A stretch of 64,000 nt of DNA. Origin: Microthyrium microscopicum (taxonomy: Eukaryota). Below are positions 1 through 64,000 of this stretch, piece by piece. Each line of letters starts with the position of its first letter. The first letter of the stretch is position 1. Both the position numbers and the translations under genes were made by a program. The DNA lies in contig MU004230.1 of NCBI GenBank assembly GCA_010405405.1, forward strand, positions 2,824,627 to 2,888,626, in the 5' to 3' direction. Below the pieces are notes generated by a model. It did no database searches and was not told the origin of the DNA. It saw only the letters and a program-made list of their open reading frames with translations.

Positions 1-1841
1 AAGATCGTGGACCTGGAAAATCTGTCGGTAATTCTGCGATCTATACCTGGATTCTTAGAAATCCCACCAACAAAGCCGGCTTTTATTTCCTTCAACAAGA
101 CAACTCACAGTCACAATCAAAGCAAACTACATCTGTGAATCTCAAGACCTCCCTTGGCACCATCGCTGTGCCGAATGTTATCATTGATGGTCGCCAAAGC
201 AAAATCTTGGTTACCGATTATAATGTTGGTCCCAACTTCAAGTTGCTCTACGCTACGGCCGACGTTCTGACCTATGGTCAATTCCCTTACCCTGTCCTCG
301 TTATGTACCTTAAGCAAGGACAGTCAGCAGAGTTTGCCTTTGGGCCAGATGTACAAAATGCAACGTTCAAGGCTCATGGAGCTCCCGCCGACTTTACGTC
401 TTCAGAAGCTCACAGCGCCAATGGGACACGATACACCAAGTACCTCTGGACTCAACCAAAGGGTCAAACGGTCGTTGACTTTTCAGACCCGGTTGGCACT
501 TTATTCAAGGTGTTTCTGCTTGACATCCCGACCGCATGGTCCTTCTTCGCCCCTGCGTACACTCTCAATCCAAACGTGAAGCCAACGGAACACATGTTCG
601 TACTTGGACCATATTTAGTTCGAAGTGCCACCATATTTGGTTCAGAGATCCAACTTACCGGAGATAAAGAAGGCCCCAGTAGCCTAGAGGTATTTGCCGG
701 GGATGTCAATGTCGATAAAATCGTCTGGAATGGAAAAGCTTTAGCAACTACCAAGTCCCCCTATGGATCATTCCTTGCAAATCTCGACGACTTGGCAACC
801 AAATCAATATCTTTACCAACACTGTCTGACTGGAAAGTTGCCGACTCCTTACCGGAGATCAAGAAAGACTTTGATGATACCAAATTTGTTACCTGTGGGA
901 AATCACTGCACAGCAGCGACTACGGCTTCCATGCAGGTATAAAAATCTACCGTGCAACTTTCACAGACAAGTCTGCCGTCAAGGCCAACATAACAGTTCA
1001 AGGTGGAACAGCAGCGGGATGGAGTGCATGGCTCAATGGAAAACTTGTTGGAGGCTCGCCTGGATCTCTAGGGTCAGCTAGTACCACCAGCATGCTGGAT
1101 TTCAAGAAGGTACAACTCGAGGCCAAGAACGTACTTACGGTTGTGACTGACTACACTGGCCACGATCAAGCAAGCGTCAAACCAGGAGGCCCTGCCAATC
1201 CACGAGGAATCCTCAATGCCAAGCTACTCGATGAGCACAATAAAGAAGTCAAGGTTAGTCAATGGAAAATTCAAGGTAATCTAGGGGGCGAGAAGGAGTT
1301 GGATCACGTTCGTGGCAACATGAACGAAGGCGGACTCTATGGCGAGCGAGCAGGATGGCATTTGCCTGGCTTTGATGCTTCGTCGTGGACCAAAGGATCT
1401 CCCACAGAAGGAATTCTACATGCTGGAGTCTCATGGTATATCACTAAGTTCAAACTCAACATTCCTTCCAACATGGACGTCCCAATCGGCGTCGAGTTCA
1501 ATGCACCCAAGGGAACCACTGCAAGGATACAGATGTTCGTTAATGGGTGAGTTGGCCGATTGCAAATGGACGATGCAGTGACTGACTGAACTAGATACCA
1601 ATATGGCAAATACGTTCCTCACATTGGGCCGCAGACGCAATTTCCTCTCCAGCCAGGTATCTTAAACACCAATGGAGAAAACACCCTTGCTCTGAGTTTG
1701 TGGGCGCAGAATGATGTGGGAGCGAAGCTGTCAGAAGTGAAGTTGATTACATATGGGCAGTATGAAACTGGGTTTAACTTCACTCAGGACTGGAGCTATC
1801 TTCAACCAGGGATAAACAAGGGTAGACTTGAGTTATTATAA
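1..1841 (+). CDS. Beta-galactosidase, GH35 (fungal LacA type), C-terminal part; 5' end lies outside the window
   Basis: Frame is open from position 3. Motifs match fungal GH35 C-terminal domains ([47 protein letters not shown]). Intron 1547-1594 (GTGAGT..CTGAC..TAG) gives [28 protein letters not shown]. Stop TAA at 1839-1841. Confidence 0.92.
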
Positions 1842-2429
1842 GATACTCTGTTTATAACCGATACTGTAATGCCTGCGTGATCTTGATAGTTCATAAGATC
1901 GAATGAAAAGGTGGGAATGCTATGAACTTTGAGAGCTCGGGTTAGAAGTAGTATTTACCAAGGTAATAGGCTGGAAACAAAACTGAATCTGCTCTTTGAA
2001 CTTACAAGAAAGTTAATACAACCCATCAATTGGGCTATACCTAAATAAATTGGTGAAGGTTTTCTGTTTGCCTTGGAGGTTGAGTGTCTGTAGCTGTGTA
2101 GACCTTGAGTAATTATCAGGTCGAACCCGCTCAATCCTAGTTCAACAATTGTGAGTAGAGCTTATCGAATGCCGTCTGAAGGCGCGTGCTCTATGTGCTC
2201 ATGAGGAATTGAGGTAAGCACCTCCAGTTCCTGATGCAGTCACTCAGCCTTATGGCCAAAAATGGAAGCTGCGACAAAGCTTGGACCTTGCCGTACTTCA
2301 AGTCGCGTGTTTTCTGGGACCAACTCCCAACGAAACCTTCTTAGTTCCCTTAATACAATGTCGGCCACGGTATCCTAATCGCTTCGCTTCCTTCATCAAT
2401 CGCAGATCCTATCGATACACATCATCACG

Positions 2430-4674
2430 ATGTCAACCCCGTCAGGCACTGGCGGAGGCAAGCCGCAAGCCGCATCAACTCCACAGTCACATTCCCATCT
2501 CAATACCTTCTCCTCGCCAGCACCTAGAAGCGTGCCCTCGCCAGCGACGAATAGACATACTCAGGCTGGAAAATCGCCATTTAATAACAATGCGTCGGCC
2601 GCTAGCCACGGGACTACTGCTACTGTGACGGGTGGTACCAGAACCGTTCAACCCTCTCCCTCGAGTTTTCCTAACTGGGATTCGCCTGCAGGCATGCTTC
2701 CGAGCCTTAGCAATATGAGTTTTGCTGATGGGGGTATTGGCATGGCGCTCCAAGGAAGCGGGATGAATGGTGGCAGCTCTGTTGGCGGTAAAATCGACGA
2801 CCAAGAGCGCCGACGTCGTCTCGAATACATGCAAGAAACTTTACGAGCTCGGCCTCCAAAGCTGAGTCCGGAGGGCGTCCAGATTGTGGCCGAAAGACTT
2901 GGGCTTGACACTATGATGGAGCCTGAGCAAGGAACACGCAAAGACGGTACTCGGACTTGTACCATAGCTGGCGAAACTATAGTCGTGGAGGTCCTTTTCA
3001 AAGCAAATTACAATGTGGAGTCTGTGGAGGCTTCTTCGCCTGGTTCTAATGAGCTTGTCTCCCAGCACTTCAAGTCAGCCTCAGAAGTACTTCTACGCGA
3101 TGTTACCGAACCCCCGATGATGCCTCTGCTCCGACAACTAGGTAGTTTCTCTGACAATCTCGAACGGCTGGCAAAAATGGACAAGCTGAATGGGCCTTCT
3201 GCTGGTCAAAGTTTTAACTGCTTCGAGGCTATTGCTGGAGTTTATACGAGCTTAAAAAAGCTTTTTGAACACGAGAAGCAAGCTGTACTAGCGTTGATTG
3301 ACTCCAATAAAAATCATCGCGAGGCAAGAGCGGAGCGAGAAGTAATGTGCAAGAAGAGCGGCAGACCCTGCATGAACGCCAGGAGTGCCGTTGGAATGAG
3401 TCTTGATTACTGGATGCAAAAGCGGTTCAGTTATCTCGACCATGAAGGCCCACAGAACCCCGATTCAATGGACGTGGATTCAAGACCGCAGACTGATCCT
3501 CAGTCAGATCTTCCCACCCAAAAACTATTCAGTCTGCTCATCGAATGCGAGCCATACGCATCTGAGCTGTATACTCCTGTTCGAATCAGCACCGAATGGA
3601 TATCGGACAAGTTTGAGCAACCTGCAACCGAGATGTTTTCAGGCCTCTTAGACTGGCAACATCCTCCCCCAACCTATCTCCACAGCCCTGGTAGTCTTGA
3701 GGCGAACGCAATGACATTGGATCAACGAGATAATAAGTTACCGAACATACGTTTCGTGGCAAAGCTAAATCCACCTTTGGTTCTTCCATCATTAGTTGCT
3801 GATAACATCCTCTTGTCGACTGAAACCCAACCAGATGTGAATGAGTTACAAAACCAGATGATCTATCACCATCTGCTGCTAGGAATCAATGATCCTGCTG
3901 AGAAGGACTACTACGGTGGCCCCAGCAAAGTTATACAAACCGAGAGGGTAACAGATCGAAAACTGCCTAATGGTTCTTTTGAGCGAGTTACTCATCGTGA
4001 CCTTCTTACCTCCAAAACTCCAACCGCCTCGCGAACTCTACGGGAAATACCGTTCTATCATCCTAGTCAAATAGTGAACGCACTCCCCGTACGTTGTATT
4101 CGAGGGAATAAGCCTTGGATAAAAAGCTGACGTGTTTCAGATTCTTCGACAATGGGCATGCATTAACTCATTACTAACTCAATCATTCGCATCAATACTT
4201 CCCGAGCCAAAGCTCAACCCGGAAGACTATCCGTTGGTAGGAAGTGTCGATGTCACATTCGACGCCTCATGCTCTCGTTTCAACATTCGATTTCCGACCA
4301 AGGACATCTTTCTGGAGAAAACGGATATTCTGAAGAAAACCAATGCTAGTTTGTCGGATGTCCTCCGATCACAAAGCAAGAAAAGCCAAGGGGATAACAG
4401 TCCTCGTTATTTTGAGGCTACCTTCGATATCGGGCTCAACGCAAATTTTCTTATTATTCAGCAACACATATCTACCAGCCCAGCTGGAAAGGCGACGAAT
4501 GAAGTTGGCAAAAACCCTCAAAAGAGTACCGATGAGATCGAAAAACAGCGGCAATTACTCCTGAAGCTTGGTAAAAACTTTGATGTTACATCTTGTTTGG
4601 ATATGATGGCCGAGTACATCAAACATTCCCTCTCTATGCCTGACTCTTGGATACAGGCTTTGGTTGATACATGA
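2430..4674 (+). CDS. MED1: Mediator of RNA polymerase II transcription subunit 1 (fungal Med1)
   Basis: S/P-rich N-terminus followed by FSDNLERLAKMDKL, FNCFEAIAGVYTSLKKLFEHE, REVMCKKSGRP, PNIRFVAKLNPPLVLP and IPFYHPSQI..ALP/ILRQWA, as in Pezizomycotina Med1. One intron at about 4090-4140. Confidence 0.8.
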
Positions 4675-5247
4675 TTTACCAGCTCAATTGGTCCTAATTG
4701 ATGTACCTTGTACAATCAATGGTTCATTCTTATGGTAGGCAGGCTTTAATAGCAGAGTTGTCTAGTATGTTCGTTTCAGATTGAAATCTCTAATGCTAAA
4801 ACCCTGGCTCATATCCAATATTCCAGAACTACAAGACAATCAAATCACTATTCTGTCTAACCATCTACCCTTAATCTCGCTACATTGATTGCCTTACAAG
4901 ACTCTAGCCTGCCCTAGGTCGAATTAACGTTAGCATTCACTAATTTTGCAGAGCGGACGTGACCATTCCAGCGCCTACCTGGGTAAATCTTGCAGGCTTG
5001 CTAATAACCATAAACTAGAAGTTCTTCTAGATGTAATACGAGGATCAACGTATACCTGGTAACAGCTGGTCCGAACCATTGGCAACGACCAACGTATATC
5101 AGTGATTTGTTGTATGCGTGTGCTCGAACTTTCCTACCTAAGTCTTGAACTTTAAGCTGGTTTTAGCGCTTCGTGTTTTCTTTGGTCTCCAGTTCCATAC
5201 ACTCATTTAGTACTATCAATCACATTCCTTTGAAGTTATACGAAGCC

Positions 5248-6425
5248 ATGGTCTCCGGCAGCCTTTCAAAGGCAGCTGTCCTCCTCGCTGCCATCTCAGG
5301 AGTCACCGCCCAAGGAGGATGTACAGTGACCTCTTACAGCGCACTAAAAGGTGCCATCGCAAGCTGTACATCAATCACCATCGGGGATCTCGAAGTCCCT
5401 CGGAACGAAGCACTTGACCTCTCCCTCAAGTCAGGCACAACCGTAAGATCCCGTTACACCTTCTTCCACATTCTATTATACTGTCTCTTTTCTAACATAC
5501 AGACCAGGTAACCTTCACCGGCAAAGTAAACTTCGCCCCAACCCCTAAACCCGGCCGCACAAAACAACTCGTCACAATAACCGGCTCCAACATCAAAATC
5601 CGCGGCACAACCGGGCACGTAATCAATGGTAACGGGCAAGCCTACTGGGACGGCGTAGGCGGAAACTCTGGAAAAACCATCGACAAGCCAAAATTCTTCC
5701 GCCTAAAACTTTCAAATAGCGAAATCTCCAACTTGCACGTTAAGAATGTGCCTGTGCACGTTTTTAGTATCTCCGGATGCTCGCACCTTACTTTGGATGG
5801 GATAAGGATTGATAACTCAGCGGGTGATGCGAAAACTAGTGGTGGCAAGAGTCTAGGCCACAATACGGACGCATTCGATGTGGGTGAGAGTAATGATATT
5901 ACGATATCGAATGCGTGGGTACATAATCAGGATGATTGTTTGGCGATCAACAGTGGCACGAATATCAAGTTCTTGAATGGGACTTGTATTGGTGGTCATG
6001 GCTTGTCCATCGGCTCTGTAGGAGGGCGAAACAATAATGTTGTTAAAGGTGTTCAGATCCGCAACAGCAAGATCTCCAAGTCGGAAAATGGTGTGCGCAT
6101 CAAGACGAAGGCTGGTGAAGGCAAAGGTTCTGTCTCAAATGTTGAGTATAGCAACATTGTGCTTGATGGGATCACGAAGCGTGGTATTGTTATTCAGCAG
6201 GACTATGAGAATGGTGGACCAACGGGCAAGCCTGGGCCGGAGATTCATATTAGTGATTTGACACTGAGTGGGATTACGGGCAGGGTGGATGGCAAGGCGA
6301 AGGCGATTTATGTGCTTTGTGCGAGTGGTGGGTGCTCGAATTGGAAATGGAGTGGGATTAATATCTCAGGGGGTGGTAGTAGTTGTTCTGGGGCGCCAGC
6401 TGGAGCGTCAGCGTTTTGTAAGTAG
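5248..6425 (+). CDS. Secreted endopolygalacturonase, GH28
   Basis: Signal peptide MVSGSLSKAAVLLAAISGVTA. Intron 5443-5507. Contains YWDGVGGNSG..KPKFF and all four GH28 catalytic motifs: HNTD, QDD, GHG, RIK. Confidence 0.95.
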
Positions 6426-6592
6426 AGATGGTTTGAAGTAATGAATCAGTCAATTTAGCTGGGGAATACCAGTCTATGTACAAATGCTCGCTGTCCGATG
6501 CTGGATATCTATGCTGAAAAGTCAAAACCGTGAAAATCAAGGGAACCCATCCTCTTCGAACGTCCCATACCATCTGCCATATCATTCAGAGA

Positions 6593-7990
6593 CTACACAC
6601 CCAAGGCGACCAGTCTAGCCTTGATATCCGCAACACCAGGCTTGCGATTTCGATCCACTACTACGCCTGTCACACTGCCAAACGTCACGACGCCGATATG
6701 ACCTGGCGCCACCTCGGTCTGCAATAACTTGATCACTCGCTCTATCTCCTCGCGAGCTAGGGGACTGCGCATCGATGCTTGTACGTTGCGCACTAACATG
6801 CTCATTGGAAAGCTTGCGCGTGCCGAACCTCCTTTTGCTACGGCTAACATCTGGAGTACCTGAAGAACCTCCTCTGCACGCTGTAGAGCCGCCATTCGTT
6901 CGCGCTGTTCCTTGGTAGGTGCCGGAGCGGCACTGGCGGCTGCGGCTTCTTTGGCGTGGATGCGGGCGAGTAGTGACGAGGAGCGATCAGATGGGTTTGC
7001 TGGTGGTTCCGGGGTGGTGTTCTCCTTGTCCTTGCTCACTGGGGCAACGGTAGAAGTATGAGCAGCTTTTGTCCGCTTGAAGGGTCGGGTTGGTGTATGG
7101 TCGGAGAGATTGATGTTCTTGAATGGAGTGAGGACGTCTTCGAGACGGCGCTGCCCTTTTGCGCGGAGCGGTCCAAGTTTGGCTAATGTGGAGGAGGGAA
7201 CGAGCGGTTCGGGAGAGATGGAGGCGGTGAAGCATGAAGATGGGATTTGCTTCGAGTGCGATTCCCAAAGGCTCGCCAGGTTGGCATTGAAGGTTGCAAT
7301 GGTGTCTGCTTCGTTGAAGGTACGTTGTGCTGGCCCGCGACCTTTGCGCTGCCGGGCAACGCGCTCGAGGCAGACTTTGCCTTCGCCATAGTCTTTAAGA
7401 AGGAAGCGAGTGGCCGTTGTGGCACTTTTACTGGTTGATGTCGAATGAATGATAGCCACGATTAGACGAATGTCTTCAATGGTGACTTTGCGCTTGCCCC
7501 ACAGTTTGGTGATTGAGGGTGTGAGCATTCGAAGATCGACGGTGTTGGAGTTTCCATTGTGAGCATAATGAAGCGAAAGAGCAGATAGGAATGCACAATT
7601 TAGACGTTTCAAGTCTTCTAGTTCATTGGTGAAGCCATTGGAGCGGGTCGGGCTGCTTGGTGGAGAGGAGACAGCAATATCAATTTCTGGAGAGGCATGG
7701 CGCTTGCGCTTCAAGTTGGTGGCAGACGACAAGTTGGAGGCAGAGACTGAGAGGTTGAGATTTGCAATACTATGCTTGATGGCTTTCGTAGGAGTATCAG
7801 GGGGGGTAATAACCACAACTCTACGCTTCTTGATGGAAGTCGTGACACTCAGACTGGACGGTCGTTCATCATCAGCTGTAGTCGGGTCGTGTTTACGTTT
7901 CTTGGACCCGAGATCAGAATCGGTACCGGGCTTTGAAACGCTACTAAAGTTGAGCGTAGCTCGCTGGACCATAGTTCTTGGACGAGGCAT
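6593..7990 (-). CDS. DNA replication licensing factor Cdt1-like protein
   Basis: ATG at 7990 (MPRPRT). Basic N-terminus with CDK sites (TPPDTPTK), a middle domain (AFLSALSLHYAHNG..DLRMLTPSITKLWGKRKVTIEDI) and a C-terminal winged-helix-like domain. An MCB box lies upstream. Confidence 0.68.
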   Translation of the reverse strand: MPRPRTMVQRATLNFSSVSKPGTDSDLGSKKRKHDPTTADDERPSSLSVTTSIKKRRVVVITPPDTPTKAIKHSIANLNLSVSASNLSSATNLKRKRHASPEIDIAVSSPPSSPTRSNGFTNELEDLKRLNCAFLSALSLHYAHNGNSNTVDLRMLTPSITKLWGKRKVTIEDIRLIVAIIHSTSTSKSATTATRFLLKDYGEGKVCLERVARQRKGRGPAQRTFNEADTIATFNANLASLWESHSKQIPSSCFTASISPEPLVPSSTLAKLGPLRAKGQRRLEDVLTPFKNINLSDHTPTRPFKRTKAAHTSTVAPVSKDKENTTPEPPANPSDRSSSLLARIHAKEAAAASAAPAPTKEQRERMAALQRAEEVLQVLQMLAVAKGGSARASFPMSMLVRNVQASMRSPLAREEIERVIKLLQTEVAPGHIGVVTFGSVTGVVVDRNRKPGVADIKARLVALGV

Positions 7991-8163
7991 TTTTGGATAA
8001 GATAAGCTCAAGAAAAGATGTGATAAGTATGGAGGGTTGAGCACTGGAAATGTCGAAGGTGAAGAAAAGAAAGATTGTTGTGTGAGATTTTGGTGTGTAG
8101 GGGAGTTGAGAATTGACCCAATGATAAAGGGAGGCTGGCCGCGACTTCCCCAAATGCTCGTCA

Positions 8164-8257
8164 ACGCGTAGGGCAGGTGCAGCGTGTCGCGAACGTGTCG
8201 CGCTAGTGATATGATTGGCTGGAAGAGACTCGTGGTACTGGCCGAGGTTCAACCAAT
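8164..8257. promoter_or_regulatory. MCB (ACGCGT) element with CGCG-type motifs and CCAAT boxes upstream of the Cdt1-like gene
   Basis: ACGCGT at 8164-8169, TCGCGA/GTCGCG at 8186-8202, ATTGG at about 8214 and CCAAT at about 8253. These lie 175-265 bp upstream of the ATG, consistent with G1/S (MBF) regulation. Confidence 0.55.
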
Positions 8258-8612
8258 AGGCGCATGGCTTGGGCCGAAAGCTTGGACCAAGCAAAATGCA
8301 CTTACCCTTCCTTTTCAAGTAAGACACCTCCACCAACTCCACCAACTCCACCAACACCGACAACAGCTCTCATCTGTTTTAGAAATTGAAGTTTGTTCCA
8401 AGAAATCAATATGTTGTATGTACTGCATAATAATGTACAGGCTACTCTTTCCGAGCGGCCATGTAAGGGTATCCTAAAGCAATCCCAACCATTCTAAACG
8501 CCGTGCTGAAAATCAGGTCCCAACATGTCCAGGAAGGACCAAGCAATCTGGTCTATTCTCATCCAATCCTTTTTCTATCATACATGTCCCATCTCAACTC
8601 ATAATATTACAT

Positions 8613-10101
8613 TCAAAATCTATCCCTAAACGGGTTATTCGGGTCGTTATCATGGCCCACCACTGGATTATTGTTCTCATACAGAGTCGGCATCTGGCTT
8701 GCTCGTTGCGATAGCAGCGGCCGATATCCTGACCGTCGATTTCCTCGCGCACCCGCCGGCCAAGATCCTCTTGGTTGCGGCACAGGCGATCCTTGTGGTG
8801 ACCCGTTTTGATATTGGTAGCCATTCTGGTAGCCGTTGTGGTGGTCTTGGTCCCAGGAGTCTGGCGTGCTTGATCGATAAGGTGGGCTGTCTGCTCCATA
8901 TGCCCTTGGAGGACTCACTGCGGCGGCTCCGAATGTTGTGAGCGGCTCGTATCGAGTATGCTGTTGCATTCCTGTGTCGAACATGGACACTTCAGGGCCG
9001 TAAATTGAGCTTGCTGGCGGAGGTGTGACTGGTGGATCGTAGAGGTATGCTTCTTGTGGATAGATGCTTGGCGGTTTCCTGTTTCGCCGCCGTAGGCAGA
9101 GGAAAATGAGCGCTAGGAACGCGATGGTGACTACAGCTGCTGATGTGGTGATTCCTGCGATTGCGCCGGTGCTCAGTGTGGATTTCCGTTGGGTAGACAT
9201 GTCTCCTGGTGTAGCGGTTGCACTTATTACCGGAACGTTTTTTAGCGCGGAGGTTGAACTTGAACTTGAAGTCGAACTCGACGAGGATGAAGAAGTATGT
9301 GAGGTTGTTGTTGATTGTGAGGCGCTTGAGGGCGATATACTCATTGATACCGACGAAGAGCTGGGAGTTGCGGAGACGAAGGTAATCGATGGCAGAGACA
9401 TTAATGATTGTGAGCTGACTACAGATTGCGAGGCACTGATAGTTGATTGCGGTTGTTGGCTGCTGGTTACTTGCGCGGACGAGCCCGCTGTTGCTAGAGA
9501 TGATTGACTTTGCACGGACGATCCAGCCGTTGCTAAGGATGATTGACTTTGGAAAAGCCAGCTCAAGCCGCCTGATGAAGATTGACCGCCAATCGTGGAC
9601 TGGGTAGATTGGCTCATGACCCCCGAAATGGTTTGTTTCGCCGTCGTTTGGAGTGTTTGACTGGTTGTCCCTTGCGAAGTCTGGGTGAATGTTGGTTGCG
9701 CTGAAGTCTGAGTTGGTGTTTGGGAGGAGGGTATGATCGGACCAGGTGGAACAAATAACAGACTCGATGATGGTGTAGCCGTTGAAATAGATGGGACAGC
9801 AAAATAACTCGAGGCTAAAGAGGCCAGAACAGACCCAAGTGAGGGTGATATATCGCTAGCGACACTTATTGGCAATGAGGCCAGGTTGAGACTCTCACTC
9901 ATAGTAGTACCGCTTGGATTGGTCACTCGCGGTATTATAGCAGGCGTTGGTGTGGGAATCCTTGTTAAGGATGTTTGCGCGGAGAGAGGGAAGGGGAGGA
10001 GTCTAGTCGCTTTAAACGATTGGAGCTGTCGTCCTGTTTACCAAAAGTTAGCATCGGTGTTTTGTTTGGACATACTTCAAACTCGACTCACCTTCAATCA
10101 T
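8613..10101 (-). CDS. Ser/Thr-rich single-pass membrane protein (Mid2/Wsc/mucin-like sensor architecture)
   Basis: Micro-exon ATG ATT GAA G (10101-10092) and intron 10091-10034 (GTGAGT..GCTAAC..CAG) join in frame. Long S/T/Q-rich region, TM helix (GAIAGITTSAAVVTIAFLALIFLCL) followed by RRRNRK, and a P/Y-rich tail ending NNPFRDRF. Confidence 0.8.
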
Positions 10102-10985
10102 GATGATCTCAAATTACAAACATTTTTTTTGAATATTTCGTTGCTGCTGCGTTGTGCTTTTAGACAAGCTGAAAGAAAGTTGTGAGAGAGCAATGTCAAC
10201 AAGTCCAAAACGAGCTGAAGAGTCGACAAACTTAAAAGCTGGGGAAAAGCGATCTTCAACGCCACCAACGGACAGGATAAAACTGTTTTATTTCAATCAG
10301 GTTCCCCTGCCAGGAACCGCCTATTCATAGCAAGTCACAGTCCATGTAAAACATGGGTCAACTTTGGAGCCGCCTGGAAATCGTTGCTGTCAACGTTGTT
10401 GGGGGCTTAGACCGTTGATAATCCCAGACGACCACCAACACAGCGATCAATTCGCCTCCAACACCAAACCTCCATCTACGTTCGTCCAGCATTGCACACT
10501 CACGGCGGCGCAGCCGATCGATATCACTGGCCTTCCGATATATCATTTTGCTTCCGAGCCTCCTATTCCTTGCTGTTTCACTACGGAAATGGCTATGTTC
10601 TTGCCAAATGCATACATTTTGTGTATAAGGAGCACCCTGTCCGGCTGGAAGCCTCATCACGACTAAACCGAGCTCTTACACATTAGGTGAGATGCTCTTT
10701 GGTCTCTCATTGCTTATTCAAATCTCAAATCAAGCCTCAAGGACCCCGGTTATGAACTCGGTTATCGCCTGGCCCGAAGAAGTCGAATAGAACGCGACGA
10801 CGCCTATGGCTCGTCCTCATTTTGATACTGGCTACACTGGTTCCCTGGAACCTTGAAGTCCGTCCTTGCAAATGATCCAGGTTTAGATGCTGGAAAGTCC
10901 CTTTACGCACTCGCCACACCTTCATCTTGGCCAGCCTGACCAAGATCCTGAGGTTCCGTTCTAGGCGCTTTAGCCACAGGGAAAG

Positions 10986-11227
10986 TACCGTAGTCGGCGG
11001 AACTCATGTTACAGCACGGACGCAAAAAGTTAGGCATTAAGCAGTGCACTGACAGATTCTGTATGAGCTTTTTCCATCTGCCTGCATTCTTAGGCGGCTA
11101 TAGCCTGAGTTTATGCCTCATAAGCCTGAGAAGTCCTTTTTTGGACCTAAAAACGCCTCTCCCGCGACCATTTACTAGCAATTTGAAAAACGTCCGTGCT
11201 GTAACATGAGTTCCGCCGACTACGGTA
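10986..11227. mobile_element. MITE (non-autonomous Tc1/mariner-pogo type), 238 bp, perfect 35-bp TIRs, TA target-site duplication
   Basis: TA-CCGTAGTCGGCGGAACTCATGTTACAGCACGGACG (10986-11022) and its exact reverse complement CGTCCGTGCTGTAACATGAGTTCCGCCGACTACGG-TA (11191-11227). No transposase coding inside. Confidence 0.9.
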
Positions 11228-12923
11228 GGCATTTCTCAGGCTATCATAAACAGGTTTATGCACATGCATGTATCTATAATGCGGCCAATGAAGTGCTTGA
11301 TCAAAAGAAAGGGCCGTCGAAATCGAGATGATTGTGACCTCTGACGCGTGTAGATCACTAAGTTGGCCAGGCATGAATTTTTCGCCACTTTTGCTCCAGC
11401 CACAGTCTATTGCTGCAACAAGCAGAATTCAGGTCGATCTTTTGGTCTGGATTATACTTTTTGGTTCATTGATTGATGGACTGGATCTGAAGCAATGTAC
11501 ATGACCTCAAGGCCGCGTATCAGTATTGAGTGAGGATTTTTTGAGTCTGTGGCATAGCATGGTAGGTTTGTTCTTGGCTCGCATGATCGCATCTTCAAGC
11601 ATCCGTAATAATCAATGACAGTGAACAGCCAAAGACAAAATGATTCCTGGAAATTGAACAAGAGATCTAGAATTCTGCCGCAGAAAAGTTGGGTATGCGT
11701 CTCTTGAAAGCATGATTTAACAACGAATCTTGTCACCTTATGACATCCCGTCATCTCATGATAGTCGATGTAGTCACAATCAAAAGCTATTTGATGCTTG
11801 GTTTACGGATCGCATTTAAAACCAATGCTTCTTTGAATGGGGAAGGTTGAAAGCGGCTTTCACGGGATCTTACTGTTTCTTCCTTCAAATCGTACCCCGA
11901 ATTACGCTCCAAATCTTTCAGTAACTCTCGATACTTGGGATGTCTTCTGCACTAAAGGATACAGAGTATTGTACAATACCAGGAGCTCAAATATATTGAC
12001 AGACAAGAAGGAACGAGAACTAAAGCTTGCCTCAACCAATATAGCTTTCATACATACCAATTCATTATAGCTCGGCATTGAACACAAAATCATTCAGCCC
12101 TGGGAGGACATTACCGGGCAACAGTCCATGACAACTATCACATCTGCAAACTTTGGTTTAAATATAACCCATACCCGAAGACAAGCTTTTACAAGCCAGG
12201 ATGGCGATCTTGGACAATTGAAGAAAAGGCCCGGCTATGAACAGGGCTTTCGAGCAAGTCAAAGTGGTCGAGGGCTATCAGACTGGTTGAGCTATTACAG
12301 ATCACCTTCCTCGCCTCCTGTTCAGTATAGTTTCAGAATCCTACCCTAAGCCCAAGCAAATTCAACGAAAGAAGCTACACGCTTGGAGATAAGCTTTGCA
12401 ATAAGTCTGACGCTTGCGCCGCATACTGACACAACATCCTCCCGCGAAAGAGCACACGAGCTTTGCCCGCGTATATATTAAAGAAGGATTCAACCAATCC
12501 CACAAGCTGTACTCCTTCAATAATCATATGTTTTCAAGAGCCCTAGATTAATCACAGCCACAACTATCTCTGGGGAAATAAAGAACTGAGTTAGTAATGA
12601 AAGAATACACCGGTTGCTTTGCGGCGATAAAGCACAATCACTGCCTGGTCAGGAGTAATATATGCTTGGCATATAATGTTTGGAGTCTATCAAAGCTTTG
12701 TATACATGCGAATAGCACTCGTCTACTATTGACTCCGTGGGTACTTTTGATCCTTCCGAAATCCCTCTGATCCATTTGTGGCTCAGAGACGTGTATAAAC
12801 CTCTTGCCAGCCCAGAACAGTCGGACTCTGCCCCAACTGGTACACTTACACATTGCCTGGATTTTCTGTATATACCAGTGTCAAACAGCAGAGAGAGCTC
12901 GTTTACGATACTCAGTTGCAATC

Positions 12924-14449
12924 ATGGAGGACCCATCGAAGGTAGCTCGATATGCGCACCCTGGGCCTAATGAGCCAAAACCCAAGGCAAGCAAGAGCAA
13001 GTCCTCATATAAGACGAGAGTGAAAGACTACTTTGTTCGTATACCCTAGCATCTATCAGCAGAATATGAAGCTAACGAGTGATAGTTTGGTCCCCGAGAT
13101 CCTACAAGACATTCAAAGATTCCCATGTTCTTTCGCCTTCATGGCAGCATTCTTCCGCATCTGATAGTACCCATGTTTATGATTGGGATATGGTCGACAG
13201 CTATTAGCTATATCTTCCTAAAAACATGGATCGACGATAATGGGAAGAAAACGAATCGTGCCGCCAACCGTAAGACTTGAACTTCTTGACTTTGAGGAAT
13301 ATGGCTAACTTGAGGTGTGGTATAGACAGTCTTGATTCACTCATGTTGACGGTGATGGGTTTCTTGGTCGGTATTGGTCTTTCTTTCCGAAACAGCACGG
13401 CATACGAACGATTCAATGAAGGCCGAAAATACTGGTCGGCGCTGACCTCATACACGACGAACTTGGCGAGATTGATATGGATCCATGCCAAAGAGAGAGA
13501 TGAGTTTCAGAAGGAAGATCTTCTCAAGAAAATGTGAGTTTGCACTGGAACAACAGGTCTTGATGGAAAGCTAATTGGAGTAGAACGGCTTTGAACTTGC
13601 TTATTGGCTTTAGCAAAGCACTGAAGCATCGTCTTAGATTTGAGCCATACATCGATTATGAGGACCTCAAGCCCTATGTAGGCTTCTTGGATACCTATGC
13701 CCGAGACGCCAATGTTGGAGTCAGTGTCATCAAGCCAAAAGATCCAAACAAGTTCAAAGCATTCCTCGAGATTTTAGGTCTCAGCTTCGCCAAAGACAAT
13801 CCTCGAGCCATGTTAAAGAGCGCAAAAAGGCCACTAGGAAATCTGCCAATGGAGATCTTAGTCTACCTAGGCGGTTACTTCGACGACTGTTTCGAGAACA
13901 AGACTCTAACCGTCGCCGTATACCAACAACAATCCAGTAAGTCCCTAACCCACCCAACCCACTCCTTACACTAACCTTCTTCCAGTAATCGGTCTCCAAA
14001 ATCTCAAAGACGTCCTAACAGGCTGCGACCGCATCCTCAACACCCCAATCCCCATCGCCTACTCCATAACCATCACCCAACTTTCCTGGGCCTACCTCCT
14101 AATCCTGCCCTTCCAAGTCATCAAGAAACTGCACTGGAACACCATCCCGGCCACCCTCCTCGCCGCCTACATCATTCTTGGTCTCGGGTACATTGGGCGC
14201 GAAATCGAGAATCCGTTCGGTCATAATGTAAATGATCTACAACTTGATCAATTTTGCGATCAGATTGAACATGATGTTGATGTTATTATGAGCAAGCCTG
14301 CTCCGAAAGCGCCAAATTTCATGAAGAAGGCGGATAGTATGCCGTTGTATCCGGCATTTGGAGGGGATTATGATGATTGGGCGGCGAAGAGTAAGGAAGA
14401 GATTTTGTGGGCGCTGAGGGAGAAGATGGAGATGAGAGCGTTTCAGTAG
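12924..14449 (+). CDS. UPF0187/YneE bestrophin-family anion channel
   Basis: Five exons (introns at about 13039-13085, 13270-13325, 13534-13582, 13937-13985). Motifs HSKIPMFFRLHGSILP, LSFRNSTAYERFNEGRKYW, ALKHRLRFEP, GCDRILNTPIPIAY and EIENPFGHNVNDL. Stop TAG ends at 14449. Confidence 0.88.
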
Positions 14450-14730
14450 AGCGAACAGGCTGAGAGGTCAAATGTGGATGGTTAGATAGGGAAGAAGGGA
14501 ATTGAGGAGCATATGCATTAGCCTAAGCGTTCACATGAAGGATCTTGGATAAACCATGATCTGATGAGGGAGACGGTCGTTGACGATTAACGTAAACTTT
14601 TGGCAAAGTACGATACGGCATAAAGTGGTATAAAAGGGGCAATCGAGATTTTCATTTTCTTTCATCGCATTTCTCATTGTTTTTCGTTGAAATCTCTTGG
14701 AATCGACTCGTGATAGGATATCATTCATCA

Positions 14731-15810
14731 CTATGCCGAGAGTGCATCGTTCTTGGTGCCATCTCTCACAATCTCTTGGACCCAGTGCGGGAACCCACGA
14801 ACCAGGGATCCGGTACGAAGGGACTTCGGGAAGTACAGTTGAGCGCTGGTTCCATGGAGTATTTGTTTCACGATAGCTTTGGAGACAGTTTCTGGCCGGA
14901 TCACCAAAGACTTGCTCGTCCTCAAGCTTGATTTGAACGTGTCGATGAGCGCTGTCTTCACATATATTGGATGGATGACAGTAGTTTTGATCTCTGGCGC
15001 GTTGTACCGGTGTTTGAGCTCACTGATCAGTCCTTCGTGAAGAGATAATACAGCTGACTTCGTAGCAGCATAATCGACGAGTCCAGCAGGACCAACGTAG
15101 CTTGCCATGCTGGCCATGGTGACGATATGTCCCTTCTTGGCTTTAATCATGTCAGGAAGGAAGGCCTGGATGGTGTAGAAGTACGAGATGACATTGACGT
15201 CGAATAGCTTATGAAGGTATTCTGGAGTGGCTTCCAAGATTGTATGGGCATGAGCTATGCCAGCGTTATTTATCAGGATTGTAGGTGGGCCAAAGAAGCT
15301 TTTGACGGCCTCCGCTACTTCGAAAACATTGTCTCGTGAGGTAACATCACATTTGAAGTACTGGATGTTTTCCACTAGTGACAGTCAGACTGAAGATCCA
15401 TGGAGAGTCAGTGATGCTTGATGTCTACCTTCTTCAGATGGCTCGATGATGTCCAAAATGCACACCTTGATACCCTTTGCAGCCAACCCTCTAGCGGTCA
15501 AATTTCCCATGCCAGAACTACCACCAGTGACAATAGCGATTTCTTTGTCCCAGCCATTTTCACCAAATTTGGAACGTCCACTGAAAAGCCAGTTGTTCTG
15601 AGCCCAAGCATTGAGCCATGAGTTGACTTGACCTCCAAGACCTGCTATCAAAGCCCATGTGAGAGCTTTTACTAGCTTAGCTTTTGATACATTTTTGGGC
15701 AAATACTGAACTATCTTTTCCTGGACGGCGGGTGATGCTCTAGTGAGGAGGTACAGTAGTGGAGCGGAGATGGTAACCAACGCGTTGGGTCGAAGAGAGG
15801 TGAGACTCAT
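14731..15810 (-). CDS. Short-chain dehydrogenase/reductase (retinol dehydrogenase/17-beta-HSD11-like)
   Basis: TGGSSGMG Rossmann motif, CDVT, LINNAG, catalytic YAATK and an N-terminal hydrophobic anchor. Intron 15428-15375. Confidence 0.92.
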
Positions 15811-16087
15811 TTTGAGGACGTTGGATGTCACGATGTGTTTTCCAACCGCGAGACACAAGAGACTTGCTCCATGAGAGCGCCGTCAGTAGCTCATATACGA
15901 GCGGAGTCGAGAGGCAAGAGCAAGGTCACGTAACCTTCCACATTGGTAGGACAGTAGCTTGGTGGCCCGAGCTTCTTTAACATGTGCTTCAATCTGAAGA
16001 TTCAATTGCAACTCTGATCATGCCATGCCATTAGACCACGATCATACGCGTGTCAGATCTGGTTGCTATTGACCCAGCTAAAAGTTG

Positions 16088-17728
16088 ATGAATACTCTTG
16101 CCCCTTTCCTTTACCCATTTTCCCAAGCTGAGCTTCGTGCTGCATCACGATACGCACGGAAATTTGCCTCCTGCTCAAAACCTGGCCATGCTCGTATATC
16201 AGCCATTGGAATCCGCAATTCTGCGTCCCTCTCGGTAGCATCAGACCCTAGCCGCCTCAATCCCGCGCCAGATGACTATAATATCACTCCCTTTGTCGAC
16301 AAGTGCGTCTTCACAGTCCAAGCTGGATCTGGCGGTCATGGATGCGTCTCTTTTCTGAGAGAAAAATATATTCCGGATGGACCACCAAATGGAGGTGATG
16401 GAGGTACAGGCGGGCACATTTTCATACAAGCAGTACGATCTTGTACCTCGCTGAACAAGCTGGTCAAGAAACGAGAGTACGCGGCAGGCAGAGGTCAACA
16501 TGGGCAAGGAGGCGCCAAAGGAGGCAAAAAGGGCGAGGACATACTACTGGAAGTTCCTGTCGGGACGGTGATTCGAGAAATAAAGAGATGGGATCCAGTG
16601 CAAATTCAAATGGATGTCGAAAAGCAAAACAAGATATCCAAAGGCACCCAGGAAGACCTGGTGGAGAAGCTGATTGACCGATTCCTTTTCTATCCAGGTC
16701 TGAAGGCTTCCCAAAGACCTGGTTTAGATTCACTGCCGCGACTTCCTCTTGCTCGACGATCATCTATGGCTGCTCTTGCCCCTCAATCGCCTATACGCTT
16801 GGATCTGGATGAACATATGGACAAACCAATGCTGCTGGCAGCAGGAGCAATAGGAGGTTATGGGAATCCACATTTTGCTGGACGAGATACACCGAAGCCT
16901 AAAGTGGCCACCAAAGGCGATACTGGAATGCGTATTGGTATGGCTCTGGAGCTCAAGCTTGTTGCGGACGTCGGACTAGTTGGGCTTCCAAATGCAGGGA
17001 AAAGCACATTATTGCGAGCAATGAGTAATTCGCGAGCTCGGGTTGGCAATTGGGCTTTCACGACATTGCAGCCTAACATTGGAACTGTTGTCCTCGACAA
17101 CTACAAAGGCAGACCATGGTATAGTGGTCGTCTTTCCATAAAAGATTTATCTGGCAATGGAGAACCGCGAACACGATTTACCATTGCTGATATTCCGGGT
17201 ATCATTGAAGATGCTCATCTCAACAAGGGTTTAGGCCTTGATTTCCTTCGACATATCGAAAGAGCACAGACACTGGCTTTTGTCATTGATCTCTCCGCTG
17301 GCGATGCCGTGGAACAGCTGAATGGCCTTTGGCGAGAAGTTGGAGAATATCAGACAATGAAAGAGCGAGAGAGCATGGAATATTCCCAACGGATCATACA
17401 ATGGAACCCGTTGGAGGAAGCCGATACCGATCCTTTTCTTGATGGGATATCATACAAAGAGGCTGAACAGCTACCACCCTTGCTTCTGCCACCAATCACT
17501 CGTAAGCCTTGGTTTGTGGTAGCGACCAAAGCAGACCTACCAGAGACGCAGGACAACTTCCTCAAGCTTCGTGACTATGTTACTAGGCTGGAGAAAGGAG
17601 AATTTGATCACCCTAGCGGCAGGCCAAAAGCTCGAAGAGAAGGAGCTTGCGTTGTGCCAATTTCAGGCATCAAAGGCGAAGGTGTTGATCGCATTGTAGA
17701 AGTAGTTGTAAACATGTTGGACCAGTAG
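16088..17728 (+). CDS. MTG2: Mitochondrial Obg-family GTPase (mitoribosome assembly)
   Basis: Presequence-like N-terminus, Gly-rich Obg fold (FVDKC..AGSGGHGC, GPPNGGDGGTGG), G1 GLPNAGKST, G2 WAFTTLQP, G3 DIPG, GLGLDFLRHIER and G4 TKAD. Confidence 0.92.
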   Translation: MNTLAPFLYPFSQAELRAASRYARKFASCSKPGHARISAIGIRNSASLSVASDPSRLNPAPDDYNITPFVDKCVFTVQAGSGGHGCVSFLREKYIPDGPPNGGDGGTGGHIFIQAVRSCTSLNKLVKKREYAAGRGQHGQGGAKGGKKGEDILLEVPVGTVIREIKRWDPVQIQMDVEKQNKISKGTQEDLVEKLIDRFLFYPGLKASQRPGLDSLPRLPLARRSSMAALAPQSPIRLDLDEHMDKPMLLAAGAIGGYGNPHFAGRDTPKPKVATKGDTGMRIGMALELKLVADVGLVGLPNAGKSTLLRAMSNSRARVGNWAFTTLQPNIGTVVLDNYKGRPWYSGRLSIKDLSGNGEPRTRFTIADIPGIIEDAHLNKGLGLDFLRHIERAQTLAFVIDLSAGDAVEQLNGLWREVGEYQTMKERESMEYSQRIIQWNPLEEADTDPFLDGISYKEAEQLPPLLLPPITRKPWFVVATKADLPETQDNFLKLRDYVTRLEKGEFDHPSGRPKARREGACVVPISGIKGEGVDRIVEVVVNMLDQ

Positions 17729-17936
17729 ATACCCACCAATGTATCATACTATATATTCTAATAATCAATAAACCAATCAATGTCCTTCCCGGTTTTCCCT
17801 AAATGTTCCCTTCAACTTACCTCCCATCATGCATTGCCTCTGTCACCTCCCCAAGCACAGACCACTCCAATTCTGATATCAACCAAACCACCATCACCAC
17901 CATCCCCTCAACCATTTCTCTCAAACCACAACAAAA

Positions 17937-18563
17937 ATGTCCGATCCAAAACGAACATCCCGCTCCGCCCCCTCAAAACGCACCTCCCTCCTCCCCTCCG
18001 CCCCAAAACCACCTTGCAAAATCGACCCCGCAGCCACAATCGCCTCCTCCACCGTCCTCGCCGGCATCCACCCCATAACCATCGCCGCCCACGCCGTCCT
18101 ACACCCACACGCACGCATCGTCTCCGCCGAAGGACCCGTCACCATCGGAGAAGGATGTATAGTTTTTGAAAAAGCTACCATTGGCCCTCTTGCCCCCTCT
18201 ACATCTACCGAATCTGCCACAATTACCGCACCGCCTAGTACGATTCTTGGGAAAAATGTTACGATATCTACGGGCGTCACGATTGAGGGTTGTGCAATAG
18301 GCGATGGCTGCGTGATAGAGCCGTACGCACGTATTGGGCAGGGCGCGAAGGTGGGTCGGTATTGTAAGGTGGTTGCGTATGGCGAGGTGCCAAAAGGCGC
18401 GAAGGTGGATGATTATACGGTGGTGTATGGGAAGGGGAAACGGCGGGTTGATCGGACGATGAAGGAGTGGGGAGAGATGAGGGAGTTGAAGGAGGCGGTG
18501 CATGAGAGGCAGGTTCGGGGGTATCAGGGTTTGATTCCTAGTAATATTGCGAAGTGGTCTTGA
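17937..18563 (+). CDS. Dynactin subunit p27 (DCTN6)-like left-handed beta-helix protein
   Basis: Hexapeptide repeats (ITIAAHAVLHPHARIVSAEGPVTIGEGCIVFEKATIG; IGDGCVIEPYARIGQGAKVGRYCKV), DDYTVVYG, and a C-terminal helix ending HERQV..LIPSN..KW. Confidence 0.75.
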   Translation: MSDPKRTSRSAPSKRTSLLPSAPKPPCKIDPAATIASSTVLAGIHPITIAAHAVLHPHARIVSAEGPVTIGEGCIVFEKATIGPLAPSTSTESATITAPPSTILGKNVTISTGVTIEGCAIGDGCVIEPYARIGQGAKVGRYCKVVAYGEVPKGAKVDDYTVVYGKGKRRVDRTMKEWGEMRELKEAVHERQVRGYQGLIPSNIAKWS

Positions 18564-19008
18564 GGAGGGAGTGGTTTGGAAGGGGGATCGGAAGTTGTGA
18601 GGCTATAGCTCCTGGAGAGTTCTTATAGAACTTGGCAGTGCCGTTAGAACGTCGGGTTGCAGGTTCTGGAGGCCCTGTAGTTCGTACTCCTGGATATCGG
18701 CGCTGGTGTGGCGTGAAAACCAGTATTGCATAGCTTGGAGTTGGGTTTACTGCTGATCGAAGCGAACCGGCTGAAGTGCTCAGCTGGATGCTCCATATTT
18801 GCGAAATGCAGTCGTTTATAGTTCAGCTTGTCAGACGAGGTTCGACAATCACAATATCACTTTGCAGGGCTGACATTGATGTGAGGTCACGCTATACCTA
18901 GGTATATGGCAGGCTCAATTATCTCTAGAATCAACAAACGAAGATTGTGGGTAATGTTTCTACCGCTACATACAAGTACACACGCCAAACATGGCACACA
19001 AGACCTTT

Positions 19009-20111
19009 TTAAGCATCTGCGGAGGCAGTAGCACCAGTGATAATCTCGACTAGTTCGTTTGTAATCACAGCTTGTCTGGTTCGGTTGAAAAGAATAGTGA
19101 ACTTTCCAATCATGTCACCAGCGTTTGAGGAGGCGTTCTATATCACATTAGTACATATTAACTGAGAGTATATTCTCATATAACTTACATCCATAGCGTT
19201 ACGTCGGGAAGCTTGTTCACAAGCATGACCTTCGGCAAGAGCCCAGTACAGAGAGTTGGCTAAGGCGTACTCCCGGAGATTGGAAAGAACTTCACCTTCG
19301 ATTTCGAAAGCGGAGTAGTTGGCTAAGAAATCATTAGTATCAGTGTTGTTGTTTGGACGGAGAGACACATACGTGATTCCGTGATGGCTTCTTCCGAGTA
19401 AGCTTCAATGATGACCGGTTCGAAGCTTGAGGCATTGTTGAACTTGTTGTACATAATCTTGATGGACTGGTAGTTCTCTGGGAGGCGGACAAGTTGATCC
19501 GCAATAGCCTGAGCCTCGCTAAAGGTTGGAATATCACGCCCAATACCAGCGAAACTGAGGACCATGTTCTTGGGGTTTGAACGAGACAGTTGAGCCTTGC
19601 ACTTTTCTCCAATAACAGCAATATCGTAGTTTGGGTCCTCAATGAGCATCTTGCGAGTAGCACGAGACATTCCGGAGTGAATACCACCACAAAGTCCCTT
19701 GTCTGAGCTGCAGATGACGATCAATGATTTCTTGTCTCCTTCCACTGGCTTTGTTTCGGCTTGTTCGAAGACGGTGTTGGAAGTTTGACCATATGCTCGG
19801 GAATCTGTCATGGCTCGTTGAGCGCGATTGAGCTTGGTGGAAGCAACGATTTTCATGGTCTTGGTGATCTTCTCGATGTTGCGAATCGACTTGAGACGCT
19901 GCTCAATTTCACGAAGGGTAGCATAGTTGGCGGCATTCGGGATGTTAGAGGTCGCTGGTCTGTGAAAAAGAGTAACACGTTAGTAAAACCTTTTGATATA
20001 GAGGATGGTAGTTCATGTAGTAGTCGCGAGAAGCTTTGTCCAGAGGGAATCATACCGAGCGACGACTTGAGCTCCTGCCCTGAGAGCGGGACGAGCAGCC
20101 CTTGAGAGCAT
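19009..20111 (-). CDS. ATP3: Mitochondrial F1 ATP synthase gamma subunit
   Basis: Presequence [13 protein letters not shown], then [49 protein letters not shown] and [20 protein letters not shown]. Three introns (about 20054-19960, 19373-19324, 19188-19138). Confidence 0.97.
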
Positions 20112-20995
20112 ATTGAAGCCAATTGAGAAGTACAAGAGGTTCAATTGACTGGAACAGCGGTGGATGGTGCGGTTGAGATGCTGGCGTGAAGCTCGTCTTG
20201 CTCCGGCTTGTTCTCGCAGCAGAAGTTGAAGCTGCCAAGCCTTTCCTCCAGAGAGCTGTCGGCCCGAAGATTAGCCCGCACTAGCTCATTGATTGGTCAA
20301 AATGTCTCATACCACCTGGCATTCCTTGCCAAATTTGGAAGGCTAATTCGCCGATTACGTACGACCGCTTGTCCCATTATATCTAAATGTGTACAATACA
20401 GTCTGATTCAGCTGTTTCTGAATGAACATTCTTAGCACATTTCGGACAAGCGTTCCTGGATTTGAGAACAGCTATTGGCTGATCACCTCAAGGCCACCAG
20501 GTACAGCCAATCACAATGGGCAGTCACAAGCATCTTCAAATGCCACAGGATCCTTGTTGGTCGTGAACAGTGAACCCGTGGTGAAATAACGCTTTGCATC
20601 TCCAGGTCTTTCGCTCCTTCCCCCAAAGTCACTCCTCGCTCTTTCCTTCTCCATTTCTGCCTGGACGCTCCTTCCTCACGCTTGCCCGCTCTATAACTAC
20701 CATCGTCGGCCTTCTCAGATCTTCTCCCTCTCCAATTGTCCTTTCCTCCTATCTCAATATTCCTCCATTCTGCGCTCTCGCCCCGCGAGGTTACCTTCAA
20801 AGCCTCACGCGCCGCGGCTTCAACCTTCATAAAACAACATCTCTTCATCAGCCTACCATCACCAATTTGGTACAAACCGCTTCTTTCGTCACCAGAACGC
20901 GCCTCAACGGCTCAGAGGCCCTCAAATACCTCCATTCGTCCCCTCACGCGACCAATTACCCCTTCCTAGAGCCTTTAAAGCACCGAACTTCAATC

Positions 20996-23849
20996 ATGTC
21001 TTCATCTGAGGATGACATTCCTCTACGGAAGACCAACGGAGGTAAGAATTACTCTCATGTGGCCAGGAATGAGCTTTCCTATTCCAGTGAGAAGTGACTG
21101 GAAGGCCTTTTATCTCGAGTCTTGGACTCGATAAAATCTGTCTCAGCTTCTCCATCTCCTTTCCTCTTCATCTTCACAAACCACAACCTTCAGCATGGCA
21201 AATTCTAACAAACATGCAGTCAAATCAGCCGCAATCGTCTCCAGTCGCGATAAAGCCATGGACGAACACACATCCGGTGGTCTTCAGCCTGGAATTTCTA
21301 TCCAAAACGGGCCTGTAGATTCGCCACAGAATGGGCGCTCCACTAACGGCGAGAGCAACGGTCGGCGCAAATCTCGAACAAGCCTCACACAGAAGAAGAC
21401 TTATAAGGAAATGACAAGTTCTGATGAGGATGATGAACCACTGAGCAAACGTCGGAAGACTGCAGTTGAAGAAGACTCTTCTGATGACGACGTCCCTTTG
21501 GCTAAAAAGGCTCTTAAGAAACTACCCAAGCCTTCAGCATCTCAGATTGGCGAAAAAGATACCAAAGTGCCCATCAAAAAGCGGTTGATTGAGCAGAAAG
21601 CTCAGATTGAAAAGAAGGCTGAAGTGACCGCCAAAAAGATACGGGCTGAAGACTCCAAGGCCACCAAGAAGCGGAAAGTCAAAGACGAGAGCGATAGTGA
21701 TGACGATCGTCCACTGGCCAAATCAGCCAAAACTAAGAAGACCGCGAACGGGACCAAATCGACAGTCAGCAAGACCAAAGTCAAAGCTGAAGCCAGCCCT
21801 GTCAAGAAAGGTAAAGGCAAGGCAGTCTCAACTGATGATGATGCCGACGAAGAAGAAGAGAACCGTTGGTGGGAGAACATGAACAACGACACTTCCGTCA
21901 AGTGGAAAACATTGGAACACAACGGTGTCCTACTGGCTCCGGAATATGTGCCCCTTCCTCGCGATGTCAAGCTGATCTACAAAGAAGAACCAGTTACTCT
22001 GGATGTGCAGGCTGAAGAGGTCGCCGGCTTTTACGGTGCCATGTTGAACTCGACGGTCAACGTTTCCAATGCCACCTTCAACAAGAATTTCTTCTCGGAC
22101 TTCAAGAAAATTGTGAGCAAAACCGGGCATGCCAAGAACTCCAAAGGAGAGGTTGTTAAGATTGAGCATTTCAAGGATTGCGACTTCACCAAGATCTTCG
22201 AATACTACGACGCTGAACGTGAACGAAAGAAGGCTATACCATCTGCTGACAAGAAGGCAATCAAAGCCAAAAAAGATGAAATCGAACAACCTTACATGTT
22301 TTGTAAGTGGAATGGTATCAAGGAAAAGGTGGGCAACTTCCGTGTTGAACCTCCTGGTCTCTTCAGAGGTCGCGGCGAGCACCCAAAGACTGGTCATGTG
22401 AAGACTCGAGTCAAGCCAGAGCAGATCACCATCAACATCGGCAAAGGCGCTAAAGTTCCACCTCCTCCTCCGGGTCACAAATGGAAAGAGGTCAAGCATG
22501 ACGATACTGCTACGTGGCTTGCAATGTGGCAAGAAAACATCAACGGAAACCACAAGTATGTCATGCTCGCAGCCAATTCCGCTATCAAGGGCCAGAGCGA
22601 CTACAAAAAATTCGAAAAAGCTCGAGAGCTGAAGAAGCACATTGATCGGATTCGCAAGGATTACACGAAAGACTTGAAAGTGGAGTCAATGGCTGACCGT
22701 CAACGTGCTACTGCTATCTATCTTATCGACAAACTGGCTCTCCGTGCCGGCAACGAAAAAGGCGATGATGAGGCAGAGACCGTAGGTTGTTGCTCGTTAA
22801 AGTTTGAACATGTCACCCTTCGACTACCAAAGACTCTCGTGTTTGATTTCTTGGGTAAAGACAGCATTCGCTTTCACCAAGAAGTTGAGGTTGACCCACA
22901 GGTCTTTAAGAACATGAAAATCTTCAAGAAGGCACCCAAAACAAAAGGCGACGATATCTTCGACCGTCTGAACACTGCGGGTTTGAACAAACATCTTGCT
23001 ACTTACATGACTGGTCTCACTGCCAAAGTTTTCCGTACTTACAATGCTTCCTGGACCATGGCGACCCTCCTCAAGGAAATGAAGCCCACTGGCACGGTTC
23101 CTGAACGAGTGAAGGAGTACAATGATGCGAATCGCACCGTGGCCATCCTTTGCAACCACAAGCGTACTGTCGGCGCTGCTCACGATACTCAAATGACGAA
23201 AATGCTGGAGAAGATCAAAGGTCTACGATATGAGCAATGGCGCACTCGCATGATGATGCTGAACCTTGAACCCAAGCTCAAGAAGTCACGCGGTGCAGAG
23301 TACTTTGAACGTCCTGAGGATCTGGACGATGAATGGGTTGAGCAGCACCAAGCCGCCGAGGTCGAAGAGAAGCGTCAGAAGATCCAGAAGAAGTTCGAGA
23401 ACGACAACAAGAAGCGTGAAGAGAATGGCGAGAAGCCATTGCCCGAGAAGGAGCTCAAAGAGCGACTTGAAGACGCCGATGAGCTTGCAAAGAAGTACCG
23501 AAAGGAGAACAAGTCCAAAAAGGTCGAGCCTGAAGGCAAGGGTCCTACCGTGGAGAAGCTCGAGGCTACGTACGACAAACTCGAGCAGCGCATTGAGAAC
23601 GCCAAACTGCAGGCTGACGACAAGGAGGAGAACAAGGAGGTCGCCCTCGGTACCTCCAAGATCGTGAGTTCGATCTTCCGTTTCGCAGTGAAATCTTGCT
23701 AATCATCCCTCCAGAATTATATTGATCCTCGTTTGACTGTCGTCTTCGTCAAGAAGTTCAATGTTCCTATTGAGCGCTTCTTCTCCAAGACTTTGCGTGA
23801 GAAGTTCGACTGGGCAATCAAGTCTGTTGATGAGGATTGGGAATTCTAG
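20996..23849 (+). CDS. TOP1: DNA topoisomerase I (type IB)
   Basis: [57 protein letters not shown] and VAILCNH. The catalytic GTSKI/NYIDPR motif spans intron 23664-23714. First intron at about 21042-21219. Confidence 0.98.
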
Positions 23850-24949
23850 ATCAGCTTTGGGATTTAAATTGACAGTTGGTCAACCTCTTTTTTGGGACGG
23901 CCGAGTATTCTCTATCATGGCTCATGGCTTTCCTTCCATGAGTTTCATACTGCATTGATGGTGGCATAGCGATTGATTGCATTTACACACAGATTCCCAA
24001 CAACATTAGTAGACATTATGTCTATCTACTTGTGGGCTTAGATGAAATGTCCCTCACAGGGATAGGTTTAGACATTATTTCCTCATGATTTAGTCTCAAT
24101 AAAAGTTGTGTTTTCATGTTTGTAGGATCCTGAAACCTGTCAGGCGATACATTGTCCGCCTATGTTAAGGTAGCGAAGATGCAATCTATTAGCACTCATA
24201 GATTGCTTTGTCCCCCAAGTTTATCTACATCTTCCTGGCAGCAATGGATATACCTACGAATCTTACACATCTAAATTGCAAATTCTTGTGCTACTGAGTG
24301 ATGAGCAAGGTTCATCGTTCTCTCTACTCTGCCAATTGACCGAAATGGTACCGCTGGCTGGGACGGCGGCGTACCTTGAACCCAAGCGTTTCAATGCATG
24401 CAACGAGCCGAATGACAGGCGCCTCCCACGTCAGTTTTGAAACATCTAGATGCTGTGTTTGGAGATCTCTCGATGGTTCGTTCATGAAATCTGATAGTTT
24501 TATAGCTACTAGTTTAGCTAGCTTACCATATTTTCAATGTTGATTTTGCGGGGAATTCTATCTCTTCCTGGAGGAAAGCAATTCATTTGTAAACGAACAG
24601 CAAAAACCAAATATCCTCAGGGGCAAAATACTAGTAGTAATATGGCGGGCGGCACGACGGAATACGGCCTCTTCCGTTCCTAACGGCCTGTCCTTGAGCA
24701 TACTTCGACAAGGAAGCAATTCCGGGACTCTGCATACACTCATATAAGCGCCAGTTAGTTTGCAGCAATATCTCATCTTTAATTGACAAGGAATAGATAC
24801 TCGCAGGGTTGGCGCATTGAAATATAAGAATGGGAAAAGGGGGAACTGTAGCTTTCGACCCATATCTAGGGATGCACTTTTGGTAGGGTAGTAGGACAGA
24901 TCTACCGTTACATCGATTTTAGCCAATCAACGTCCACCACCCAACAGCC

Positions 24950-27460
24950 AAAAATACTATTATTTAAAGCGCAGATTTTATTGCTTTTACCTATGTTGTG
25001 ATAGGAATATTAGTATTGAATTAAATATAGGCAAATAGGCAAACATCTACTACAATTCCATTTGCGATTCTTGCGTCTCTCGCTATGACACCGTCACGTA
25101 ATCTAGGACGTCCTCTAGCGCCTATTAAGTGTCTTAAATAGGATCTTTAACTATAACTATATCTTCATTAACGTCTTTAGCGATTATAATATTTGAGGCA
25201 AACCGTTTAAAGAATAGATTATCTAGTTCGTCTTCTTCTACCGCATCTAGGGTATACTACGTTCTTAGCTTAAATAGCATTCCTATATAGTAGACGCATA
25301 GTAAAGTAGAGCCTAGTTTATTGAGCTTTAGCCCGTTTATAAAGCTAAAAATAAGCTTGTTGCAATGATCTTACGAGAGGTTAGTCCTTTAAGGATTCTA
25401 CACCCAATTGACTACTAAAAATGCTCTTTCTAATGGCACAGAGTTGGCGGTTGTTTCAAATAACCTAATAGCGATCTTTGTAAGCTCTGGCGCTACAAAA
25501 CGAACTAATTCCCAGAAGTTTAGTAGTTCTTTATGCTTCTAAGGACTACTAGCGCCGTTAGATGTTAAGAAGTAGCTCTATTAATTCCTAAACGCGCAGA
25601 ATTAGATCACAACGCCAGAGAAGAGCTTTTTAGCTTCCTTCTTTACCTTATCTAAAGCTAAAGATAAAGCGGCGAGTCTAGATTTAATAGCAGCAATAGC
25701 AGCGTTAAAGTATTTGAGGGAGAGATCTTTACTAATGATGTTTAGATCCAACGCGTATGCTAGATAGTTATCATTAGTAACCTATTGTTTTAAACGTGCG
25801 TCAAGATATTAAATAAGAGAGGCCTAAATCTACTCTACCCCCTTTATCTTAGGGTATAATCTAGCGATTTTAGACTACTCCGCTTTAATCACCATTTAGC
25901 CTTTAATTATACGACCTAAATAATATTATAGAGACTCTAAAGCTTTCTAAGCAATGTAAATAGGCTCCAAGATATAAGAGAAGAATCGAACCTTAGCCCA
26001 GAATTTAGGGCTCTTCATTCAATTAAAAATAATGCTATTTAAAGCCCTAGCAGCCACCGTAGATCCTAGAACTCTAATAGTTTGAGCAAAGGTCTCTAGA
26101 GCTAATTAGCTACGTAGAACAGAAGTAACAAGGCCAAATTATATTCCCTAGCGTGTAATAATTGATAAACTGAAGGCGTATGATCTTTTGAGCTTTTAGC
26201 GTTGAATAGTGCGAAGTTGAGCGAAGTAGAGGTCCCTAGTCTTGAACTAAACAGCAAGCTCTTGGATATCTAATAGAATAGCTTCTAGAGCAGGGATTTT
26301 GGTTAGAATATCCTTTATTAGAAGCTAAAGACCGTAAGAGTCACATAGGATAAAAGAGTAGTGTTTAAGGATTCCATCGTTATACTTTTTGAGCAATTCT
26401 ATAGTAGAACACATAACTACGCACGTGTTAAAGCTAATGGAGTTGACGCGGGTAAGATCTCCTATAGTCCAACAAATAAGCCATTCTACTATGAGATTAG
26501 CTAGAAATACTGCATTGGCGTTAGCTCCTTTAAGATTGATATTCTCCAAGAAGAAGGCACCTAAACTAGGAATTACGACGCTAAAGTTGGCAATGCAGCG
26601 ACCTGCTTGATCTAAGCTCTCGTCTATGCAGAAGTTAAGGTAAGGTTACTGATTAAGTAGTAATTCAAGCTTTAGAAGATCTTGCTAATAAACCTATTCT
26701 ACAAGGGGAAACATTTGCGTTCTTCCTAGTGCTAAGTAGTAAGGAATACCTGCTAAACTAGCTAAGATTCTTTTATTATTCTAGGTAGTAGGGTGTAAGT
26801 ATTAATTAAATATATTTAGTGGTAGGCCCTCTTGAACGACTCGCTTTGCACAACGCAGGTCCTATTCTAGGCCACGATTTATGTACAGAATTGGCGTAGA
26901 TGTTGGATTTGGCTGGGACACGCGTTGGACAGGTTGAATTCAACCTTTAGCGATACTGTAGGCTTCTATTCGACCTAAGTGCTTAGAGTAGGATTTGGAG
27001 CAGTATTTACAATGGTAACGAGTAGGAAGAGAATCACTAATACGTACCTAATTAAATAGGATAGCTTAACGTCAATGCTATGATCTAGGAAGAAATTAAG
27101 GCATTTTTAGTAAAGAAACGGTATAGTAACAGTTGGCAAAAGATAGATATTCTAGAGGTAGACCGCCATAGCAAATAGTAAGCGAATTGTAAATTTTTAT
27201 TCACTAGACTAAAGAGCAAGAAAAGAGGAACAAGCTAATATAATTTTCATATATTTATTAGCTTTTTTGGTTATATTGGTAGAGATTAAAAACTATCATA
27301 TTTATTAATAGTTGATGTTAGTTGTGGTGGTTAATAATATAAGGAGCTAAGTGCCAGCTACTAAGTAACAGATCAACGCTAATAGTTCCAAAGCTGAATA
27401 TTCTATAGAATATTACCCTTTTAGGCTTAGTGCTGCTAGCGTATTGTTAAAACACTAATT
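24950..27460 (-). mobile_element. RIP-inactivated hAT-superfamily DNA transposon (BED finger, DUF659/RNase H-like domain, dimerisation domain); ends approximate
   Basis: AT/TpA-rich island. The minus-strand reading from ATG 27104 gives MP*FLPRS*H*R*..RYHCKYCSKSYSKH (BED-like), LNFCIDESLDQAGRCIANF, CDSYGL*LLIKDILT, ITR*G (TRWG) and ANSVPLERAF (hATC). Stops fall where CAA/CAG/TGG are expected. Confidence 0.85.
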
Positions 27461-28316
27461 AGATGCAGTCCTACCAAAAGGTAGAGAGTAGTACACCGTA
27501 ATTATCGAGTAGGACTAATGCAAATGTCATACCTCCAAAAGGGCGTCTTACGTGCATCCCTACCCATATCGCGATCTTCGCTTGAAATGAGGCTAGGATA
27601 TGGACAGGCGAGAGCGGGCAATATCTTGACATTGTGAAACTGCTTGATTGCTCTTCAAGGATGTATTTACCAAGCTTTGTAAGATTCTTCTGGTCTTCGA
27701 CATTCTTTCTCGAAAAAGATGGTGGAGATGTTGTAGCACTTTCCCATGGGCCATACAGTATGTAGCGTAATATCTCCATCCATGTAGTTGTCTCCGATCC
27801 CCTGCATGTACGCCTCAACTCCCCTTCTCTCTACCTCCTCTAGTCACGCTACCATTATCACCAAAATAGCACAGTTTCAGGCTCTCCTAGATCTCTAGAG
27901 CTACATAAACTAAATGACTAGTCAACATCCCGCCCTTTACCGTAGGAACCACTCTTTCTATCTACCTTAGCCGCCGTACAAGCAGAATCCTGGGATCCAA
28001 TGCTCGGCAACTAGACTAGCTTGCGTTAATCGGTCGGTAAAAAGAAAGGCGTGCGGTGACTTCTCTGTCTTGGAGGCCTTTGTTTGAGTTGATCTTGCAT
28101 TCTGCTTTTTTAACGTTGTGCCTGCTTCTTGCTCTTGACTTCTTCTGTCCTTCCTGATTTATTGCCCGGTGACTGCTTTGATTGCTGCATCGTGTTTCAG
28201 CTTTTTTATTACCTTCCCTCTGCGAGTTTCGCTCCGCCATATCTTGGAAGATATTGTATCCAGCTTTGCTATAAGATAGCGCTGCGGTCTCGCTTCTCCT
28301 ATATCATATCGCTGCA

Positions 28317-29691
28317 ATGGGCGACACAAAGCCAAAACCTACCGCGGACAGTAAACCTGCAGTATTGATCATAGGCGGCCTTGGTAAGATCATCTTCTAC
28401 TTCCCAAAATCGCCCAGTAATTGCGATCAGAGCTAATCCTCTTCCTCAGGCTATGTCGGTCGCTTTCTCGCACTTCACATCCACAAGAACAACTTGGCCT
28501 CTGAACTCCGTCTAGTCGACAAACAACTCCCCGAACTAGCATGGCTCGCCCCCGAATTCGCAGAAGCCTGCTCCCGCGAAAACTACGTCCAAGCAGACGC
28601 AAGTAGAGAACGTATGTGCTCCCCATCACCACTCTGACCCCTCAAATCCACCAGATTCCCAAACTAACTTGATCCCAGAACATCTTCCCCGCATATTCGA
28701 CCGCGCCAACAACCAACAATTCGACTACATCTTCAACTGCGGCGGCGAAACCCGCTACAGCCAAGAAGATGAAGTCTACCGCGCGCGCTCCCACGCCCTC
28801 AGCCTTGCTCTCGGCGGTGAAGCAGCGCGTCGAAAAATCCGCGCCTTTATTGAAGTTTCTACTGGCATGGTGTACAAATCCGACTCGAATCCACGGTCTG
28901 AGACTGCGAAGTTGAAACCATGGAGTCGGTTGGCAAAGTGGAAGTTGCAGGCGGAGGAAGATTTGGCGAAGATGGATGGGCTAAACTTGGCGGTGGCGAG
29001 ATTAGCGCATGTATACGGGCCTTATACGAGCAAGTTTTTGGCGACGGCGCTGTGTTTGGCAAGAGTGTACCAGAGCGAGGAGAGGGAGATGAAGTGGCTG
29101 TGGACGAGAGAATTGCGGACGAATACGGTGCATGTGGAGGACGTGGCGGAGGCGATGTGGGCTTTTGCGGAGTGGTATGTGCGGACGCCGGAGGGGAAGA
29201 GGGAGAAGGTGCCGGTGTTTAATGTGGTGGATCAGGGAAATACTTGTGAGTTCGTTGTAGGTAGGACTAATGGGTGAGTGCTAACGGAGTGCGTAGCGCA
29301 AGGGACCATTGCGAGTATCATACATGATATCTTCGGCATAGCGACGACATTTCAAGGGACGCTGATATCGCAGTTTGCCAAACTACATCTCGATTCTGTG
29401 GTGGACGATCTTAATGATGAGGTACTGGATCCTTGGGCGGAATTGCAGCAGCAGGCGGGAACGAAACAGAATACGCCGTTAAGTCCATTCACAGAGAAAG
29501 AGTTATTGAAAGATACGGATCTGAGTATGGATGGGAGTGCTTTCATGAAGGAGCTTGGGTTTCAGTATGTAGAGTTCCCCATCCTGAAAACTCAGACTAA
29601 CGTTTCCTACAGATACAAGCATCCAAAACTCACAAAGGAAGAAGTCGAAGCTGTAATAGAAAGCTACAAGAAGATGAACTGGTGGCCATGA
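28317..29691 (+). CDS. NAD-dependent epimerase/dehydratase family (extended/atypical SDR)
   Basis: VLIIGGLG/YVGRFLA Rossmann motif across intron 28384-28450, FDYIFNCGGETRY, RLAHVYGPY, TVHVEDVA and C-terminal SYKKMNWWP. Further introns at about 28612-28678 and 29246-29296, and probably near 29566-29612. Confidence 0.85.
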
Positions 29692-30093
29692 AACTCAGAA
29701 ATCAACAATATATAACCAAAATTTCAGCATGTCTCCTCAGACACAGCGTGTCTGCGTGTGTATACATTTACATTCACATACTAAGCATTATATAGGCAAC
29801 GGGTTTTCGAATATGTCATTATTAATGATAGTTTAACCAGACATAGATATCAAAATATAATCCATTTAGCGATACAAAGACTGTAGAAATATCCAGCTAT
29901 CTGACGACCAACGAATCCCTAATCGACCATATATGGACAGCAGCAATGGTCTGAATGACAAACGATTCATCCACTTGCTCGGCCGTGTCCGATCTCTGAT
30001 CACCTCAATCCTAAATCCTGTCAGTCAGTCCCCTATGTGATATCGTGCACAGCAGCCTCACTCAGTAACCTCCCATCCCTAGCACCATTTCTT

Positions 30094-30387
30094 CTACTTC
30101 AGATGATATCCATGACTATCAAACCAGTCATTGGTACACGTGAGGCACGAAACCTGAACTTTACCCGTTCCACCACACTTTCTACAAGCAGCCTCTTGGA
30201 CAAAAGTCCAGCTGCTTCCCTGGCACCGTGTACACGAAGACTGTGCGTTGCCAGCGCATCCAAGTGGGCAAGGAATATAGTGTGCAGCTATTTTGCCTCT
30301 GCCGAAGCATTTATCGCATTCTGCGAGTCTGTATTCTTTGCCCTGACAATACTCGCAGTTTGGATTCCATTGATCTGATCGCGTCAT
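30094..30387 (-). CDS. Stand-alone DnaJ-type (CxxCxGxG) zinc-finger microprotein, 97 aa
   Basis: Six Cys pairs: CEYCQG, CDKCFGRG, CPLGC, CTRCQG, CRKCGGTG, CLTC. Start context is aatATG. No J-domain or signal peptide. Confidence 0.7.
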   Translation of the reverse strand: MTRSDQWNPNCEYCQGKEYRLAECDKCFGRGKIAAHYIPCPLGCAGNAQSSCTRCQGSSWTFVQEAACRKCGGTGKVQVSCLTCTNDWFDSHGYHLK

Positions 30388-31024
30388 ATTGTGTTTAGAG
30401 TGTGTGATTTGGGGTAGCTGGGCTGAGCTATGGGGGGATTAGTTGGTATGAAGATCAATGGATTAAGGGATGCTAACAGACTGACTGATTGGTATAGTTT
30501 GAGGCGGTGCTGAGATCTGATGAAGGCTGGACTTGCTTCAGATAATAGAAACGGGCGGTATCAAGGTTGACATAGGCTGGCTTTAGAATGCCCAGATATA
30601 TACTGCTTGGCTTTCCTGGGATTGGAATCTCGCAGAAATGCTGGCAGGACATGCCTTTTTTGGTCCTCCCCGCTCAGCCTGATGGACTCTACAGTTGGCT
30701 ACCCAATGAAATGGCTAAGACCTGGCTTCGTACCCACGATATAATTCATGGAAGTGATTTAGACCTTCTGAAAATATAGTTCCTACTCGTCGTTAGTTAA
30801 ACAGGCTCAGAGCCTGCAGTCAAGAATCCAAGGCCCAAAACGCCATCTTTGGATCATCACGCGACGTGCATATCGTGGCGTTTGAGCAACCACCAACACC
30901 CTCTTATCTAAGTATTTACCCCCCTCATTCAGCCGAAAAGACACCTCTGACCAGCGTGATGATGAACCACAGGGTGAACACCATTATCAGATCCGCGACC
31001 CGGTATTCTAAATCAGAATAAATT

Positions 31025-33667
31025 ATGGTCGAATTAGCAACCTCACACAATGCCCCGTTGCGACGAAGACGCTCGTCTTTAAGCGATGGCAACGATGGAC
31101 TCACCAGCCCGTCGAAACGACGGCGCGCTCTCGATGGTGACGGGGATGGAATCGTTGCCAAATCTCACTGCCCCGACTCGCAAGTCGGTAGAATCGATGC
31201 TTCTGAAGAGCAAGGAGGATCTAAGGGGCCTGAGGACTTCGACGATTCCATTGAATCAAGAATGTCTCTGGCAAGAGATATACTCCAAGCCTACTTCGAC
31301 TTTGACGACTTCAAATCCGAGCAGGAAAGTAAGAGATTCCCGTGCCAAATCGCATTTCTTAACGACCTCCGATCAAACCGAAACAACCATACCTCTCATC
31401 CCTTTAATGACTACATTAGAATGCGATGGGAGTTGATTCCACCACAAAAAGACCAATTGGTCTTTCCGGCGTGTTAGCTCCAATCATCATCTTGTACTAA
31501 AGAATTCTAGGTGTGATCAAAACACTTCTCTCCGGCGAGAACAGCCTTGCCATCCTGCCTACTAATGCCGGAAAGTCGCTATGTTATCAGCTACCTGCAC
31601 TGTGCTTCGAGGAACTCGACAAGAAATATGGAGGCAACAAAGAGGGCAAACACGGCATAACGCTGGTGATTAGTCCGCTGATATCCCTGATGTCTGACCA
31701 GGTCGCCCGCGCTCCAGAAGAAGAATATCGCCGCAGACGCGATCAACACTTCCAAGTCGGCCGGCGAGGTGAGGACTATATTAAAATCTCTTGCCGAAGG
31801 GAAGCTGAAAATATTGTTCTGTGCCCCTGAGAAGTTCATGAGTAAGCCCTTTGTGCAAGCTATATCGGCAGTTCCTGGCGGCGTTCGCCTGTTGGCTGTT
31901 GATGAGGCGCATTGTATCTCAGAGGTAGCCTACTTTAGGATTTTTGGTTTAGTGTGATACTGATAGACTCGTGTAGTGGGGATACAGCTTTCGCCCGGAA
32001 TACTTACGAGTCTCTCAATTTAGCAGAGGTATCAAAGCCCAACAGGTAGTCTGCCTGACCGCTACAGGTACGCCTAGTCCTTTTTAAGATCTAGCCATGA
32101 CTGATTTCAACCATTGAAAAGCCACAGAACAAGTCGCCGAAGATATCGCCACATCGTTCAACATCAAGCCAGCCGGTATATTCAAGCAAAGCCTCTATCG
32201 GCCCAAGTAAGCTCTTCATCTACTCGGAATTATGTTTTGCTGACCTTGAAGCTTAATATTGGATGCGAAAGCTACTACCAATGATTACACCAAACTTGGG
32301 CACGTAGAAAATTTCCTAAGAACTCATCCCGGTCAGACTGTCATTTTCGTCCAGTTCAAGTCGGTGCGTACTCTCTAAAACTTGCCAGTCGGTTCGGGAG
32401 ACACCGTAGTTGATGGGAGGGCGCCATTTATTTTGTCGATGATTGACTTGCATGTCGCAAATGCTAATAGCAACCAGACGACAGTTGATCTACCAAGAGA
32501 GATCCGAAGTCGGCTTGGTGACTTTGTAGCAACAGAAGGCTACAGCGGCGGCTTAAATATGAAGAAAAGAAAGGAAGTAGAAGAGCGATTCATGAACGGG
32601 GAAATCAGAGTGGTGAGTACATTGTCATGTTTTCATGAGTGCACTAACCTGGTAGCTCGTCGCAACTCTCGCTTATGGCATGGGAATCGACAAAAAGGAC
32701 ATCAGGAACGTGATTCATTACAACGCTGCGCGCAATCTCGAGGAATATAGCCAGCAAATTGGCAGGGCTGGTAGAGACGGCCTTCCCAGTAAGTGCTTGC
32801 TGCTCTATGATGATCGGGACATCGCAACGCACAAAGTAAGGCTCTCCAGAAACCTCAGGGCAGCGAAGACCTAACCTTAGAATTATCAGAAATATGCAAC
32901 AACTGCTATACCCGCGCAAGGAGTGATTGAAATCTGCCTAAAGCACTTCTTTAACGGCGCCAATCAACCAGAGATCGGGGTAGGCGACACCTTCGAGGTC
33001 GACCACGCTAAAGTCATGAAAGCGTGTCGCTTGGATGATGAAATTGTTCAGATAATTTATGCCATCTGCGAAAAGAAGTTCCGTAAGTGCTCATATGTTC
33101 GAGATTCACGTCTATACGCTGACCTCAAGCTTTAAAGAGCTCTTCGAATTGCGCTCAAAGCAAGAAAGGGAAGTTCGACTCCGTCTTCCTATGACGCGCG
33201 GTGCATCAACGCTTAATGACTTGAAGAAATATGCCCAGTCTGACACGTCCGCTACTGGAAAAGCACTCAATTTTGTCATAAGCCAGTCTCAAGGACCTAC
33301 CATCCCCATCCACATCATCGATTTAGCCACAAAGTCTGGTCTTGAGCACGATGCCCTAGTAGCCAAAGTTATCGACTACTTCCACGAAGGGCTCATTGCG
33401 TGGCCGGAGTTTGAGGTTGTCTATACCGTCAAGCTACTGCAGCCCGCTCCGACAGCTGTCGAGCAGCTGAAGCTTAGTAGACAGCTGTTCGATGATCTTG
33501 ATAGAAATGGGCCGCTTTCGAGGGAGCGAATCAAAAAGCTCGATGCACTTTTTCAAGGGCATGAGTGCTTTGCTGCGGCGTTAACGCGATACTTTGGGAT
33601 GGGTTTGCCAAACGGGCTGACTCAGTGCGATCAGTGTACTTGGTGTACAACTCGTAAGGCATTGTAA
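31025..33667 (+). pseudogene. RecQ-family DNA helicase (short form, no HRDC domain) with an apparent 1-nt frameshift
   Basis: [85 protein letters not shown] and RQC Zn ligands (CFAAALTRYFG..CDQCTWC). About 9 introns. An extra C in the run at 31706-31708 breaks the frame with no intron available. Confidence 0.78.
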
Positions 33668-34152
33668 GTCCGATGACTTCTTTCAGTGATGACTCCCACG
33701 ATTGGAAAGCCCTGTTCCGACATGATCACCTTGGCTTAACAACATTCACAACCTTGGTCAAATTGGGCGACCTAAGAAGCATATCAAGCATATCTACCTA
33801 CCTAAGCCTGGAAGAGGAAGTCTTGTCAGGTTTACCCATGTAGGCACAATGTGAGTGTCATGTGCAATCGCAAAGCGCAGTGTATGTTCGACATCGCACT
33901 CCATGGGAGGAGTCTAATTATTGGTCTACCTCAGAGATGTTTCAGATCAGGCACAACATCCAGCTCTGCATTAGTGGTGGTAAATACTACTGGAAGAGAA
34001 ATACATAACATGTTGAACATTTGTTTGTGACATCCACATTGTCACGCGCTGGACAAGTGCGATGCGAAACTGAATTGTCAGCCTTATACGCACATTGACA
34101 GCTTAAGCAGACAGAATCCTAGACCATGGATCATGCTGGGCCTCAATAGGGA

Positions 34153-34425
34153 TCATTTTCTGGAAGATCCCACTGGCTTTTCCGGGCGACAGCATTCAAA
34201 ACGCCAGGCTCCTGAGCCATTACATTCCCGACACTTGATCCACTTGTGTACCTTTTTGGCGCCATGGCATATTCGGCATTTTTGGATGTTCATACATCCC
34301 GAACATTTACAGAAATCGACTCCCCATCCACCCATACCATCACATCCCCCACAGCCATTTGGGTGCTCAACAAACCCTCGGTCCGAGCACCTGTGTTCGG
34401 GACAGCGACGGCGCTTGTTTGGCAT
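34153..34425 (-). CDS. Second stand-alone DnaJ-type zinc-finger microprotein, 90 aa
   Basis: 13 Cys including CGGCDGMG, CKCSGC, CRICHG and CRECNGSG. Start context is aacATG, with TATATAAATAA on the minus strand about 140 bp upstream (34565-34578). Confidence 0.65.
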   Translation of the reverse strand: MPNKRRRCPEHRCSDRGFVEHPNGCGGCDGMGGWGVDFCKCSGCMNIQKCRICHGAKKVHKWIKCRECNGSGAWRFECCRPEKPVGSSRK

Positions 34426-35390
34426 GTTATTGCGAGATGAAGACTTTTAGACTAAAGTTAGCGTTGAAGGAATTGGTCGCAGTGACTGACAAAGAAGCGC
34501 GAACTGAATTGTGATGATGCAAGTAGCAAGAGCTTAGTTCCAGGATTTATAATGGCTATTCGCCTTATTTATATATAGTAGTCTTCATGGTCAATAGCTC
34601 ACATCTCTTCGTTCGCTTTACAGTATTAGACGTGTGATATGAAATCCTCAAATGAAGAGACAGTGTTAACACACTAGCGCAAATAGCAACACAAGAAGTA
34701 TGGCAAAACAATCGATATGGTGTTGAATTCTCACTGAACACGCCAGGGTGAGAAGTGCCAGCTCCATACTGAGTCCCAACCTGACACGAATATGACTGAG
34801 ACAAGCTCGGTAAAGTATACTTCCGATGAAGTCAAAAATATCGCAAGTTCATCACGCTCGATGGCTACCACCACATGTGATTGGAATTGAGTGCTATGAA
34901 GCCCATCGAATGCGCCGGGTGTTTGACGGTTTCTATTTAACAGATATCAAATGGTCTTCTTGATCGTGTTGGCTCTGTTTTCGATCTACTGGTGGTTGTA
35001 AAGGGGGGAAGAGTCGAGATGAAGCATTTTAGACCTGTTGAATACGATTGATTTAATGCACTGCAAATCAAAAAAAAAGTATTTGGCGATGATTGGCATT
35101 AACCGTCAAGGCCCAGGAGGCGATCAGCAGGTGAATGGACGACCACTGAAGCACCGAAAAAGGAGGTAGGTAGAGCAACTACGGAAGCGCATTGCGGCCT
35201 ACCCAGCAACATCAAAGAAAACCAAAAACCAAAAAACTATCACGCTGTAGACCTATACAAAAAGCACTCTTATGCCCTCGTTTTATGACTTTTGTTATAT
35301 ATTTATATATTGTTAGAAAGCATAAAATAAGGGCAATCTTTTGGCTTCCTTAAAAATTAAATTGAAGCATTGTGGGTTATCATACTTAAC

Positions 35391-35435
35391 AATGATTGAG
35401 CCATAAAATAGAAATCATTTTTTGGCTCAATCATT
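35391..35435. repeat. 19-bp inverted repeat (hairpin) in an AT-rich intergenic island
   Basis: AATGATTGAGCCATAAAAT (35391-35409) pairs with ATTTTTTGGCTCAATCATT (35417-35435), with one mismatch and a 7-nt loop. Confidence 0.8.
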
Positions 35436-35974
35436 ATTGACAAGTGAAAGTAAGAAAGATTATTCCCGCTAAGTTAGTGGAGCACCCACTAAACTAGTGA
35501 CTCCACCACTAAATCCTTGCCACGTTCCTATCTTAGCGACTACCTTACTAATTTAGCGACGTTCTCGCTAAACCATCAACCCGTAAAGAATAGAATTTTA
35601 ATTTCATTGGTTCAGAAGAAAGCTCTTAATTTACGCTTTATAAAGCTATCTCAAGATATTCTTGAAACCATCAAATGGGGGTGCAAAACGCCCATGAAGT
35701 GCCAAAATATGCATTTTTGGATGTTGGAATTTGGGGATTCTCTGATGTTGCCGGGTAGGCCGCAATGCGCTTCCGTAAGCAACCCCTGACTCCTGAGTTT
35801 TTAACAACAACTTAATCGATGGTCAGGTGACCCGAGGTTCTTTCGAATGATCTAGATATAATTCCGGAAGGTACAACTTTTGATCATCTAACTTGCCACT
35901 TCTTAATCACCACCTGCGTACCTCTTATCGCCTAGCTCTTTCAATACTACGATATTCCAACAATTCAAGAAAAT

Positions 35975-36995
35975 ATGGCGGATACCTCACCTCCCGTCGC
36001 GGTCTTCAAAAAGCGCACCACCAAAAACCTCCGGAAACGTCCCGCAACTCCACCACCCGCCTCCTCCTCCGACGAAGAATACTCATCCACCGACGAAGCC
36101 GGCCATCGCATAAAACGGCGTCGACGCGCAGGCGTTGCTGCTGGCTCCACCACCCACAAAGCTGGCAAAGACTCGAGTGACTTGCTCAGCACGACGAAAT
36201 ATGCGGCTGACCGATCGACGTTGATCGCAGACTCGAACGATGCTACCAAACAGAGTAATTGGTACGACGAACATGCGCCAGATGCACTCAGCGCAAAATC
36301 TTTGCTGGGCACAACAAGAGCAAAGCCAGCGGTGCCGGATCAGGAGAGAGATGGCGCGTATCATGGGCAGGCGGGGTATACGAATTTTATAGCGAAGAAT
36401 CCGAATAAACAGGACAAGGGGATGGGACCTGTGAAGGCGCCGACGAATTTGAGGGCGATTACGATTACGGATTATAGTCCGGATGTGTGTAAAGATGTAG
36501 GTTACCCTAGTTCCAAGAATTCAAGTATACTGCTAACATATGTCGCAGTATAAGCAGACGGGTTTCTGTGGATTTGGCGATAATTGCAAATATTTACACA
36601 CGCGAGAAGTCTACAAGCAGGGCTGGGCACTAGACAAGGAGTGGGAGATTCAGACGAGAGGCAAGAAGCTCAAGGGTACGGTGGTAGCGTCGGCGAACCG
36701 CAGTGCGATTGATGAAGAGGAGGAGAAGGATGCTGAGCTGTTGGAGAAGATTCCGTTTGCGTGCATTATCTGCAAGGGGCCATACAAGAATCCGGTGGTG
36801 ACGAAGTGTGGGCATTACTACTGTGAGAGTTGTGCGTTGCAGAAATATCAGAAGAATCCGAGTTGTGTGGCTTGTGGAGCTGGCACGAATGGAGTTTTCA
36901 ATACTGCGAGGAATTTGAACAAGCTTTTGGAAAGGAAGAAGAAACGGGAGGAGAGACTGAAGGAATTAGAGCAGGAGGATGAAGATGAAGAATGA
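35975..36995 (+). CDS. CWC24: Pre-mRNA splicing factor Cwc24 (CCCH + RING)
   Basis: GPVKAPTNLRAITITDYSPDVCKD/YKQTGFCGFGDNCKYLHTRE across an intron at about 36497-36549. RING domain IPFACIICKGPYKNPVVTKCGHYYCESCA..CVAC. Confidence 0.95.
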
Positions 36996-37371
36996 ACGGG
37001 TATCAGCATTCATAGTCACCATTGCATAATCAAAGCCTTGGAACCTGCAAATTCTGCTTCTTTACAGCGAATCATGTACGTTTGCGTTCTAGTGGTTTCT
37101 CATACCAACAATCCGAGGCCTCGCATGGCGCAGTCGCATTGTTGACATGGCTCCTTGCTCGACTTGGAATGCTAATCACAAGATACGAGACGCTCGTCAG
37201 ACTGTTGCGGCGAGAACGAGGATACAAAAGCAACTTTGATCTCTTTGCCGACAACCAGAGTCCAGAACGCTTTCACCTCCTTGAGTCCTTTCTCTAGAGA
37301 CTCGACAGACAATCTCAACACGCGAGCAACAAACTACCTACCACATATTAGTTTCACTGACAAGTTACAAC

Positions 37372-37899
37372 ATGAGAAACAAGGGCGCAGCACAAGGCAA
37401 AGTCTACAAGTTCAAAAGCAAGTCAGAATGGAGCGATAAAAATGCTCAACTGATCCAATTATCGACGCGCTATCGATCCCATATGGTAGTTGTTCTAGGC
37501 AAAGCATTCGGAAGACCACCCGGATGGGTCAGAATTGTCAATGTACGTTTATAACATCCTCATACACCGGAACTATACTAATCCCACAAGGTAACTTCAA
37601 CCTTGCCTGAGGCATATGACCCAACTCGCTACCTTCCTATCCACCCAAACAGAAAGTTCCGAAAGGGCGGTATACAACTGAAACTATGTGGAAGTTGGGA
37701 ACAAGATACTTTGCTCCCAAAGTTTTCATACATAAGGATCGACAATGTGCAGGAAGTCCCGCTGGAAATTTTGATGGAAACAACGAGGTGGGATGGGCTG
37801 GGGGTCATGCTGCAGGAGAAGTCTTTTAGTACTTTGCTGAGCGTTACAAATGCAGCTGTCGAGATGGAAAGACGCCGAAAGTCAGGCATGTTGACTTGA
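37372..37899 (+). CDS. Two-exon hypothetical protein, possible PemK/MazF-like fold
   Basis: Intron at about 37543-37590 (GTACGT..ACTAAT..AAG) joins HMVVVLG..VRIVN to VTST..YLPIHP..GIQLKL..LPKFSYIRIDNVQEVP..LQEKSFSTLL in frame. The start is uncertain. Confidence 0.6.
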
Positions 37900-39084
37900 G
37901 TATCATTATGAAATCAAGGGTAGATCGTGTGTATCAATGAATGTTTTTGAAACAAGCCACGAATAGTGAATAGAAGATGGGATCTTATATGGAATTGAGA
38001 GACTATATCTTTAATTCCTTGTCAAAGATTCAGGGTGTCCACCGCAAGTACGTTCAATCAGTCATCTGAGCAACTAAATAGCTTGCTACGATTAGTTCAG
38101 ATGTCCCCTATAGCAAAGTTTGATATGGCGTGCGTTCCACGGCCCTTCGATCAACAAGCTCGTTTTGACACATCGATACATCTTAATCTCAAGAGACTAC
38201 ACGCTAACCTTTTTCGAACCCGCATTTGATATGAGCAACGGCACAAAGCTACTCTGCCGAGTATGCGGGCGGTTCAACGACCGTCAGATACAATGAAGAA
38301 CGACTAGGCCGTCCGTTTGATCACACGGTTGACCTGCCGCATCGAATCCTTTCCCCAAATCTGTGAATGAAACCAAGCAACACCAGACGAAGCAGCGCCT
38401 TCTTCGAATTCATAAAAGGTTGTCTGGAGGACTTTAGCAGCAAAAGTATAGATGACTGCGTCCACTTGCTCATACGCGCCCACCAACCCACTCCTGCACA
38501 TGGCCTACTACCGAGCATCCTGACCATAATATGGACGCCCTTTGCAGCCAGTATTCTACGCTGGCTAGGCAATACGCAGTCCAGGATCGTCAATGGCTGT
38601 ATCTTTGGAAAAGTCCAGGCCATTTTGCACGCCCGACAACAACTGGAAAGCTGATCGCTGGGTTGATCTGCCCGTTTGAAGTCACGGTCTCGGACACCTT
38701 TCGATGAGACCAGATAACACCGTATTTTCTATTTGATTCGCGTCTGTCTGATTGAATGGTTGGTGGAGTAGGCGGCCGTTGACTGTGTATAGTCAGGAAG
38801 TAAGACGAGGAGTCAGATGGGCGCAGCATTGTCTGGTGAGTATTGGGCCGAAAGTTCTGGCCACCACACATAAGCAGGATCTATGAGCTTATGGGGCGGT
38901 CATGTCGAGAGAATATGCGGCGTCCTGGAGAGCACATGGCTTGACATTGTAGCTATCAGACCGGTGATCTCTGACATCCGAGGAGCTCTTGAGCAGAGGG
39001 TGTGCACGATTGAGGCCATCGTGTTGTTTCCGAACATAACGACTGCAAGGAAAGAAATGAGCCGTTTCGATTCTTGATGACATC

Positions 39085-40627
39085 TCATTCAATCGTGTGG
39101 TTTCGATAAGTTCTCAATCTCGGCCATTCCGTCTTCCAGAAATCTGGCCCACCAGTCTTTTGAATTGCCTCTAACAGCGCTGTGAGCTCCGGAGAAAAGG
39201 CAATATTCTTGAAATCCAGGAGTTCCAAAGGATACTTTTTATTAGCCTCATTTCTTCCATTTTTGCACTCCACTAGCTCATGCGCAAAGCAAATAGCTTC
39301 CCAGGGAAGTCCCATGCGAATCGCCAGTTTCAGCCCTGCCATATGGACAGGCACGTTACCAGGATCCACATGACCTGTAATCTCATACCAGTCCAAGGCT
39401 TTATAATATCGAGTTTTGCGTTCACCTTCGTATTCCTTGTGGGTGCGATTCTCCCAATCTAGTGTCGATTGGGATATTGAGTCCTGTGTAGTTAAGACTT
39501 CGGCCTTTGTTATGCGCAATGATTCATCTTTCAATACATCGGGTCCCTTCAGCGGATAAGGATGGTAGAAGGACTTCCAGGTATGACGAGGCCAGACAAT
39601 GTGGAAGTCAGGCAAACCTGCCAAAGGATCGCACTTTCCGGGTGTCTCGATGTAATCTCTAGTTGACGCTGACAGCTTACTGAACGTCTCATCGTCAAGA
39701 GCACATAAGTCTCCCAGTCGCTTGCCAACTTCCTGAATGTTCATGTTGCAGCCAGCAAGCAAATGCACCTCCAGAAAGTGTTCGTCGGTAAACTCCATAC
39801 ATTCTAGAAGTTTTGAAACTGCTCCTGCGTGCTGATGCTGCAATGTAGCTTCGAGCCAAGCTTTTTTAGCACCATCTTCGTCGTCCTTGTTGCGTTGATG
39901 CAGACCGTGAAAATAATAAATGTCTCCTATCGACGGAAGTTGCGATTCAAGTCCTGGCAGCGCGTGTGCGTCTTTGTTGGCCTTCCATGTACCGTTTCCA
40001 ACCATAAGGATGATTTCTGGCCACAGAATATCGGCCTCGCCCATCGTTGCATTCGTTGGTGGCACAGAACTCAATACAAAGGCTTTGTAAGCCATGGCCT
40101 GTAAATCGTTCTTCTCTGCTAGAGAACCCAGCTCGCGAAGAGCACTCTGGGCTAGGGGTATGTTCCATTGTCCTTGGTCGCCTTGAACTCGAAGTATGCT
40201 CTGTATTATGGTGAAAGTGGTTTCACGGCGAAGTTTTGAGTTTGGACTTTGTATACAGGCACTCAGTATGCGCTGTACATTTTGAATGACTTTGGGATTG
40301 TTGCTGTTCACATTGACGGGATTGCGAGCCCAGGTCAAGGCTTCTGGTGTTTCGGGGTTTTCTATTCAAGTTAGATATGTGGTATGAAAGATTTGTTGGA
40401 CCGAAATAGTTACCGCTTGTCCATGGTAAGACTTTATCGGGATTGCCGGCATCATCTTTGGGGGCAGTTGCACGCTTTGGCTTCGACTGTACTGGTGGGG
40501 GCTTTCGATTTGGAGTGGTTGATTTGAAAGCAACTAGAACATGGCGATTGAAGGGTGTGCAAGCTACTGGTGATAGACGAGGACGAACCGAGAGTTGGGC
40601 AAGGCAGGTACGACAGGTACGAATCAT
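39085..40627 (-). CDS. Mitochondrially targeted alpha-helical (TPR/Sel1-like) protein, possibly Mss2-like
   Basis: Arg-rich presequence MIRTCRTCLAQLSVRPRL. Intron 40414-40362 (GTAACT..CTAAC..TAG) joins the two ORFs. Helical-repeat-like segments GAKKAWLEA and KALDWYEI. The gene is well supported but the product is weakly assigned. Confidence 0.6.
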
Positions 40628-41853
40628 TCTGTGGGGTATGAGGCCTTAAGGGTGGCTAGAAGAATGCTGACCATGGATTGATGGCATATTGAATCCAATG
40701 TGATTCCAGATGAGTCTGGAAGAATTGTTGGAGGTTGATGTTGGGAAAAAAGTGGCTTGCATGAAGTTGGGATGGGGTACCTTGCAGGGGTCTTAGCTAG
40801 CGTGTTGAACAAGCTTACCAGCGAGAACAAGTATAACGATTTATATCAAAACCAGAGTTTTCTAGGGGATATTTCAGTTATGTTTGATTAGAAGCTATAG
40901 AGAATAAGAGTATCTCGTTCTAAATCGAGATCAGAAAAGAATAGAAGGAACAACCGACTTGGTAGGAAAGAGCAATGAACGATGAGGCAGGCACGACCTG
41001 GGTCCTGCAAGCAATTATTCTGGCAAGGAAGGCGCGTGTTGATCACGATGCAGGCGAGGCAAGTGCCAGGCACAATCTACAACTTCTACAACTTCTACAA
41101 TTGGAACATACGACGCCACATGGAAAGCGTGAACCACGTTCTTCTCAACTACTCTAGGTTCTCGAGTCCTTTGGACTATCAAAATCACCTTGGGCTTATT
41201 TCATTTCGTCTTGTTCAAGTCAAGTACCTATTCCATCTCTATCTGCAAAGACTGGAACATATCAAGATGCAAAGGTTCAAAATCGCGACCCTCTTCATCT
41301 TGTCAAGCGCCAGTCATAGGCCAGGGGGAGCAATCCTTAGGAGCAAAGCCAAGCCGGCTCACATCTTCACAGTGGGTGGACCTCTCAACCTAGCCAGCTC
41401 TTCCCAGCATCATTGGCTGTTGCTCCCACCACCAGCGCCTCTCCCTTACTTTAGTCCAGCCGCCTCTATCAATCTAACCTCAACTGTACACACTCAATCC
41501 AACCTTCATTCACCCTCCTTTTCTTTCAACATCCTCTCATTATCATACTGCTTTTCTGTCTCTCTTTAAATCTTTGTGCTGACTTTGTCAATCCTTCAAT
41601 CACTTGTCTAGGTGCTCTGCTTACAATTGCACCCTACTCTGACGTTTTGTTTGATCTTCCTGTCCAATCGTTACAACGCTGTCGTCTCAAGCAATATTAC
41701 CTCTCTTAAGCCCTTTGCATCTGCACCTACAGCTTCGAATTTATGACCTTGGTCTCTAGGCCACCATCCACCATATATTACTCCCTTTTCGCTGCCAAAT
41801 ACTTCACCCCGCTATTCCTCTCTATGCCCAAATTTCTATAGCCATCTGCCACC

Positions 41854-44800
41854 ATGGCTCTCGTCGAGCAACCCGCTGCTCAGCTTGAGAAACACCTCGA
41901 GACTCCACCACAATCACCCCAGTCCGACGCTGCCACGCCTGTACCCAAGAAACCTCTCGAAGATATACCTACTCCAACCGATTCTATGGTCAGCATTGAT
42001 TTGTCTGAGCCCTCGAGAAATAGTGATGGGTCGATATTAGTTGAGGATACTACTGCCAAAGATTTGGTTGAAGAAGTTTTAAAGCGAGCATCCGAATCGC
42101 CGACACGTCACAGATCTGAAATTGAAGTTGCAGATGTTGTAGATTCACCTGGTGCAGAGGCTCGGTTGATGGAAGAAGTGGCATTTGAAAAGGAGAGGGC
42201 CCGTGCTGGTTCAAGGAGAGGATCTGTTGCAACAACTTCTGGTAGAGATCGAAGTGATTCTGCAGCATCTGAAAAGAGTGTCGACGTTGATTGGGAATCT
42301 TTGGATCGTACTGAAACCCAACAGACTAACGATCAAGATGATGAAGTGAGTACTACATGTCACTTCTTGGCAATAATTCCGTTACTGACTGGTAATCGCA
42401 GCAAACAACACTTTTACTCGCTCGATTGGAACAAGAAAACAATGCAATCGCTACCGACCCCAAGAATAGAATACAACGGCGAGTCCGTGGCCAATCCAGA
42501 CCTCCTTCCATACTACATCTTCAAAAACTGGTTCAAGAGCAAGGAGCACGATCCGTCCGATTCTCTCTCTTACCAACCGCCGCTCCCATGACCGAACTCG
42601 ACTTTTGGGCTGCTCTAGTCCGCGATTATCCTCAAACTGCTCAACGATTACCAACCATAACTTCCAATAAAATCCGAAGCGGAATTCCTCCACCACTTCG
42701 TGGCGTGACATGGGTCAGCATGTCTGGTGCTCGCGAAAGAGCCATTGAAGAACAATATGACAAATTATACTACGAACCTAGCCCATATGAGAACATGATC
42801 GGGAAAGATGTCGGACGAAGCTTTCCACAGCACGAAATGTTTCGCGATCCAAACGGTGATGGACAAAGGATGCTGGGCAGTGTTCTTAAATGTTATAGTC
42901 TGTATGACGACAAGATCGGATATTGTCAAGGTCTTGGTTTCCTCGTTGGTCCTCTTCTGATGAATATGGGCGACAAGGAAGCATTCTGTATTCTTGTTCG
43001 GTAAGTCTCAGATTCATACATACACCACAACATGCAACTAACAGGTCCAGACTTATGGAAGATTATGGTCTTCGATCATGCTTTCTCCCCGATCTCTCCG
43101 GACTTCATCTTCGAATTTATCAATTCAATACGCTACTTCGTCAACATGTTCCAAAAGTTTCAGCACATCTGGAGATGCTAGGGGTGGAAGGAGAATATCT
43201 TTCACAATGGTTTCTATCATTTTTCGCAGTTACCTGTCCCTTACCCTTACTCTTCCGCATCTACGATGTCATTTTCGCCGAAGGAGCTTCAGAAACCATT
43301 ATGCGTGTGGCTTTGGCCATAGTTCGACGCAACGAACGTAAAATTCTCGGTTATTCCGAATTCGAGGATGTTATGCAGTTACTCCTCTCCCGCCAACTTT
43401 GGGATGTGTATGGCTTAAGCCCAGCCTCGGCAGACGAATTCGTGCATGACTTTGTTAGCTTCACCAGCTTGGTCACTCGAGAGAGTTTGAATGCTGTCGA
43501 AGCCAACTTTCGTGAAGCACAAAACAGATCCGGAGGTCGAAACAGCTTTTTGCCCAACGTTAGTAGCGCTGCCTCTCGTTTCCTGGGTCGACTTTGGACA
43601 ACAACACCAAAACAACAGACGCTTACTCCTGGAAATGTGCCAATACAACAAAACTCTAGGCCAACCAGTAGGCTTTTACGGACACCATCGAAACAGAGCT
43701 TGTCCACAATTAGTTCGGCAGAAGGCGCTTCAGAATCTTCAGCCAGCACAGCCAGCACAGCAATGACTGATGTGTCCATGATCTCCAGAGACAGTTCGAA
43801 CGACGCCTTCTCTTTCAAGTCAAGCAAATCACCAGAATCAATGCCTCCTCCAAGTCGGCATAGACACCAACAGTCGACGAGCACAAGCAAAGAGCGCGAA
43901 CTTGACAGCCAAATCGAGGATCTTCTCACTGTGTTAAGTGAGATGCAGAAGAACCAGGCCCTTCTCACAGCCCAATTACAAAAGATGCAAGAAGACCGCA
44001 ATGAAGACAACATCGCCGTTCGCGCCTTCATCGACCAAGTCCGTCTCGACATGTCTGTCCCACTTCCCAAAGCCCGCTCTCACCGCCGAGCCGCATCCGC
44101 ACAAATCACCAAAGCCCCAGACGCCGACCACCGCAAAATCTCACCCACCACAATCCGCCTCCTCGACTCTTTAGAAACACGGCTCTCCTCGCGCCACCAC
44201 CGCCGCTCCTCCAACTACGAAACAAAAGCAGACCTCCGCCACACCATCGCCACCGTCCGCGAACAACTCCACGTCGAATCCACGCGCTCCCAGGAACTTA
44301 CCCGCCAACTCGACACGAAAGAACAAGAACTCTCCAACCTCCGCGACGAAGTCAGCCACGCACGCGCCCGCATCAAAGACTCCCACTTTGACAAACAGCG
44401 CCTCGAAAAAACCGTCCTTGATCTCCGCCAAGCACAGCGAAGACCGAGCCGCACGCCCACCCGCTCAAACAGCAAATCGTCCACGCATAGCGAGCATGAG
44501 ACTGAGTTACCTGACGCAGCTGGCAAAGGTGGTCTTCGAGAACTACGACTTGGCCGTGGGCCAGGCATTTCGCGCACCAATAGTAATGGGCCGACGCAAG
44601 TCTTCGCCAAACGTACATCTAGTCTTGCTTTCACCAACAGCGAGCCTGGCCCTGGATCACTTCGGCACGCAGCAACGGTTAGTGCGCCGACGTTCTCGAC
44701 GACACATCCGGAGAACGACTCGATTCTTCTTGAACTTGCGAATGCCAAGACTGCGGAGGCGATTGCAAGGCAGGAACTGGAGGAGATGCGCGCGCGTTTC

Positions 44801-45001
44801 GATGCGTTGCGGAGAAGTATCTCGAGTGGCGCATCATCACCAGCGCCCACAGCACCCATGACCATCGCGACTTCTGAGCCGCTAGCTGCAACGCGGATTG
44901 AAAATAGCAGTGGCGCTGGGACACCGACAGCTGTGCCGACACCACCAGTGAGCGGAGGCGGCTCGTTTGGTGGGTTCTTTGGCTGGGGAAAGAAAGCTTG
45001 A
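41854..45001 (+). CDS. TBC-domain Rab GTPase-activating protein (Gyp5/EVI5-like) with C-terminal coiled coil
   Basis: IRSGIPPPLRGVTW, IGKDVGRSFP (Arg finger), GYCQGLGF (Gln finger) and YLSQWFLSFFA. Introns at about 42346-42400 and 43001-43050. Confidence 0.92.
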
Positions 45002-46505
45002 TTACTCCTGTAGTTGATTTGCACCCTGCAGTTGATTTATATCCTGCAGATGATATTGTTGTACATATACCCTAGAAGGACAAACTTTCGTTTAATGTGT
45101 ATATAAAGAAGAAATGGTGTATATAGATGGGGCATATTCGGAGTAGAGATCAAGGCAAGCATGGGTGGTATTTGCTTTGGGATATAGATGATATTGGACA
45201 ATCTTTTGTCTGTCGGATATTCTGAATGAGTTAGATATAATTCACATTTTCGATCCACATTCATGCTAACTCTACGTGGATTCAGCTCACAGCATCCTCC
45301 CAAGTCTAAATGTTCTCCATCCAATTTCAATGTCATGATAGATCGCACCCCTTGAACACTTGAACACCATTTAATCAGGGTTTGTACGATTACTCATACA
45401 TGGCCTTTTGTTGCAGGATCTAACTTCTTGTTTTGATTCATTCGATTCACTTGTTCCTTGGTCATTCAACAAATCATTCGACCATGTACTTCTCCTTGTC
45501 GTTGCCGCTGCATGCCGAGTAAATCCCTGCCTCACTTGGTTGGCACTGTTGGGTTCGTCAAAGCTGGTATCCTGGTATTGAATCAGCGATCGAGTTTTGG
45601 CCCTTGACTTTTCGAGTCCCCTATAGTCCCCTCAATTTCTTTCTGGTCGATCATTTTCCTTGTTCTTGGCAACTCTTTCAGCTCAATCGTCATTGTTGTC
45701 TATATCTAGTACCTACGTTCTTACTACGTTAAAGTTGATAAGAAATTAACCCGAAGTTCACAATAAGGCTGCACAATGTTCCAACTTTTGTCACTGCAGG
45801 GAGTGAAATCTGATGTTGATGTCCTGGTGGCGAAGTTCTACACAGCATGATGTCAAATGCTATAAAGATTAGAATGCAATTCATGGACTGATCAAGCTGC
45901 TGACTTGCCTTGCTTGCGCATAACAAGGGACTTCTCTGGTGCCAAGTATCACCATACATCCAACTTTCTTGCCTCATTATTTGATACAGAGCCCATGCTC
46001 CCTGCCATCCTTGATCACAAGGCAACAAACAGCTTTTCGTGATTTCAGGGATTGTACATGACAACTCTCCGACCATTGGATCGTATTGTGAAGCTCTGGG
46101 ATTTGCAGCTAGCATTCTTTCCCATGTGGTTTTCTGGTCCTATCGTTTTTGGGCGTGAGGGGCTTCTACTGGGACGTTGTTGGCTCTGGTAGAAGGTATA
46201 CCTGGAGATTGGTAGGGGATGGTCTCATGAGACACCAGACCCGAAGGTTCCGAATGCCTTGCGGTCTGCTGGTGTAAGGGTATGGGTCTGCTATTGAGTC
46301 ATTATTACTGGCATTGGGTTTGTTTTGAAGTAATCGTTAGCGAAGGGGTCAATGGGGATGATGGAGATCGCCTTTGCCGGTTGTATAAAATCTGTCACAG
46401 TTCCTGATTTCTCAACTGTTGGTTCGAACTGTCAATCGTCTTTTCGGATCTTTAAGTAGCATCTACAAGAAGTATAATAAGTACATTCTGGTACCTAAAG
46501 AAACC

Positions 46506-47470
46506 ATGGGCAACCACGCACTTGATGTGAACCGTAAGTTATTCCCACCCTTGAAGACCATGTATCTGCCAGTATCCAAAACATCACTAACATCAAATAG
46601 CACCATTCGGTGCAGACATCCACATCACCACCCGAGGCTCCGACTGGCTCTGGACAGTTTTCTCCCTCTTCACCCTCGCCACCATCCTCTTCCTAGCACA
46701 CAGTTTCGTCAAACTCCCCAGCGAGCGCCTCTTCCACTACATCGACATATCCATCCTCCTCCTCGCCAGCATCACCTACTTCACCTACGCCAGCGATCTA
46801 GGCTACGTTGGCATAGGCGTAGAATTCTTCCGCAGCAACCACAAAGTGCGCGGCGCAACTCGACAGATCTTCTACGTTCATCACATCTATTGGGTCTTGA
46901 GTACACCGTTGCTGCTACTCAACGTGCTGCTTACTGCCGCTTTACCGTGGACTCATGTCTTTTTTGTGATCCTGGTTTCACTTGTGGCGACGGTGTCGTT
47001 TTTGGTGGGCGCGTTGATTTCTAGCACGTATAAGTGGGGATTCTTTGTGTTTGGGTTGGCTGCGTTGGGGTATATTGCGTATACGCTTGTCATTCCGGGA
47101 AGGAAACATGCTGCGTTTTTGGGTACGGATGTTGCGAGGGCGTATAATGTAGCTGCATTGCTGCTTATATTCGCTGGATTCTTGTACCCTATTGCTTGGG
47201 GAGTCAGGTAAGTAAAATCGGCAGATCTACGACAGGGACGGGATACTAACATACTATAGTGAGGGCGGTAATGTTATCTCGCCAGATTCAGAAGCCGTAT
47301 TCTACGGTATCTTGGATCTGTTGGTCGCCTTTGGAGTCTGTGGATGGACTATTTGGGCTCACCACGATATCGACCCCTCAAGACTCAACCTTCGCTTGCG
47401 CAGTTACGACGAAGACATCCCAGGCGCCAAGGGACATGTTGAGAAACCAAGACCAGCTGCTAATGTCTAG
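46506..47470 (+). CDS. Opsin-related protein (Hsp30/Yro2/FDD123 family) lacking the retinal-binding Lys
   Basis: MGNHALDVN/PP..HITTRGSDWLWTVF, YFTYASDLG, RQIFYVHHIYWVLSTPLLL and YPIAWGV/SEGGNVISPDSEAVFYGILDLLVAF. Introns 46534-46600 and 47208-47258. Confidence 0.88.
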
Positions 47471-47992
47471 TATGACGACAGCGGTGCGGTGGAAGTAATA
47501 GTAATCACTGGCAAAGAGAGATACGGTTGTGAGATCTGTCGTTTTTGCAATTATAGTACGATACCCGTTGCGTTTCCAGCATGAAATGATATAATTTATT
47601 GAACTTTTTGGAATTTAGTTCCCGAAGGAGCTTTGTTTTGACATAACATAGCCAAACGCTTGAAAATCAATTCTATATAATTTACATATTTGACCACAGT
47701 GCGAAAAGGTCGGTAAAAAGTGAGGAGGTGAAGGTACTAACATTGACACCAGGGAGCTCATTCATGGCTTGTTGGACAGGAATCCCGATAGCGAAATCTC
47801 AGCCTCTAGTTCTTGGGATCGTTGCCAGCCCATCTTCAACATCAACGAAACTGATGCCCATACATATCTGGAAACCACAGAACTAGATCTCACCGCCTTG
47901 ATGGGAGCCATCCAGTGCGATGTATGTGACTTGATGTAGAAAGAACTTGAACGCACGACTGCGGGGCTATCGAAACCGACAGTCGAATCATC

Positions 47993-50271
47993 ATGTCTGG
48001 AGTCTCTTATCGCACTCTCGACGAAGGTGCAAAAGAAGTCCGATTGCTCATAATCGAGGACAAAGTTGAGGATGATAATGCCACAGTATCACCTCTGTTG
48101 CGATGCCACCTGGTCAAAACGTCTTTACACCTCTACAGCTCGGAAGGAGCAATTGTTCCAGGAGGCCCACCAGAAGGTCACTCTTATGCCTCAGAAGAAA
48201 TAATATCCAGGGGCTGGACTGATACGCCTTTTCAAGCCCTCTCATACGTCTGGGGTGATCCAACTCCTGTTAGCGAAATTGAGATCGATGGTCGATTTTG
48301 CAAAATATCTCAAAACTTATCGCAAGCTTTGCTTTCCATATATGACAACACGGCCTTCAGGGTTATCTGGGCTGATGCAGTGAGCATCAACCAACAAGAC
48401 AATGAAGAAAAATCGTGGCAAGTACAGCAAATGGTGCATATATATTCTCGTGCTGAGAGTGTCCTCTCATGGCTTGGAGTTGGAGACACCAACAGCACTT
48501 TAGCCATGCAACAACTGAACAACCTTGGGCGCGATCTTACAATCAGCAAATGGAAGTTCACTGGCACTGAAAGCATGAAAAACAAGATTTCAGAGGAACA
48601 CAACCAAGTTGGTGTGAAGTATACAGAAGATTCATCAACCTGGAGAGCTCTCATAACACTTACTGAGCGAAGCTAATGGTCTCGACTTTGGGTCTTTCAA
48701 GAATTTACCACGGCTTGAAGTATCGACTTGTTGTGTGGAAACAGCCATATTCAGGCTTGTCGAGATTCACTCATCTTCCTAGTTTGGTGGGTCTACGAAA
48801 CTGAAGCATATGCCGGAGGCCTACTTCGATTAGATCAGAGCTTTATCTTTATGATGACCTACTCAGCACAATATCACCACGCCCGAGAAGCTGGATATGA
48901 CCCCGCTACAGAATTTGGCCAACTCTTGAAAGCGATGGCCATGTTTGAAGTAACAGATCCAAGAGACGTGATATTTGGGAGTCTTGGTCTTGCTTCTAAT
49001 AAAGACTGGCTCGGACTCCAACCAGACTATTCCAAAACTCTGCGAGAGGTTCTGTTGGAGACTGCCCGTGCTTTAGTCACTATGGAATCGACGGGGTGGA
49101 ACAGTTACGCAGAACGAGAAAATAGAAATAATGGCATACCCTCTTGGGTACCAGTTTGGTCAAGCAATGCTAGACGATTTCATGCCCATTCTTATAATGC
49201 TTGTGGGGATGCTACTAGGAACGAGGAAACTAACGACGAGGATGAAGATGATGCAGCTTGGGAGGATATGGTCAGTGACGACGAGGACCTTATTGTTCGG
49301 GAAGATGAAGCTAACGACGAGGACGACACCATAAAGCAGGGAAATCGGACCCCGACCCCCTCTGAAGAAAAAGCTCAAGAGACCATCACATTGGACGGTT
49401 ATTTGGTTGATGTAATCACGGACCTCCTTCCCACTTGCGCGAGAGAACTCTTCAGAACCAGTAAAAGAGTCGGCACGAGAGTTGGAACTGAGGATGGAGA
49501 AGAGTCAACAATTTCGATCATCGAAAGAGCAGAAAACATCATGAAGCAAAAGAGATCTCCTTTTGCGCAAAAGTCTGATGCATTAGCTCGAACACTAGTG
49601 GTAGACATTTTATCAACACCATTTGATCAACGCATTGATCCAGATGTTGACGCCAACCAGTTGTTGCTCAAAATCAAACAAGCTCAAATACAATCTGTGG
49701 TCGAGGATTTCTTCCTTCTCGAAAGCTTCGACGATTGGACCACATTAGAAACAGTACATTGACAACATGGCATTACATATTTTACATGGTGCAAGGCTGT
49801 TCTTCACAAAAAATGGTAAGATTTCCCCATATCAAACCAGGCGACTTAATGACATCAAGTAAACCTAAAAAACATCTTATGTCTCATGGCACTCAACGGT
49901 TTCCATAAGGTGTGTTCCTAATCGAGAGCTATGGATTGCATCTGGATGCGACGGATGCTTTACGTACTTATTTACCGCGAAATACCCAATGTTCTGTTCG
50001 AAGCGTGTTGGTTCTGTTCATAGTTTTATACTTACCAGATCCAGGCTATGTAGGCTTATCGCAACAGAAGCACTGTAAGGTTGGGGATGTCATTGTCATC
50101 TTAAAAGGCTCAACTATCCCTCACATTCTACGGAGCTACACCATAAGTTTCAACTCCGAGCAAGATCACACTGAAACATTCGAGTTCATTTGTGAAGCTT
50201 ATGTGCATGGAATCATGGATGGTCAGTTTGTGGCTCAAGATCCACCGCTCCGTTCTTTCACGCTGCAATAA
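47993..50271 (+). pseudogene. HET-domain (HET-6-like) heterokaryon incompatibility gene, disrupted
   Basis: EVRLL, FQALSYVWGD, IWADAVSINQQDNEEKSWQVQQMVHIYSRA, WSRLWVFQE, TDPRDVIFG, PSWVPVW, GDVIVILKG..PHILR and EAYVHGIMDG. In-frame TAA at 48674-48676, TGA at 48716-48718 and a frame change near 49750. Confidence 0.85.
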
Positions 50272-50680
50272 GAAGAGTCTTACTCGTTGTTAATCTCTTT
50301 TGGAAACTTGCAAGCAAGAGATACACAAAGAAAGATATATACATGACAACTTTCGAGGAATTGGCTTACTGAATTCTATAACTTGTAATTCAAAGATATG
50401 TAGTTTTAACAGAAACAACTATATTCAAATTCGACATAAATTCTCTGCGGCTGAAGACAAGGCTGAAATTGAGACTGACCAATCACAGGAGGTCCCAAAA
50501 CCAAATTTGGACACGTGGACGCTCGGCTCGCATAGTGCTCGTGTCACCTTGCTCTTTCCCATCTCCATCACGATATCTCAATATGTGACTATTACTGACG
50601 CGCCGAACTATCGCTTTGCAGCACTCCGCAATCATACAGATGCCAGCGACAAGCTAGCATTTATTGCCCACAATGTGACC

Positions 50681-52091
50681 ATGTCGCAACCCGGTCTCCC
50701 AGCCAATCTCTCCGCTCGACCTCCTCCTCATCTCTACTTCCATCCGCCGAGAGACTCGACGGATCCGCCAAGAAGAGAATCTTCAGAGACGGAGCGCGTA
50801 ATACAACCCAGCAATGCCGCCAAAGCCTCGTTGAGTGCTGCGGAACCTTCAACTCGAGGTCGGACGAGGAGAAAGGAACGTCGTCGTCGAGGCGCAAGAA
50901 CACAGTGGAAAAAGTTGCTCTGGGTGCGACAAAGCTGTATGTCACTACGACATAAACACGTTCGCGCATGCAGCCGTTTACTAACTTGTGCTTGTCCATA
51001 TAGTACCGGATAACTATACTGATGCATCCACCTTCCTTGACCACCTTGTAAGGAATCCCAAGCTGCAGCCATACGAGTTCTGGCGGCTAGTTGCCGACTC
51101 CACCGTCATCGTACAGCATGTCTGCAGTGTGGCCATATTCGTGTGTTGCTTTACCGGCATTTTCCAAGAACGCATCAGCCCGATCACCGTCGTCAGTTGG
51201 GGAAGTGCATGCACTGTTATAGGATGGATAACCTGGGAAGTCTGGGTCGATAACCATGAAGAGATGAACAATCGAAGACTAGGGAGTCAAGCCAGCTCGG
51301 AGGACGACCTTCCTAGCGGAGACTCTTTCACCAAGGAGACGAGTTCGGCCAGCGGAACCCAGACTCCGCATGCTGAAGTCATGGGAGATTTTCATGACGA
51401 TTTCCATCCGCCGCCAGAGCAATGGCAGGGTGATCCTCTTTCCAATTTGTCGCCGAGGAATCAGCAACGACTTATCACCATCAAATCTGCAGCATTGATA
51501 TATTGCGCCGTGCTTGGGCTCAGTCCGATACTGAAAAGTCTTACTAAGAGTACTACAAGCGATTCAATTTGGGCCATTAGCTGTTGGCTCATGTTTATTA
51601 ATGTCTTTTTCTTTGACTATGGTGGAGGAGTGGGAGCCAAGTAAGCCATGAGCTCCAGATTCCAAGTCCTAAGTGCCTCGCTAACTTAATCAAGGTTCCC
51701 GGCTTCATTATCGACGAATGCCTCCCTTATGGCTTCCACAGTGCTTGCTTCCCGTCTCACCTCCACAACACACGTATTCTCGCTCACGCTGTTCAGCATT
51801 CAAGTTTTTGGCCTATTCCCAGTCTTCAGAAGACACTTGCTTCATATATCACGTACATTACATTACATCCTAACGTTCTGCCTAGTACTTGGTGCCGGCG
51901 GAGGCGTTGCAGTCACTGTAGGAGGTGGTTCTTGGACATTTTTGCTACTGGGCTGTACGCTGGGTTTAATTACTGCGGCCCTCACGATGGGAGGAGCTAG
52001 TTGGTGGCTGATCGGACTCCAGAAATGGAAGGACGAGATTGTTGGCCCCTGGGATGCAGCACGACCGCGACTGCGGCGCCGTTGGGCGTAG
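50681..52091 (+). CDS. GPI2: GPI-GlcNAc transferase subunit C (PIG-C)
   Basis: WKKLLWVRQS/VPDNYTD, LSPILKSLTKSTTSDSIWA, SLSTNASLMASTVLASRL, FGLFPVFRR and LQKWKDEIVGPWDAARP. Introns at about 50937-51003 and 51641-51694. Confidence 0.93.
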
Positions 52092-52520
52092 ATAATGAAA
52101 TCAACAAACTCTGGCCATCTCTTGCGGCTTCATTCGTGATATATGTTCGATATGCCGTGGGATGATTATATTGTCTGGATTAACATTCGCGTAAGCTGTA
52201 TCAGGAGTTATCTCCGGATTGCTTTGTTTGCTTCCAGAATGATAAAAGGGGCAAGGGCAAAAATAGATTTGCGATAAGATAGATAAGTTTCAAAGGGCTA
52301 CAATTAGATGTTTTAAGAAATGAGAAGGTTTCAACACCCTCAAATGTTTCAACACTTTTGTACGCGGCATCTCCCGTGAGCACATTTATTTGTGGAAGCC
52401 ATCCCTATTAGGCTAGCCCCAAGAGCTCGCGATGATTTGCTCATTGCTGCGAAAGCGGCAACCATCAACCACCATTTTCTACCCTCCTCAACCTCGTATT
52501 TCCTCTCACAACCTACAGCC

Positions 52521-54775
52521 ATGGCACCAGATAGGGGTAATGCCCACGAGGCCCAGGACAACTCAACATTATCATCTCCAGGACCTGCAGACGGCCTCCG
52601 GATCCGCCATGTCCCCACCAAGCCAGCAAGCGCTCTGGAAGCAACGCATTTTAGCTTCCGCAGTATCATGGTTGGACTCGCAATAGGAATTGTAATATGT
52701 TTTTCTAATATGTACTTTGGACTTCAGACTGGCTGGGTCAGCAGTATGGCTATGCCTTCAGCGCTGCTGGGCTTTTCGTACTTTAAACTGGTGTCGCGAT
52801 ACATCTCGTATCCATTTACGCCTGTGGAAAATGTCTTGATTCAGAGTGTCGCTGGAGCAGTTGGGACTATGCCTCTTGGATGTGGATTTGTGGGTGTTGT
52901 GCCGGCTCTGAATTACCTACTAAAGCCTTCGGAAAATGGACCGCTGCGTATTAGCCTGCCTAGGATGATTGTTTGGTCGTTGGGAATCGCGTTCTTTGGA
53001 GTTGTTTTTGCTGTTCCTTTGAGAAGGCAGGTTATCATTAGAGAGAAGTTGAAGTTTCCGAGTGGAACGGCGGCTGCTTTGATGATCGGTATTCTACATG
53101 GGGAGAAGCCATCTGGAATTGTCGATCGAGGGTCCACTGAAGCAACTGCTAAGGACGGCTTTGGGAGTCTGGCTCGAGACTCTACAGATGAGGAACCAGG
53201 CACGCCTTTGCGATCTATCACTTCTGAGGACCCGGAGGATGGAAAGTCGGAACAGGAGGACTGGAGAGCACGTATCAGACTGCTGCTTTATGCTTTTGGA
53301 TTCTCTTCAGTCTACGTAAGTTGGTGAATTCTTTTATAGTTTATGGTTCTGACATTCATCAGACTTTGTTCTCGTACTTTGTTCCGTTGAACAATGTGCC
53401 CCTTTTTGGTTCTTATTTAGCAGACCAATGGCTGTTCACTATGAACTTCTCACCAGCATATGTTGGACAAGGAATCATCATGGGAGCTCCAACCAGTCTC
53501 TCTATGCTTTTAGGAGCTCTCGTTGGCTATGGAATACTATCGCCCCTTGCCAGAAATAAAGGCTGGGCTCCTGGTCCCGTCGACGACTGGGCAACTGGCA
53601 GCAAAGGCTGGATCGTCTGGATTAGTCTAGCAATCATGCTAATAGACTCAATCGTGAGTCTCGGCTGGCTCGTCCTCCGCCCAATAATCCACCACGGTCC
53701 ATCAGTTGCATCCAGCATACTCGCAGCCACACGAACCGGAGACTGGAACCAAGTCCTCCAACAACTCTCCAGCCAACAGCGTGGCCAGTACTCTGCCATT
53801 CAAGGCGAAGACATGACACCACGCATCCCACAAGACGACGAGGACCGCGATGACGCGCCCCCATCGCATCTAATATCCACCCGTACCACCATAATCGGCC
53901 TCATCATCTCTTCCATCTTCTGCATCGTCGGCGTACACGTTGCCTTTGGCAGCCTCATCCCCGTCAGCCTAACAATCCTCGCGCTCCTCTTCGCTATGGT
54001 TTTGTCTGTCATGGGTGTGCGCGCCCTGGGTGAGACAGATCTCAATCCCGTCTCCGGCATCTCCAAACTAACCCAACTTCTCTTCGCCTTCTTCACGCCC
54101 GCCGGCAGCAAAAACGCCGTCATCATCAACCTTATCGCTGGCGCCCTGTCCGAATCTGGTGCATTACAGGCGGGCGATCTGCTGCAAGATCTCAAGACAG
54201 GCCATCTTCTCGGCGCGGCCCCCAGCGCTCAATTCTACGGGCAGATCATTGGCAGTGCGGTGGGCGCGGTGGTTAGCGCAGTGGTGTATGAGTTGTATAC
54301 ACGTGTATATACGATCCCAGGCGAACTTTTCGAAGTACCAACGTCGTATGTCTGGATCTACACAGCGCGCCTCGTCACGGGCTCTGGACTGCCGCCGCGC
54401 GTGCCAGAGTGGGCGGCTGGAGCGGCGGCGTTGTTTGCGTTGAGTAGTATGTTGCGAATTTGGCTGGCAGCTGGTGGGCAGTGGCGGAAGAATATCTTGC
54501 CGTATATACCTGGTGGGATTGCTGTAGCTGTTGGTAAGTTATATCAAGTTGATATACTGAGAGCAATTTGACTAACATATGGAATAGGCATGTACAACTC
54601 GCCGTCATTTACCTTCGCGAGAGCAATTGGAGGCGTGTTGATATGGTGGTGGAAGTCATACTCCAAGCGACCCGAGGTGCCGATTATTGTGTTGGCGTCA
54701 GGCTTGATATTGGGCGAAGGATTGTTTTCGATTGTCAATTTAGTGATGGCATCTTTGGGCGTTCCGCATCTTTGA
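52521..54775 (+). CDS. OPT-family transporter (YSL/YGL114w-like clade)
   Basis: SNMYFGLQTGW, FTPVENVLIQS, LKFPSGTA, SPAYVGQGII, GETDLNPVSG and LLQDLKTGHLLGA. Introns at about 53316-53362 and 54534-54587. Confidence 0.92.
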
Positions 54776-55869
54776 GCAGGACTTGAATACGACTAATGTA
54801 ATGCATCCCATAGCCTGGTATTATGCAATGCTACAACAGGCTTTTTGTTAACGGCATAATGAAATGATTAGTATCGAAGCTCCATGTTCTAATTTTCGTC
54901 AGTCAACGGAAATAACAAAGCTAATGAGCTGTAATATCTATCAAATACGTCACGGTCTAGAAAGTAATGCAAACTGCATATTCCACTCCGGTTTCCATTC
55001 AAACAGGACTATTAGGCCCATCTAATTATGCTTAAGTACAGGGACGCTGGGGATGAACCCGTACTAAACTACAAGACAGATTTAGTGGATTGTCAGGAAT
55101 GGGGGAGGCAAGTTAGAATATGTAAATGTTTCTCAATGCACTAGCCGTCCTCTCATTATTGTGGAAACTGGGACGATGTGCTATACAGGTCCAGCGTGAA
55201 TCCAGTGCCACGGGATTGGGCTTCCGTGTGAAATATGTGCCAAAGGATGACGGTTCCCTGAAGGGGACGAAGAGTTTCTTGGATTTGAAGCCTGTCATTT
55301 GTACACAGTGACTTGTTCCGCATCGGTCTGGGATTGGATCTAAGGTGCAGCTGTTTAGCGAATCGTGATCTTTTCGTTTGACAGCTTCGGAATTGGTAGT
55401 CGCAGGCAAAACAGCCAAAGTTAAGCTGCGGCTGATGTGATATAACGGTGGAGACTTGAGATGGAATGGAAGAAAAATCAATGGGAAAAGCACGGGTCAA
55501 ACTCCGCCAACTCCGCCGCTTTGGTGACTAGGATGGATTCAATGCTGCACCAGTGAGTCCTAGTGCTTGATGAAATCGAGGTCATGAATGGAAAGCCAGG
55601 TTTGAAAAACAAAGATGGGTTTGATGAGGTTGAGCAACAACTTCGATCGAGTTGTTTTATGAAGAAACCATTGGCCAACACGGAAAAGCAGCAAGCAAAG
55701 CCCCATGAAACTCCAAGTGCTGTGCAATGCTGATATGAGTTTCCAATTCTATTAGTGGTTTTGAGCCAGTCGTAAAGTGCAAATGATCGCAAACAAAAGA
55801 AAATATCCAGTTAGTTTTAGCCAAAAAACCAGAGGGGTATGCATCGTGTGGGAGAGCGGAGAAAAATAA

Positions 55870-58550
55870 TTAAAAGACTGAGGGGAAGCTGCCAGGAATG
55901 TTTTTGCTCTGGCGACGACTGAAGCGCTTTCGTCCTTTTTGGAGGTTGTTTGCGTCTTCCTCTTTGCGTAGTCGTGACGCGCTGCTGGGGATGTTGACGC
56001 CTTCAAGGGTTGAGTCGCTGCCAAAGAAGTTGTTATCTCCACCGTAGCTGCTACCTGCGGGTGACGATATTGAGGAAGACATGTCCATTGCTGAGTCATT
56101 GGAGTAGGATCCGGTTAGAGATTGCTGGGTCAAGTAGAGCTCCCGTGCTCTAAACAGGCAGTCTAACCATTCTTCTGCGGCAATTCGGGTGCCATCTGGC
56201 TCCGGTGGTGGTGTTAGGGGCACTTCAAAAAGGATGTGCTTTTCTCGCTGCACAGAATTAGCAACACGCTTTTCAAGAAGAGGCCGACTAGACTGACTGT
56301 ATCTACACACCACTGGGTCAGTCCTTTCGAATCTTGGAAAGACTTCCAGGTAATGCTTTGCCCAACGAGAGGAATCTCCATCTTCGCCTTCTTCTCGTCA
56401 CCACCGGAGGCAGCTAGCACGATGCGACCACTACTCGTAACCATGACTAGGCGTTGTCTCTTTTTGGTAGTTGGTCCAGACATGAAAAACCTTGAGAACT
56501 TTCTTGGTTGCTCTGGTTGTGAACTGTCGCCGTTTTTGGAATTGGGACTATGAGGTTGCGGGGAAACGGTGACAATGAGGTTGCCAAGTTTAAGAATTCG
56601 CTCATTGGATCGCGTCAGTACAGGAGACCATTCAATATCCAATTGAGAGGGTGCAGGAAGCTCTGTGATTAGTCTCGATGCAAGTGGCCGAGGCGTTGAC
56701 GTGGGATTGAGCATCATTGCAGACGGTACAGAAGTTGGTGCAACTGTTTACATTAGCCTATGCCATTTTGAAGGATAACTGAACTACATACCATTATTGA
56801 GACGAATAGGTGCTGGTGGGGGAGGAACATAAGGCTTCAGTCGTGGAGCTTTTTGTTCCCATAGTTTTGTTCCCCAATTGACTCCATCGAAGAATGGGTG
56901 GTTCTTGACATGGTCAATCGTCAGTCGTTTAGATGGGTCTGGAACAAGGAGTCGTTCAACAAGATCTCGAGCTACGTCAGGAAAGCCAGAAGGAAAAGTG
57001 TAATCCAGTTTTAGAATCTTGTCGAATGTCAGGTATTCCGTAGCTCCCTTGAAAGGTGGTCTGCCGGTCAATAACTGGAAAATAATGCACCCAAACGCCC
57101 ATAGGTCGGTAGGTTTGCCACCCTCCTTAGCAGTAAGCAACTCCGGGCTTACATACTCAGCAGTGCCAACGAATGAAACGGCACGAGCTGACTCTTCCCG
57201 AGGAAATGGATCCGCGCCGTTGTCCATCTTTCGTGGTTTTGGTTCGTCTAGGATTTTGCCTGTACCGAAATCTGTAATCTTCACATGCATCTTCGAGTCC
57301 AGGAGTACGTTCTCAGGCTTCAAGTCGCGATGTAATACACCTCTTGAATGCATGTATTCGACAGCGTCCAAGATTTGAGACCCATAAAATCGCGTACATT
57401 CCTCATCGAATGTACCCATTTTCTTGAGCACTCCTAGAAGTTCACCATTACTAGCCAAGTCCAGAACAAAGTAAAGTGATCGCTCATCTTGAAAAGTAAA
57501 ATAGAGTTTGACTATTCCAGGGTGATTTGTGAGCCGGTTTAATGTATCCTTTTCAATGTTCACGTATTTGACCTTTTTCTCCTTGATGATGTGCTTTTTG
57601 TCGAGGACTTTCACAGCATATTCGCGCAGAGTTGCACGGTCTGTTGCCGCTAGCACAGTGCTGTACGAGCCTTCTCCAAGAGTGCGGCCAAATTCGAAAT
57701 CGTTGACTCCTTTTTTGGTCACTTTTGTAACCACCTGTCCGTTGGCATCCACTTCTCTCCTGACACCAACCGCAGCGCCCTTTTCCTTCCATTCCTCACT
57801 GCTGGCCGGTGGTCCGTTCTCCGCATAGGCTCCGGCGAGGGGAATTGAGGCGCCTGGTGTCGCTGGTAATGATGTTCCGGGCGATATCCGCCGGGAGCTG
57901 CGTCGGGGAGGAGGAAGATTGTTCTGCGTTGATAGGGAATAATCTGCAGTGCCGCGATAGCCTGCGCCGGCTCGGGAAGATGTCCGTTGTGGGGGAGCTA
58001 CAGGCTGTGGTGGTTCATCACCGTATCTGTATGTACTATAATTCGATGCTTGAGAGCCTCCTGATACGTTCGGGTGATTATATATCCCGGACATTGGTCT
58101 TGCTGGTCCAGTCGCATAATTTCGAGGGGCCGCCATACCATGATTAGAGTGGGGGGCGTATGGAAGTTGCTGTTGGGCCTGATGGGCGATGGGCATCGAT
58201 TGGCGATGACTTAGGCGCTGATTATAATCCATCTGCGGCTGAGGGAAGTATGTATTGCTCTCCTGCACGTATGGAAGGCCAGCTGGTGTTACTTGGTTGG
58301 AAGTATTAGGGACGGGGAGGACATCGGCAAGGGTGGAGCCAGACTGGGCCGTAGTCGGTAATTGTGAGCGCGTGATAGTCGCGGTAGATGTACTGGATGA
58401 TGAATGTGATGATTGTGGAGGAATAGATGAGACGGAGTCTGCGATTGAGGGGATTTCGGCGTTCGATGAGGTAGGAGAAGAAGTCACATCGTCTGGATTG
58501 GCTATCCGGAGGCCGCCCAAGGCCTGAGTTAGGCTCAAGTCGTCGTTCAT
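55870..58550 (-). CDS. PDK1-type AGC master kinase (Pkh1/2, Ksg1 ortholog) with C-terminal PH-like domain
   Basis: KKGVNDFEFGRTLGEGSYSTV, YAVKVLDKKHIIKEKKVKYVNIEK, HRDLKPEN, DFGTGK and SFVGTAEYVSPELL. PH-like segment ERILKLGNL..KKRQRLVMVTSSGR. Introns at about 56791-56744 and 56297-56248. Confidence 0.94.
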
Positions 58551-60240
58551 TGTCGAGAAATGCGGCCAAGTTGACAGCAGCCAAACTCTTGGACAGATAT
58601 TCAGGAATTGCTACCACGCTGTAGACTTGTTACGTATGCAGTTGAAGAACAGGAAGGCAGAGAGGTAGAGTCTGGCGTCAAGACCAGCCAAGCGAGAGAA
58701 AGCGGTCGGTCGTGACAACGGAGTCGAGGTCAGACCTGGTCATACCATCGGGCGATTTGGCATCGGAGGGTACCAAGAGATGGAAGCAGCGAGCCGGATT
58801 AACAGGAGATCGTATCAAAATCGGTGAGAGAGACGAGGCAGCGGCAACCGGTGGGTTCTGGCGACTTTGCGGAACAGTTGTAGAGTCGATACTGATCCAA
58901 AAGTCCATCCCGTACAAGGTTGAAGGAGGTAGGTAGTAAATCGATCGTCCCCGGAAGCACGTGAGTCGTAGTTGGTGGAGAGCATGGAGGGGGTGGAAGC
59001 TAGGTCTGTTCCAGTTAGGCTCACCGTACACGCGCATTGCTCCTTTCGCACGCGTGCGCTTGTCTCCCCAACTTCACTCCCTCCATCACTCGCCAGTTGT
59101 TGGAGATGGAAGCTCCATTGTCGATATGAATGGCCAAACCCCCACTGATTCCGCTGTCAGCCAATAGGTTACCTGGAATCATTGCTCCCATGCTTGCTGT
59201 TGTACGGAATACTTCCTATCACTCCTCTTTGAGTGACCATTACGAGACCCAAACATCTTCTAGCTTGTAAGTCGTACCTTGGCATCTGCATGCAATGAAC
59301 GTTCTGCATCATTCCGCATGATCTCGCCCTGTGCATGGTATGTTGAGCTAGGTATCTAGCACATGGTACTCGGCGGTTTGGTACTTTCTGCTTCGATAAT
59401 GCTGCTGGAACAAATGCCGACTATACGGTGTATTGACTGACGGTATTCCCCTGAGCCTCTCCAAGCCTCCCAACTTGTCAGATGATTTGTCTTTGCTCTT
59501 CTTGTTTCCGTTCGCTTCTTCATGAATTCGATGACAGGTTTCTTTGGGCCCGCGGACTTGGCCCATCTTGTATCAGCCTGATGAAAGTTTCGCAGGTAGT
59601 GTGGTGATAAGCCGTATGGGTCAATTCAATTCGCCCTAAAAACACACGTGGGTTGCTTCCCCCTCTTGAGTCGGGCGCCTTCAAGTTCGATCACAGATTC
59701 TTCCTTCTTTTGAGTTGCAATGAACCATATCCTGTAAACCAGCGGCTGTCAGAGCTATTTAACACTTTGTAGATCCCAGTATTGTGGTATTCGGCTGATA
59801 ATTGTAGTTCATCGGATGGGCAGTTGAGGGCTCTCGAGGTATATATCGTTCGCGTGGATGGTCATTGCTCTTGCTAGACTGTTGAGCTTCTTCGTTCTCT
59901 TCTTCTCGCTGCCGTACTTGATGCGAAGTATACCTATGAGCCAATCACAGCATGTTTTCTCCACCATGCTGTGTAACTTACTTGAGGCACTTCAAGCTGT
60001 CCAGATGTAGTGCGCGAAACACTTACGCCCAACATTGAGATTGGCCAATGTATAGCAAGCAAGTTCGTCAACCCCTGTATAGCTCGTGTTCCTGTACAAA
60101 CAAACGATGTATCCCGGTGTGTCCTGGTGTACGCCAATCCGCTGTCGATCCTTGTGTTCTCTTGGAGTGTGTTAAAGTCTCCAAGCTTGCTCTTTCTTCC
60201 ACTCTTCGCCCGGTTGATTCTCCTTTTGAGCAATTCTACC

Positions 60241-62193
60241 ATGGCGTCGCCATCTTCTGAGTCGGTATTTTCTGAGGAGAGCTCGAATTCTCTGTTTGGC
60301 CTCGGTGCCGCGGATTTGTTGAGGAATCGGGTCTATATCCAGGTGCTTGGATCAAAGTACATGTATCCGGCTGCGCGAAAACCTGAATATTTCAACACCG
60401 AATTTGCAGCCAACTCAAACCAAACTACTGGAGTAGAGTTCGTTCTGAGACCGCCAACCATTACCGATGAGAATGAGTTGAAGACCTTATCAGCCACAGT
60501 ATACCGGCAATGGCTGAAAAAGCTCGAAACTTCGGCTTCAATGTTGGGCTGTCCAGAGATCCAGTTTGACGAGAAATTCAATTGTTTTGTTCTGTTCCTT
60601 CCTGGTCCTGAGGATCTTGTGCCTGACCTGGGCCTGGTTGCCGCATTGGATATCATCGAAAGTATTATTCTGGCTGAATGTGTTGCGAAACATCTCACAG
60701 AAGGAGGAGACGACAGACTTCATCTTGATCCAGATACAGGAGTAAACAAGTACTTTTGCCCACCACGACCAGTACCCGATGAGACAATTCAAAGAAGTTC
60801 TTGTACTTGTTCTGCGCCTTCGAGATGTGGTTTTGTGACTGCATGCAACCTTTTGCAACAAATCTGGCTTGGTGCAATCGATTTCGACGATGCTTGCGAG
60901 GATGTTCGGACGAAAATGAAAAGAGCTTTGAGACTGGAAACGCCGTCTTACGAAGTCATACTTCATCCATCTGGCTCCGATGCCGAGTTGCTGCCACTAG
61001 CTTATGCGCTTTCCAAGGCCAGGGCTATAGGGTGTAGTAATATTGTCAATATCGTTGTCGCCGCGGGAGAAGTAGGCTCGGGAACAGCAGCGGCAGCAGG
61101 AGGTTTGCATTTCAATGAGTATGTGCCAAGTGGAAGACTGGTCAAATCTGGCGAGAGAGTCACTGGGTTTCCAACAAATACTGTGGTTATAGACATTCCA
61201 CCGCGAACATCCACTGGCTGTCTTGTGTTCAATTACGATAACGAGTTAAAGGAGAGGGTCGAAGCTGCCTGCAAAAGCTATTCCAACCCATTTTTTGTGA
61301 TCCACGCAGTCGATGGTTCCAAAACTGGTCTGCGGCTGCCGAGCCAGTCGGTACTGGATGCTCTGCGGCAGCGATTAAAGGAGCGGCTTTTGGTGGTATT
61401 GGATGCTTGTCAAGGCCGGAGCGATGGCCAAGAGCTGGATTGGTATCTGAGTCGGGAGGCAATGGTTCTCGTAACGGCAAGCAAGTTTTTCGGGGCACCT
61501 GGATTCTGCGGTGCCGTGTTAGTACCGCAAGAGATATCTCTGCATCTGGAAACTTACAAACTGGATGTTTCTGGCCTGGGGGATTATATTACAAAGTATG
61601 AGATTGCGCATTCTCTACCCAGGCTCCGCCACAGCCTTCCCGAAGGGCCAAAAAACATTGGACTCCTTCTTCGCTGGGCATGTGGTGTGACTGAGATGGA
61701 ACGGTTTACAGAGATGGGTAGCGCAGCTCGCCATGTCATTAGGCAATGGGTCGAGGTCGTTGAGCGCCAAGTTAAGAAGCGAAACCCCTATCTGGAGTTG
61801 CTCGACAACCAGCAGAGGCAGCCCAAAACAAGGCGCGACGTGACCCGTCTGGGAGGCTACAATTCAGTTATTTCAATCAAAATTCTAGGGCCAGATGGAA
61901 CTCACTACCTTGACACAGCGAAACTACGCCGCATCCACCAGCTGTTGACAATCGACGCCTCCCGCCTCCTCCCTGAGGACACCCCGCCCGATGATATACA
62001 GAAGGTTATAGTACAGTGCTATGTTGGTCAGCCAGTGAATCTTGGAAAATTCGGGGTATTACGGATGGCCATGGGTGCTCCGCTCGCGTGCGATTTGGCA
62101 ATTGATATGGATCGGTTTGAGGTCGTGGTAAGGAAGGATGAACAAGTGCTTGATAAAATGATGGTTCTCGCTAAATATTATGAGAGAATATAA
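60241..62193 (+). CDS. Intronless fold-type-I PLP-dependent enzyme (class V-like motifs), uncharacterised family, with an extra N-terminal domain
   Basis: 650-codon ORF from ATG 60241. Motifs PSGSDAE (phosphate-binding-like), LDACQGR (D-A-x-Q) and VTASKFFGAPGFCGAVLVP (putative Schiff-base Lys at 61483-61485), plus GGDDRL..DPDTGVNKYFCPPRP and GLLLRW. Confidence 0.75.
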   Translation: MASPSSESVFSEESSNSLFGLGAADLLRNRVYIQVLGSKYMYPAARKPEYFNTEFAANSNQTTGVEFVLRPPTITDENELKTLSATVYRQWLKKLETSASMLGCPEIQFDEKFNCFVLFLPGPEDLVPDLGLVAALDIIESIILAECVAKHLTEGGDDRLHLDPDTGVNKYFCPPRPVPDETIQRSSCTCSAPSRCGFVTACNLLQQIWLGAIDFDDACEDVRTKMKRALRLETPSYEVILHPSGSDAELLPLAYALSKARAIGCSNIVNIVVAAGEVGSGTAAAAGGLHFNEYVPSGRLVKSGERVTGFPTNTVVIDIPPRTSTGCLVFNYDNELKERVEAACKSYSNPFFVIHAVDGSKTGLRLPSQSVLDALRQRLKERLLVVLDACQGRSDGQELDWYLSREAMVLVTASKFFGAPGFCGAVLVPQEISLHLETYKLDVSGLGDYITKYEIAHSLPRLRHSLPEGPKNIGLLLRWACGVTEMERFTEMGSAARHVIRQWVEVVERQVKKRNPYLELLDNQQRQPKTRRDVTRLGGYNSVISIKILGPDGTHYLDTAKLRRIHQLLTIDASRLLPEDTPPDDIQKVIVQCYVGQPVNLGKFGVLRMAMGAPLACDLAIDMDRFEVVVRKDEQVLDKMMVLAKYYERI

Positions 62194-62255
62194 ACTTACC
62201 CATTTAAGGCGCCCCCATGGGCCAAGACATTCACATGATGGTGCTGTTTACCAAG

Positions 62256-62546
62256 TCAGTAATTGTCCAGTTCCAATTGCCATGGAAGTTTGCCACGAAG
62301 AGCAGCTGTGAACCTCTTAAGAGGGTAGCGATGTAAATTTAATACCATGGATGCAACCACCAGCTCTGGCTTTTGAATGGCCATGTCCCAAAAGAACTTA
62401 CGCCAATAGGCATCGCGTAACAGGTCCAAATGAACCGCCAAATACAACAAAATCTCCGGGGCGAATACGACAAGAACGAAGACGACGGCCGCCATCCAAA
62501 CTAGTAGGCGGGTTATGGCGCGCATAATGCGCTGGAGGAATGGCAT
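62256..62546 (-). CDS. Small hypothetical membrane protein, 96 aa
   Basis: ATG in aatATG context after a (GCAACA)n leader. One strong hydrophobic segment (LLVWMAAVVFVLVVFAPEILLYLAV). No recognised family. Confidence 0.45.
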   Translation of the reverse strand: MPFLQRIMRAITRLLVWMAAVVFVLVVFAPEILLYLAVHLDLLRDAYWRKFFWDMAIQKPELVVASMVLNLHRYPLKRFTAALRGKLPWQLELDNY

Positions 62547-64000
62547 ATTGCCTTGTTGCTGTTGCTGTTGCTATTGCTGTGATGAGTGATTGTGGTCGAC
62601 AGGTTTGAAGGTCTTGGAGTTGCTCAACAAGTTGATGTTGTGGGAAGACTGGAAGTGTCAATTTCGAATTTGGGGAGCAACACGGGGGTAATGCTGAAAA
62701 TAACAACCGCAAGTGGATGACCGATACACGTTGTTCATGCTTCTCCCCTGAGTAGTTCTTTCTAGGATAATACATATGGTTTCACTCTGAATAGCCTCTC
62801 AATTCCATTACGTTTATATACATTTGCCAACTACGCAATACAGCATGAAGCTTTATTATTCGCGGCACTGATAGCCAGAATCGCCAAGCCTGAGCTTGTC
62901 ATGCTTGTAGCGTCCTAGGTCTTCGAAATCGTCCACAATGGCTCACTGACCAACTCCCAAACACCCTCCTATCTGCTTAGCATAATCACACCCACATTGT
63001 TTAAACATTCCAAAACTCCTCGCGTCCACTATATACAATCGCACAAAGCGCCGGGGATAGTTTTTATTAGTTTTGAGGTTGGTGGTGCGAAGTGACGCGG
63101 CTTGTTGACAACCTGTTGTCGAAACTTGACCAGCCAAAATCGCATCGAAGAATGGATTTTTGGTCTATTTCTTCGAAACAACTTCACGGATACAGTTGAG
63201 CTTCATCTTAATAGCCAGCTCCGCTTCATATTCACGTCGCTGCATGTCGGATAGTCTCACTCTCGTCCCAAGGTATGACATCGCTAGTCTCATTTTCAGC
63301 ACACTGCGTGCTCAAAATCCGCTCAAATTCGCGTTTTGCACCTTCTGCCCTAATAACTGACTTAAATATCAGGCTGAGATAACTCGAAGCTTCATCCACT
63401 CTTCAATCTCCAGGATTGGCCTAACAGCATCTTTCAGCCTCACACAAGCATCCCGATAACCTTCATATTGACCAGTAAGTCTCAATGTCCTGTAGCTCCA
63501 TAACACTCCATGGCTAGCATAGAACGCCACGGTGTTACGTGCCCGAAGAACCGTCTATCTCTTTCAGCGCGTGCTGGCTGGCTTCTACAAGATTCTTACA
63601 TCAACCTTACACTGACGAATAATTTAGTCAAAGCCTCTGAAGTACGTTTTCCCATTACGCTTTTTTCCAACTGCTTTTCATGATGATCAAACATTATTCC
63701 AAAAGAGTCTTCATGCTTAGCGCCTGTTGACGGTGAAAACAACACAAATGCTATTTTCTGAACAGTCAAAGCTCACAGCTGCTGGTATTTCTACTTACAT
63801 GGCGACATGCTAATACGTCTAGGAACAACAATTCTTTCAAATCAAATTGAGATAGAACTCTCTTCCGAATCCAGTTTCGGTTCGCTTTCCTTTCGATCGA
63901 CTCTGACGACCGGCGGCACATCTCCGGACCTGGAATACCACCCCCATCCTCCTCGTCGAATCCTCAATAACAAAAAGTGCAAATAATTCAAGTAGGTACA

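Follow-up and report, generated by a model that had tools for sequence, protein, structure and literature searches.

Two short open reading frames rich in paired cysteines stand on either side of a RecQ-family helicase gene in the filamentous, leaf-litter fungus Microthyrium microscopicum, and they raise the question of whether they are genes at all and, if so, whether they work together with the helicase that they bracket. In the window, the whole 64-kb stretch of DNA that was analysed, ORF1 (30094..30387, minus strand) encodes a protein of 97 amino acids with 12 cysteines, and ORF2 (34153..34425, minus strand) one of 90 amino acids with 13 cysteines; both are unannotated. The positions, strands and lengths given in the first-pass annotation were correct, as was the arrangement of the three genes, with ORF1 divergent from the plus-strand RecQ gene (637 nt from ATG to ATG) and ORF2 convergent with it (485 nt from stop codon to stop codon). 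The description of both ORFs as intronless held for their coding parts, which are uninterrupted, but not for the ORF1 transcript, whose untranslated parts contain two introns.

The 12 cysteines of ORF1 form six pairs (CEYCQG, CDKCFGRG, CPLGCAG, CTRCQG, CRKCGGTG and CLTC), consisting of two exact CxxCxGxG motifs, two of the type CxxCxG, one CxxxCxG and one CxxC. The 13 cysteines of ORF2 fall into CPEHRC, CGGCDGMG, CKCSGC, CRICHG, CRECNGSG and CC, with two exact CxxCxGxG motifs, one CxxCxG and a degenerate rest made up of CxxxxC, CxCxxC and CC. The serial arrangement expected of PF00684, four or more cysteine pairs of the CxxCxGxG type, is present in both ORFs. Six-frame translation of the 64 kb yielded four exact C..C.G.G motifs, all four inside ORF1 and ORF2. 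First-order Markov resampling of the window gave a mean of 0.38 and a maximum of 2 such motifs; four were reached in none of the 100 resamples, and two motifs never fell within one stop-free segment (0/100). The motif content of the two ORFs is far above chance. Each ORF has its own ATG with an A at position −3, and the calculated pI is 8.3 for ORF1 and 9.3 for ORF2, which is basic and carries KRRR near its N-terminus. A membrane segment or signal peptide was found in neither protein (highest Kyte-Doolittle 15-residue means of 0.75 for ORF1 and 0.51 for ORF2). The strand opposite the ORFs is likewise open, with frames of 91 and 105 codons.

The proposed identity of the pair as J-domain-less DnaJ-type (CR-type) zinc-knuckle proteins was borne out by the motifs together with sequence and profile matches that were weak. 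Pfam PF00684 (DnaJ_CXXCXGXG) matched ORF1 at E 4e-4 with 21.0 bits, short of the gathering threshold of 32.7 bits, and no match to Pfam, NCBIfam or PADLOC was obtained for ORF2 at E ≤ 1. No J-domain family of Pfam was found in either ORF, and HPD was missing from both sequences. The closest solved structures, both of them weak matches, were the CR domain of DnaJA3 for ORF1 (2ctt_A, E 0.0088) and DnaJ for ORF2 (6jzb_A, E 0.075). A language-model look-up placed ORF1 and ORF2 nearest to clusters of stand-alone anti-TRAP/DnaJ-central-domain proteins, with scores of 0.88 and 0.86 that, being below 0.9, serve as leads only. The match of anti-TRAP to ORF1 was not significant (E 0.82 with Pfam PF15777, 0.16 with NCBIfam NF058604), and ORF2 gave none. 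Only sub-threshold knuckle matches came from PHROGs, PADLOC and NCBIfam, those of ORF1 being best for phrog_9961 (E 3.3e-4) and TIGR02642 (E 0.0024). Single-sequence AlphaFold2 models were poor, with pLDDT values of 38.2 for ORF1 and 41.6 for ORF2.

Relatives of the two proteins were scarce. A word-based homologue search returned nothing for either ORF, and a phmmer search of 1.84 billion representatives with ORF1 found no more than four matches at E ≤ 1e-3, of which none reached 1e-10. The sole credible relative of ORF1 was P0004, an environmental protein of 65 aa encoded on a 529-nt contig devoid of genomic context, which is 35% identical over 75 columns (pairwise E 2e-11, whole-library E 6.7e-4) and whose likeness reaches into the non-cysteine C-terminal tail of ORF1. 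Viral contigs scanned with ORF1, ORF2 and P0004, and metagenome contigs scanned with ORF1 and ORF2, yielded pattern matches only and no relative. When the three sequences were combined into a profile and compared with solved structures, all four matches at E ≤ 0.1 were CR-domain chains of DnaJ/Ydj1 (6jzb, 1.6e-5; 1exk, 3.3e-4; 1nlt, 0.01; 2ctt, 0.027). The viral loci retrieved by the same profile (14 of 14) encode full-length DnaJ proteins of ~370 aa, each with HPD, and the CR domains of these giant-virus proteins align with ORF1 residues 23–75 (11–75 in locus L094) at 32–37% identity. Both ORFs were absent from a collection of 15 billion proteins, in agreement with the earlier remark that ORFs under 100 aa are often missed in annotation. 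Since they fall below the Pfam threshold and are absent from this collection, ORF1 and ORF2 are unannotated near-orphans.

The two proteins have in common only their Cys/Gly pattern (BLASTP E 0.044), which agrees with the first-pass statement that there is no obvious identity beyond the motifs. Their global alignment score stood at z = 2.0 relative to residue shuffles, 43 of 1000 of which reached it, and it was matched by 885 of 1000 shuffles in which Cys and Gly were kept fixed, so that it is no better than these. A test for an old duplication revealed neither DNA likeness nor protein likeness past Cys and Gly; descent of the pair from one ancient duplication is plausible from the common six-pair layout.

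ORF1 has the appearance of a genuine gene. An RNA contig (X5 record 9) contains the joints 30009>30061 and 30427>30478, both CT..AC on the plus strand, and the exon between them (30062..30427, minus strand), the middle one of a spliced minus-strand transcript, contains ORF1 in its entirety. The 50-nt GT..AG intron at 30428..30477 (minus strand) belongs to the 5′ untranslated part and precedes the ORF1 ATG by 40 nt, and the 51-nt intron at 30011..30061 (minus strand, GTGAGG..TTTAG) begins 32 nt past the ORF1 stop codon. In this transcript, with its two own-strand GT..AG introns, no frame of the middle exon is longer than ORF1, whose ATG is the first in-frame ATG past an in-frame stop in the spliced RNA. 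A possible 72-codon upstream frame would lie ahead of ORF1 if transcription begins beyond 30652. ORF1 is transcribed and spliced on its own strand, but for ORF2 the RNA cover has no strand marker: a strandless contig (X5 record 10, 33138–34800) spans it with no joint, and this cover could be read-through from RecQ or background. The RNA status of the X5 run was guessed from its record, and ten intron-like joints show RNA; its contigs carry no strand, expression level or transcript ends. One minus-strand gene comprising ORF2 and ORF1 as exons, with RecQ nested inside, was also considered and rejected, as ORF2 ends in a stop and the ORF1 exon is spliced to the exon at 30478 and beyond.

Codon statistics lent the ORFs no support. 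Whole-codon log-likelihoods of −16.4 bits (ORF1) and −18.2 bits (ORF2) were lower than in every one of the 57 in-frame control windows and fell inside the range of off-frame sequence. Synonymous-codon scores of 1.3 and 1.9 compare with 5.6 ± 6.1 for in-frame and −1.7 ± 6.5 for off-frame windows, a measure of low power in this genome.

The gene between the two ORFs (31025..33667, plus strand) is transcribed, with nine coding exons and eight coding introns, and a further intron of 61 nt is located in its 5′ untranslated region (30912..30972, plus strand; joint 30911>30973 of X5 record 9, GT..AG). Between 30478 and 30911, where the RNA contig is continuous, the transcripts of RecQ and ORF1 abut or overlap head to head, and therefore both genes lie on a divergent promoter region. 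The gene has a DEAH box and a GRAGRDG motif, and among solved structures it matches E. coli RecQ best (1oyw, E 8.7e-61). The published 670-aa model, deposited as an "ATP-dependent DNA helicase" of Microthyrium microscopicum (P0005), scored 294.9 bits against NCBIfam TIGR00614 recQ_fam, above the cut-off of 219.8 bits, and 319.8 bits against the RecQ equivalog, below its cut-off of 640.2 bits. No Pfam match to RQC or HRDC was found in the gene; a weak match to a RecQ zinc-binding region (E 0.003) lies ~190 residues from the helicase core, and the last 175 residues matched only their own database entry.

The reading frame of this gene is broken. The RNA-supported spliced coding sequence measures 2044 nt, which is 1 modulo 3, and a helicase core that in the RecQ family occupies a single open reading frame is interrupted here by a stop at codon 208 of the ATG frame. 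The break is caused by one extra base within 31700..31712 (plus strand), where the frame switches between ...SLMSDQVA and LQKK: the upstream frame aligns with E. coli RecQ as far as DQV, and the other frame, from 31700, aligns gap-free with E. coli RecQ residues 85–153. The sequence at the break is identical in three samples (X2, genome; X5 record 9, RNA; X6 record 12, a third sample). The deposited model bridges it via a 31-nt "intron", which is implausible and not seen in the RNA contig. Transcribed but disrupted by just one additional base, this RecQ gene is probably a recent pseudogene.

These results bear directly on the suggestion of a functional three-gene module in which the zinc-knuckle proteins assist an accessory RecQ as its partners, chaperones or redox helpers. 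Its appeal is that two proteins of a type unique within the 64 kb directly bracket one gene, that ORF1 and RecQ are transcribed head to head from a divergent promoter region, and that all three genes are species-restricted. However, a working module is not supported: the frame is broken in the genome contigs, the RNA contigs and the third sample alike, and since RecQ is broken the microproteins do not now act through it. Nor did linkage recur elsewhere: among 88 RecQ loci (8 viral from IMG/VR and 80 prokaryotic, each with ±4 kb), none had within 4 kb a zinc-knuckle segment, defined by at least two CxxCxGxG motifs or by one such motif and at least three CxxC, and no relative of either ORF adjoined a RecQ gene or came with usable genomic context. 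In a compact fungal genome, adjacency by itself carries little weight as evidence, and we consider such a module highly improbable. With RecQ frameshifted and nothing linking the three genes, the locus reads as two orphan mini-proteins predicted to bind zinc rather than as a helicase module. A bolder version would make the two ORFs founders of a new family, in fungi, of free-standing DnaJ-type knuckle proteins with three zinc ions, hitherto seen solely in plastids, bacteria and viruses. They would have arisen together with a species-specific, bacterial-like RecQ, served it in the past (e.g., by holding or regulating it) and outlived the newly broken helicase; this version strikes us as very doubtful. 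Equally hard to credit is an origin of the island as the remains of a helicase-carrying DNA transposon with the zinc-knuckle ORFs as its accessory genes. The species restriction of RecQ and both ORFs would fit such an origin, as would an AT-rich relic at ~25–28 kb (GC 0.36–0.39) and a 598-bp inverted-repeat element at 35180–35777, on whose central palindrome fell the only two Rfam matches between 29500 and 36000, both sub-threshold and miRNA-like. Yet RecQ has normal GC, eight coding introns and an intron in its 5′ untranslated region, and a look-up with P0005 gave no look-alike window in this genome; among the 23 of 83 matches listed from the genome run, the pieces on other contigs are short (~40–75 nt, at least 80% likeness) and lie in or at the end of two long introns. 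The RIP'd hAT element named in the first-pass annotation alongside an AT-rich relic found no backing: Pfam detected no family in 15 ORF fragments between 24174 and 28368, in a scan of 17 proteins that also included two from the gene at 35975–36995, and none, transposases included, in the six read-through frames of 23800–28401. An ordinary epimerase gene, moreover, separates the relic from ORF1. The other neighbours are also ordinary, with housekeeping genes for Med1, Cdt1, Obg, topoisomerase I, ATP synthase gamma and a kinase, as well as a CCCH+RING gene.

A different objection is that the ORFs never were, or are no longer, translated, and persist in a decaying island as still-open relics of old CR-type genes, their RNA being an untranslated region, read-through or non-coding RNA. 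The decay of the adjoining RecQ gene speaks for this, as do codon statistics that fail to set the ORFs apart from off-frame sequence, the degenerate motifs and strandless RNA cover of ORF2, the 91- and 105-codon frames on the opposite strand, and the lack of orthologues from which constraint could be shown. In contrast, both frames are intact with ATG and A at −3, ORF1 keeps all six cysteine pairs and is the longest frame in a spliced transcript of its own, and the similarity of its C-terminal tail to that of P0004 extends beyond cysteines. Weighing these points, we regard loss of translation as unlikely, with a real chance of being right. ORF1 and ORF2 probably encode genuine zinc-knuckle microproteins that are lineage-restricted, lack a J-domain and have up to three predicted zinc sites. 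The explanation that we favour, with a probability of roughly 0.55, is that they are lineage-restricted, unannotated genes for soluble ~10 kDa proteins composed nearly entirely of CR-type zinc knuckles, lacking a J-domain and standing beside a broken RecQ merely as neighbours. Under this explanation we infer translation and zinc binding, and the six cysteine pairs of each protein would bind up to three zinc ions; each would fold as a small, rigid, zinc-stapled hairpin and may act as a protein-binding module (a holdase, adaptor or inhibitor) in the manner of BSD2 and anti-TRAP, without recruiting Hsp70 itself. Their flanking positions would reflect neighbourhood in a small species-specific island amid housekeeping genes.

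The canonical DnaJ CR domain has four motifs and two zinc sites. ORF1 and ORF2 share with the CR domains of class A J-domain proteins (PF00684; 1EXK of E. coli DnaJ, 2CTT of DnaJA3, 6JZB of DnaJ, 1NLT of Ydj1) the serial CxxCxGxG knuckles, but have six cysteine pairs in place of the four motifs of DnaJ and lack the J-domain, the G/F region and the C-terminal client-binding domains. Free-standing DnaJ-like zinc-finger proteins without a J-domain include the plant and algal BSD2, PSA2 and ORANGE. Like these and the anti-TRAP of Bacillus, the two fungal proteins are small, consist essentially of CR-type knuckles and have no J-domain; their host is a fungus without plastids, and they show no significant sequence match to any of these stand-alone proteins. 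The middle gene has the helicase core in common with E. coli RecQ (1OYW) and TIGR00614, but its frame is broken and RQC and HRDC matches are missing. None of the titles listed in a literature search dealt with stand-alone DnaJ-type zinc-finger proteins of fungi, which is no proof of their absence from print.

The finding opens no long-standing question. It calls for caution with the deposited 670-aa helicase model, which masks a frameshift behind an implausible 31-nt intron. This fungal genome gains two genes that are likely to be real, and the model of a third is corrected. J-domain-less DnaJ-type zinc-knuckle proteins have been studied mainly in plastids and bacteria; the present locus suggests that they may also occur in a filamentous fungus, with six cysteine pairs.

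Two small minus-strand ORFs, ORF1 (30094-30387, 97 aa) and ORF2 (34153-34425, 90 aa), bracket a plus-strand RecQ gene (31025-33667), the first divergent from the helicase and the second convergent with it. Coordinates, strands, lengths and layout were exactly as the first-pass annotation described them, and the bracketing of RecQ by two ORFs with zinc-knuckle motifs is real. An NAD-epimerase gene (28540-29691) lies on one side of this stretch and a CCCH+RING gene (35975-36995) on the opposite side. The window consists of fungal nuclear DNA throughout, with short spliceosomal introns, and the large frames near RecQ are ordinary genes, coding for a beta-galactosidase, Med1, a GH28 hydrolase, Cdt1, an Obg GTPase, topoisomerase I, ATP synthase gamma, a TBC RabGAP, an OPT transporter and a protein kinase.

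When the entire window was scanned in six frames, four exact C..C.G.G motifs were detected, two in ORF1, two in ORF2 and none elsewhere. Across 100 first-order Markov resamples the motif count had a mean of 0.38 and never exceeded 2; no resample reached four motifs or placed two in a single stop-free segment. The significance of the ORFs lies in this motif content; their length by itself would be insignificant. ORF1 carries 12 cysteines arranged as six pairs. The series in ORF2 is similar, with 13 cysteines, and three of its members are degenerate. Both proteins are basic and hydrophilic and lack any signal peptide or membrane segment.

The description of both ORFs as DnaJ-type zinc fingers free of a J-domain was supported by their motifs and by weak matches: Pfam detected no J-domain in either and the likeness to CR-type knuckles was weak, with the DnaJ_CXXCXGXG match to ORF1 (E 4e-4) scoring 21 bits, under the 32.7 cut-off, and no Pfam match at all for ORF2. 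The closest solved structures were DnaJ cysteine-rich domains in both cases (2ctt_A for ORF1, E 0.0088; 6jzb_A for ORF2, E 0.075). A profile built from ORF1, ORF2 and P0004, a 65-aa environmental relative of ORF1, retrieved only DnaJ or Ydj1 chains at E <= 0.1, four in number and led by 6jzb at 1.6e-5. In a language-model look-up, which we treat as a lead only, the nearest clusters were stand-alone anti-TRAP/DnaJ-central-domain proteins (0.88 for ORF1, 0.86 for ORF2). Of 126 stretches of viral contigs matched by pattern, 14 were confirmed with the same profile; in contrast to the J-domain-free ORF1 and ORF2, all 14 were full-length DnaJ proteins of ~370 aa with the HPD motif. The sequence comparisons thus all point weakly in one direction, suggesting that ORF1 and ORF2 resemble CR-type zinc knuckles while missing the curated family threshold.

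Neither exact ORF sequence occurs in a collection of 15 billion proteins, indicating that both were absent from the published annotation, as had been suspected for ORFs of this size. A word-based search returned no homologue of either, and scans of viral and metagenome contigs returned no relative. Among 1.84 billion representatives, phmmer with ORF1 found four matches at E <= 1e-3, and no match reached 1e-10. One of the four was a spurious coiled-coil repeat protein, two were long many-knuckle proteins, and the last was P0004, encoded on a metagenome contig of 529 nt. P0004 and ORF1 share 35% identity across 75 columns (pairwise E 2e-11), a likeness that extends across the cysteine-free C-terminal tail, and P0004 may be taken as the sole hint of a wider family.

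ORF1 and ORF2 share the six-pair layout with similar spacing and nothing further. BLASTP between them gave E 0.044, their global alignment stood at z = 2.0 against shuffles, and no DNA likeness was found between the two loci. Shuffles with Cys and Gly held fixed reached the alignment score in 885/1000 cases, in agreement with the earlier remark that no obvious identity exists beyond the motifs. Judging from the layout of the six pairs, it is plausible that the ORFs are old duplicates.

Evidence for expression came from the X5 contigs, whose record labels the run as RNA by guess only. Ten joints that fall at gene-model positions and are bounded by GT..AG or CT..AC identified these contigs as spliced RNA, from which neither RNA level nor transcript ends can be read. 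All long pieces (149-2547 nt) among those listed from three samples were letter-identical to the window, and the samples may therefore derive from one strain. X5 record 9 (3523 nt) spans 29800-31924 and lacks two minus-strand introns (30011-30061 and 30428-30477, both CT..AC on the plus strand), which places the whole of ORF1 within a minus-strand middle exon, 30062-30427. It also lacks 30912-30972, in the RecQ 5′ UTR, and 31329-31510, both introns of the plus strand. In the spliced RNA the ORF1 ATG is the first in-frame ATG downstream of an in-frame stop, and the upstream exon holds no long frame save a possible one of 72 codons in a different phase. That frame (30473-30652, minus strand) spans the 5′-UTR intron and would lie ahead of ORF1 only if transcription started beyond 30652. 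Because one RNA contig is unbroken over the intergenic stretch, the ORF1 and RecQ transcripts meet or overlap head to head within 30478-30911.

X5 record 10 (2547 nt) begins in the RecQ exon starting at ~32478, has three RecQ introns spliced out, shows no joint over 33138-34800 and continues for ~375 nt more. It ends at ~35175, the edge of a 598-bp MITE-like element (35180-35777) whose 48-nt terminal inverted repeats are 90% complementary. The element has AGCAAC on both flanks and a central 22-nt palindrome that gives sub-threshold miRNA-like Rfam matches. The expression check was thus positive for ORF1, within a spliced minus-strand exon, and partial for ORF2, which is covered by RNA of a contig assigned to neither strand nor owner.

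The RecQ coding sequence with RNA-supported introns is 2044 nt long, 1 modulo 3. Read from its ATG, it aligns to E. coli RecQ as far as ...SLMSDQV and stops at codon 208; another frame from 31700 (...[14 protein letters not shown]...DEAHCISE) gives an ungapped alignment to residues 85-153 of RecQ. Deleting any one base of 31690-31719 leaves 680 codons in a single open frame, so the defect amounts to one surplus base and the gene is otherwise intact. The X2 genome contigs, X5 record 9 (RNA) and record 12 of the third sample, X6, all have the same sequence at this site. The deposited 670-aa model KAF2675034.1 (P0005; 'ATP-dependent DNA helicase [Microthyrium microscopicum]'), which the last exon of the gene matches with 100% identity, bridges the one-base frameshift within 31700-31798 by reading 22 residues out of frame and then skipping 31 nt as an 'intron', for which X5 record 9 contains no matching joint; 'frameshifted pseudogene' is the better description of this gene. 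RecQ is very probably a transcribed gene carrying a fresh frameshift. Its core scores above the RecQ-family cut-off and below the RecQ equivalog cut-off, and resembles bacterial RecQ most closely among solved structures. No RQC or HRDC match was found, and no other protein matches the final 175 residues. A short dispersed repeat sits in each of two unusually long introns (114 and 182 nt), intron 5 (32396-32440) and intron 1 (31407-31511); these repeats gave no match in Rfam and are not duplicated elsewhere in the window. In all three samples (genome run, RNA run and third sample), pieces of ~40-75 nt from them have matches on several further contigs whose flanking sequences differ, and the bin containing 32396-32440 has a summed depth ~9x baseline.

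The proposal that the zinc-knuckle peptides are working partners of RecQ fared poorly. With the RecQ frame broken, a functional tie at present is unlikely, though one may have existed in the past. A zinc-knuckle segment (two CxxCxGxG motifs, or one plus three CxxC) was found within +/-4 kb at 0/88 of the nearest reachable RecQ loci (8 viral, 80 prokaryotic), so that linkage was not borne out there either; a RecQ and zinc-knuckle module is highly improbable. Transposon origin likewise found no support. The AT-rich block at 25000-28000 (GC 0.36-0.39, no frame of >=130 codons) yielded no Pfam family, transposases included, even with stop codons read through, leaving the earlier assignment of a RIP'd hAT element unconfirmed. 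No look-alike of P0005 occurred among this genome's windows, and likeness to other contigs, among the genome-run pieces listed, was short and confined to the two long RecQ introns.

Against reading the ORFs as genuine genes, codon statistics did not mark either as coding, a test blunted by their richness in cysteine and by the weakness of codon bias in this genome, and ORF2 has neither a family match nor strand evidence. Predicted structure models of both were of unusable quality. On balance, ORF1 is probably (about 0.7) a genuine, unannotated, lineage-restricted zinc-knuckle microprotein, and for ORF2 the odds of the same identity are even.

Follow-up and report, generated by a model that had tools for sequence, protein, structure and literature searches.

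An intron-free coding sequence in the ascomycete Microthyrium microscopicum for a predicted PLP enzyme of a large uncharacterised family, with a probable red-algal-type origin

The locus and its transcript

The window, that is, the whole 64-kb stretch of DNA analysed here, holds a real gene of the leaf-litter ascomycete Microthyrium microscopicum, transcribed and with its coding sequence in a single exon, located among ordinary fungal housekeeping genes. Its neighbours are the genes for Top1, Med1, Cdt1, OBG, ATP synthase gamma, GPI2, OPT and a Pkh-like kinase, and downstream of it (62194-64000) no ORF exceeds 127 aa. The 650-aa ORF runs on the + strand from the ATG at 60241 to the stop at 62193 (protein P0001), as the initial annotation had claimed, and all the motifs quoted there were found in it. 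The gene is made up as follows.

59101..59266, + strand: upstream part of the 5' UTR, reaching at least to 59101, from RNA-derived contig coverage; one contig joins 59266 to 59456
59267..59455, + strand: spliceosomal intron in the 5' UTR, 189 nt, GTAAGT..AG, from the joint 59266->59456 and inspection of the sequence
59456..60240, + strand: downstream part of the 5' UTR, from a 3270-nt RNA-derived contig
60241..62193, + strand: single-exon CDS, 650 aa plus stop (P0001), with no joint inside it in the RNA-derived contigs
62194..62725, + strand: 3' UTR, extending at least to the contig end at 62725, from an RNA-derived contig

The open frame begins at 59986, with no in-frame ATG between 59986 and 60241, and by our own arithmetic the chance of 650 codons free of stops is about 3e-14. 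The transcript data come from a single run whose label, "RNA?", is a guess and which is not on record as RNA; we call its contigs RNA-derived because they skip introns. The 3270-nt contig spans 59456-62725 with no joint and no differing letters, so that the whole CDS is unspliced, and the RNA-derived read depth of 176.8 drops to about 1 past 62826. The joint from 59266 to 59456 skips a stretch of the form GTAAGT..AG and thus indicates an intron in the 5' UTR. A second contig is unspliced across 59237-59485 and retains this intron. The gene had been described as intronless, which is correct for its coding sequence and incorrect for the gene as a whole. Its neighbourhood does contain introns, as had also been proposed: the RNA-derived contigs skip 48 and 50 nt at two places in the upstream kinase gene, and several neighbours are split over frames.

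A deposited hypothetical protein of M. microscopicum (P0002, 638 aa) is 100% identical over residues 1-629 and then diverges. The 3' intron of this deposited model is contradicted by the unspliced RNA-derived contig, and in alignments the homologues share the C-terminus of the uninterrupted ORF, which is therefore preferred as the gene model. The database record places the protein on a 4.5-Mb contig. Together with the neighbouring genes and the RNA-derived contig, this documents an expressed gene that is physically integrated in the host chromosome. Its base composition does not look foreign, with GC (0.494) and GC3 (0.485) both within the range of its neighbours. Its RSCU correlation is r = 0.18, compared with 0.40-0.72 for 10 of 11 neighbours; the neighbour GH28 stands at 0.16.

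Predicted fold, conserved residues and family

The protein can be divided into the following parts, of which the fold assignments refer to a predicted model (pLDDT 92, pTM 0.92).

Residues 19-152, 60295..60696, + strand: N-terminal module, predicted to fold like the C-terminal small domain of group II PLP decarboxylases
Residues 153-180, 60697..60780, + strand: family-specific N-terminal segment with GGDDRL and GVNKY, containing invariant columns of a 72-sequence alignment
Residues 181-650, 60781..62190, + strand: predicted class-V-like fold-type-I PLP catalytic core
D388 of DACQ, 61402..61404, + strand: putative partner of the PLP pyridine nitrogen, present in all 72 aligned sequences
K415 of TASKF, 61483..61485, + strand: putative Schiff-base lysine, in at least 90% of the 72 sequences
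Motifs, by residue: GGDDRL 155-160, GVNKY 167-171, PSGSDAE 243-249, EVGSGT 277-282, AAGGLHF 285-291, GSKTGL 359-364, DACQ 388-391, TASKF 412-416, GLLLRW 474-479, GQPV 596-599

Based on this model, the protein is a fold-type-I, class-V-like enzyme that is predicted to depend on PLP. Its core has the large alpha/beta domain and C-terminal small domain of fold-type I, and all the Foldseek matches listed are fold-type-I PLP enzymes. The closest structural neighbours of the predicted model are class V enzymes, which bears out the class-V-like reading of the initial annotation, and group II decarboxylases hold the top Foldseek rank for the full-length model (6eei_B, E = 8.6e-14, TMt 0.54).

Fourteen columns are invariant in the 72-sequence alignment (D157, R159, S244, G245, E277, R322, K361, D388, R393, S414, G474, R478, P598 and R608). 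Together with K415, they are all present in P0001 and invariant across an alignment of 23 fungal and red-algal sequences; K415 is also invariant in the close clade and in 12 bacterial sequences. In the model, D388 lies at the end of strand 383-389 and K415 follows 27 residues later, in the loop after strand 408-412. This fits the fold-type I spacing of an Asp followed by a Lys about 25-35 residues on, and the position of the two residues suggests their roles. The segment 153-180, which carries the invariant D157 and R159, has no regular secondary structure in the predicted model.

At the sequence level, the enzyme belongs to a very large family that lies outside every curated model library used. 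A Pfam search with P0001 gave nothing above noise (best E = 0.24, 11.5 bits against a cutoff of 27), which agrees with the earlier remark that Nfs1- and Agx1-type signatures are lacking, Aminotran_5 being among the models without a match. NCBIfam gave no match to P0001, and a PDB sequence search with P0001 and with the 72-sequence profile returned no significant hit (best E = 0.19); none of these searches places the protein in a characterised family. The family has 1672 representatives (clusters at 50% identity) that match at E <= 1e-3, and of 524 hits to its pattern in GTDB species genomes, 521 proved to be relatives. Members occur in red, green and brown algae, Rhodelphis, a chrysophyte, bacteria and a few fungi. 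The initial impression of a family of Alphaproteobacteria and some algae is borne out by the 55 alphaproteobacterial loci among the best 80 bacterial ones and by the algal homologues among the matches listed. A metagenome scan with a single protein as query found no relative; with alignment A3 it found 12 loci, among which the 66%-identical relative P0003 does not appear. In the portions of the literature that were available, no paper was found on the family, its locus tags or its operon, and no member has an assigned function in the sources searched. We consider it very probable that this is a PLP enzyme of an uncharacterised family.

The protein differs from the known PLP groups closest to it. 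Members of the class V aminotransferase/cysteine desulfurase group (PF00266: NifS/IscS/SufS, C-DES, AGXT, PhnW, PSAT) are 10-13% identical to the protein, whose core is about 100 residues longer and which has the extra invariant N-terminal segment GGDDRL..NKY as well as the invariant K361, E277 and several arginines. The PF00266 HMM has no match in P0001 at E <= 10, in 10 stand-alone relatives at E <= 0.01 or in 22 relatives at E <= 1, and in fusion proteins its matches are confined to the decarboxylase part. NifS-type enzymes have a His before the Schiff-base lysine, whereas this protein has a Ser. The group II PLP decarboxylases (PF00282: AADC, GAD, DABA decarboxylase) have no sequence-level relation to the fungal protein: there is no Pfam match in P0001 or in 22 relatives scanned, and hhalign gives the family core a probability of 0.3%. 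The fungal protein keeps only a fold like their small domain, without the large catalytic decarboxylase domain. The tRNA-dependent PLP enzymes SepCysS/SepSecS (PF05889) share 86-97 of 256 features with a score of 0.85, which is below the trust level of the tool and serves as a lead only; their HMM has no match with P0001.

The N-terminal region of about 150 aa, which had been reported as unexplained, is indeed present, and it can now be given a predicted fold: residues 19-152 resemble the small C-terminal domain of a group II decarboxylase, a structural likeness only. At the sequence level, an HMM of the module finds it solely in the fungal, florideophyte-type and Compsopogon branch and matches no bacterial ORF. 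Foldseek with the module alone returned nothing at E <= 1e-3, and a profile comparison of the module with 22 decarboxylase sequences was not significant (probability 2.3%). The stretch aligned in that non-significant comparison lay within the C-terminal domain of the decarboxylases. Pfam at E <= 1 detected no trace of a decarboxylase in 22 of the longer proteins from algae and bacteria, and the N-terminal decarboxylase fusions P0138 and P0163 were not sister to the red-algal/fungal clade in a first tree. Speculatively, the fold match may be read as the remnant of a lost decarboxylase fusion.

Phylogeny and the origin of the fungal copies

Thirteen named fungi from four orders are among the 120 matches listed (10 Sordariales, 1 Ophiostomatales, 1 Hypocreales and 1 Microthyriales), so that within these matches the family is patchy in fungi rather than widespread in Ascomycota. 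The M. microscopicum protein is 41-50% identical to red-algal proteins, compared with about 30-35% to bacterial-type proteins. In the maximum-likelihood tree (support given as UFboot/SH-aLRT), Microthyrium pairs with P0003 (100/100), and this pair joins a florideophyte-type clade (99/94). The Sordariomycetes come next (99/95), followed by Compsopogon and Porphyridium (99/96), and Galdieria is outermost of the nested groups (99/95). Many of the close relatives in the tree are metagenome or Logan proteins whose organisms, such as the florideophyte-type ones, were assigned indirectly. The Pyropia sequence P0082 has a long branch, and its position departs from the species tree.

Six hand-made topologies were compared in an AU test with 50 of the 62 rows under a simpler model, LG+F+G4. 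Trees with the fungi sister to all red algae (p = 1.5e-64) or sister to Galdieria plus the rest (p = 0.006) were rejected; fungi one step less nested gave p = 0.045. Fungal monophyly was not rejected (p = 0.139), which leaves one or two acquisitions. The fungal and the florideophyte/Compsopogon sequences share the N-terminal module as a derived character. Judging from the trees, the fungal copies would be members of the red-algal branch of the family, and a red-algal lineage near Florideophyceae may have passed the gene to Pezizomycotina. Later domestication of the copies is suggested by the intron in the 5' UTR and by a GC content like that of the host. Overall, a red-algal-type origin by transfer is probable on the sequence evidence. 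The initial annotation is thus supported in its view of an acquired gene, given the fungi nested inside red algae in the tree and the AU rejection of fungi outside them; the donor appears to be red-algal and not bacterial.

Ancient vertical inheritance would require a gene of early eukaryotes to have been lost from nearly all fungi and other opisthokonts, with no transfer at all. Such a history would suit the wide occurrence of the family among eukaryotes (several supergroups, with red, green and brown algae, Rhodelphis and a chrysophyte), the host-like GC and GC3, and the Sordariales part of the gene tree, which looks vertical. It is nevertheless improbable, since the fungi lie inside red algae, above Galdieria and Compsopogon/Porphyridium, with support of 99/95-96, the AU test rejects both trees that place them outside, the N-terminal module is common only to fungi, florideophyte-type and Compsopogon sequences, and no more than the 13 named fungi occur among the 120 matches listed. 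Direct acquisition from bacteria such as Alphaproteobacteria, where the family is abundant, would account for a CDS without introns, yet it is very improbable in view of the separate, distant clade formed by the bacterial sequences, the lower identity to bacterial-type proteins and a module HMM that matches bacterial ORFs nowhere. Contamination of the assembly or a silent relic, to which the ORF's patchy taxonomic distribution and atypical codon usage (r = 0.18) might point, can be dismissed for practical purposes. In the window the ORF adjoins fungal housekeeping genes without a break, and the database has the protein on a 4.5-Mb contig. An RNA-derived contig, from the same run that shows spliced neighbour genes, covers the ORF over its full length; the gene has a canonical 5' UTR intron and retains every family-invariant residue.

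Partner genes, possible chemistry and significance

Relatives of the enzyme recur beside or fused to decarboxylases. Twenty representatives of more than 880 aa were scanned for further domains: an Orn/DAP/Arg decarboxylase domain was present in 15, a group II decarboxylase in 3 and an asparagine synthase in 1, and the last one had nothing else; the decarboxylase domains fused in relatives are LysA-like. The bacterial neighbourhoods, whose inspection the initial annotation had recommended, contain recurrent group II decarboxylase and ATP-grasp-like genes. A group II decarboxylase gene occurs in 26 of the best 80 bacterial loci, and a protein of about 410 aa, homologues of which are in some cases named RimK-type ATP-grasp by JGI, occurs in 48, within 306 nt in 38 of them; these counts are not independent because many of the loci are from closely related Alphaproteobacteria. 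In locus L004 the 410-aa protein is fused to the family member, and in L091 the family gene overlaps, at its end, with a stand-alone Orn/DAP/Arg decarboxylase gene. The 410-aa protein is not a homologue of the family: its 10 rows, clustered with the family through the L004 fusion, sat on a branch of length 3.4 and were left out of the final tree.

The partner decarboxylases are alpha-decarboxylases of two unrelated folds. This association is drawn from bacterial and protist relatives that are about 30-35% identical to the fungal protein. In fungi and red algae no catalytic decarboxylase is fused to the protein, the 64-kb window has no decarboxylase gene, and three loci of eukaryotic relatives (L081, L082 and L083) gave no informative partner gene. 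The neighbours in these three loci have ankyrin, PigL_N or malectin domains, or none.

We propose a dimeric PLP enzyme in which K415 would carry the cofactor, D388 would hold the pyridine nitrogen and the S244-G245 turn would hold the phosphate. An anionic substrate may be bound by the invariant basic cluster of R159, R322, K361, R393, R478 and R608. Since relatives are repeatedly fused or adjacent to decarboxylases and to the ATP-grasp-like gene, the family may either supply the amino acid of the decarboxylase or convert its amine. Aminotransferase chemistry coupled to the decarboxylase step is a guess, which we rank as the most likely chemistry and hold only tentatively; PhnW, which acts on an anionic amine, provides the analogy for the proposed transamination. 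The combined explanation, a red-algal-derived PLP enzyme of an uncharacterised family working by this mechanism, is the one we favour, with some reserve.

Among other chemistries, a C-S or beta/gamma-lyase or a desulfurase-like reaction (cysteine/selenocysteine lyase, sulfinate desulfinase or sulfoxide lyase) in place of transamination is unlikely. Still less likely is decarboxylation by the enzyme itself, or a role as racemase/epimerase feeding D-specific fold-type-III decarboxylases. The top Foldseek rank of the group II decarboxylases, the decarboxylase-type small domain fold of the N-terminal module and the LysA-like nature of the fused domains speak for it, LysA being an enzyme that acts on a D-centre. 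Against it stand the missing Pyridoxal_deC HMM match and the 0.3% probability in the profile comparison of the family with group II decarboxylases; a decarboxylase fused to a second decarboxylase would also be redundant, and the bacterial partner belongs to the group II enzymes, which are L-specific.

A more far-reaching account would join a red-algal-to-ascomycete transfer, a founding-type member of an uncharacterised PLP family, an origin by decarboxylase fusion of which only the small domain was kept, and a chemistry new to PLP families. One example would be to transaminate or cleave anionic amines or amino acids, be they sulfonates, phosphonates or dicarboxylates, as part of a pathway common to algae, soil Alphaproteobacteria and a few fungi. 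Taken as a whole this account is possible, and rather doubtful.

In summary, a large family spread across algae, protists, bacteria and a few fungi has had no model in the libraries used, and the PDB search detected no solved structure among its relatives by sequence. To our knowledge, well-supported transfers from red algae to filamentous fungi would be unusual, and a transfer of this kind is worth proper documentation. The fungal copies are compact, expressed and have an intron-free CDS, which makes them convenient for expression and assay. That members of the family are fused time and again to decarboxylases of two unrelated kinds points towards a step in the metabolism of amines or amino acids that has yet to be described.

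Transcription and chromosomal setting of the gene

The initial annotation described an intronless ORF in an intron-rich neighbourhood, and the frame itself proved to be real:

From 59986, + strand: open frame, first ATG at 60241, stop codon ending at 62193, 650 residues
56248-56297 (50 nt) and 56744-56791 (48 nt), - strand: short introns of the kinase gene, downstream of its Pkh-type ORF, both skipped by one 6173-nt RNA-derived contig

By simple arithmetic, the chance of 650 stop-free codons is ~3e-14. Residues 1-629 of the encoded protein (P0001) are 100% identical to the deposited NCBI model 'hypothetical protein BT63DRAFT_450031 [Microthyrium microscopicum]' (P0002, 638 aa), which departs from the ORF beyond that point by placing an intron near the 3' end, such that 9 other residues replace the last 21 (window 62100-62193). 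The C-terminus of the uninterrupted ORF is retained in fungal and red-algal homologues. Transcript data were available from the one public run holding the stretch, recorded only as 'RNA?'; its contigs derive from spliced RNA, because they skip the two short GT..AG stretches (minus-strand sense) in the neighbouring kinase gene. A 3270-nt contig of this run matches 59456-62725 letter for letter, without a joint. Transcripts thus carry the coding sequence unspliced and lend no support to the deposited 3' intron, and the 3' end of P0002 appears to be misannotated. Contig depth is ~1 downstream of 62826. The 5' UTR does hold an intron: a contig joining 59266 to 59456 skips 189 nt bounded by GTAAGT and AG. 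Another contig reads through this intron unspliced. The description as intron-free thus holds for the coding sequence and fails for the gene.

The ORF is set in an ordinary fungal chromosome. A Pkh-type protein kinase lies directly upstream on the minus strand, and other ORFs of the window match topoisomerase I, Mediator Med1, Cdt1, OBG GTPase, ATP synthase gamma, GPI2, an OPT transporter, HET, a rhodopsin-like protein and RabGAP; no decarboxylase, ATP-grasp enzyme or secondary-metabolite core gene was found within these 64 kb. Both the GC content (0.494) and GC3 (0.485) of the ORF fall among the values for eleven coding stretches nearby. Its codon usage correlates poorly with that of the pooled neighbours (0.18), the values being 0.40-0.72 for ten of the eleven neighbours and 0.16 for GH28. 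About 12-14 kb upstream lie a bacteriorhodopsin-like (fungal opsin) ORF (46591-47208, + strand) and a HET-domain ORF (47951-48673, + strand).

An uncharacterised family of fold-type-I PLP enzymes

All ten sequence blocks quoted in the initial annotation are found in P0001, and the assignment to an uncharacterised PLP family is borne out by a fold-type-I model and by the lack of significant matches in Pfam (a single noise-level match, E = 0.24), NCBIfam (no match) and PDB sequences (best matches at E ~0.2), where a 72-sequence profile also found no chain. The AlphaFold2 model built on the 72-sequence alignment has a mean pLDDT of 92 and a pTM of 0.92. All Foldseek rows shown for it are fold-type-I PLP enzymes, led by group II decarboxylases (6eei_B, E = 8.6e-14, TMt 0.54, 15% identity). 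Fourteen columns are invariant across the 72 diverse members (D157, R159, S244, G245, E277, R322, K361, D388, R393, S414, G474, R478, P598 and R608); K415 is present in at least 90% of them, and without exception in the close clade and in twelve bacterial members. In the model, D388 lies at the end of strand 383-389 and K415 after strand 408-412. An Asp-Lys arrangement of this kind is usual in fold-type-I enzymes, and on this basis we infer K415 to be the putative Schiff-base lysine.

The family is large. An exhaustive phmmer search matched 1672 representative clusters (E <= 1e-3), of which 549 reach E <= 1e-30, with matches covering query residues ~145 to 650. A pattern scan in which each prokaryotic species was represented by a single genome yielded 524 candidate stretches, 521 of which were confirmed as relatives. 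The 80 best loci comprise 64 from Pseudomonadota (55 Alphaproteobacteria), 7 from Bacteroidota, 6 from Acidobacteriota and 3 from Armatimonadota, a split biased by the query alignment used. Source names of relatives are confined to 'hypothetical protein' or the generic 'PLP-dependent transferase', and in the literature, as far as its text was accessible, neither the family nor its locus tags or operon turned up. The frame is uninterrupted in the Microthyrium gene and in loci L081 and L083; in metagenome contig L082, a 50%-identical relative is split over two frames (1483-2268 and 2326-3465), the cause being an intron or a frameshift.

Distribution and origin of the fungal copies

Named fungi account for 13 of the 120 homologues listed: Microthyrium (Microthyriales), ten Sordariales, Sporothrix eucalyptigena (Ophiostomatales) and Niveomyces insectorum (Hypocreales). 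Homologues occur in the red algae Gracilaria, Agarophyton, Hildenbrandia, Compsopogon, Porphyridium, Galdieria (three) and Pyropia, the brown algae Pylaiella, Ectocarpus, Scytosiphon and Ascophyllum, the green alga Mantoniella, and Rhodelphis. Pyropia vietnamensis has two members, P0081 and P0082: one has 358 aa and shares 50% identity with the fungal protein, and the second is a divergent 730-aa copy (P0082), which alone was placed in the trees.

Our careful ML tree (62 rows, 609 columns, LG+C20+F+G4 by PMSF, six bacterial rows drawn as outgroup) joins Microthyrium with a 66%-identical relative, P0003 (UFboot/SH-aLRT 100/100). Successive nodes add a clade of Hildenbrandia, Gracilaria, Agarophyton and relatives (99/94), many of these close relatives being probably florideophyte, by tree position and N-termini common with Agarophyton; the Sordariomycetes clade (99/95; own support 100/100); Compsopogon and Porphyridium (99/96); Galdieria (99/95); and the long-branched Pyropia P0082 (94/84). 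An earlier quick tree of 99 rows has the same arrangement. The Sporothrix and Niveomyces copies are sisters (100/96) on short branches, contrary to the Sordariomycetes species tree, possibly through fungus-to-fungus transfer or a naming issue.

Six fixed, hand-made topologies were compared by the AU test on 50 rows (LG+F+G4) after dropping 12 (P0148, L072, P0166, P0096, P0129, P0127, P0087, P0092, P0133, P0160, L017 and L032). Neither Sordariomycetes as the closer sister of Florideophyceae (p = 0.142) nor monophyletic fungi next to Florideophyceae (p = 0.139) was rejected. Fungi as sister to Compsopogon/Porphyridium plus Florideophyceae were marginally rejected (p = 0.045), and placements as sister to these together with Galdieria (p = 0.006) or to all red algae (p = 1.5e-64) were rejected. 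Red-algal sequences branch in the tree roughly in the accepted order of red-algal classes, and the simplest reading would therefore be descent within red algae and then transfer into Pezizomycotina, once or twice, from a lineage near Florideophyceae. The suspicion of an acquired gene is supported by its alien placement and its patchy distribution among the fungi listed, the probable donor being red-algal rather than bacterial.

An HMM of residues 55-152 returned 77 hit lines, exclusively from fungal, florideophyte-type and Compsopogon proteins, and had no match in Galdieria, Porphyridium, green or brown algae, the fusions or 944 bacterial ORFs. As judged from these profile matches, the common N-terminal module is independent support for the grouping of those three.

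The N-terminal module and a probable coupling to decarboxylases

The N-terminal region, previously called unexplained, has a recognisable decarboxylase-like fold. Residues 1-160 modelled alone reached a pLDDT of 77.6, and an exhaustive structural comparison with 48,161 chains gave 50 rows, each of them an alignment to the C-terminal portion of a fold-type-I PLP enzyme, with group II decarboxylases on top. Foldseek with the module gave nothing at E <= 1e-3 and a profile comparison with decarboxylase sequences was not significant (probability 2.3%); the resemblance is therefore structural only. In fusion P0138, the alignment of the family core starts at residue 459, close to the end of the decarboxylase model match (residue 476). 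Residues 19-152 could plausibly be the relic of an N-terminal decarboxylase after loss of its catalytic domain; this reading is weakened by the 99-row tree, where known decarboxylase fusions are not sister to the fungal/red-algal clade.

Domain scans of the 20 representatives above 880 aa in length showed an Orn/DAP/Arg (fold-type III) decarboxylase in 15, C-terminal except in P0186 (N-terminal), an N-terminal group II decarboxylase in three and an N-terminal asparagine synthase in one; the remaining protein has no further domain. The fused fold-III and group II domains are nearest LysA and DABA decarboxylase, respectively, with scores under the cutoffs; one of the fusions is from the chrysophyte Epipyxis. 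In 48 of the 80 bacterial loci a ~410-aa protein is encoded beside the family gene (<=306 nt away in 38), and in L004 (5786-8683) the two are fused (965 aa). This protein has weak ATP-grasp hints in Pfam and NCBIfam, and some homologues bear the JGI label 'glutathione synthase/RimK-type ligase-like ATP-grasp enzyme'. Together with a group II decarboxylase gene, which occurs in 26 of the 80 loci, the two make up a conserved trio (e.g. L024, 7791-12380; L021, 7896-12380). An Orn/DAP/Arg decarboxylase gene that is not fused overlaps the family gene's end in metagenome locus L091. In Bradyrhizobium-like genomes, FlgK/FlgL-like genes immediately precede the trio, and TPR proteins that match glycosyltransferase-9 weakly are encoded nearby; FlgK/FlgL-like genes upstream in many alphaproteobacterial loci and polysaccharide-export genes in loci L086-L088 are treated as lineage-specific.

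From these relatives, ~30-35% identical to the fungal protein, we infer that alpha-decarboxylases of one fold or the other are probably recurrent partners of the family; amide-forming enzymes are rarer. The class V aminotransferase/cysteine desulfurase structures (10-13% identity, covering model residues 164/181-650) are tied within ~2 Z units and so do not tell reaction types apart; lyase, desulfurase, racemase or decarboxylase chemistry could apply. The evidence supports P0001 as the PLP enzyme of an expressed gene, phylogenetically alien and belonging to an uncharacterised, mostly algal and bacterial family that is patchy in fungi; our best guess, a tentative one, is that it may be a transaminase paired with a decarboxylase, with an anionic amino acid or amine as substrate.
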